From Craspedostauros australis (taxonomy: Eukaryota), in NCBI GenBank assembly GCA_030167865.1, contig JALAGF010000816.1, positions 1 to 42,821 of the forward strand: 42,821 nt of DNA. Reading direction: 5' to 3'. Made by a program: the position numbers and the translations under genes. Under the pieces are notes generated by a model. That model ran no database searches, was not told the origin of the DNA, and saw only the letters and a program-made list of their open reading frames with translations. Below, in pieces: positions 1 through 42,821 of this stretch; within the stretch, counting starts at the first letter, position 1; each line of letters begins with the position of its first letter.

Positions 1-84
1 ATTGACATCACACAGCATCAGCTCTGGTTCCACCCTTCAGCTTATAGCTGGGTAGGGGACCGACACTGAACTGTTGTATCAACA
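1..84 (+). repeat. 5' LTR (3' portion only, ends ...TATCAACA)
   Basis: 84/84 identity with 5114-5197. Identity stops exactly after CAACA, where the flanks diverge (TACTG vs ATGTC). Confidence 0.96.
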
Positions 85-100
85 TACTGTTTGTTTGATT
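85..100 (+). promoter_or_regulatory. Primer-binding-site position: TACTGTTTGTTTGATT, complementary to the element's own LTR (putative self-priming PBS)
   Basis: It abuts the 5' LTR end, has no TGG (anti-CCA) start, and is the exact reverse complement of LTR segment 5079-5094 (AATCAAACAAACAGTA). Confidence 0.8.
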
Positions 101-116
101 CAGCTCTATCACAACG

Positions 117-3100
117 ATGAGCACCGACAAGAAGCCGGCAGCGCCAACGAAGCCGAAGGCAGAAGGCGTCGCCAACAACAACAACAACAAACCCAACCGT
201 GGACATCGCAACCATCCGTTCGTCAAGCCAGCCAAGTTCGAAGGGGTGTGCCCCGAGCTCAAGGGCTATGTCTTTGACTGTGCTGCCGTACGTGCCAAGC
301 AGGTGGACGAATTCACAAAGACCATCGAAGCCATCACCAACTATGCTGGAACACAGTACGGACCGGTTGTGAGCATGGCAGTGGAGAACATGGAAGCACC
401 CTCCATCACAGAGCCTGAGGACTATGCAGAAGGAGCATCTGAGATCGAGAAGGACAAGTGGAAGAGACGCTATGCACTCTATACCACGCGCCTCACCAAC
501 GCCGAGACCGACTATCAGAAGATGTACGCGGTCATCTGGGGACAGTGTTCCGACATCATGCGGACACGTATCCAGGAATCCGACAACTACACCACAACAT
601 CCACCACACGAGACACCGCCGCACTCATCAAGATCATCAAAGGCGTCGTCTTCAACTACCAGACACACGAACAAGGAACAGTGGCCGCATGCATGATCAT
701 GCAGGAGCTTATGGGACTTCGTCAGAAGCACCGACAGACCGTCCAAGACTACTACGAATCGTTTGTCAACCTCGCCGATGTGAACGACACGGTCGAAACC
801 TCCATCACACACGTGGAATGCATCATTAATGCCATCGCCAAGGAGCGTGGCATCGACAACCCAAACACAGCGCAAAAGAAGGTGCTCAAGGCCGACGGCA
901 GACAGCGATTCCTTTCTGTACTCTTCATCCTGGGCTCCGACCGCCGCAGGTTTGGTTCCCTCATCGAGGACCTCCACAATGAACAGGTCAAAGGCAATGA
1001 CCAGTATCCCAAGACACTTGTGGCAGCACTCACCATGCTCAGCCACTGGTCGAAGGACCCAAGGAATGTACCGGGCATCAGCACACCAAAAGACACAGGC
1101 ATGGCGTTTGTGAACGCGAACAACCCAGGTGGAAAAGAGGCATGCACTCGATGTGGCCGCACCAACCACACACTGGATCAATGTCATGCGAAGTATCACA
1201 GTGACGGCACTGTCCTTGTGCACGCTGATGATGGATACAACGATGACGACTTCGTGTTCCTACATGCGCACCTGGATGAACACACAAGCCACACACTCAA
1301 CCAGGCAACCAACATCATCCCAAGGAACTGGATCCTCCTCGACAACCAGTCGACAGTTGATGTCTTCAGCAACGGACGTCTCCTCAAGGACATCCACACC
1401 CTTGAGAACAGTCTCACCATCCACTGCAATGCAGGGACTGCCACCACCAATCAACGCGGCACTCTTCCAGGATACGGGGATGTCTGGTATCACCCAGACG
1501 GGGTCGCCAACATCCTCTCCCTCAGCAAGGTGAAGGGTCGATTCCGTGTCACCTACGACAGCACTGGAACCAACCGCTTCACAGTGCACAAACAAGATGG
1601 GTCCATGCAATCCTTCCAGGAATCCCCAGGTGGTCTTTTCTACCTTGATACCAGCAGCACCAACAACCTCCACGAAACAACCATGGTCAACACAGTAGCT
1701 GATAACCGCAATAGCTTCTCGTCTTTTGACTATTCGCAGGCCAAACTGGCCAGGTCCCTACAACAGCGTATTGGTCGCCCCACGTCGCGTACTTTCATCA
1801 GATATGTTCGCAACGGCATGATCCCTGACTGTCCTATCACCGCCAAGGACATTCGAACTGCTGACCTCATTTTTGGTCCAGACGTGGCTTCCATGAAAGG
1901 GAAAACAGTGAGACACGTGTCTCCAGCCGTACGAGCGGAGATCGCACAGATTCCTGCGAACATCATGCAGCAATATCGCAACGTACAATTGTCAGTCGAC
2001 ATCATGGTTGTCAATGGCATCAAGTTCCTGGTCTCCATCGCCAAGCACATCAAGTTCGGCACAGTCGCAAAACTCGATTCTGCATCAAACACAGTCCTCA
2101 CCAAACAATTCCACAACATCATCCAACTCTACAAGCAGCGAGGGTTCCGTGTCACAATCATCATGGCAGACAACCAATTCGAATCCCTACGTGGCGAACT
2201 GGCCGAGCGAGGTGTTGGAGTGAATGTGACATCGCGGGACGAACACGTACCAGAAGTGGAACGGTACATCCGAACCATCAAGGAACGCGTGCGATCTACG
2301 TATCACGCACTTCCATTCAAACACTACCCGCCCATCCTCATCATCGAGATGGTACATCATGCTGTGTATTGGCTCAACATGTTCCCTCATCAGAACGGGG
2401 TCAGCAAGCGAATGAGCCCATCGGAAATAGTCGTGGGCCGCAAGCTGAATTACAATGCACACTGTCGTCTTGAATTCGGCAGCTATGTGCAAACGCACGA
2501 GCAGCATGACAACACAATGCAGCCACGAACCGTCGGTGCTATCGCAGTCAGGCCGTCAGGAAACGACCAAGGTGGTTATCTCTTCATCAGTCTGGAGACT
2601 GGCATGCGACTACACCGCAGATCGTGGACGGAAGTACCCATGCCCCAATCCGTCATCGACCATGTCCATGGCATGGCGAAACGTGCAAAAACGAATCAAA
2701 CCCTGAAGTTCTCCTATCAGCGCGGTGTGGAGCTGTACCCTGTCCATGATGAAGATGATGATGATGACGACAGTGACAGTGACAGCGATAGTGACAGTGA
2801 ATCCGACAGCGAATCAGAATCAAGCGAGGACACGGACGAAGACAGCCTCGACGACGAGGACGGCGATGATGGGAGCAGCGACAGCGAATCGGAGGCATCC
2901 AACGGAACCGAATCGGATGGCAGCTCAGATGACAGCGACGGCAATGATGATGATGATGGCGACAGCAATAATGGTGTTGAGGATGCAAATGTCCTGCCAC
3001 CGATCATTGCGGACCTGCCACTAATCATTGATGATGCACCACAACTGGCAGACGAGGAGAATATCGAGGCTGGAAATGGACAACCCGATGCGCATCAGCC

Positions 3101-5078
3101 GCCAGAACAGACATCAACACACCCCATGACCACGAGACGGGGACCACGCATTGACTACAGCGAACTGCATCACACCGGTCGTGGAGACACACATGCTACC
3201 ATCACAATCCTATCCGAAGATGCAAACAATGAAACACACAACCACATTGAAGCATGCACGTTCGTCACTGAACAGATGAACTGGAAGCAAGGGCTCCGAC
3301 AATTTCATGAACGCGGCGAAGACGCCATCAGCAAGGAATTGCAGCAGGTCCACGAAATGGAAGGGTTCGAACCCAAACACTGGCACGAGCTCTCTCATGA
3401 TGAACGTTGCAAGGCTCTGCGCTACCTGATGTACCTGAAAGAGAAACGCAACGGCGTCATCAAGGGTCGTGGTTGCGCTGATGGCAGGAAACAACGACTA
3501 TACATGACCAAGGAAGAGACCAGCTCTCCCACTGTGTCTCTCCTTGGGCTCATGCTCACTTGCGTCACCGATGCCCATGAGAACCGTGACGTTGCAACAG
3601 TGGATGTGCCAGGCGCATTTCTGCAAACCAAGTTCGACGACGGAGACATCGTGCACGTGCTGATTGAAGGAAGGATGGCTGAGCTGCTCGCCAAGGTGGC
3701 ACCCGAAGTGTACGAAGAATATGTGCACAAGAAGAGGGGACAATCGGCAATATACGTGAAACTCACGCGCGCGCTGTATGGAACGTTGAAGGCGGCACTA
3801 CAGTGGTGGAAGGATCTCACCGCCACCCTTGTTGCTGACGGCTTCACCATCAATCCGTATGACTGGTGTGTGGCCAACAAGTCAGTGAAAGGGAAACAAT
3901 GCACCATCGTATGGCATGTTGACGATTTGAAAATCTCACATGTGGACCCATCGGTGGTTGACGATGTAATCAAGATGCTGAATGTGGCGTACGGAAAACG
4001 AACTCCGCTCACCGTCAAGTGCGGCAAGCAGCATGACTACCTTGGCATGTTGCTTGACTACACACAACCAGGACATGTGAGAATCGACATGTCAGAATAC
4101 ATCAGTGGTATTCTTGCAGGAGTGCCAGCAAACATGGGAGGACATGCAGTCACGCCTGCAGCCAACCATCTCTTCGACATCAACCACGAAAACCCAAAGG
4201 CACTCGACGAAGACACCAAGGACCTCTTCCACCACATCGTTGCCAAACTCCTCTTCCTGAGCAAGCGCGCAAGACCAGATATCCAAACTGCTGTGTCCTT
4301 CCTCTGTACCAGGGTCAAAAGCCCAGATGAAGACGACTACAAGAAGCTTGCTCGCACGATCAAATACCTACGAGCGACGCAAGACATGACACTCACCCTT
4401 GGTGGATCCAGCCTGGAGGACACACAGTGGTGGGTAGACGGTGCGTTCGGCGTCCACAACGACATGCGGAGCCACACGGGGGCGCACATGTCCACCGGAG
4501 CAGGCGCCATCTACTCCACATCATCCAAGCAAAAGCTCAACACCAAAAGTTCGACAGAAGCGGAGCTTGTCGCTGTCGATGATGTGATGCCACAGGTGCT
4601 GTGGACAAGGTATTTCCTACAGGAACAGGGGATCAAGACCGAGCCATCCACCCTTCACCAAGACAACCAGAGCGCAATGCTGCTGGAAAACAACGGGCGC
4701 AAGTCAAGCGGAAAAAGGACCAGACACATCAGCATGCGATACTTCTTCGTTCACGACCGCATCAGCAGAAATGAGATCAGAGTCAAATACTGCCCTACCG
4801 ATGATATGATCGGCGACTTCTTCACGAAGCCGCTCCAGGGATCCAAATTCAGGGCATTCAGGGACGCCATCCTAAATCGAAACGCATATGATGCCAACAG
4901 GCCAAAGACATACAAGGAAGCTCTATTGGCATCACAGGAGTGTGTTGGTGCACTGGCCAATCGTCAGCATCCGTCCGTCGCACGTAATGACCCAAAGGCG
5001 CAAAACGACGCAGAGCCAGAGAAAAACACAACGAACGCAGAAAACAGCCAAACCAAAACCAACACAGACCACTCATAA
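117..5078 (+). CDS. Copia gag-pol polyprotein (1653 aa)
   Basis: Gag knuckle CTRCGRTNHTLDQC (CX2CX4HX4C, 1143-1184); protease WILLDNQST; integrase core VDIM / ADNQF / HVPEVERYIRTIKER; RT KGRGCADG, DVPGAFL, RALYG, WHVDD; RNaseH VDGAF, STEAE, QDNQSA, GDFFTKPL. No frameshifts or stops. Confidence 0.97.
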   Translation: MSTDKKPAAPTKPKAEGVANNNNNKPNRGHRNHPFVKPAKFEGVCPELKGYVFDCAAVRAKQVDEFTKTIEAITNYAGTQYGPVVSMAVENMEAPSITEPEDYAEGASEIEKDKWKRRYALYTTRLTNAETDYQKMYAVIWGQCSDIMRTRIQESDNYTTTSTTRDTAALIKIIKGVVFNYQTHEQGTVAACMIMQELMGLRQKHRQTVQDYYESFVNLADVNDTVETSITHVECIINAIAKERGIDNPNTAQKKVLKADGRQRFLSVLFILGSDRRRFGSLIEDLHNEQVKGNDQYPKTLVAALTMLSHWSKDPRNVPGISTPKDTGMAFVNANNPGGKEACTRCGRTNHTLDQCHAKYHSDGTVLVHADDGYNDDDFVFLHAHLDEHTSHTLNQATNIIPRNWILLDNQSTVDVFSNGRLLKDIHTLENSLTIHCNAGTATTNQRGTLPGYGDVWYHPDGVANILSLSKVKGRFRVTYDSTGTNRFTVHKQDGSMQSFQESPGGLFYLDTSSTNNLHETTMVNTVADNRNSFSSFDYSQAKLARSLQQRIGRPTSRTFIRYVRNGMIPDCPITAKDIRTADLIFGPDVASMKGKTVRHVSPAVRAEIAQIPANIMQQYRNVQLSVDIMVVNGIKFLVSIAKHIKFGTVAKLDSASNTVLTKQFHNIIQLYKQRGFRVTIIMADNQFESLRGELAERGVGVNVTSRDEHVPEVERYIRTIKERVRSTYHALPFKHYPPILIIEMVHHAVYWLNMFPHQNGVSKRMSPSEIVVGRKLNYNAHCRLEFGSYVQTHEQHDNTMQPRTVGAIAVRPSGNDQGGYLFISLETGMRLHRRSWTEVPMPQSVIDHVHGMAKRAKTNQTLKFSYQRGVELYPVHDEDDDDDDSDSDSDSDSESDSESESSEDTDEDSLDDEDGDDGSSDSESEASNGTESDGSSDDSDGNDDDDGDSNNGVEDANVLPPIIADLPLIIDDAPQLADEENIEAGNGQPDAHQPPEQTSTHPMTTRRGPRIDYSELHHTGRGDTHATITILSEDANNETHNHIEACTFVTEQMNWKQGLRQFHERGEDAISKELQQVHEMEGFEPKHWHELSHDERCKALRYLMYLKEKRNGVIKGRGCADGRKQRLYMTKEETSSPTVSLLGLMLTCVTDAHENRDVATVDVPGAFLQTKFDDGDIVHVLIEGRMAELLAKVAPEVYEEYVHKKRGQSAIYVKLTRALYGTLKAALQWWKDLTATLVADGFTINPYDWCVANKSVKGKQCTIVWHVDDLKISHVDPSVVDDVIKMLNVAYGKRTPLTVKCGKQHDYLGMLLDYTQPGHVRIDMSEYISGILAGVPANMGGHAVTPAANHLFDINHENPKALDEDTKDLFHHIVAKLLFLSKRARPDIQTAVSFLCTRVKSPDEDDYKKLARTIKYLRATQDMTLTLGGSSLEDTQWWVDGAFGVHNDMRSHTGAHMSTGAGAIYSTSSKQKLNTKSSTEAELVAVDDVMPQVLWTRYFLQEQGIKTEPSTLHQDNQSAMLLENNGRKSSGKRTRHISMRYFFVHDRISRNEIRVKYCPTDDMIGDFFTKPLQGSKFRAFRDAILNRNAYDANRPKTYKEALLASQECVGALANRQHPSVARNDPKAQNDAEPEKNTTNAENSQTKTNTDHS
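4933..4942 (+). other. Short polypurine-tract position (CACAGGAGTG) for plus-strand priming
   Basis: Purine-rich AGGAG core immediately 5' of the TGTTGG LTR start. It is short and interrupted. Confidence 0.6.
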
Positions 5079-5197
5079 AATCAAACAAACAGTATCCGAT
5101 CGAATTACACAGCATTGACATCACACAGCATCAGCTCTGGTTCCACCCTTCAGCTTATAGCTGGGTAGGGGACCGACACTGAACTGTTGTATCAACA
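4943..5197 (+). repeat. 3' LTR (255 bp, TGTTG...CAACA)
   Basis: Terminal inverted repeat TGTTG/CAACA, preceded by the PPT. The last 84 bp match the window start. The start position is inferred from PPT plus TG because the matching part of the 5' LTR is outside the window. The next 5 bp (ATGTC, 5198-5202) are the expected TSD. Confidence 0.88.
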
Positions 5198-5270
5198 ATG
5201 TCGACATAATTGCAACACGATCACATCCCAAATCAAGAACGAACTTGGAATAGCAACGACAAACAGCACC

Positions 5271-5861
5271 ATGCCAGCGACAGCACCAGCACCACCAGCG
5301 GACGCCCCATCCGAGAACATGCAGCTCTCCTGGCTCTCCAAGGTCCAATCGCCGCTGCAGGACGCCCTCGCACCGGGCAATTGGGTGGGCAGATTCTTGT
5401 CGTTCAACAGCGACTCCAAGACCTGGCTCTTTCCCAACGCCACGCCGCAGCAGGCGTCCGACGCAATCGTCGCCGTAATCAAGGGTCTCAACTCGGATCA
5501 ACGCGCGGATCTGTGCGTTCCCTGCTGCCAAATCACAAAGGCCACGGCCGACCATGTGCACGTCCGAACGTGGACCAAGAAGGAGTGGCTCGATGTGCTG
5601 GACATCAAGCTATCCAACGGTTCCGTCGTCAACACCGTCGATGGAAGCAAGGACAGCGCACCGCCCGCAATGGCCGTCGCGGAGGCCTCTTTTTACGCAA
5701 CGGGCATGTTGCCCACGTCCATACCGCTGGCGCCCATCTTCAACGTGGCGCTCTTCTTCTTTCCCTTCTATTCGCCAGGCAAGGATGAGATGCTGCAAAC
5801 CCTCCGTCTGCGTGTCCTGGAAGATTTGGTGCGCAAGAACTTGGCCAGCAGTGCCAAATGA
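5271..5861 (+). CDS. Hypothetical protein, possibly DUF1499-like (196 aa)
   Basis: GC3-rich ORF whose first ATG is at 5271 (the ORF-track start at 5187 is a TTG inside the LTR). HVHVRTWTKKEWLDVLDIKL loosely resembles the DUF1499 core, and there is a hydrophobic IPLAPIFNVALFFFPF stretch. Confidence 0.6.
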   Translation: MPATAPAPPADAPSENMQLSWLSKVQSPLQDALAPGNWVGRFLSFNSDSKTWLFPNATPQQASDAIVAVIKGLNSDQRADLCVPCCQITKATADHVHVRTWTKKEWLDVLDIKLSNGSVVNTVDGSKDSAPPAMAVAEASFYATGMLPTSIPLAPIFNVALFFFPFYSPGKDEMLQTLRLRVLEDLVRKNLASSAK

Positions 5862-6264
5862 TGCTGTCTTCGTGGCCACAGAGAGAGAGAGAGAGAGGAT
5901 TCGACTTGTGATGCGTTCTCGTCAATCAATCAATGACATCATGTCCGTTCTCCGTCGAGGCAATTGAGGACACCTATCATGCAGTACAATGCAACACGAG
6001 AACAAGTGAAAGGAGAGGATGGGATTACATTATATTATATTGTATTATGATGATAATGTTGTGAAATGTCGTAGCGATTCATGTTACTCTCTCTCTCTCG
6101 CCAGTAGACAGTAGTGGGAGTTTGCAATCCATTCAAGATCTTTAACATTTCAGTTCCAACAGTCTGTCTCACTGTGGAACACCATCATCCGCCGCCCTTC
6201 GCCAACCGCAACTGAAGGAGACGAAGAGGCAAGCCCATTCCTGGCGTTGTTCCAGCCGAAGCAC

Positions 6265-6459
6265 TCAGTCATTGAGGACGGCCGATCGCAGATGCTGATC
6301 AACGTGCTGCTGCACGGATTGTCTCTGCGTGCAGAAGGCCACGGCACCCTCCGACAGACGCAGGTAAACCTCGCCATCGGTGTTCCCGCTGTCGAGCTCC
6401 GCCTGAGCCACCCGTAGTTCGTTGATCGTCACGTCGCTTGTCGATGATGGGTTCACCAT
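6265..6459 (-). CDS. Small protein (64 aa), prefoldin-beta/ASDURF-like
   Basis: ATG at 6459. ELRVAQAELDSGNTDGEVYLRLSEGAVAF matches the helix-EL-x7-VY-hairpin-F pattern of beta-prefoldin-like proteins, judged by eye. Confidence 0.45.
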   Translation of the reverse strand: MVNPSSTSDVTINELRVAQAELDSGNTDGEVYLRLSEGAVAFCTQRQSVQQHVDQHLRSAVLND

Positions 6460-7108
6460 TGTCTTCTTTTGCTGAACTATGCTGCAGATGGGTGAGTTGA
6501 TCGTGTGTTGTATAATATGTTGTAGAATATGGTATGTCTCATGTGAATGCTTGTGGGTACAAGCAAGTCTGCCGCAAGAGACCAGCAAGAAGACTCTCCT
6601 GTTCCTTTGATGTCACAAGAATGAGCACGTGTTTGTTTGTCATCAGATTCCATCATCCTCTGCGCGTCTCTGCTGGCGCCGACAACCTCGAGACCGTTAT
6701 TAAACGTTATTCCATTCGGCTCCCGCGCGTGGATGCACCGTTATCCACCTTTAAACACGGAAGAGTGTCCGAATTCACAATGTCGCGTCGGCACTGCTTT
6801 CGCGAACTGTCCTCGGACTATGCCTTCGCGTACGAACGCAACCGTGACAGTGAACGAGACAACCAACAACTTCAGGAACAACAGGAATGATCGTGCCAAA
6901 CTCGGTCTTCATGCCATTCGTCGCCACGCACGAGTATCGACAGTGGCAGGGCGGACAAGCGAAGCAGAGATCATAGGTCGCACTTTCGCAAAGGGCTTCA
7001 AAGGGACAACACGAACGAGAACAGCGAGGCAATCAACTTTGTTGACACACAACAGAGGAGCATCGACACTCAAGCAGAGCAACAGCAGAGCAACAGCAAC
7101 GATCGACA

Positions 7109-8314
7109 ATGGGAGCCTCAAGCAGCAGAGTGGCTGTGATAGGATCTGATGCGAGAGTGCAGCGGCTCCCGGATGAGAAGGAGATTCATCCATTCGAAGT
7201 CACCGATGCTGATCCTTCCCATGCTGTCATAGCGACAAATGACACCACAAACGGTACCACCAACAAAGCCAATGAGGACGCTTCTCCGCGTAGGTACACT
7301 ACTGGCCATACAAACAGCAACAGAAACAAACACCAACAACCTCCCACTGCGAGTGCGACTACGAGTATGCGAACAAGCAACATTAGCGCAACAGAGAGTG
7401 CGAGCACTGACGTGAGCGATCATCATTCGGTGAGCGACCAAGATGCGATGATAGGCAATGGTTTCTCGCCGAAGAATGAAGCTCATAATCTGCGGCACGA
7501 CCATCTGATGGTTGCGAATCAAGCATCTGATCTAAGCACTGCCACAATCGAGGTCAACAACCGCACTGCTACCCTCGCAATGGCTTCCCCAGCTACTTCT
7601 GCTGCTGCTGCTCCTGCTCATGGTGCAGCTACTACCATCATCACTGACGGTAATGGTTCCGCCTTGACGAATCCATTCGACATCCTATTCGCAATGTGCC
7701 AATCAACAGCAACGCAGACACCTGCGCAATTGGCAAATAGAAGTATGAACGCATCTGCAGCTTCATCAAATGCTATCGCGACTCCAACAGGCCAACCGAA
7801 CGTGCGGTCACCATCGCAATCGCAGACAGCACGCCAACAAGCAACCGCGCACCAACATAGTTTGGCTGTCATGCACCAACCCATTCCCATCACGAATGTG
7901 CGCAGCGACGATAACAGAGGCAACGAGACCGATAGCGGCACCAGCAGCAACAGCAGCGCAAACGCAGACTTCGAAGCCAGCGCCTCAGTCGTCGTCGACT
8001 ACGAAAGCGAGACACGCCGCAGAAGCAAGCTGCGGGCGAGAATCGCGTCGGTGGCGATGGTGACCTCCACGTTGCTGTCCGCTTTGTCTTTCACCTTGTT
8101 GCGACGGCGTCGTCTCTTCCAGCGCCGTCGGAAGAATGCCGACATCACGGAGGATGGCCTGATGCGCACGCATTCCGTCACCAAAAGAACGAGGATGTCG
8201 CGTGCCGACATGGGCAGCAGCAGCACCACGCTCGATCTCTACCATTCGTCAGACCTCGACGATTTGCAGGCTGTCACGACGGCCGGTCCTGACATCAACA
8301 ACGCCATGCTTTGA
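7109..8314 (+). CDS. Hypothetical S/T/A/N-rich protein with one C-terminal TM segment (401 aa; 5' end uncertain)
   Basis: Long ORF. Hydrophobic IASVAMVTSTLLSALSFTLL is followed by the basic stop-transfer RRRRLFQRRRK. Confidence 0.55.
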   Translation: MGASSSRVAVIGSDARVQRLPDEKEIHPFEVTDADPSHAVIATNDTTNGTTNKANEDASPRRYTTGHTNSNRNKHQQPPTASATTSMRTSNISATESASTDVSDHHSVSDQDAMIGNGFSPKNEAHNLRHDHLMVANQASDLSTATIEVNNRTATLAMASPATSAAAAPAHGAATTIITDGNGSALTNPFDILFAMCQSTATQTPAQLANRSMNASAASSNAIATPTGQPNVRSPSQSQTARQQATAHQHSLAVMHQPIPITNVRSDDNRGNETDSGTSSNSSANADFEASASVVVDYESETRRRSKLRARIASVAMVTSTLLSALSFTLLRRRRLFQRRRKNADITEDGLMRTHSVTKRTRMSRADMGSSSTTLDLYHSSDLDDLQAVTTAGPDINNAML

Positions 8315-9144
8315 TTCTTCACTCCCGGTCTTCTCCTTCAACCTCTCATCAAGACAGTGCAATGCAAGATAATGCAATGTCATGTGATTTATAGTAATGC
8401 AACACTATCATACTGGAGTACTCATAGCTCACAGCTCACCGTATCCAACTTTGAAAGAAACACAGCAACAACAAAGATGATTCCCAAGACGTGGATCCAA
8501 ACACGTTCTCATGTTTTGTTGAGTCCAAGACTGGCTCATTCCCGGAGAATCTTGAGAAACAATCGTATCGAAGGAGTCGTCAGACGACAATGACGCATCG
8601 ACCGTTGCGAATCAAATCCCGAGCGTTGAGTTTCAAGTCGACAGAAATCGTAGCTAAATTAATCGATACACGAGCCGGATGACTTGTTTGTGTTCTCGCA
8701 AGAACATCCATTCTTGTCACGTGTCGTGTTGGCGGTGTGATTGTCGAATTTCGGCAAACAAACAGGAACAACATCCGTGCGTCTCTCGTGTTGATCATCA
8801 TCATCGGCGGTCCTCTCCGTGCATCCCTCCGTGCATCGACATCACCGCCATCACCAACAACATGGAGCATGATGCGATGCCGTAATCGTATGTATGTGCG
8901 TATGTATGTGCGCAGAGTACCTCCATGCGACCCATCACAGAAGGAGCACAGAAGCATCACAGATGACATCGCACCCACAAAATCGCAACCATCAACTCCA
9001 GCGCAATCGCAAACTCACAAGCACTTCCAATCGTAGACGCCTCCCAAACGAATAACAAAGCCAACAGCAAAAGCCAATACCAAACCCATCTCCTTCTCAG
9101 ACTTCACATCACTTTAACGCGCATCCAGCCTACCCCAATCCAAC

Positions 9145-9816
9145 ATGACAGCGCACGTCATCAAACGCCACCGCAAGACTTCCACAGTCTCTGCCGCCAA
9201 CGGCGCTCAGCAGGGCACCGTCTTTTCGCAACACAGAGACCAGCAGAATACGAGAACACGGCAGGGTGCCTCAAAACGTGGCGATTCCGCTCGGAAGAGT
9301 GCCGGTGGCCGCACCGAACCAGGTAGCTGCGACATCTCCTGCGCCCAGGAGGAAATGGCTGCCGCCGCCGCCGCTTCTCCTTCACTATCATCGTCGGAGA
9401 GCGTCACAGAAGAAGGTGACAAGCAGAAGGAACTCCCGAGCCTCGGCCCCAAGATGGCGGAAGCCTCGCCGCATATCAGAGCCAGTCAGGGACATGGCAT
9501 CTTCGACCACAGCAAGTCACTCATCTCGCAGACGGATGCGGAGGCCAACCAGGATTCCACACAACCGTCCACGCAGAAGCAGGGATTCAATGCGGGGATA
9601 TATGCCGGATTCTTCCTAGGAATGCTTCTCATTGCGTTGGTGGCCCGACGACAAATGAGGCGCTTCCAGCAAGGCCAAACAACCGTCTTGTGCAAGGGAA
9701 TAGCCGAGGGCATGCGCGCAGGCAGGGTCGAGTTGGAGAATGGTTCGGCCCAAGACGGCTCGGAGTCTGAGTCCGATGCCGATGCCGATGCCGACTCCTT
9801 GGGTGAGATGGCATAA
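9145..9816 (+). CDS. Hypothetical single-pass membrane protein (223 aa)
   Basis: ATG follows a C/A-rich leader. TM AGIYAGFFLGMLLIALVA is followed by RRQMRR and an acidic tail. Confidence 0.55.
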   Translation: MTAHVIKRHRKTSTVSAANGAQQGTVFSQHRDQQNTRTRQGASKRGDSARKSAGGRTEPGSCDISCAQEEMAAAAAASPSLSSSESVTEEGDKQKELPSLGPKMAEASPHIRASQGHGIFDHSKSLISQTDAEANQDSTQPSTQKQGFNAGIYAGFFLGMLLIALVARRQMRRFQQGQTTVLCKGIAEGMRAGRVELENGSAQDGSESESDADADADSLGEMA

Positions 9817-11669
9817 CCGTGCTGCATGGCGATCTCGCATCCCCAACGCACGATCCAAGCATCATCGAGGCGTCATCAATGACCCCATCAGCACTGACAT
9901 CACCACCACCACCCATACCAGCAACAGCACACTGCCAAATAGGTCACAGCGTCGCGCAAGCGGCAAACAACACGTCTGAGGATGTTGAGGTCGATTCATC
10001 AAGCTCAGCCCAAGAATCGGATGCGCTCAAGAAAGATGAACTCGCTGTTTGACCGACTTCAGAAAGGAAAGGACAAATCTCCGCAGCAACATGGCATAAA
10101 TCCCCATTGCTGCTGCTGCTGCTGGCAACGTCCTTGCGAGTCTGGGAGAAATCCATAAATTCTTACACGAGAGACTTCGTCGAACTGCAATGCACTCTGG
10201 CATAGAAAGTCGAGCGTCCGCATCGGCAACCGTAGACACAACCGAGCTCTCATATGAAGATGAATGCGGACGAACACCTGGGGATGCATTCACCCCTGTA
10301 ACATTAGAACCGTATAGTAGATGGTACATATGCACACATATCTACTTCGCGCAAGCGAGCATTCGAGTGCACTGCGCTTGCATTCCATCATTCTCCGACA
10401 TTGGAGCATACCTCCGTCTTCCGAATAGGTTCGAACCTTTCCACCAGCAGAGCGCATCACCTCTCCGGGCGGATAGAACGGTCATGGCAATTCCAACTTC
10501 TCGCTGGCAATGGTGTCTCTGCTATAATGCACGTACTAGTGTGAATGAAGACGGAGGGCGACGATGGATGGGTCCTTCGAGTGTCCATTTTCTACTGCTA
10601 AGAACCTTTGACATTCACTGTGCCATGGCTTCGCTGCTTTCACCCGCGACACACGCAACACACCGCATGCCGCATGCCACATGCCACATGCCACATGTAC
10701 GATGGAACAAAACAAACCTAATGAGTAAAGGATGCTATTTCTATTTTCCAACATCTATTGCCATAAGATTATCCACACATGCCATGCTCTAACACTTCCG
10801 CCCGCGCCTTGTGATCCTTCATATGCGTGGTGCGCTAACGTGGCCGAACATGGCATGGTACACGCTGCACGCTACGATGTACCGATTGTCCGCAACTAAC
10901 AACCTATTGGTCGACAGATACTGTATCCAATGCACTCGTACCTCCGAACATCAACCTGCAGAACACATGATGTTACATAATATAGTAACACTCGTACGAA
11001 CATGAAATAGGTGCCTTGACCGCAACCACCTCAGCCATTCCACTGTTGTGTGGCGTGTGGGTCATGTACGTGGTGCTGGTCCACGTAGCCTTGCACCAAC
11101 AAGACACACACGATAGCGGGAACAAAAAGAGAGAAAGCAAAGACCCCGACGGAGAAATGAGTACCGGTGTAACGGACAATCCAAACGAAAGAAGTCACAA
11201 GCTTGAGGTTGAACCTTCTTTGGGTATTAAAAACCGTCACAACCCACCGAACGGGATTGTGACTGTCACAAAGTCGACGCGTGTGCCTCACAGTTGCACC
11301 GAAGGTGGTGAAGCCAACACCTCAGAAAAATCAGTAACAACAACAACAAGGAAGCAATAAAACGGGGAAAAAGCCGCCAGTCCATTAAATTATCGCAGAG
11401 TCATTCGACCGATTCGCTTCGTCTGCAACGAGGTACTGTTCGCAATAGATATTCCGATGAGAAGAGCCGACGCATCCCACTTGATGCCTGCCAAAACCAC
11501 CGCGCAACAAACAGCGTTCTGCGTCACAAATCACCACACAAGTCTTCCATCCTCACCTTCGGGCAACTCTCTCCTCATAAATTCATCTCATCAACAGATC
11601 CAAAATCAACAACCGCAACACAGCAATCACTCCACCCCACTCCACCCCACTACCACAACAACAATCAAG

Positions 11670-12290
11670 ATGAGAAGCACCAGCAGCAAGACCATGCCAC
11701 TCGTTGTCCTTCCAGGACCAACAGCAACTTCCCGTAACAGCGGCTCTTTGTTCGACGGCAACGGATCATCCAGCTCCTTCGTCGTCGACGACAACTTCAA
11801 GGCACCTATCGTCACGCCGATTGACGATGAATCAGCACCAGCTGCTGCCGCTGCCGCACCAAAGCAGCAGAAGGCCAAGAAGAGCAAGAGCGTGCGCTTC
11901 GGAGACTTCGATGAAGTGTTCGAGATCCGACATTTCAAGGACATGTCTCCAAAGGAGATCGGCAACATCTACCTCTCCTCGAAGGAGATGAAGGCCATCC
12001 AGGCCAGATGCCTCAAGAACGTGCAGCGCCTGGAGGTTGGCGAAAAGATCGCCTGCCCTCGAGGCCTGGACAATCACACCGAAGGCCATCAGCTTGCCAT
12101 CGATCAGTCGCGCAAGGAAGTCTTCGCCGCCGTCATGCACGTCCAAGACTTGGAGGACCAAAATGGCTACTACATGCCACATGTCATGAGGGACGCCTGC
12201 TTGGCCACCAGCCAGAGGTGCGCGGAGTACGCCGCTTACATCGGACGGAAGGATGCCAAGGTCGCCCGAGCGGTGCACAGGAAGAGATAA
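11670..12290 (+). CDS. Diatom-type 'KSVRF ... CxRGL' family hypothetical protein (206 aa)
   Basis: Strong codon bias from ATG 11670. KSVRFGDFDEVFEI..MSPKEIGNIYLS..EMKAI, CPRGLD and RKEVFAAVMHVQ match the pattern of a large uncharacterised diatom family. Confidence 0.75.
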   Translation: MRSTSSKTMPLVVLPGPTATSRNSGSLFDGNGSSSSFVVDDNFKAPIVTPIDDESAPAAAAAAPKQQKAKKSKSVRFGDFDEVFEIRHFKDMSPKEIGNIYLSSKEMKAIQARCLKNVQRLEVGEKIACPRGLDNHTEGHQLAIDQSRKEVFAAVMHVQDLEDQNGYYMPHVMRDACLATSQRCAEYAAYIGRKDAKVARAVHRKR

Positions 12291-12622
12291 GCACTGCTTC
12301 TACAACAAACAGTGCTGAGCACAAACCCAGTGCAGCGCAATCATCCATGTACGGCAACCACCCATTCGTGAGAGGTGGTTGTAAAACAGCGGGCAAGAGC
12401 AACGTACGCACAGAGCGCCCCCATGCTGTGAACCATCACAGCAATGTACTCGCAGACGATGTACTAGTAGTACCAATATAATACACATAGAACAGCAAAG
12501 AACAGCAACATTCAAATCATATAATACGTATTGCTATCGAAGATTATGTACAATTATACAGTAGTTGGCAACTGTGCGATCGCAGCCCCTCTTGTGAATA
12601 CCAATATTGATGTTGGCATTGG

Positions 12623-15600
12623 TCATGGCTTGGTTCGGAACGGAGGCTCGTGTTTTGCCAAGGCTATGCCTTCCCCAATCCTCGTTGGGATGGAATCATC
12701 TTCATCGTCCACGCCAGACTTGAAGCATCTCTCCATTTCACTATCATCACTGCTGCTTCCATTGGTGTTGAGGCTCGAACAGTCTGTCTTGCCCTCGTTT
12801 TTTGTGTTCCTGGTGCCCACCGTGACATCGATTCCAGTCACGGCGTACTCCTTGGTGGCTGTGTTACCACTCGTCGCCGTACGATGTGTCTCGCATGTAG
12901 CGGCGGCGACTGGAGGAGAAACCGCATCGTCATTATTTAATTCCGATGATTGTAGCGACGCCGCGACTGATTGCGCTGTGGGTGGCGCATGTGACATTGG
13001 CGTTAACGCCGATCGCGAAGTTGGCTCGGCGGGAATCGCTAAGTTCGAATGCGGCTGCGCGAGCGCACTTCGATCCTGTCCTGCGGTTGGCGGGATAGGT
13101 GGCGCTGCCAAATGACGGGATAGGTTCGGCGGGTTATCGTAAAAGTCCGGTTCGTCAGCAACCGGGGTCCACGAAGGCATGCGGTCTTTCATCTGCTCCT
13201 GGGTCAAACCCCAGCAAAGCGATGCGTCGTCCCTCGTGAAGAGGTTGTGGTAGTGAGCACCTTCGTCCCAGCTCGTTCCGCCCATTTGCGCGAATCCATG
13301 ATCTCGCAGCGCATGTCGGAAGCTTGCGAACTTCATGCGGAAGTATCGCGGCATGATCGTGGACACGAAAGTCGGGCGGTCATGGATCAGAAAGGCTTTG
13401 CCATGATGTGACCATGAGGCGATCAGCCCATGCCCCACGGCGGATGCTTCGTTGAGCATGATTCTCAGGCATGTTAGGAAATCGTGGTTGGCCTTGACTG
13501 CCATCCCGAGCAGCTGATCGCTTGATGTTGCCCATGTCACGCGCGGCAGTTCATCCCGTCGGAGGAAAGGATGGGAGTAGCTGGGCACGACATACTGGCC
13601 AACCCTGATCTTTCCAGGCGATCGGACGAATCCCCACCGTTGCAGCTTCTGGATGAATGAACTCTCCCTGATGGGGTCCGAGAACGTGCCGTAAACTTGA
13701 GTCAAGAATTTGGGAAAGTCATGGATCATGAAAGATTCCCCGGGACTATCCCAGCAAGCGACGTCCCTGAGGTCGTTGCGTTCTGCGTATCGAAGCATCT
13801 CGTGCAGCCTGACGACGAAGTGAGTGTGGTCTTTGGCAAGCTCAGCGACCTGTGCATTCGCAGGGTTGGTTGTGGATGAATCAAGTCGTAGAGTAGTTGT
13901 TGCATGGAATGGCATACGGGGTGGAGTACAAAGTGTGGTCATACAGGTGGAGTTGCAGGAGAACATGATGATTGGAGGGTAGTGGGTCAGGAACGATATC
14001 GATGGGCAATGCACATACTGGTAGGTTGGTGATACATCGATCCACAACAAGCACCTCCGCTCCACTCCACTTCACTCCAGCACTGCGCTGTTTCACTCTG
14101 CTCTACTCTTCTCTGCACTGTGTCGCACACAACGCACAACCTATAACACACAACTTACCGTCCTGCCATGAATCCTCATCTGCTTGCAACGATGGCGTTT
14201 GGCACGCGAGAACAATCGATGGATGAAGGTATCCGCGTGAGGACCGCTCTTGAAGTAAACAAAGCCCCATCGTGACAGAGCATCGACGAAGTCCTCCCAT
14301 GTTGCTATCTGCAGTTGCGGCGGGAATGCCTTGCCGATCACGTTCGCAACGAAACGCTGCTTGTCGTGAACGCGGAATGAACTTCCATCTGGTTCCCACG
14401 ATACGATGGGATCTGGATTGTTGGCCGCCTCCGTGAAAGGATCCGTATGTTGCACCTTCACGGAGTACTCGTCCAGGAGATCGTGCAGCCGCCAAGGGAA
14501 GAGGAGCGACCATGAGCTCTGAAGAGGCTTGTACTTAGCATGGATGATGAAGCCATGCTTCGGTTCGGACCCGACCACAGGCTGCGGCAGGGACGGGGAC
14601 CTTCTCTGCCGTTTCGATGCCGGTGGTTCCGCGGGCGCTTCTGCAGCTGCGGATCCGCCGACCGTCGGCACATCGCGAGTGCCGCTTTGAGGGAAGGACA
14701 CGATCTGAGACGGCATTCGTCGTTTCTGTGTGCGTTCCACAGCACCTTCCGAAACACCCTGTTGATGTTTCTCAGTTTGTGGCGGCGGACCTTGAGCGGG
14801 CGCCTTGATGTCTTGGTTCGCTTTTGCAAAGATGGATGAAGGAACAGCACTTGGTGTGATTGGCTGCGATGTGGAAGGCGTGTTGGTAGAAGAGTGCGAA
14901 GTAGAAGACTGGTTCTTTGAATCTGGTGGAATTGGCGATGATCGCGTCACCTGCGGGGAAGGCTGCTCCTGTGCATTCGAAGCGAGGAATGACGTGAGCC
15001 GCGGGTATTGCGAGAGTATGTTGCGAAGGTGACCGTCCAGATGTGCCGCGAGGGGACTTGACGATGCATTCCTTTGTTGTTGGAGTTGGTCGTTCCGACC
15101 TCCCGCTTGCTGTTGCTGGCACGCGGACTCAGAGGCGCGGGCGCTGGTCGTGCTTGGCATCGCTGGCTGTTCCTGTTGTTGTTGCTGCTGTTCCAGCAGC
15201 TTGGTATGGATATTGCATAGCAGCGTGGCGACGGTATTCTCCTCCTGATTCCGTGCCCGTGAAAACGATTGCTGTGTTGGTGTGGCAGCGCAATGGGGCA
15301 TCACAAAGAGATGTCGACGCATCGCAGCGGACGGTCGCAGTGGACGAGATGGGGGAGTACAATACGTGAGACGAGAAGAGGTGATTTCATTGCCCAACAG
15401 AGAAGCACAGAGTGTAGAGCGGAGCAACATATCATGAGACACTGTTCCACACAGCATCGCAGGATGCGGTTCAGACGTCGGCCACCGAAGTGAGCGATGC
15501 CAAAACATGAGAGCGCACTTACCGCAACTGCGGATCCCGGAGCTGGTTCGGGATGTGAAGTAGAAGATTGTTGGTCGGGTATCGCGGGTGTCGATGCCCT

Positions 15601-16419
15601 ATGACTATCACTGGGGGGATGCGTGTTTGCTGGTGCAGAATATTGTCCCATCTGCGATGGTGCCGAGTCATCTGGCTGAATGGAATGCACGCCTGGTTTG
15701 GACTGTGCAATGTTAGTCGGTGAGGTCCGACAGTGTGGCAAGTCACCTTGGTTCCGGATGGCGCCTGGTGTATCCGGTGGAATCAAGGCGCTTTGGTTTC
15801 GTTGTTGGTTCCTGTCTGTACGGGAGAGCGGCGACGTGGACGACGACGATGATGACAATGACAAGGCATCATTCATGTTTGCAGGTTGAAGTTGAAGTGG
15901 GCGTTGCGGTGAATGAAAAGATGATGGAAGCCCAGCCGCATGATCTGCTGTCGTGGCGGTGGATTCTGCATTGTACCTGGCATCTGCTTCCATGCCAACC
16001 GAAGGATGAGTGTTCCCAACACCGGCGACCTCGTGAGCTCCCGCAGACTGCTGGGTCATCAGCCATCGCGTCATATCTTGCGTCAAGGCTTGCGCCGCGT
16101 TGGTCTGGCTGTTGGTCTGAGCGAGGAGTTGCAGTATGTTGCTTGCGTTGGCTGCATTCAACTGCGGATGGGCACCAGCCAAGCTCGCAAGCCCGGAGAG
16201 CTGAGCGCTGGCATTGGCCAGGATCGCCGCTTGGGCCAGATCTGCCATTGACAACGATGGAAGACGCAAGTTGTCGCCAAGTCCTGCCGTGAAGGATGAC
16301 AGCAGGATGGCCATCAACGCATCATTCAGTGATCCATGCTGTTGTAACTGTTGTAACTGTTGCTGCTGTAGCTGTTGCAGCTGTTGCTGCAAGGCGAGGA
16401 GCACCTGCAACGGCAGCAT
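12623..16419 (-). CDS. Heat-shock-factor family transcription factor with three HSF DNA-binding domains (~1069 aa, 3 exons)
   Basis: Exons 16419-15523, 15244-14159 and 13849-12623. Both introns (15522-15245, 14158-13850) are GTAAGT...CAG and phase 0 in frame. HSF DBDs: FPWRLHDLL..IVSWEPDGSSFRVHD..LSRWGF; FVVRLHEML..WDSPGESFMIHD..LQRWGF..YSHPFLRR; FLTCLRIML..SWSHHGKAFLIHD..YFRMKFASFRHALRDHGF..HYHNLFTR. The N-terminus is Q/L/A-rich. Confidence 0.82.
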
Positions 16420-16673
16420 GGTGACGATCGCGACTGCGATTGTAATTGTGATCGTCTCGATGAGAGGATGGAGAATGTTATACGATTGGGTGCGATGGCT
16501 GCAATGTCTGCAATGGCTGCTCCTGACAATGACGGACGATGAGGAGTCTCTCTGCGCTTGTGACGAAGCGGAGATCGTTTCTCATGGACTCCACCATACT
16601 CGTTGTGGGAAGTATCCACAGAGTACTGGTATTGTTGTTGCGACCCTCGCCTTCCAAGCACCATGTGAGCAAC

Positions 16674-16728
16674 AGAGCAACAACAGAGCAACAACAGAGC
16701 AACAACAGAGCAACAACAGAGCAACAAC
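16674..16728 (+). repeat. Tandem repeat, 11-bp unit AGAGCAACAAC x5
   Basis: Five perfect adjacent copies, upstream of the HSF gene. Confidence 0.9.
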
Positions 16729-17574
16729 AGAACCGCAAGGCAACGAAGGCCAACCCACAAACATCCACAGAGAGACATCGACAAGCAATTAACACCAGCT
16801 GTCGCCGCATGGTCGAAGGAGGCTGTTCCACCACCGCAGCTCCCTTCTGCACAACAGGTGCAGGTCTCGGATGCGCTTCTACGTTTGTTCTCTGACATAC
16901 GTGGTGACACACCATTGACCACCTCATCGAGCACATCTGACATTGATACAAATTGCGGGAGGGCATCAGCTTCGTCACCAAGGGATACAGCTTGTGTTTT
17001 CTCTTTTCCGTGGGGAGGAACGACGCGGCGAGCGCGTTCCACCAGCTGCGGCACACTCACAACATGAGACGTCACAGGGCTGATACTGAGGTTGATGTTG
17101 AGGTTGACACTCCAGTTCGTCGAAGCCTTCCTACCGGAGGGTACGAGCCATCCTCGTGAAATCTCCACGTCGCCTCCGTCCGTTAATTGGCCCATGGTTC
17201 CCAGTTATCATTTCTTCGTCACGACAACGCGGAATGCTTCCACAAAAACACTGCAATGTGGTCGTGACACTGATCGCCACGTACGTGGCGGCCTACATAA
17301 CACGGCACTCCTGAAAAGGGGAAAAAGACGTAGTCGGTCATGTTCGGTTACTTCCAATCAGCAAAAAGTGCATTGGTCATCTAAGTCAATACGACACATT
17401 CGATTACATGCATGCACGTTTCGATATCGGACGCATGTCAGACTCAATATATGCTTAATACAAGACATGGATACGTGAAGAACACATCGTGTTCGCCACG
17501 AGCTTCGCTCCTTCTCCCTGTCACGGAACAAAAACACTTCTTTTCTGATGTGGCACTGACACCAACACTCACAC

Positions 17575-17614
17575 AAGGCATCAAGGCATCAAGGCACCAA
17601 GGCACCAAGGCATC
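17575..17614 (+). repeat. Tandem repeat, 8-bp unit AAGGCAYC x5
   Basis: aaggcatc-aaggcatc-aaggcacc-aaggcacc-aaggcatc. Confidence 0.85.
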
Positions 17615-19289
17615 ATCGTCTGCGTTGTGGGTGGCGAGACGCCGTAACATGCCGATAGTCGTACGAGGCGGGACAACACAGAACAAGGAAGCGCAGCGCC
17701 TGATTCCTCGCACAAGTGCTCACGTGTTGAGTAATACTAATACTCGGAGGCAGAACACCATCTGTCGGCAAGCAAGGGAGACAAAGAGCAGAGCCGATGC
17801 GTTGCAGGGGTGTCTTGGGAGAACTTTCACTGACATCGTCGATGGGCCGACTGTTCGTAGACAGGCAAACGCCACCGACACTCCTGTCCTGCACCAGCGA
17901 CTACGGCAGCGCCCACGATGATAGAACAACGCGATCATTGATAATCAGCACCACGACTCCCAGCGCCCAAACACAGCATTGCATCAGGTGCGGCACCAGT
18001 GTGGCCTGAATTGGCAGGTGCAGCTCGTGTCCATAGTGAGGACGAAGTGGCACACGCACGCAGGCAGGTCGAGGTACATGGGAGGAATCCAAACGTTCGT
18101 ATTCGCGGAGGTTCATGAGGTTCGTGTTGGTGCCATCGGGTTGGAGCGTTTGCGCGCCAACCTCCGCATGTTTGTCATCGCGGGTCAGCAATGGCGGTGT
18201 CGTTGCCACCACCGTTGCCATTGTGGTTTCGGCACTACCCACGCCCGCCGTGCGGCACCCACTGTGGGCAACATCGCGAACATGTTTGTGTCTCTCCCAC
18301 CCACACTCTCTCCGTCTCTGTCTCTGTCTCTTAGCCTCGCGTGCGTACGAGTATGGGGAGGTCGTCGGTATGAGCATGTGTGGGTGCTCGCTGCTGCGCT
18401 TGGCTCCCACTCCATCTCGGTACAGAACCTTCGTGCCAAAGCGAAATAAGCCCAGAATCTTTCTCGAGAATGACAATGGCGGTGCTTCTATTCGTCAACA
18501 AAGGACGGAGATTTCCGTATTTGACCGAATGATGGGCACCAAACCGAAGCCCGTTGCCTACCCAAGATGCAGCGCGAGTATTAGTCATCCATGACGCGTA
18601 GTATAGCACATCGGCGGGCAGTCATGGGGCGGCCACAATCCGAACCATGTATGGCATGCACGGCACGACGTCGATGCAGACAGCGCCCATGAACCATCAC
18701 GAGACGCTGAAGTGCTTGCCACGAAAGCGAGGAGAGAGCAGGTGCGATGACAACAGCAGCAACAGCAACAGCAGCACCAACAGCAGGCCCATAAAATTGC
18801 AAACAGCACGGATTAAAGAAGAAAAGCAGAAGAACAACAAGCAAGCACCACTCCTGCAGCCATCTCATCATGTGTCGTTCGTTTCAGCCACACAAGACCA
18901 TCGCTGTGCAATCAGCCCTTGCCTTGCAACCGGAGCAGCACCAGCAGGGTGGCTTCAAGGCCCCATCCGAGGTCCAGTACGCCGCTCCAACAAAGCCTTC
19001 GGTCACCCCGATCGCCGTGCTCGAACGTCAACTGTAAGTGTCATCAACCACCAACAACCAACAACCAACAACCAACTTTGGGGTATGGAGATCCCTGCAT
19101 CTCTGTGGTCCTGTCGTGCTCTCATGACTTGGCAGCACTTGATGAAACCAGGAGTGGGAGGCCGTCTCGTACAGCTTCCCGCCGATTGCTGCCATTGAGC
19201 GTCGCCGTCATGGCCATCATCATCACTTCCATCACCACCTTCGTCGCCATGCGTTTCTCACCTTTGATATCCTATTCCGACGCAACGCA

Positions 19290-19748
19290 ATGCACCTCAA
19301 CGCCAACACCAACATCACCGTATCTTCGACTGAACTTCGCAGTGAAGAGAAGATCAAGCGCTGCTCTGTGAACCGCAGAACCCCGCCAAAGCAGAAGCAG
19401 CAGCACCATGCCACCTGCCACCCAAAGCAGGAACTCACCATCAGCGAGGAGCTCTCCGAAACGAAGCTTTCGGACCGCGAGGACCATGCGTGGGATGCGC
19501 TCATCCGCATCATGCGACGTCAGCTCCGCGATGCGCCCACGAAGAGAGCATCCGCATTGCCCAACAGGCCAAAGTCCATCTCCCTGCGTCCCACCTACGC
19601 CAACCGCCTCAGCTCGGTGCAGATCGCGCAGGCGATCCAGCAGTCGCATGATATCCGCCAGATGTATCTGCGCAGGGAATCCGCCGTCAAGACCAACATC
19701 GCTGGCCTCCTGCGCCATCCCGAGCACATGAGCCAGGAATGCCGCTGA
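19290..19748 (+). CDS. Hypothetical basic protein, probably the last exon of a gene starting near 18647
   Basis: Coding-like codon usage over 19350-19748. An upstream ORF from 18647 has a GTAAGT donor at 19034; the acceptor is not resolved. Confidence 0.4.
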   Translation: MHLNANTNITVSSTELRSEEKIKRCSVNRRTPPKQKQQHHATCHPKQELTISEELSETKLSDREDHAWDALIRIMRRQLRDAPTKRASALPNRPKSISLRPTYANRLSSVQIAQAIQQSHDIRQMYLRRESAVKTNIAGLLRHPEHMSQECR

Positions 19749-20700
19749 TGCGTGACCACGATCGGAAGATCACGATCATGCGAGATGCGGCACGCCATCT
19801 TGTGCCGCGGTTGATCGCAAGAGGGGCGCTCTGCGAGTGCTCCGTGGCACGGATGTCAATGCCCGCCATGTAGGCACAAACCCGAACACCGCGGCGGCCG
19901 ACATCTAAGCTGTGCGACGACACTCTCTTGGGACACGCTCATCAGTGAGAGCGCATTCCGATGACATCCAACTGGGGAGGGTGGACAGTCGGTGCTCTTG
20001 GAGGGGGGCAAGGAGCATCGCTGCACCAGCATCATCTTCCGACGACTTTCGCGAGGGACTCCATGAACACCCATCTCCGCGTCATTTGGGATGGCCATCC
20101 GTTGGGCCACAGGACAGTATCCACCTTCTACAAGTAGTACCAGAAACAAATGGACCAACAGGTGCAGGAGATAGCATAGGTGGTATGATACTAGAGTATA
20201 CTATACTGTACCACAGTGCTGTATCGCTATTGCACTGAACCACACGGCTCGCACACCGCATAGTATGCTACAAACAAGATCGAACGACAATGGGCACACA
20301 CCCCCGAATGATTCCATTGTGCTGGTAGGATCGGTCACATATAAACACTAGCTAGCATTATTTTCTATTGCAATTGTATGGTATGGTGAAGCGGTACGAA
20401 TAGTTCAGAGCACAAAGCAGTACTCCGCAGTAGCAGAGATAGCAGCAACATCACATGTAGTAGACTGCGGCACATGTAGCGGGTACACGCACGGTATGGT
20501 CGGTACGATACCAATGTGTATCCTCCGAACCAGCACGGAGGCAGAATGCCTGCCGCGCCGAACAAGTACGCGTATGAGCCAGCAGGGACGAGCATGGCAA
20601 AAATATGCGTCTGGCACGGTGAAGGATGCGTGTGGTACAGTACGGCATGGCGATGATGACGATGGCGATGAAGCCAACGACAGAGGAGGACATGCTGTCG

Positions 20701-22269
20701 TCAGGCATGAAGAACGAACATTCCAGAAGCCGACGGAGCGTTGCCGCCACTTCCATGATCGTAATCATCGTCGTTGTTGCCGTCGTCTTTTGGAAAGCCC
20801 CGACAGTCATAGGGAAGCAAGAGCATCTCCTCCTCTGAGTCGTCATCATCATCGTCATCAACGTCATTCGGGTCGATCACTTCTCCAGCCTCTGCCTTGA
20901 ACGGTTTCTGTCCGAGCGCAGCCATTCCAGAATGATCAGCCCCATCGCCAGTGTTAGTGGCGAAGGGGTTGGTCATTTTCGAAAAGCTGCCGTCGGTGGT
21001 GGCGGTTGCAATTTCTTCGCATGCCTGCAAAAACTCTTCATCGTCGTCCGCAGGCGCATTCGAGGTGACACCTCCACCCGCAACTGGCGCTCGCACATCG
21101 ACAGGATTCACGATCTTCCCTGGGCAAATGTGGCCCTCCTTGATCATTCCACAGATGCTGCATCTGTACTTGGCAGGGGAGGACTTGCCAGTCTTCGAGC
21201 GCTTTGCGGGCGCTTGGTTGCCGCGGGCAACTCTAGCAGAGTAGGCTTCCATCCGGCGGGCTTCAGCAGCTTTCAACAACTCTCGGCTTGCCGCGGTGCT
21301 GGCCGTTTGGCTCGTCAGGTTTTTCTGAGCAAGCAAGAGCGCACGCGAAGGCCAAGGCAGATTCATCGAACGCCGAAGATGTGGTGGAATAGTTCAGTGC
21401 CCGAACATGATGGGGTATGGTAGGGTGTGCATGTAGAATCGTCAAGTAGAAGCGTTCAGTGGAACCGTTCAGCAGAATACGAGAGAAGAGTAGGAAGGAA
21501 GATGCATAGCGGCATGGCCACCAGGCGGGCATGGAGTTGCAGGTATGGGTTGGTGAGAACACAACACAACACAATGGGGATAAGACACGGACGGCCAACA
21601 CTTGGGACCTAATGGCCGGACGCATACCAACACAGGCACGCTGCTCACATGCTCACTTCGCCACACCTTGCACAACGTCATGGGACGACGAACAACTTGT
21701 CACCGATTGATGGCGGTACTTACGAATTCGCACTCGTGCCCCTTTCTGGGCTTCCCACATGAGCCGCACTTCTGTGGACCTCGCCCCGTGCGATGGTAGT
21801 AGGACGTGAGGGTGCGTCCGTTTCTCTTGAGGATGTCGGTGCGAGGGGGATACGACTTTCGTCTGGTCAACTCCCGTGTTGAGGCCGGCGGCTTGACGGA
21901 GCTTCGTGCTCGTGCTCGTGGTGATGCTCTTGCTTTTGCTCGGCCTCGGGTGTTGTCGAATGCACGGCGTTGCACATTCGCAGATCCTGCAGCGGCCGCT
22001 GGCGCCGGCAACACCATTACCACCTGAGGATCGTCAGGGAACGGTTCCGGTACGAGGACTTGCATGGGATCTTGTGGATCGCCGCCATTGGCGTTGGCAT
22101 CGTCCGTCGGTGCCAAAGAAGGCGGGGCATCGTCACGACCGACATTGGCTCCAGCATTGTTGCCATCACCGACATTGTCACCAGGAATGTTACCAGCATT
22201 GTTGCCAGCAGTACCGTCATCACGGTCACGGCCGTCAGTCTGCTTGTTTTCTTGCTTGACGATCTTCAT
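20701..22269 (-). CDS. Disordered protein with two CxxCG-x3-GHxC zinc-knuckle motifs (2 exons; ends uncertain)
   Basis: Exons 22269-21724 and 21324-20701, with a phase-0 GTAAGT...TTGCTCAG intron (21723-21325). Motifs QKCGSCGKPRKGHECEF and YRCSICGMIKEGHICP, plus basic NLS-like and acidic tracts. Confidence 0.68.
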
Positions 22270-23256
22270 GGTCTCGCTTTCTTTCTTGGTTCCTTCCTTG
22301 GTGTAAGTTCACACTACGATCTCACAAGCACCACCTCTCTTCTCTTCACTTCTCTTCACGACATGAGGTGTTATATCACACAAGAGGCACGAACATATAC
22401 GCACGGGGGTCTGCTCACGACGTGGGACTCTGCGATGGACCGTCTTCGACTCTGCTCTTCAAGATGGACGAAAGCGTTCCTATTCCGAAGAAGATTGTGT
22501 GATTGATCTCGTCCACGACGCTGGTGGTGGTGATGGTGGTGTGTTGGATCCATCACATTTCCCTTGCATTGCGTTGCTTTGCGTTACTTTGCCGTGCTTT
22601 GCCTTATCACACTCTTGTGGTGCCCACGATCCGCGGCGATCTTTGGCATTGGCACCTTCTCTCCTAGCGTGGATTGTGCGGCGTGGATGGTATCCACAAG
22701 TCATGTCTCCTTTCTCTGTGGTTCGCCTCTTTAGGATTTGAACGTTGACCTTCATAGAGAACGAAAATTTTCATTCCGTACGGTAGGCCTGTGAACTTGC
22801 AACCAGAGTCCGATGTATCCTGTTTGAATTCGATGGTAGAAGCAAGGGCCGTCTGTCATGCTTGCCAGCGATTTACTGTGATGATGATACCATGCTACCC
22901 AAAACGGCTTTGTTCAAGGCGGTGTCGGGATGGAGAGCCGGTTGTTGAGCAGCAGTGAGAGTGAGAACGAGAAAATCCCAGGAGCAGTTTCGCTTGATTC
23001 ATGGACAAGGCCACACATCACAGACAGATCAATGGCAGCAACCGGCATTCCATTGCGACGGCAACCTCGACGCCCGTTGGATTGCATGTCAATCAGCTTC
23101 AACAAAGAGTCGGATCGCATGAAGCAGGATGTCGAGAAGTACGACATGACTGCGAGCATGTGTTCATATGGTATTGTCTTGGTACGTACTATTAGTATGC
23201 AGTGATATGTATTACTTTGGTGAAGTAAGGCATGGTCCATCCTTCCTTCTTTCCAT

Positions 23257-23397
23257 CTCTCGAACTTCAAATCCGAGGTCTCTTCGTGTGAGAGTTGAAG
23301 GCAGCCATTGCGATGAATGGGACGTGTACACGTCTCCAAACTCAGAATGATTGCCTTCAACTGTCACACAAAGAACCTCGGATTTGAAGTTCGAAAG
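23257..23397. repeat. ~141-bp imperfect palindrome (foldback/MITE-like hairpin)
   Basis: Arm 23257-23309 matches the reverse complement of 23346-23397, including a perfect 20-bp TCGAACTTCAAATCCGAGGT. A central perfect palindrome GACGTGTACACGTC (23321-23334) lies on the same axis. Confidence 0.9.
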
Positions 23398-23517
23398 GTT
23401 GTTGCATTGCTCGAATGCATGGCGGACACCAAGTCATGCGATGGTGTCCAGCCTATTGATGCGTGGCATGTATAACATGTATTGTTGGTCTGTCTTGTGG
23501 CGATGGCGTCACTCAAT

Positions 23518-24229
23518 TCAGTCGAGGAGGTCGGCAGCTACGAGCCATTCCTCAGCGGAGATGTCGGAGCCGGATTGGGAGCAGGTGTTGGCGTCTTGGC
23601 CATCAAGCACTGTTTCGATGGGAGGCATTCCAGTGTCGAATGGCTCCAGCGAAACGGAGTTGACGGCGAACATTGCGTGGCATCCACAATCGGGTGAGCG
23701 GTTTTCGCAGTTAAAGCAGAGCATCTGCTCTGGCGGCTGTCCTGGTGGCAGGGTGTTGGTGGTGATGGGGTCCACCATTGACATGCACAGGCTGACGAAG
23801 GCTTGGTTGGCCGCCTCTTGAGCCTTGTCTTTGATCGACTTCTTGCGCCTGCCCTTTGGGTGCTTTGGCTGTTTCGCCTTCATCTTCGTCTTCGTCGTGT
23901 GCAAAACGAGAATGCAGATCATTTGAAGGCATGGAGAGACAGGCAGCGAGATACCATTAGTAGTTGTGGTAGTAGAGACAGGTAGAGACGGAGAGAGAGA
24001 GAGAGACAGGGAAGGCGATCGTTGGGCGGAAGAACCGCGACGCCACCGGCAGGATGCGAGGGTGAGCTAGTGCGGATGAAGGCATCATGCACACAACACG
24101 AGTACGAGCAGCATCCGCGTTGTGGCAACTGGCCCTCGCAGCAAACCTCACCTTGCGGGGGCATGCGCAGGTTTTCTTGCGCTCTCTGCAGCTGCCACAC
24201 AGGTACTTCCCGCGCTTCTTGCTTGCCAT
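23518..24229 (-). CDS. Small Cys-motif basic protein (~149 aa, putative 2 exons)
   Basis: Exon 1, 24229-24152, encodes MASKKRGKYLCGSCRERKKTCACPRK and is followed by a GTGAGG donor. Exon 2, ~23889-23518 (weak AAG acceptor), has a K/R-rich stretch, CFNCENRSPDCGC and an acidic tail. Confidence 0.45.
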
Positions 24230-25193
24230 CGTCTTGTTTGCTTGCCTTGGCTTGGCTTGGCCTCAACGAACTGGCCAATCAACGGATCAATCAACAGATC
24301 AATCACTCGGTCAGAGTGTTGGTCTGCACTCTAATCTGTTCGCACCAGGCAATCAATCAATCGATCAATCGATCAATCGACTGATCGGTTTATGGACAAC
24401 TTCGTTGCAGCGCGCGTTTTGCTGTGCCACCAGATCTTTCCTTCAGCACCCTCTCTTGAGTCGCCCAACACGCTGGAGTGAAGGCGTCAGCAGTGTTCCT
24501 TCGGTCCCACCACTGTTCCTCGTTGTTCTTTGTGTTGCTGTTGGTTCTGTGTTGTTGCTTGTTGCACACGTTTGGCGCGGAATCGGAAGATATCTTCATC
24601 TATTCGGTAATGTTTGTTGTGCTTAATAATTCGAACACTTCGACCAAAGCAGAAAACAATGGTTGCTGACATCATCCTGCGTCAGAATTCGCGAGCCTGA
24701 TGTGATCCCGCAAGTCTTGGGAACATCACAAAGTCGCCAACAGAGCGATGTTCTTGTGTTCTCACGTTCTCATTGTTTCTCACACACTTCTTCCACATCC
24801 TTGATTTCTTCCAACATTTCTGTTCCTCCAGCATCAGCATAATACGATCTGATCGTATCTCGAGGGGCACAAGCAAGCAAGGAATCAATCGTTCAAGAGA
24901 AAGAGGAAGCGAGGGGACACCTTGGATCGGGCACGCAGGCGGGGAAAAGAGAATCGTACTCGGAGAGAGCGAGAGCGAGAGAGAGTTGGACACAGATAGA
25001 GTGAGAAAGGGTTCAGGATCGATCGACTCATAATTCTGATCTTCATTTTGAAGACGTCCAAGGCATCGAAGGCATCGAATATAGCTACCACAGGCAACGC
25101 ATAACGGGCAATACCGCAGAAGCTCAAGAGCATAGCTCGTACGACTACTACTCGGACTCTGATCCATACAAGTACATACCTTTCAAGATCACG

Positions 25194-26414
25194 ATGACAG
25201 ACATAAACCAAGACGCTGTTAAGGTGGATTCCAAGGAGACGCCGCCGGTGTCGGAGTACGGTGCCACCGATGGACCCACGCATGGAAACGAGATGGCGCA
25301 ACAGGAGGAGAAGGTTCGTCAGGAGAGGGCCGTGCCACACGATGATGAACCTGGTGTTCCCAACGATGATCCCGCTGCCGCTTCTGCTCTTGCCGACCAT
25401 CTTTCGAACGATGCCACGATGAACACTGCGGAAGACGCCAACGCCACCACCGGCACGTCACCGCAATCACGGCCGAAACCGCGAAGACACCGACAACGAC
25501 AGCAGACGCCATCGCAGCTGTTCGCCGACAACCGCCGCCTCAGCGTGCGCGACGTCAATTGGCAGATCCCCACCAACTTGGCCGCGCAGGATCTCATCGA
25601 GGAGGAGCACGGCGAGGATTCCTGGCGATTCAAGACGCTCAAGTTCCTGCACTCCTCCAAGCTCCAGTTCCTGCTCATGGGCCTTCTCCTTGCCGACATC
25701 ATCATCCTCTTCACCGAGCTGTTCCTGCTGGCGCAGTATCCGCACTGTCACATCATCGAACGTGACGCCATCTCGTGCTGTTCTTCTTCCGACAAACAGG
25801 ATGACGCGCACCGTTGGCTGACAGGTGGTGATGATGGTGATCACGATCATCATGACTACTGTTCAACGCCTGACACTGCTGCCGCCAAAGACTACAACGC
25901 CGGATGCGATGAGCACAAATGGTCCAAGGTGCATCATGCGGAAGAGGTCCTGTTCGCCATGACGATCGCCATTCTCGTCGTCTTCTTCGTGGAGCTCAAC
26001 GTGGAGATGGTGGCGCTGAAACCCCAGATCTTCTGGCGTCAGTTCTTCTTCGGCATGGACTACATCATCGTCACGGTGAGTTTGGTGCTGGAGCTGACAT
26101 TCCACTTCCTGGACGAGGCGACGATCCAGTCCCTGTTCGGCCTGCTGATCCTGGCCAGGGTTTGGAGGTTCATCCGCATCGGGCACGGCATCGTGGAACT
26201 GACGCACGAGTGGGCGCATCACGATTATTCGCATCTGCTGGCGTACACGGAGGAGCTGGAGGAGATGCTCATGACAAGGGGCGTGGCGTTGCCGGATCAT
26301 AGGCCGACGCTGCATCATGAGGAGGCGTCGGATTCAGATCATGATCTGCTCGAGGCGATCGAGCGCAAGCGGCGTTTGAAGTACCGTGCCTCTTCGAGCA
26401 TGCAGCATGCGTAG
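25194..26414 (+). CDS. Hv1: Voltage-gated proton channel Hv1 (406 aa)
   Basis: Four TM segments. S1 selectivity Asp in GLLLADIIILFTEL; S2 ILVVFFVEL; S3 MDYIIVTVSLVLE; S4 signature RVWRFIR (RxWRxxR) followed by IGHG; short C-terminal helix; no pore domain. Confidence 0.92.
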   Translation: MTDINQDAVKVDSKETPPVSEYGATDGPTHGNEMAQQEEKVRQERAVPHDDEPGVPNDDPAAASALADHLSNDATMNTAEDANATTGTSPQSRPKPRRHRQRQQTPSQLFADNRRLSVRDVNWQIPTNLAAQDLIEEEHGEDSWRFKTLKFLHSSKLQFLLMGLLLADIIILFTELFLLAQYPHCHIIERDAISCCSSSDKQDDAHRWLTGGDDGDHDHHDYCSTPDTAAAKDYNAGCDEHKWSKVHHAEEVLFAMTIAILVVFFVELNVEMVALKPQIFWRQFFFGMDYIIVTVSLVLELTFHFLDEATIQSLFGLLILARVWRFIRIGHGIVELTHEWAHHDYSHLLAYTEELEEMLMTRGVALPDHRPTLHHEEASDSDHDLLEAIERKRRLKYRASSSMQHA

Positions 26415-26654
26415 AGTAGATGGTGTGGGTGTGCACATCCGCACATACTCATATTCTCCAAAGAGAGAGAGAGAGAGCGAAGAGCTCTAGACTGCGTTAC
26501 TGCTACAACAATTGATCAAAGTACGTACTACAATACTTATTTTGCCACACCCTGCCTGTACCTTACATAGTGTAGTTGCTGTGGTGGTCGATGCAATGAA
26601 ATGCGCTTGTGCCAAGTTACACAATACCACACCACCACCATGCTGAAATAATGA

Positions 26655-28445
26655 TCACACAAAACTCTGCTGAGGGGCATCCGGCAAAGTGGGCGGCGAG
26701 AACTCGACCGTCTCGGAGGAGTTCCTGTCCTGCACAATGGACTGCGGTTGCTGTTCCCCTTCCATGAGAGGGACCTCACGATAGTCCGTGTGGACGTTGC
26801 CACCGAATGAAAATCCCTGGCCGAATCTGGAAGACGAAGCGCCCTCGCCATCAGCAAGGGAGGAGAAGCCACCGAGGACGCTGCTGCCCATCCAGGAAGA
26901 GGAACCCGCCGCTGGCGCACCCGGGGCACTGACGGATGCATCGTCCAGTCCGTGTTGCAGCTCGGCCTCGAGCATTTCGCGGCTGAGAGCCTCGCGTCCG
27001 ATGCGGAGATTCAAGTAGAGCACGACCTCCAGACTGCACGACGCGATGGGTTTGGAATTGTGTTGAAAGGTGTGAGTTGGCACTGGCTCCAATCACTGTC
27101 TTTGGAGTCTGTTTGGTACAATACACAATGCAGTACATGGTACAGTACACAATGCAGTACATGGTACAGTACACAATGCAGTACACAACACAACATATAG
27201 TGTAGAACAATGTACTCCCAACATTCCAGTATTCCAACCAACATTGCATCATTCCATGGCAGAAGGCGACATAACTTACATGGAATGCAATGGAAAGAAG
27301 ATGAACTTTGGCAGGAACTCTGCGAGGATCCCTGGTATGGTGAAGAGGACGTCCCCGATATCTCCGTTGTTGGTGAAGACGAGATGCATGAGACGGCGCA
27401 AGATGGTGTGCGCCATGTATAGAAGGAAGAGGGAGCACAGAACGTAGCAGCGGCTGTCCGTGATGAGATCCCAGCTGCGGGCGAGACCGCGACGCGCGCC
27501 TTCGCAGTTGCAGGAACGCAGGGTTGCCTGGCGGTGGCCCTGCTGCTCCAGCACGATGGCGGGTCCCGACAGCACCCAGCCGATGTAGACGTAGGTTCCG
27601 TAGGCCAGACCGATGGTGCCGACGATGGTGGCCAGGATGATGGTGAATATGTTTGGATGGTAGGCTGCGAGGACGAAGGAGAGGTAGGGGAGGAGCGCGA
27701 TTCCGGCCATGGCGATGATGATGATGAAGGAAGCGCCGAGCAGGGTGACGAGGTTCTTCTGGATGGCGTCGCGGAAGCAGTTCTGCCAGGAGATGATGGG
27801 TATGCTCTCCCGGCTGCCTTGGTTGCCTTGGCTGCGTTGGTTGGGAGAGGATGACTGAATGTAGAGCTGAGCCGTGGCCCGGAACATGGCCGCCCTGCCC
27901 ACGACCGTGAAGATGGCGAAGAGACCGAGCTCGACAAAGACGACGAAGGTGATGAGCGGGATGTGGGTTGGGTGGAACTCCGGATGCATGCTCTGCTCCC
28001 ATCTGGAGAAGGCGAAGAAGATGGTGAGGGTGCTGTAGAACATGCCGTAGGGAACGAGCGAGACCGCAGACAGGATGCCGAACAGATCGTAGTGGTCCAT
28101 GAAGAGGCCTACCGTGCGACGGAAGGTGCCTCCGAAGGACAGGTAGGTGAAGGCATCCGATTCTCCCCCACCGCCGCCATTCATGTTGCCGTTCATGTTG
28201 CCATCCGTGTTGCCTGCTCCTGCTGGTCCGGCTGGTGGGTTGCCCATGCCTGGTACACCTGCGTTCGAGGGCATGTCCTCGTGGATGGACTCCATGATGG
28301 TTTGTCCCGCCTGCTCCATCTGCATTTGCATCTGCTGCATCTGTTGTTGTTGCTCCATGTGCACAGAAGGAGACGATGCCTCCTGTTGGCCCTGTTGGCC
28401 CTGTTGACCTTGCTGGCCTGGATCGCCTGCTGCGTGATTCATCAT
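26655..28445 (-). CDS. Multi-pass membrane protein (~6 TM, ~514 aa, 2 exons), GDPD-membrane-domain-like
   Basis: Exons 28445-27280 and 27033-26655, with a phase-2 GTAAGT...GTGCAG intron giving ...PLHSILEVVLYLNLRIGRE. Motifs PAIVLE..GLARSWDL and LYLNLRIGRE are typical of this membrane family. The N-terminus is Q/M/G-rich. Confidence 0.8.
27114..27185 (+). repeat. Intronic minisatellite, 24-bp unit TGGTACAGTACACAATGCAGTACA x3
   Basis: Three head-to-tail copies (one substitution in the first) inside intron 27034-27279. Confidence 0.9.
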
Positions 28446-29483
28446 CGCAAAAGCCCCAATCGATTGCGACGAACTCCGTCAATCTGAATCTTGGATGGAT
28501 CGCTTTGCTTGTGTGCTTTGTTCGTTTGCTTCACTTGTGAATGGAACGATCTACTACTACTATATGATGTTATATAAAAGATCGTACCCCCCTCAAGCGA
28601 TCACTCAAGCTATGACCTTGGATTGGCGATGTGTTACCAATACAATGGCAACTACAATGGCAATGACAATGGCAATGACAATGACGATGATAATGAGGAA
28701 TGTTGTGGATCTGATGCCGCCAAGGATACATGGATTGTGCGAATGCATTCAGCACAAAGACGCGACAAGGCGAAACAAGGCAACACAAGACACACGCTGT
28801 TCGCACTCAAAGCTCATACCAATACACGTACTGTCCACAGCGTGGTGCGCAGTACGCGAATGCGGACAGCACGTGTTTGTCACGGTCGTGTCCTCCCTCC
28901 GCTTCTCGTTTCCTTGGTTTTGGCAATGCCGGGATTTGTTTCGAACAAATGGGTTCAATCGTGTTTTGATGTCAACTCAGACACTATTCAAGTCCAACTG
29001 TGTTTGATTCCTATGACCATAAGATTGAGTCCGTCCGTATGTACGATTACACAGGTGTTCATTCCTTCTGTGGTGGTCGTGGAATACGTCAGCACGTGTT
29101 TGACGTCATCCTCGACGCGATGCCGACGTCATCTGTTGGAGGTCACAACGAAGCCATCACATTACGTCATTTCGTGTCACACGACGAAAGATTCAACTTG
29201 CGTCTTCCTCCGAATGACAACACAACGCAACGCACTGACATGCGAGGCCACTTTTGATGCAGACAAAGACGCGTGTCTCCATGTGACATCATCCGTATCG
29301 GTATCTGCATCTGCGCTTTCTGTTCTCATCAATAGTCGTAGTGTAGATCGTATAGGATCCTCGTTGACAGACGACATCAATCAAATCTGCTGTGCCGCAC
29401 TCTGTCTGCTATTGCTATCATAAATCGCACACCCCAAAGACTCCAAGGGACGCACATCACCTCAACCCAAATCAACAGAAAGC

Positions 29484-31089
29484 ATGAAGCTCTCCGCCCT
29501 CCTTTTGACCGCCCTCGTGGCCCCATCGGCCGCCTTCGCCCCATCCTCGCAGATTGGCTCCCCAGTGCAGAAGAGCATGGACAGCGCCTCCGCCCTCGCT
29601 GGAACCACAAAGCAGCCACCGGAGATCCCACCTCCACGCAAGGTCTCCTACGGAGAGGAATCCAGAGCCTACCGCCGCACCGTCTACACCCACGATGACT
29701 GGGTCAAGCACCGATCCCCGGACCGCTTCGCCCGCAACCTCTCCACCATCGTCACATCCGGAGTCTACAAGAACCTGGGTCGCGAGGTCTTGGCCACCAC
29801 CGCCGTCGCCACCTTCGTCTGCCTCTTCAACCTCGCTGTTAGTGGATACGTTGACTTCTCCGGCGCCGCCCACGAGGGTATCCTTCAGGGAGTCCTTCCG
29901 CTCCTCACCCTTCCTTTGACCGGATTCACCCTCTCCTCTCCATCTCTCGGACTTCTCCTCGGTGAGTCTCTCATCATGATTGTGACAGGATGCGATGCAT
30001 TCATGGTGTCGTCCATCAAGGCAGTGCTCTGCAACTGCCTGTTGGTGGAGGGTTTCAACTTGAGGCTGCACATGATGTAGCAATCACATGTTGACGCATT
30101 TCCACAGGGATTCTGTATCTCACTTTTCCAATGCCGCTGTCTCATTATTTGCATCTCCACACGACCATGCACATTGCATTATGCATGTTCACTCCTATCC
30201 ACTCACGTCCACTCACGTCGACTCATGCACAACATCATTTGCAAATGGTACAATCGCAGTCTTCCGGACCAACACCGCCTACCAGCGCTGGGACGAAGCC
30301 CGTAAGAACTGGGGAATGAACATCAACCACACCCGTGATCTGGTGCGTCTGGGAAATGCCTACTACGACAGCTCCGAGGTCGGCTCGGAACGCCGCCGCG
30401 AGGACCTCGACCGTCTCTCCAAGTGCACATGGGCCTTCGTTCGCTCCATGAAGCGCCACCTGTCGCCAGAGTGGGAGGACGAGGAGTTCTTCCGCAAGGA
30501 GCTCTACGAACGCCTTCCGGAGGCACAGGCCAACGCCATCATCAACGCCGCCCACAGACCAAACCGCGCCCTCTTCGATCTCAGTCTCGCCATCGAGAAC
30601 ATGCCCATGCACTTCATCCGTAAGAACGAGGTCCACCGCGCCGTCACCATCTTCGAGGACAACCTCGGTTCCTCCGAGCGTCTCCTCACATCGCCCGTCC
30701 CGCTCTTCTACTCCCGACACACGGCGCGATTCCTCGGATTCTGGCTGCTGCTCCTTCCATTCGCCCTCTTCGATCCATTTGGCAACACCTGGAACCACCT
30801 CGGCATGATCCCCGCCACTGCCGTCATCTCCGTCTTCCTCTTCGGTATCGAGGAGCTCGCCACGCAGATGGAGGAGCCATTCACCATCCTCCCCATGCAG
30901 GCGTTCTGCGACAAGATCGGCAACTGGTGCAACGAGATCGTCTCGTGGGAGGCCGGCGACAACGGCATGCCGGTCTACAAGAGCAGCGAAAAGGACATGC
31001 AGCTCGATATGGGCACTGCCGCCGCCACCAGCGCCGATTCCGGTGCCAACGGATCCAAGGGACGTCTTCGATCCGTTCTTTTCAACTAA
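29484..31089 (+). CDS. Plastid-targeted bestrophin-like anion channel (435 aa, 2 exons)
   Basis: Signal peptide plus ASAFAP-type motif (MKLSALLLTALVAPSAA/FAP). Exons 29484-29961 and 30260-31089 (GTGAGT...CGCAG, phase 1) restore LGLLLVFRTNTAYQRWDEARKNWG. Also ERLLTSPVPLFYSRHTARFL and GIEELATQMEEPF. Confidence 0.93.
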
Positions 31090-32018
31090 ACGAATCGATG
31101 TGGTTTGATCCACCCTTTTTCATGCTACAGCATACTGGGCACGCACACAAGCGCAGTTGCCTTTCATCTCAGCCATCACATCACATCATCGCACAGGCAG
31201 AGTCATGGTCTTGATATTCGTGAACAGGATGATGGCAATCATGTTTGATGAGCATGCGCGAAGAGCATGAGGAGAGGCAAGCAGAAGCAGAAGCACCCAA
31301 ATAGAAAACAATACCAACGATCATGATAGGATCATGGCAGTTGCGCCAACAGTGATACCCTCATGCCACACATTACGCGTCCGTAACCGATAGCACATTT
31401 TTTATTGGCAAACCACGTCTTCCAATTGTGGAGTAGATCTGTTGGAATATTCGTATAATAGGATGCATTCGATGTGCGCAGCGGCAGCCTCTACGAGCAG
31501 TACTCGTATTTCAATAGTAGTATCTCACATTGTGACCTTGGGCGTTTGCATTTGTGCATTCATGTCGTCCTCCAGATGACGTACCAAGCATACTAGCACG
31601 AGTACTCGCGACAATCTACCAACCCTCTCTCAGCGAAGTGACATCATCATTCGTCCATTATGCGCAGTACTATTATAGTATGCGTTGTTGCTGCATTCGC
31701 ATGCATCACCCACATCGCAAGTAGTCAACGAGCATCAACGATCTTGTCAACATCTGCTTCTCTAAAACCAACTACTCCATTGACACCCTACTCCACACAT
31801 CACACCCTCGAATGACCCAGTTTCACTTGACTCCTGCAAATATCAGTTGAGCATGGTATTATATGTATTATTATGACATCCCGGTTGTAGAATACTAGGT
31901 ATGATTGGCTCATTGTCTTACTCCAACTCCAACTCCTTTCCAAGTAATGCTCCACTCGGCTCCACCCTTGACTTGTCTAGCATAATATTATAATAGAATA
32001 TTCTATGATATTGTAATA

Positions 32019-32528
32019 CTAGTATGACGGAGCTGAGCCTGCGTTGTTGTGCGAATTTCCAAACTGCTGCTGCTGCTGCGTGTTGTTGTTGCCGCTGTTC
32101 CTGGGCGTCATGCGTCGCTCCACCCACTTGAGTCCCTTGGTGAGGCCCTTGCCCGTCTTCTCCACGATGTGATGCTTCTGATCGATCTTCTTGAGACGAT
32201 CGCCGGTGGCCGCCACAGCGTCGCCTCCCGCACGCGCCACATCGCCCGTCTTGGACTTGGAAGTGACCGCCAGAGCTGCGCCGCCTGCGGCCACTACGGC
32301 TAGAGCGGGTCCCGCCACGAGCAGTCCCGCGACGCCACCTGCCACTGCGGCTCCGGCCAGCTGCCTCTTCGTGTGCGGCGCCATGCTGGATCGGTCGCTG
32401 TTGGGGGCACCATCGTTGGATGGAGCCTGTTGCTGCTGTTGCTGGTACTGCTGCTGATTAGTCTGTTGGCCAGGGTGGTTGGCCGGAGCTTGTGTCCAAT
32501 CTCGATTCTCTCCTGGGAAGCCGCTCAT
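32019..32528 (-). CDS. Hypothetical glycine-zipper-like membrane protein (169 aa)
   Basis: ATG follows an A/C-rich leader. AGAAVAGGVAGLLVAGPALAVVAAGGAA is followed by GDVARAGG..KKIDQKHHIVEKT, and the ends are Q/N-rich. Confidence 0.75.
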   Translation of the reverse strand: MSGFPGENRDWTQAPANHPGQQTNQQQYQQQQQQAPSNDGAPNSDRSSMAPHTKRQLAGAAVAGGVAGLLVAGPALAVVAAGGAALAVTSKSKTGDVARAGGDAVAATGDRLKKIDQKHHIVEKTGKGLTKGLKWVERRMTPRNSGNNNTQQQQQFGNSHNNAGSAPSY

Positions 32529-33531
32529 GTTTGTGTTGCTTTTGCTTTTACTTTTACTTATATTTGGCTTTTGGGTTGTTGCTTGTTTGTTTGACTATTG
32601 GGTTGTTGTTTGGGTTGTTGTTGATGATCAGTTTATGACCCTGTATGTTGATGATGTGAGCTTGTATGGACGACCTATTGTTCGCAAGCAAGTGGGCAAG
32701 TGGGCAAGCAAGGAGAGAGAGAGAGATGTTGTCGACACAACACTCTCATTCGTGGTGTTGCGATCGCGAACGTCCTGAAGCAAGAAAGCTCCTCCGCTGC
32801 TTCCTTTCCACTGCGTTCTCTCCTTTGGTGGTTGTTCTTGTTGTCGCCGCTTTTCTTCTTCCTTTCGTCGCGATTCCATTCATTCCCGCAATTCTGCCAA
32901 GACCAAATCATCAAATCTTGGTTCGTGGGATAATTGGAATCATTCGACTCAAATGCAATCACCTCCATCCCACGTTCTGATTGGCTGCAACATGTCACAA
33001 GAAGTCAGAAAGGGAACGAATCTTGGTATCACCTCCGACATCACAAACGTGGAACACAGAACAACAACACGCTCACAGAGAAACGAGTCGACCATGGCGC
33101 TCTCTGCCGTCTTCACAATTTCGTTCAGCGCTGCGATTCCCTCCGCTCCGCTCCACCAATACTCGTCGCTCGTCTAATATTATACATGACGATGATTTGG
33201 TGATTGAAAGACTGATGGACTGATGAACCGGCTGATCCGATTGAGACGCCGTGACGACCCCCATTCCATTCCACTCCTCAGAGACGCTCCTCCTTCGATG
33301 AACACAACACATCGCAACATGACACAATGCGATGCCTCGATTCGATTCTATTCGATGTTTCTCACACTCTGACATGTTAGTATTTCATAAAATCATATGT
33401 CGTATTATATGTCATAGCTCATACAATGCTGCCAACTAAATCGCCTCCTTTCCTTTTGCATTATTGTATCGCGTTCCGTCATACTACGAGCACGAGTATG
33501 GTATAGTACAATGCTACGAGTATCGTCCTCT

Positions 33532-34056
33532 TCAATGACAACACTCACCTTGACGGACACCACATCTATAACAGAAGTAGCAGCTGCATTGGTTGCAGGT
33601 CATGTGATCACACCCCTCGCTTCTTTGGATGGGAACCTTGCAATCTGGGCACTTCGTGGCGTTCACGTCGATCCAATTCACGGAGAGTGCGTTATCCTTG
33701 CGATGCCGCTCGGCGTCGGCCTTGCTCGTATCCACGACGGCCGCATTCTTCCGTGCTTCCAACTTCGCCTTCCATTGGCGCACCAGCGCCTCGCTGCCTT
33801 GTGTGGCAATGCCCGTATCCGCCGGCGTCAACGGGTGGATGCAGACGGGGCATTTGAAGTCGCCCTGGAAGCTGGCATCGTTCAGCTGGTTGCGGGCGTA
33901 GCCCTGGAAGCATCCCATGCACACGCGATGGGAGCAGGTCGCGGTTGTGTGCCAGGCCATGCTCTTGTCCTTGGGATCATCTTGCAGGCAGACGGGGCAG
34001 CGGCATGACCCGTTGCTGGCTGCTTGGAGGCGGGCGGCGTGAATTCGTGTGGACAT
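33532..34056 (-). CDS. RBR-type E3 ubiquitin ligase-like protein (RING1 + RING2/Rcat, 174 aa)
   Basis: RING1 CPVC...CSHRVCMGC...FKCPVC and RING2 KCPDCKVPIQRSEGCDHMTCNQCSCYFCYRC with the catalytic Cys motif. First ATG at 34056. Confidence 0.8.
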   Translation of the reverse strand: MSTRIHAARLQAASNGSCRCPVCLQDDPKDKSMAWHTTATCSHRVCMGCFQGYARNQLNDASFQGDFKCPVCIHPLTPADTGIATQGSEALVRQWKAKLEARKNAAVVDTSKADAERHRKDNALSVNWIDVNATKCPDCKVPIQRSEGCDHMTCNQCSCYFCYRCGVRQGECCH

Positions 34057-35221
34057 GCGTGTGAACTTGGCTGTGAGCTTGCGTGTGAATGCGAGAGTCG
34101 TTCTGGTCTCTGCCTTCGTTCCGCTTCGTTTTATGGAGCGAGATGGATTCCACCTTGGTTCCTTCGTTTGCACTGTATCATGTAATCGTATCGACCGGCG
34201 TTGCGTTGCCGGACTGGCCTGTGTTGCATGTTACTCTACATGCTCCATCCTATGTTGCGTCTGTGTCGTCCACGTTGGTTGAGGACCGTGGAGAAAGTCG
34301 CCTCAGATGAACCCACAGCAAGAATATGCTTATCCGTACTATCCACATGCAACTCCACCATCTTGGTTGACCATCGTATTGCATGTACCGCTCGAAATTT
34401 CTCCAACTGGTTGTTGTGCACATATTCGTACAGCATAGTAGGTACCAAGGCCATGAAGCGTGTTTTATCCACGCTCAAGCTGATGTTTCACGATCGAGGA
34501 TACGCATTCAATGCAGTCATGCCTACAAGGACGAGTATCTTCAGCATACTCGTGCGAAGACCAGCACTCGTGTGCGCCAGCAAAGGCATCAACGGAAGGA
34601 TCTTATGGAATTGTCATAGCCACGCAAGCCGACTCACGAAGGGAAGGATCCCACGAGACTACTTGCAACTGCTCACTCCGACCGACTCACACGTGGACTC
34701 GTTTTGTTACTGAAATGAACATCATCGCAATCCAACAAGAAAAGTGTGCACTCGTTGGAGTCTGCACAGGAGCATGTGATGAAGTAATGTATAATAGTAA
34801 TCAAATGAATTCATTGTATTATAGTTTCTCAAATAACTAGTAACAGCAGCGTCGCTGCATCTCAAAATCAATCCCTGTTCCCCCTTCTGGTTTTGCCTTG
34901 TGTTTGTCTTGCGCGACTTCTTTGGCATCGTTTGGCTAGGCTCACGTCGATTGCGCCATGGCGTCTCGCTTTCAACTTCGTTTGCCTTGCTATGTGACCC
35001 TGCCAATCCGCTCTCTTTTGGTCTCCCTTTGTCTCTCTCTGGATGTCGAGAGAGAGAGAGAGAGAGAGAGAGCGCCAATCGAGATCTGTGACCGTGACAG
35101 TGACTTGTCATGATTCCTTTCCCTTCCCTCACCAAATGACTTGGCCACCGCAGTCTTCACAACCACCCTTGCCATCACACAATACCAACAGCACCATTGC
35201 AGAAACACGAAGTAGCTGCAG

Positions 35222-38200
35222 TTAGACGTTGTCATCGTCGCCACCCAACCTCGTCTCATGTGTTTGCATCGACGCTGTCACCTTCTCCATCATGGCCTTC
35301 ACGATCTCTTCTCCCTTCCTCTCGAATTCGTTGCGATTCTCAAGAGCATAGTTCAAGTACTCGTCGGAGGACACACCGAAGACGCCGCAATCCTTCAGCT
35401 TCTTGGCCAACGGGATGACGTAGTTGTCGAAGAACCACAGCTCGCCGCGGTACCAGCCAATGGATGGGTCCTTGTCGGATCTGCCGGCCTTGTAGGCTTC
35501 GTACATCTCGCGGAACAACCGTTCGTTCCAGCGACAGTACACGTGCCAATGCTGCATGGTGTGCGACACATCGGAGGCCTGAATGACGTGCTCCAGGACG
35601 ATGGTCGCCTTGAGGTTGAGCATCTCATTCTTGTTGGCTGGGCTGGCGCGGTAGCTGTCAACCGAATATCCGTAGGGATCGCTGGCGCAGCTAAATTCCG
35701 TGCTCTCCTCGATCTGCTCAATGTCGTACCGGTCCGCTCCAAACACCTTCTTCCAGCGTTGCTTCCGTCGCCGGGATAGGTCCTTGTCGAAGATGTCAGT
35801 GGCGATGACGCAGTTAACGATGAGCTGGCGGAACCGGCTTCGCTCACCTGGCGTGGAGAAGATGCAAACGCGCAGATTTTCGTAGCATGGGGCCATCAGC
35901 AAGTCCCAGGCGATGTCGACGGAGCGTTGCTCGGCCAGGCTCTTGTTCTGGTACTTTGTGGCGATGCTGGGTTCCTCGGTCGCGAGCTGGTTGTTGGGGA
36001 CACCGGTGTGGCCGGCATCATGGATGAGCGCCGAGAAGACGACAGCGAAGCGAGTCAATGGGTCCGAGCTGATTCCGTATGTGAAGTCGTGCAAGTCGCT
36101 TGGCTTATCGCCAGTGAAATCGTCTGGTCGGGCAATGCGCTTGAGAAGCTTGGTTGCCGACAAGACGACGTGGCTTGCGTGTTCCATGTTGTGGAACGGA
36201 TTAGGTTGGTACGTCTCTGCCAGCTGCGAGATGTAATCGTAGAGCTCGGCACGCACGGCCGGGCTCAGATCGCGGCGGAACTTGCGGATGGATGTCGTGC
36301 TCGTGGCTTCCTGGAATGCTGGAAGCTGGACGACGTCCTTGACTTCGTCGAACACGGTTGAACCAGGCTGGCCGGCCGCCCATGCTGGCATGGAGTTGTT
36401 TATGCCCGTCAGGCTGGAACGTCGGCGTCTGCTGTGACGTGATTTGGAGAGCGGCCTCTGAGAATTCTCGGTGTCATCCTTGACCTCGCTCAATGCATTC
36501 TCCATCTCCTGTCTCTTCGTCTCGGCAGCTGTATAGGACAGCATGTCCCTGTGAGCCTCGACGTCGCGCAGCAGCGCGAGCATGGTCTCCACATTCCATC
36601 GGATGTACCGTTCGTTGGGGTCATCCTTGAGCGACGGTTGTCCCTGTCCATTGATTCCCGACACACCTTCTTCCTGGATGGTACGCCGCCGATCGGATCC
36701 ACCGCTTTGATTGTGCTGCGCTTGATCACCCGTGTACAACCAAAACGTCTCCATCTCGCCCTTCCCCTTGACCACGACAGCATCAGCACGCTTGGCAAGC
36801 CAGTGCGACTTGCCCTGCTTCTCCAGCAACGTCGCGGTATCCTTGGATAGCTGGATGTGCCCCGGTTTGCCGGTTGTTTCCATGCGACTTGCCACGTTCT
36901 GCGCATTCCATCAAGACCGATGGAAAGAAATGTGACGCAATGATACGAATGTAAGTGCAAGTGAAAGTGTGTGAGGAGAAGTGGCATAGTCATGAGAGTC
37001 CAATGGTCATAGTACGCAGACCAATAGCAACGTCATCATCGAGCATTTTGCGGGAGCAGGGAAGAAAGTGAGGTGATTGGGAACGAAACCACACCGAGAG
37101 AGAGACGATAGCTTGCCACAGATAGCATTCAAGCACTGGTAGAGTAGAGTAAAGGAGAGCACCCCGTTTCATTCCCAGCATGCTGCAACGATAGTATTCT
37201 CGCATCATATAAGCACGCACCATGGTGTCACCAAACAACTGAAACCGCGTCTTGTCGCCTCGTAGAACTCCGGCCGTGATGGGCCCAGAGTGAATGCCCA
37301 CACGCATCTGCAGATCGCCGGTGCCTGGCCCCAGGGTCGTCTCCAAGATGCGTACGAGCTCTGCGACTCGCAGTAAGGCATGATGCGCAAATCGTGCCAG
37401 CACGACGGGATGGTCAGGACGTGGATCGGGAAGTCCGGTGGCTGCAACGTAAGAATCGCCGACGGTCTCGACCTTGAAGACGCCGAAGCGTCGCGCGACC
37501 TGATCGATGCCACCGTAGAGGGTCTCGAGCAGGAGGAAGACCTGGGATGGTTCGCGCTCGGAGCTCCATGCTGTGAACCCCGAGATATCGCCGAACATGA
37601 TGCTGCAATTGTGGAAGAGATCCGCGATGGGTTCGCTCTTGTTGGCGATGGTTGAAGAGGCGCCGAGGTTCTGGGTAGATGCGCCCATGAGGTTGCGCTT
37701 GTGCATCGAGGCCAAGCCACCGGGAGCGGAGACTGGTCCGGAAGACCCGGTGGACGTGCGCTGACCATTCTCCTTCATCAAGAATCCCTTGAGCCGCCGC
37801 TTGCTGCTCATCTCCATCTGCTCCTGTTCCTGCATCTTGGCCTCCGCGTTGGCGAGCAACCGATCTCGCACCTGCTGTGGATAGTGCGCGTGAAGGAGAA
37901 GGTTCGCCTCTGTAGCTTCGACGAGGATGCGCTTCTGCCGCTTCTCGAGCAGACAGTCGTACACGACGAAGATGCCGGCAGCAAAGAGGAACATGGCACC
38001 GATGCCGAACTCCAACGCGATGGGTCGGAATGTCAGGTACGACGATCTGAGCGCCTTGGTGGGATGGACCTCAATCCGCGTGGAGCAGGCGGGCGCTGGA
38101 GCGGAAGTCTGGTGTTGGCTTTCATTCCCGTTATCTTTCTCGTTGTGATCGCCGGTGTGTGACGGCGGATAATACGTCTCCACATGCATCTGCAGCAGGT

Positions 38201-40504
38201 CGTTCCATTGCTGGAACGTGGAGTTGACATTGAAGTTGGCATCCCTGACTTCCCCCGACAAATCGCCGAATCCCAGAAACTCGACCTCCGGACCAACGAC
38301 CTCGTAGGTGTAAAACTTGGAGGACGTTGGGTTGTCGCAGGCGCTCTCTACGACCACTATGAGCGGCTCATTGATGTTGTTGGGCAGGGCGTTCTGAATG
38401 AAGGCTTCCAGACCCACCTCCAACAGGAGCACACCCACCACCACAACTTCGTCGCCACTGTCCGCATCATCGCCATTGTCATTGTCATTGCCATTGTCGT
38501 TGTCAGTCCCGTCCAACCCGTACAACTCCGGAAACTTGAGCTCCTTCCTCGTCCTCGTGACGGGATAGTAGATGGGCAGGACGGGCGCAACGTACTGCTC
38601 GTAAATGGAGGCGTTGGTGCTGGCAAAGAGCGTCTGCGGGATGCTGGATTTGGCAGACGTCTGCTGCGGCATGAGCGTCGATGCCGTGAATGGCTGCATG
38701 GCGCGCTGCTGGTTCGGTTCCGACGCCATGTTGTAGAACAAGGATTGCAAGGTGCTGTTGGACACGGGCGCGATCTGAAAGACCGGCGCAAAGTGAGACG
38801 ACACGATGTTTTCTGGAACCAGCGTGCCGGTCGTCGGGTCCACGCGCACGATGCCTTCCTCCAAGCGATCCGCCATGGTCTTTGTGCTGCCGCGGTATGT
38901 GACATGCGCCGTGGCACCTGCCTTCTGCAAGAGAGCGCTCCTGGGTTCGTACGTATCCACAAAGGTGTTGGTGTTGAGGAGGTTGGTCCAGTATTCCCGC
39001 GCGTAGGACTCCCATTCGATTCGAAGTCCCGCATCGGTACTGGGCAGGAAGGGAAGGAAGGAGACCGTCGAGACGGAACCCAAACGTCGCGCGCCTGACG
39101 CCAGACGATCAAAGTTTGAGAATGCCGCAAATGGCCAGGGCTCTCTGTTGGCCTTGAGGGTTGTGTCGTTGTTGTCATGCAGGATGACGAAGTCCCCCAA
39201 GCCCATGACCTGGCATTGCTGGATGAGCTCGTCTGCCACGTTGAGGGTCTGCGAGAGCTGGTCGAGGAAGGCGGTGGCGACAGTATTGCCAAACTCGGAA
39301 AAGTCTGTCTTGAAGGATTTCTCCTCGTGGTCCAGCGCGATGATGTAGGTGATGTTGGCCACGAGGGCGGCGACCGTGAGCAGGGAGGTGATGACGAGAC
39401 AGCGGATGACGGAGATGGTGCGCGTTTGCTCCTTGAGATGGCGGTTGTCGGAGTTCTCGGATTGGGCATCGTTGTGGGTCTTCTTGTGGTGGTTCATGGA
39501 CATGTGTCTCCGCTGGCGTACGCTGTTGTTAATGGAGGAACCGCCGGTGTTCCTGTGCTGTTTGGGGCTGTGATTGGTCATGTCTCCATCGAGGCTGCTT
39601 TTGCGATTGTTGAGGGAGCTGATCTGACGCTGTTCCTGTTTCTGCTGTTTCTGCTGCCTTTTGAGTGGCTGCTGTGAAGGTAGTGGAGGAGGATTGGCGC
39701 TGTAGGAGGTGTTGGCACTTGCTTGATTGGCCATGGTGGTGCCATCAGCAGTTGCGCTGGGTGCATGATTTCTGATTGGTGGCGATGGCGAGGTTGATGG
39801 TGGGTGAGGAACAGTGCGTGGCATGGCCCTTTGCGAGTCGTCTATGATGTCATTGTGCATGTTGTTGTGCACATCATTGCGCATGCTTTGTTCGCGTGCG
39901 TTGGCATTGGCATTGGCATTGGCAATGTTGCGATTGGGGTGGTTGATGGGTCCCTTGGCGATGGAGGAGTTGTGGATGGTGGGATCGTTTTCATCCTGAT
40001 CGTAAGCAGCATCGTCATGGGCATGAGCATGAGCAGCATCAAACTCGTCCAAGTCATAGTCATCCTCATCGGTGGCATACATGAGATCGTTGCGTCTGCG
40101 TCCCTTGGTCTGCGTCTGGCTCTGTATCGATTCGTAATCCGATCCCTCGGTGTCTATCCCGAAGCTGTCTTGATCCGATTCATCGGTGCTGGCATCCAGT
40201 TCGATGGGTGGAAGGGAGAACGATCCGGTGGATGGGGAGGTGGGCGATACGGACATGGCAAACTTGTTGGCAGTGTGATCCGGAGTGTTCGTGAGGTTGG
40301 AGCTGACGTTGGTGTTGGTGTTGGCGTTGGAGGTGAATGGTCCCGATTGGCTGGATGGCATGGCCTCCGTTTCAGCCAGAGAGCTCAGATGAATTCTTGA
40401 GTGCGAGTGCGAGTGCGAAACCGAGTCTGAGTAGGCGAGGGAGTGACCGCTGGAACCGGCAGCTTTCATGAACGAAGGGGATTGTTCAGGGTATGCCTGT
40501 TGCT

Positions 40505-40547
<43 letters not shown>

Positions 40548-40730
40548 ATGGCTGTGAGCTGGATTGTTACGTGAAGAACGACGATGACCACGTGATGTGC
40601 GAAGCGGCTCCATGGGCTTGAGGTGATTGGTCCCGTCCATGTCATCGTCCTCGTCCAGATGCACTCCAGGGGCCTGAGGGTTTGCGGGATGCGCGTTCTG
40701 CTTCGTCTCGGAGTTCATGTCAGGCGCCAT
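35222..40730 (-). CDS. Membrane-anchored class III nucleotide (guanylate-type) cyclase - phosphodiesterase fusion (~1728 aa, 2 exons)
   Basis: Exons 40730-37221 and 36898-35222, with a phase-0 GTGCGT...GCGCAG intron restoring RFQLFGDTMNVASRME. Cyclase motifs MFGDISGFT, KVETVGDSY, MRVGIHSGP. PDE motifs PFHNMEH, IHDAGHTGVPN, ATDI, ASDVSH, FFDNYVIPL. Two TM segments flank a ~430-aa putative sensory domain. Confidence 0.93.
40499..40547 (-). repeat. CAG/CAA trinucleotide tract encoding polyQ (~16 Q) in the cyclase-PDE N-terminus
   Basis: (TGC/TGT)n run on the + strand, translating as HQQQQQQQQQQQQQQQQA. Confidence 0.9.
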
Positions 40731-40967
40731 CCTTCGCTCCAGTCCAGTCCAGTCCAGTTCACCTCAATCCGCGCTGTTCTGTTTGTGCCAAAGCCGTCCT
40801 CCAGATGGTTGTGGCAAGCAATAGTCGTACTGTGCTATAATAGACGTTGAGTGGAGGCGGTCAAGATTGCGAAAGTCCTCTCCGAATATGCCTCCCTGTT
40901 ACCGCGAATTGGTGGATGGATTGGTGCGACGGAGAGAAGGAGGAGACAATGACTCCTGGCCTCTGGT

Positions 40968-41014
<47 letters not shown>

Positions 41015-41015
41015 G
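40968..41015. repeat. (GTT)n/(GGT)n microsatellite upstream of the cyclase-PDE gene
   Basis: About 10 GTT units followed by about 5 GGT units. Confidence 0.85.
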
Positions 41016-42821
41016 TGGGAGGCCGTTGTCTTGTCCACTCGCAGATAGCGTGGGCGTTGGTGGTTCTTGTGGTCTTGGAATGCTCTCGATGAATCTCGGA
41101 CAAATCTTGGGGAGCTTGATGAAGAAAAAAGCCTCGATTGTGGGGGCGTCTTGGATCGTACGACTATCAGTGTTCCGTCGACAAGCGCGCTGCCTCAAAA
41201 TATCACTTTGCTCTCGCGAATGGTTGTTGGCCTTTGTCTTTGCTTGTTTGCATGTGTTTGTGTGTGTTTGTGTGTGTTTGTGTTTCTGGTTGTGGTTGTG
41301 GGATCGTTGCTGATTCTAGTGTGGATGGTTGAGCCAAGGGGTGGTCGAGTGTGTTGGTTGTGTTGGCTGTGTTGATTGTGTTGGTTGGGCTGCCGCTTTC
41401 GTCTTTGCCTTTCTCTCCCTCTCTTTTCTTGGTCTTGTGTTGCGAGCTGCGCTTTCTTCTGTGGCTGTTGTCTTGGCCTTGTCTTCGTCTCTGTCTTGGT
41501 ATGGATTGCTGTGGATTGCAATGGATTGCAATGGGTCGCAGATGCCTTCGATGAGGATGCAGCTCGATTGGGAAGTTCGGAAGCACTTCTTCTTTGAATG
41601 GCGTCCAACACTGCCGTGCTCTACTGTATTGGTGCTGAGCAAATGGGCTGCAATTGGAGCTGCAACCGTAGCTACAGGTGTGATTGAGGGTGGTGAGATG
41701 AATGGACTTTGAAGCCGGGCTGCGTGGCTGGGCCTTCCCTCTGGATGTCGAAGGCCTCCTTGTGACAGCTGTGCACCCTCTCGCGGCCTTTCTTCCCCTT
41801 GCTTGTTTGTTGTTGGTTGGAGTTCGAGTACGTCTGTTCTTGTTGTTCCTGATGCTGTTGTTCTTGTCACTGTTGTTGCTGTCTCTTCTGCTTCTGGAGG
41901 TTTTGGGAGCCTCCTTCTTGGTTGGCGGCTGTGTGTGCCTCCTTTGTCTTTTGTTGCCCTTTGTTGTCTTGGTGCGCGGAGTTTGTGCAATCCATTGCGA
42001 ACGATCACTTTCCATGTACTCTGCAGTACTCGCTGTCAATCAACGCGATGCATGATACATCACATGCTGCTGACAGCTTTTTATCGACCAATCTGATGTG
42101 GCAAGAACAGAAGCGACATGGACTTGCGCCAAAAGTTCCCTCTCGGTCCGAGGCTCTTGGGTTCGCACTTCGGGAAGCCACGAGACGAACAGCGCGCAAA
42201 CATCGGACTCTCGGGACGTTAACGCGTGTCTCTTTGTTGGACTTCGTCAGATTCCGCCATTCGGAGGCCATTTGGTGCATTGGGTTTGTGGTGTCCTCCG
42301 AACACAAGATGGAAGATGGAACGTGACGAAAGCGCGAATCTCCTGGATGACATTAAGACCCGCCTGAGTGAAAATAGTACACCTTTCTCGGGAACGTCGT
42401 TTCTGTGTTAAAAATAACTGCGTATATCTCTTGTCCTACATCAAATACATCATATGGCAAGAACTAGAATTGTTCCGTCCAATCATTTTAAAGTTATGGA
42501 GGGTTGAAAATCATGTCGAATCTACCTATTAGGTGAATAACGCACAGACGCAACAGTGCTCATTGGCGCTTCAATAGAGTCGCAGTGGTCATTCGTCCCA
42601 AAACGTTCTTTTTTCTTCCATCGTTTGGGCTTTGTTCGCGATTCTTGAATTTCCGGAGAGTGACTCTACCTTGTGCTCACACAGAATCGTTGGTGTGGAC
42701 ACAAAACTCTTGTTGTGTGGAGAGTGATGTGATGTACTGTGATGTAATGTGATGCAGGGCGATGTGCCATGGGCCGTCAACCAGGATGGTAGGCACGGTC
42801 CTTGTTCCTCTTACTCCTGTC

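Follow-up and report, generated by a model that had tools for sequence, protein, structure and literature searches.

A diatom Ty1/Copia retrotransposon whose primer-binding site is complementary to its own LTR: a candidate for self-priming

Copia elements abound in diatom genomes, and some are stress-responsive; the one considered here raises the question of what primes its minus strand: a host tRNA, as is conventional, or the 5' end of its own RNA. The window (the whole stretch of DNA that was analysed, 42.8 kb in length) opens within the 5' LTR of an LTR retrotransposon from a diatom, an intact element of the Ty1/Copia type whose parts are collected in Table 1. Because the partial 5' LTR is identical to the end of the 3' LTR, the LTR ends at base 84, and the primer-binding site (PBS), here called arm 2, lies flush with this end. 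The element is probably young. Its polyprotein carries, in order, a Gag zinc knuckle, a conserved block and a Copia-type reverse transcriptase (RT). The RT was assigned to Pfam family RVT_2, Copia type (E 1.3e-10, 41.7 bits against a cut-off of 31.6), and the knuckle was detected as zf-CCHC_5 at 22.1 bits, under the cut-off of 27. The strongly conserved block between them, at residues ~540-870, is probably the integrase; the Pfam search of the polyprotein at E values up to 5 returned no protease, integrase or RNase H family, and a search of the polyprotein against viral contigs gave no match. The start of the 3' LTR was inferred from a conserved polypurine tract (PPT)/TGTTG motif, calibrated on the related locus L052, and lies within the ORF, with the last 45 codons held by the LTR. 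Membership in Copia is also indicated by the TG...CA ends of the LTRs and by 5-bp duplications in the relatives L052 and L080. Beside the element lies a bestrophin gene, whose best named relatives are from Pseudo-nitzschia (~75-83% identity in the named matches), Seminavis and Chaetoceros, in agreement with a diatom host, and the window also contains HSF and cyclase/phosphodiesterase genes.

Table 1. Features of the Copia element at the start of the window.
Feature	Position	Strand	Remarks
5' LTR, 3' part (U5 end, ...TATCAACA)	1..84	+	100% identity to 5114-5197; cut by window start
Arm 2 = PBS: 85-100 plus last LTR base A84	84..100	+	complementary to 5079-5095
Leader, PBS to polyprotein ATG	101..116	+	
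Polyprotein, single intact ORF, 1653 aa, ATG at 117	117..5078	+	stop TAA 5076-5078
Polypurine-tract-like motif CACAGGAGTG	4933..4942	+	directly precedes 3' LTR
3' LTR, 255 nt, TGTTGG...CAACA	4943..5197	+	start from PPT/TGTTG motif, end from direct repeat
CTCA, initiator-like motif	5072..5075	+	3 nt upstream of arm 1
Arm 1 = inferred self-primer	5079..5095	+	complementary to 84-100
Rest of R plus U5, 102 nt	5096..5197	+	branched fold closed by arm 1:arm 2 helix
Candidate target-site duplication ATGTC, first 5 bases of 3' flank	5198..5202	+	5' partner outside window

The two arms are reverse complementary at 100% over 17 nt. When the window was searched with the 16-mer, allowing up to 2 mismatches, only 85-100 (minus strand) and 5079-5094 (plus strand) were found, and 100 shuffles gave a mean of 0.00 matches. 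An earlier note on this DNA, made from its letters, had pointed to a 16-nt match between these segments (17 with A84:T5095), and this match proved to be exact, to recur nowhere else in the window and to lie right at the LTR end. The note had also placed the complementary segment in the LTR, which is right, with the correction that the segment begins directly after the stop codon of the polyprotein. With 136 nt between it and the LTR start and 119 nt to the LTR end, arm 1 occupies the place at which a U3/R boundary would be expected. Judging from the 3' LTR, a second copy of 5079-5095 would be present in the 5' LTR upstream of the window; the relative L002 shows the corresponding segment twice, each time inside the LTR repeat. 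In an RNA composed for the window's element, the helix of arm 1 with arm 2 formed with a base-pair probability of ~1 and a duplex energy of -20.3 kcal/mol. As the note had stated in describing the leader as free of a TGG anti-CCA, no TGG occurs in 85-116. No tRNA gene was found in a search of the window, and an Rfam search of 1-5400 gave no match.

Relatives of the element were examined in 80 related metagenome loci. Many of the related contigs have identical terminal overlaps (127 nt, for example), which we read as circular-looking or tandem assemblies, and LTR borders were therefore taken from L052, L080 and L002 and from conserved motifs, not from repeats. The 12-nt PPT core AGGAGTGTGTTG was present with at most 1 mismatch in 68 of the 80 loci, and it adjoins the first base of the LTR repeat in both L052 and L080. 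The LTR of L052 measures 223 nt and is bounded by the 5-bp target duplication ATTAC, with arm 1 located 109 nt into the LTR and arm 2 beginning at the last LTR base; L080 has the 5-bp duplication GTTCG.

In an unbiased scan of regions upstream of a Gag match, 33 of 38 contained a perfect repeat of at least 14 nt with a loop of 45-150 nt, the background being no more than 30 repeats of 12 nt or longer in 403,901 nt. The repeats measured 14-17 nt and occupied the same two places, with sequences that differed between elements. L044 and L048 have the repeat just beyond the scanned zone, while L035, L063 and the first L008 copy have a Gag match and no repeat, even when up to 2 mismatches in 14 nt were allowed; at that same threshold no approximate repeat was found at the truncated 5' ends of L075 and L001. 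We also surveyed the 53 LTR starts with enough downstream sequence. The repeat follows 30 of these, and 22 of the 23 repeat-less starts have no Gag match within 1.5 kb downstream. These 22 are 3' LTRs running into flank, or contig ends, and arm 2 therefore goes only with the LTR-to-internal junction. The pairing characterises the clade as a whole. Loops of ~90-120 nt in the relatives agree with the distance of 119 nt from primer to LTR end that the note had predicted.

The scan and the LTR-start survey (30 of 53) supply the unbiased figures; the 37 elements used below for arm and initiator counts, and the 30 used for alignment and covariation, were picked for having the repeat. In 36 of the 37, by our own count, arm 2 begins at or right after the conserved ..AACA end of the LTR. 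The arms comprise 34 distinct 14-mers, with a mean of 7.8 differences in 14 nt, and the longest complement within an element's own sequence was 14-17 nt in all 37, in contrast to cross-element complements with a mean of 5.8 nt and a maximum of 13 nt (1326 pairs). These values bear on the possibility that low-complexity sequence produced the complementarity by chance, a worry that the note itself had raised, since the motif is A/C-rich and somewhat repetitive. With zero matches in shuffles, the same arrangement recurring in 33 of 38 relatives and no cross-element match above 13 nt, we consider chance refuted and give it next to no probability. They bear equally on conventional priming by a host tRNA or tRNA fragment that matches 85-100, with an incidental LTR match. 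Half-tRNA priming is known in Copia elements (PMC6317226), and yet a tRNA would have to account for 34 distinct PBSs in 37 elements, each matching its own LTR and not those of others; the PBS also has no TGG, the A/T-rich arms are unlike tRNA and the search of the window found no tRNA gene, so that tRNA priming appears very improbable.

When the 30 regions were folded together, the RNAalifold consensus recovered exactly the helix of arm 1 with arm 2. Double compensatory changes were present in 14 of the 14 pairs of the helix, and 94.0% of the cells were pairing compared with 55.9 +/- 2.0% in shuffles, none of the 500 shuffles reaching the observed value. Sliding the partner by 1-3 columns lowered pairing to 38.5-51.9%. 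The co-variation of PBS and LTR segment in related elements, which the note had proposed as a check, is thus seen in the same arrangement in 33 of 38 regions with sequences that change together. Only 2 of 416 cells were G:U, a scarcity to be expected if the PBS is re-copied with the primer as template. A conserved U5 hairpin was also considered, on account of similar motifs in the alignment, and was dropped when the RNAalifold consensus predicted none. Most of the arms are A/T-rich, a composition that somewhat raises chance complementarity (shuffles pair at 56%).

Covariation shows selection on pairing only, and the helix might accordingly be a structural element of the genomic RNA, with a role in packaging, dimerisation, translation control or the shape of U5, while the primer is something else. 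GalEa, a group of fungal Copia elements, has a conserved hairpin of unknown role at the PBS position (PMC5445492). However, arm 2 occupies the exact position of the PBS in 36 of 37 elements, where no other candidate PBS is seen, and selection for structure alone would tolerate wobble pairs, in contrast to the 2 G:U cells in 416. The outer end of the helix also meets an initiator-like motif, which fits a primer formed by the 5' terminus of the RNA. We regard a purely structural helix as unlikely.

The position of the transcription start was approached through this motif. The published Inr-like consensus of diatoms is TCAH+1W, with +1 after TCA (PMC4686930), and the conserved (C)TCA beside the LTR arm matches it. 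Among the 37 elements, TCA adjoins the 5' edge of arm 1 in 24, NCA adjoins it in 5 and TC|A overlaps it in 5, whereas the frequency of TCAHW in the loci is 0.007 per position. The window's own element differs in that 3 nt separate CTCA from the arm 1 downstream of it, so its RNA may begin with a few unpaired bases 5' of the helix or may have its start at another place. A single public run, X1, shared exact sequence with the element; its type was guessed as RNA, and it contained 0.06 of the sampled words. Exact contigs from this run covered 4943-5108, beginning with the inferred first base of the 3' LTR, and 5096-5400+; three further pieces were short and less similar, and no contig matched the interior of the element exactly. 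One X1 contig, of 1434 nt, begins at 5096, the first base after arm 1, although contig ends do not mark RNA ends. The beginning of this contig leaves room for a transcription start downstream of arm 1. No poly(A) or poly(T) ends were present in any of the 80 loci.

A transcription start on the downstream side of arm 1, for instance around 5096, would make arm 1 the last stretch of U3, which the RNA has only near its 3' end. Pairing with the PBS would in that case bring the 3' and 5' ends of the genome together, either within one RNA molecule or between two that are packaged together, and would serve cyclisation or priming by a 3' fragment. The X1 contig that begins at 5096, another that ends at 5108, and the TCA that stands apart from arm 1 in the window's element can all be read in this way. 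Contig ends say nothing about RNA ends, however, and the type of X1 is a guess; in 34 of 37 relatives, the edge of arm 1 that the initiator-like (T/N)CA adjoins or overlaps is the 5' one. Moreover, the first strand transfer in the standard LTR scheme requires R, which would be lost with a primer taken from the 3' end. A start downstream of arm 1 is, in our view, distinctly unlikely.

Replacement of the PBS by a complement of the element's own LTR implies self-priming, and we conclude, with a probability of roughly 0.78, that the window's element uses self-priming of the Tf1 type. Read from the 5' LTR copy, arm 1 would be the 5' end of the genomic RNA. Transcription would begin at the first base of arm 1 in the 5' LTR or a few bases from it, and the 5' end of the RNA would fold back over R-U5 onto the PBS. 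The element's RNase H would then cut the RNA after ...CAGUA, where the duplex has its inner end; the 3' end of the primer is probably A5094, and the freed 3'-OH would prime the minus strand, first adding the complement of the terminal LTR base A. Plus-strand strong-stop synthesis would copy the primer back into DNA, giving every new copy a PBS in perfect Watson-Crick match to the primer. The note had arrived at self-priming from the complementarity; its central observation, a PBS that is the complement of the element's own LTR, stands and is conserved with covariation (33 of 38), while the start and the cleavage, like the copy-back step, are matters that we infer. For a wider proposal, that a large and widespread diatom (stramenopile) Ty1/Copia clade dispenses with tRNA priming altogether, uses a 13-16 nt self-primer from an initiator-defined start and has its PBS rewritten in each cycle, we put the chances at about even. 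Self-priming in such a clade would have originated independently of Tf1/sushi and possibly of the plant TAR lineage, and rewriting of the PBS in every cycle would explain the wobble-free complementarity and allow each family a private primer/PBS pair. The elements would be independent of host tRNA pools and invisible to a defence by PBS-directed tRNA fragments.

A self-priming rule for the whole clade would allow exact annotation of LTR ends, PBS and likely transcription start, and it explains why PBS finders based on tRNA would fail on these elements. Self-priming, so far scattered over Tf1/sushi in Gypsy and TAR in plant Copia, would gain a third lineage, a matter of relevance to the question whether hairpin priming is an ancestral trait or arose more than once, and the 34 naturally co-varying primer/PBS pairs offer material for testing the requirements of the RNase H cut. 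Self-priming is a trick known in other groups of retrotransposons and apparently not yet reported for diatom elements. A literature search for self-priming in diatom elements or for the PBS of CoDi elements found no report, with the supplements of Maumus et al. (2009) and Neumann et al. (2019) as places that may hold PBS data. The main text of Maumus et al. (2009) contains no discussion of PBS or priming (PMC2806351), and its Additional file 1 may bear on the matter. For the Copia superfamily as a whole, the note's suggestion that self-priming was undescribed has to be withdrawn, since Neumann et al. (2019) had already predicted it in silico for the TAR lineage of plant Ty1/copia elements, and cite Capy (2005) for Houba and Osr-1 (PMC6317226).

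Among known systems, GalEa of fungi resembles the present element as a Copia element without a tRNA-type PBS and with a conserved structure right after the 5' LTR (PMC5445492). The GalEa site is a local palindrome for which its authors found no LTR complement (PMC5445492), whereas arm 2 of the window's element is not palindromic and has its partner ~100 nt upstream in the LTR. By description, there is a likeness in host and build to the CoDi (Copia of diatoms) elements, which are 5182-8062 bp long with LTRs of 153-844 bp (Maumus et al., 2009; PMC2806351) and share with the window's element a diatom host, a Copia-type RT, a compact length (~5.2 kb here) and short TG...CA LTRs. The TAR lineage, which includes Houba and Osr-1 and is likened here by description as well, belongs to the same superfamily, has no tRNA-type PBS and has self-priming predicted from PBS-LTR complementarity (PMC6317226), but its hosts are land plants. 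Self-priming has been shown experimentally for Tf1/Tf2 of Schizosaccharomyces pombe and the Tf1/sushi group of Ty3/gypsy elements (PMC7175516, PMC4600332). Unlike Tf1/sushi, the window's element has an RT of the RVT_2 Copia type with a probable integrase block before it, not one of the gypsy type, in which the integrase follows RT/RNase H; the duplex is 14-17 nt in the diatom elements compared with 11 nt in Tf1, and the U3 of the window's element lies largely inside the polyprotein ORF. As in Tf1, the PBS complements a segment inside the element's own LTR, here the predicted 5' end of its RNA, with a fold over R-U5 and an RNase H cut, both predicted here, at the end of the duplex, and as in Tf1/sushi, the complementarity is conserved while the sequence varies.

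The first 84 bases of the window are 100% identical to 5114-5197, so the window starts within an LTR, and both LTR copies terminate in ...TATCAACA. The LTR start, which the window itself does not show, was taken from metagenome loci encoding relatives of the polyprotein. In one of these, L052, two LTRs of 223 nt are flanked by a 5-bp target duplication (ATTAC), and the first base of the 3' LTR is the T of TGTTGG, with cacaggagtg directly before it; the same border is seen in L080. The 12-nt core of this motif was found, with at most one mismatch, in 68/80 loci, and its position in the window, together with the borders in L052 and L080, therefore defines the 3' LTR. The LTR segment proposed as primer (arm 1) starts 136 nt from the LTR start and 119 nt from the LTR end.

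Features of the element and of the rest of the window
Feature	Position	Strand	Remarks
Polyprotein ORF	117-5078	+	single ORF, 1653 aa
Conserved motif and LTR start	4933-4947	+	CACAGGAGTG followed directly by TGTTGG, just past the pol C-terminus
3' LTR	4943-5197	+	255 nt, TGTTGG...CAACA, 5-bp terminal inverted repeat
CTCA initiator-like motif	5072-5075	+	3 nt upstream of arm 1 in the window's element
Typical diatom genes	12623-15508, 30088-31089, 35222-40730		rest of the window

The polyprotein carries a Copia-type reverse transcriptase (Pfam RVT_2, E 1.3e-10) and a Gag-type zinc knuckle scoring under the Pfam cut-off, and no protease, integrase or RNase H family was detected in it by Pfam at E values up to 5. 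The corresponding regions are strongly conserved among relatives, and the enzymes of this Copia clade are poorly covered by present profiles. An acidic, Asp/Ser/Glu-rich low-complexity stretch (∼2740-3000), built of degenerate GAT/GAC/AGC repeats, lies between an integrase-like conserved block and the reverse transcriptase. The ORF continues through the polypurine-like motif and 136 nt into the 3' LTR; all of U3 up to the putative primer is thus coding. U3 holds the last 45 codons, and, given the end of the ORF, arm 1 directly follows the stop codon. The ORF often ends inside the LTR in relatives too. The nucleotide motif CACAGGAGTGTGTTG corresponds to a 'DHRSVL' patch in the protein consensus of the relatives, and the window reads CACAGGAGTGTGTTG in another frame.

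The earlier note had claimed that the bases following the 5' LTR, at the PBS position (arm 2), are complementary to the element's own LTR. This was confirmed, with 84-100 and 5079-5095 being perfect reverse complements over 17 nt, and the pairing is unique in the window, since the 16-mer has no further site in the 42.8 kb when up to 2 mismatches are allowed (0 matches in 100 shuffles). Neither a tRNA gene nor an Rfam family was detected in the region. When the 5' RNA of the element was composed and folded, the helix between the arms was predicted at a base-pair probability of ∼1, with a duplex energy of -20.3 kcal/mol, closing a branched U5 structure.

To sample relatives, a protein search was run, which gave 796 relatives among 8000 scored candidates (identity 28-63% among the 120 matches listed). 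Of the relatives, 32 were aligned, and metagenome contigs were scanned with the alignment. There were 599 matching stretches, 522 of them encoding a relative; the 80 best were retained. A search for perfect inverted repeats (≥12 nt, loop 30-400 nt) then covered 427,391 nt, made up of these 80 loci and 5.4 kb from the start of the window; in most loci, each element had a single repeat of 14-17 nt, in the same place. Zones of 650 nt upstream of the Gag N-terminal tblastn match, set independently of the repeat, contained it in 33/38 cases, compared with at most 30 repeats in the 403,901 nt elsewhere, several of which are true sites lacking a Gag match. Of the five Gag-side misses, two (L044, L048) carry the repeat just beyond the zone, and the other three (L035, L063, first copy of L008) contain no repeat, also when 2 mismatches are permitted.

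From the LTR side, the repeat followed 30/53 LTR starts having enough downstream sequence. Among the repeat-less starts, 22/23 had no Gag match in the 1.5 kb downstream and are 3' LTRs running into flank, or contig ends; two of the 22 do have the repeat outside the scanned stretch, either past 520 nt (L040) or across the contig ends (L010). Thus, arm 2 is tied to the junction between LTR and internal region, as expected of a PBS. These two counts give prevalence, whereas the sets of 30 and 37 elements used below were picked for having the repeat and measure covariation. As counted from the alignment listing, arm 2 starts on the last base of the conserved ..AACA LTR end, or on the base after it, in 36/37 elements. 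The repeat arm is present in both LTR copies of L002, and L080, an older copy with diverged LTRs, has one mismatch in the pairing.

Many of the related contigs are ∼5.1-6.2 kb long with identical terminal overlaps of, for example, 127, 123 or 120 nt (L019, L020, L023, L031, L039, L044, L058, L066, L073 and others). They consist of one LTR plus the internal region, circularly permuted, and could be two LTRs collapsed in assembly, tandem arrays or one-LTR circles. A true tandem element-LTR-element arrangement was seen in L005, L008 and L036. L080 (1-12492) is a circular-looking 12.5-kb contig with a terminal overlap of 153 nt, in which GTTCG follows the 3' LTR and recurs ∼6.9 kb further on before the 5' LTR; thus, either element plus flank form a ring, or the unit recurs in tandem.

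PBS and LTR segment co-varied among the relatives. The 37 elements contained 34 distinct 14-mers, differing on average at 7.8 of 14 nt, and each PBS matched its own LTR over 14-17 nt, versus a mean of 5.8 nt and a maximum of 13 against the LTRs of other elements (1326 pairs). For 30 arm 1-to-arm 2 regions aligned with MAFFT, RNAalifold predicted exactly this 14-bp helix, with double compensatory changes in 14/14 pairs. Pairing cells amounted to 94.0%, compared with 55.9 ± 2.0% in shuffles (0/500 reached the observed value), and fell to 38.5-51.9% with the partner slid; the covariation score was 0.890 vs. 0.218. A CTGGTTTAC-like motif straight after arm 1 (alignment columns ∼25-34) and a GTTGCCTTATAGACAC-like motif in mid-U5 (columns ∼99-118) were also seen in most relatives; RNAalifold gave no consensus helix for either, and they may serve as recognition elements, either in the cut or in strand transfer.

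Just 2/416 cells were G:U. Selection for folding alone would tolerate G:U, and a copied PBS would not show it, so its near-absence points to self-priming. In tRNA-primed elements, the PBS is copied from the tRNA; here, following the standard replication scheme, it would be copied from the primer in every cycle, giving perfect complementarity. The self-priming proposed in the earlier note is well supported by where the arms lie, how common the pairing is and how it co-varies in a large clade. We assign it a probability of roughly 0.78, and we infer its remaining steps, a transcription start near arm 1 and an RNase H cut releasing the primer. The first PBS base past the LTR is T in 34/37 elements, so the primer would end in A, and the first base added to it would be complementary to the last base of the LTR, as previously suggested.

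A diatom initiator-like motif, TCAH+1W, with +1 after TCA, has been proposed (Kadono et al., 2015; PMC4686930). At the edge of arm 1, TCA adjoins in 24/37 elements, NCA adjoins in 5/37, and TCA overlaps the edge between C and A in 5/37, while TCAHW occurs in the loci at 0.007 per position. Such an initiator-like motif, bordering the helix on its outer side, points the same way, as does the stable distance from arm to LTR end: U3 varies from 55 to 394 nt among relatives, and the inter-arm loop stays at ∼90-120 nt, or ∼50 nt in one subgroup. In that subgroup (L005, L007, L011, L014, L024, L056, L071) the loop is 45-53 nt, so that R-U5 is only ∼70 nt. The RNA of the window's element may have a short unpaired 5' overhang, or may start at 5079.

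Only one public sequencing run has exact sequence in common with the region, its RNA type being a guess. One of its contigs spans exactly 4943-5108, its start matching the LTR start derived from relatives. Another, of 1434 nt, begins at 5096, passes the LTR end and enters the flanking gene (seen to 5400 and beyond). Contig ends do not place RNA ends, and the contig start at 5096 fits an arm 1 that is part of U3 as well as it fits transcription beginning slightly upstream. Should the run be RNA, the transcript of the neighboring gene, whose first long-ORF ATG is at 5272, may take its 5' end from the 3' LTR.

The window also contains two adjacent HSF-type DNA-binding proteins, a guanylate/adenylate cyclase next to a phosphodiesterase, and a neighboring bestrophin gene whose best named relatives come from Pseudo-nitzschia, Seminavis and Chaetoceros. 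The host is a diatom, and the element thus probably belongs to the CoDi elements described by Maumus et al. (2009), whose main text does not discuss PBS or priming (PMC2806351). No report of self-priming in diatom elements was found in the main texts of the literature searched; PBS tables may exist in supplementary files. These results bear on transposon biology and on the annotation of diatom genomes.

The arrangement in the window's element is that of Tf1, the self-priming element of fission yeast, and the two would work alike, yet the Copia-type reverse transcriptase (RVT_2) rules out membership in the Tf1/sushi group. The claim that self-priming had no precedent in Copia did not hold, since it has been predicted for the plant Ty1/copia TAR lineage by Neumann et al. 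(2019; PMC6317226), who cite Capy (2005) for Houba and Osr-1. The fungal GalEa Copia elements, as described in PMC5445492, also lack a PBS, but have a local palindromic hairpin for which no LTR complement was found, and are therefore a different case. The element is not a new principle; it probably represents one more self-priming lineage of LTR retrotransposons, among the Copia elements of diatoms.
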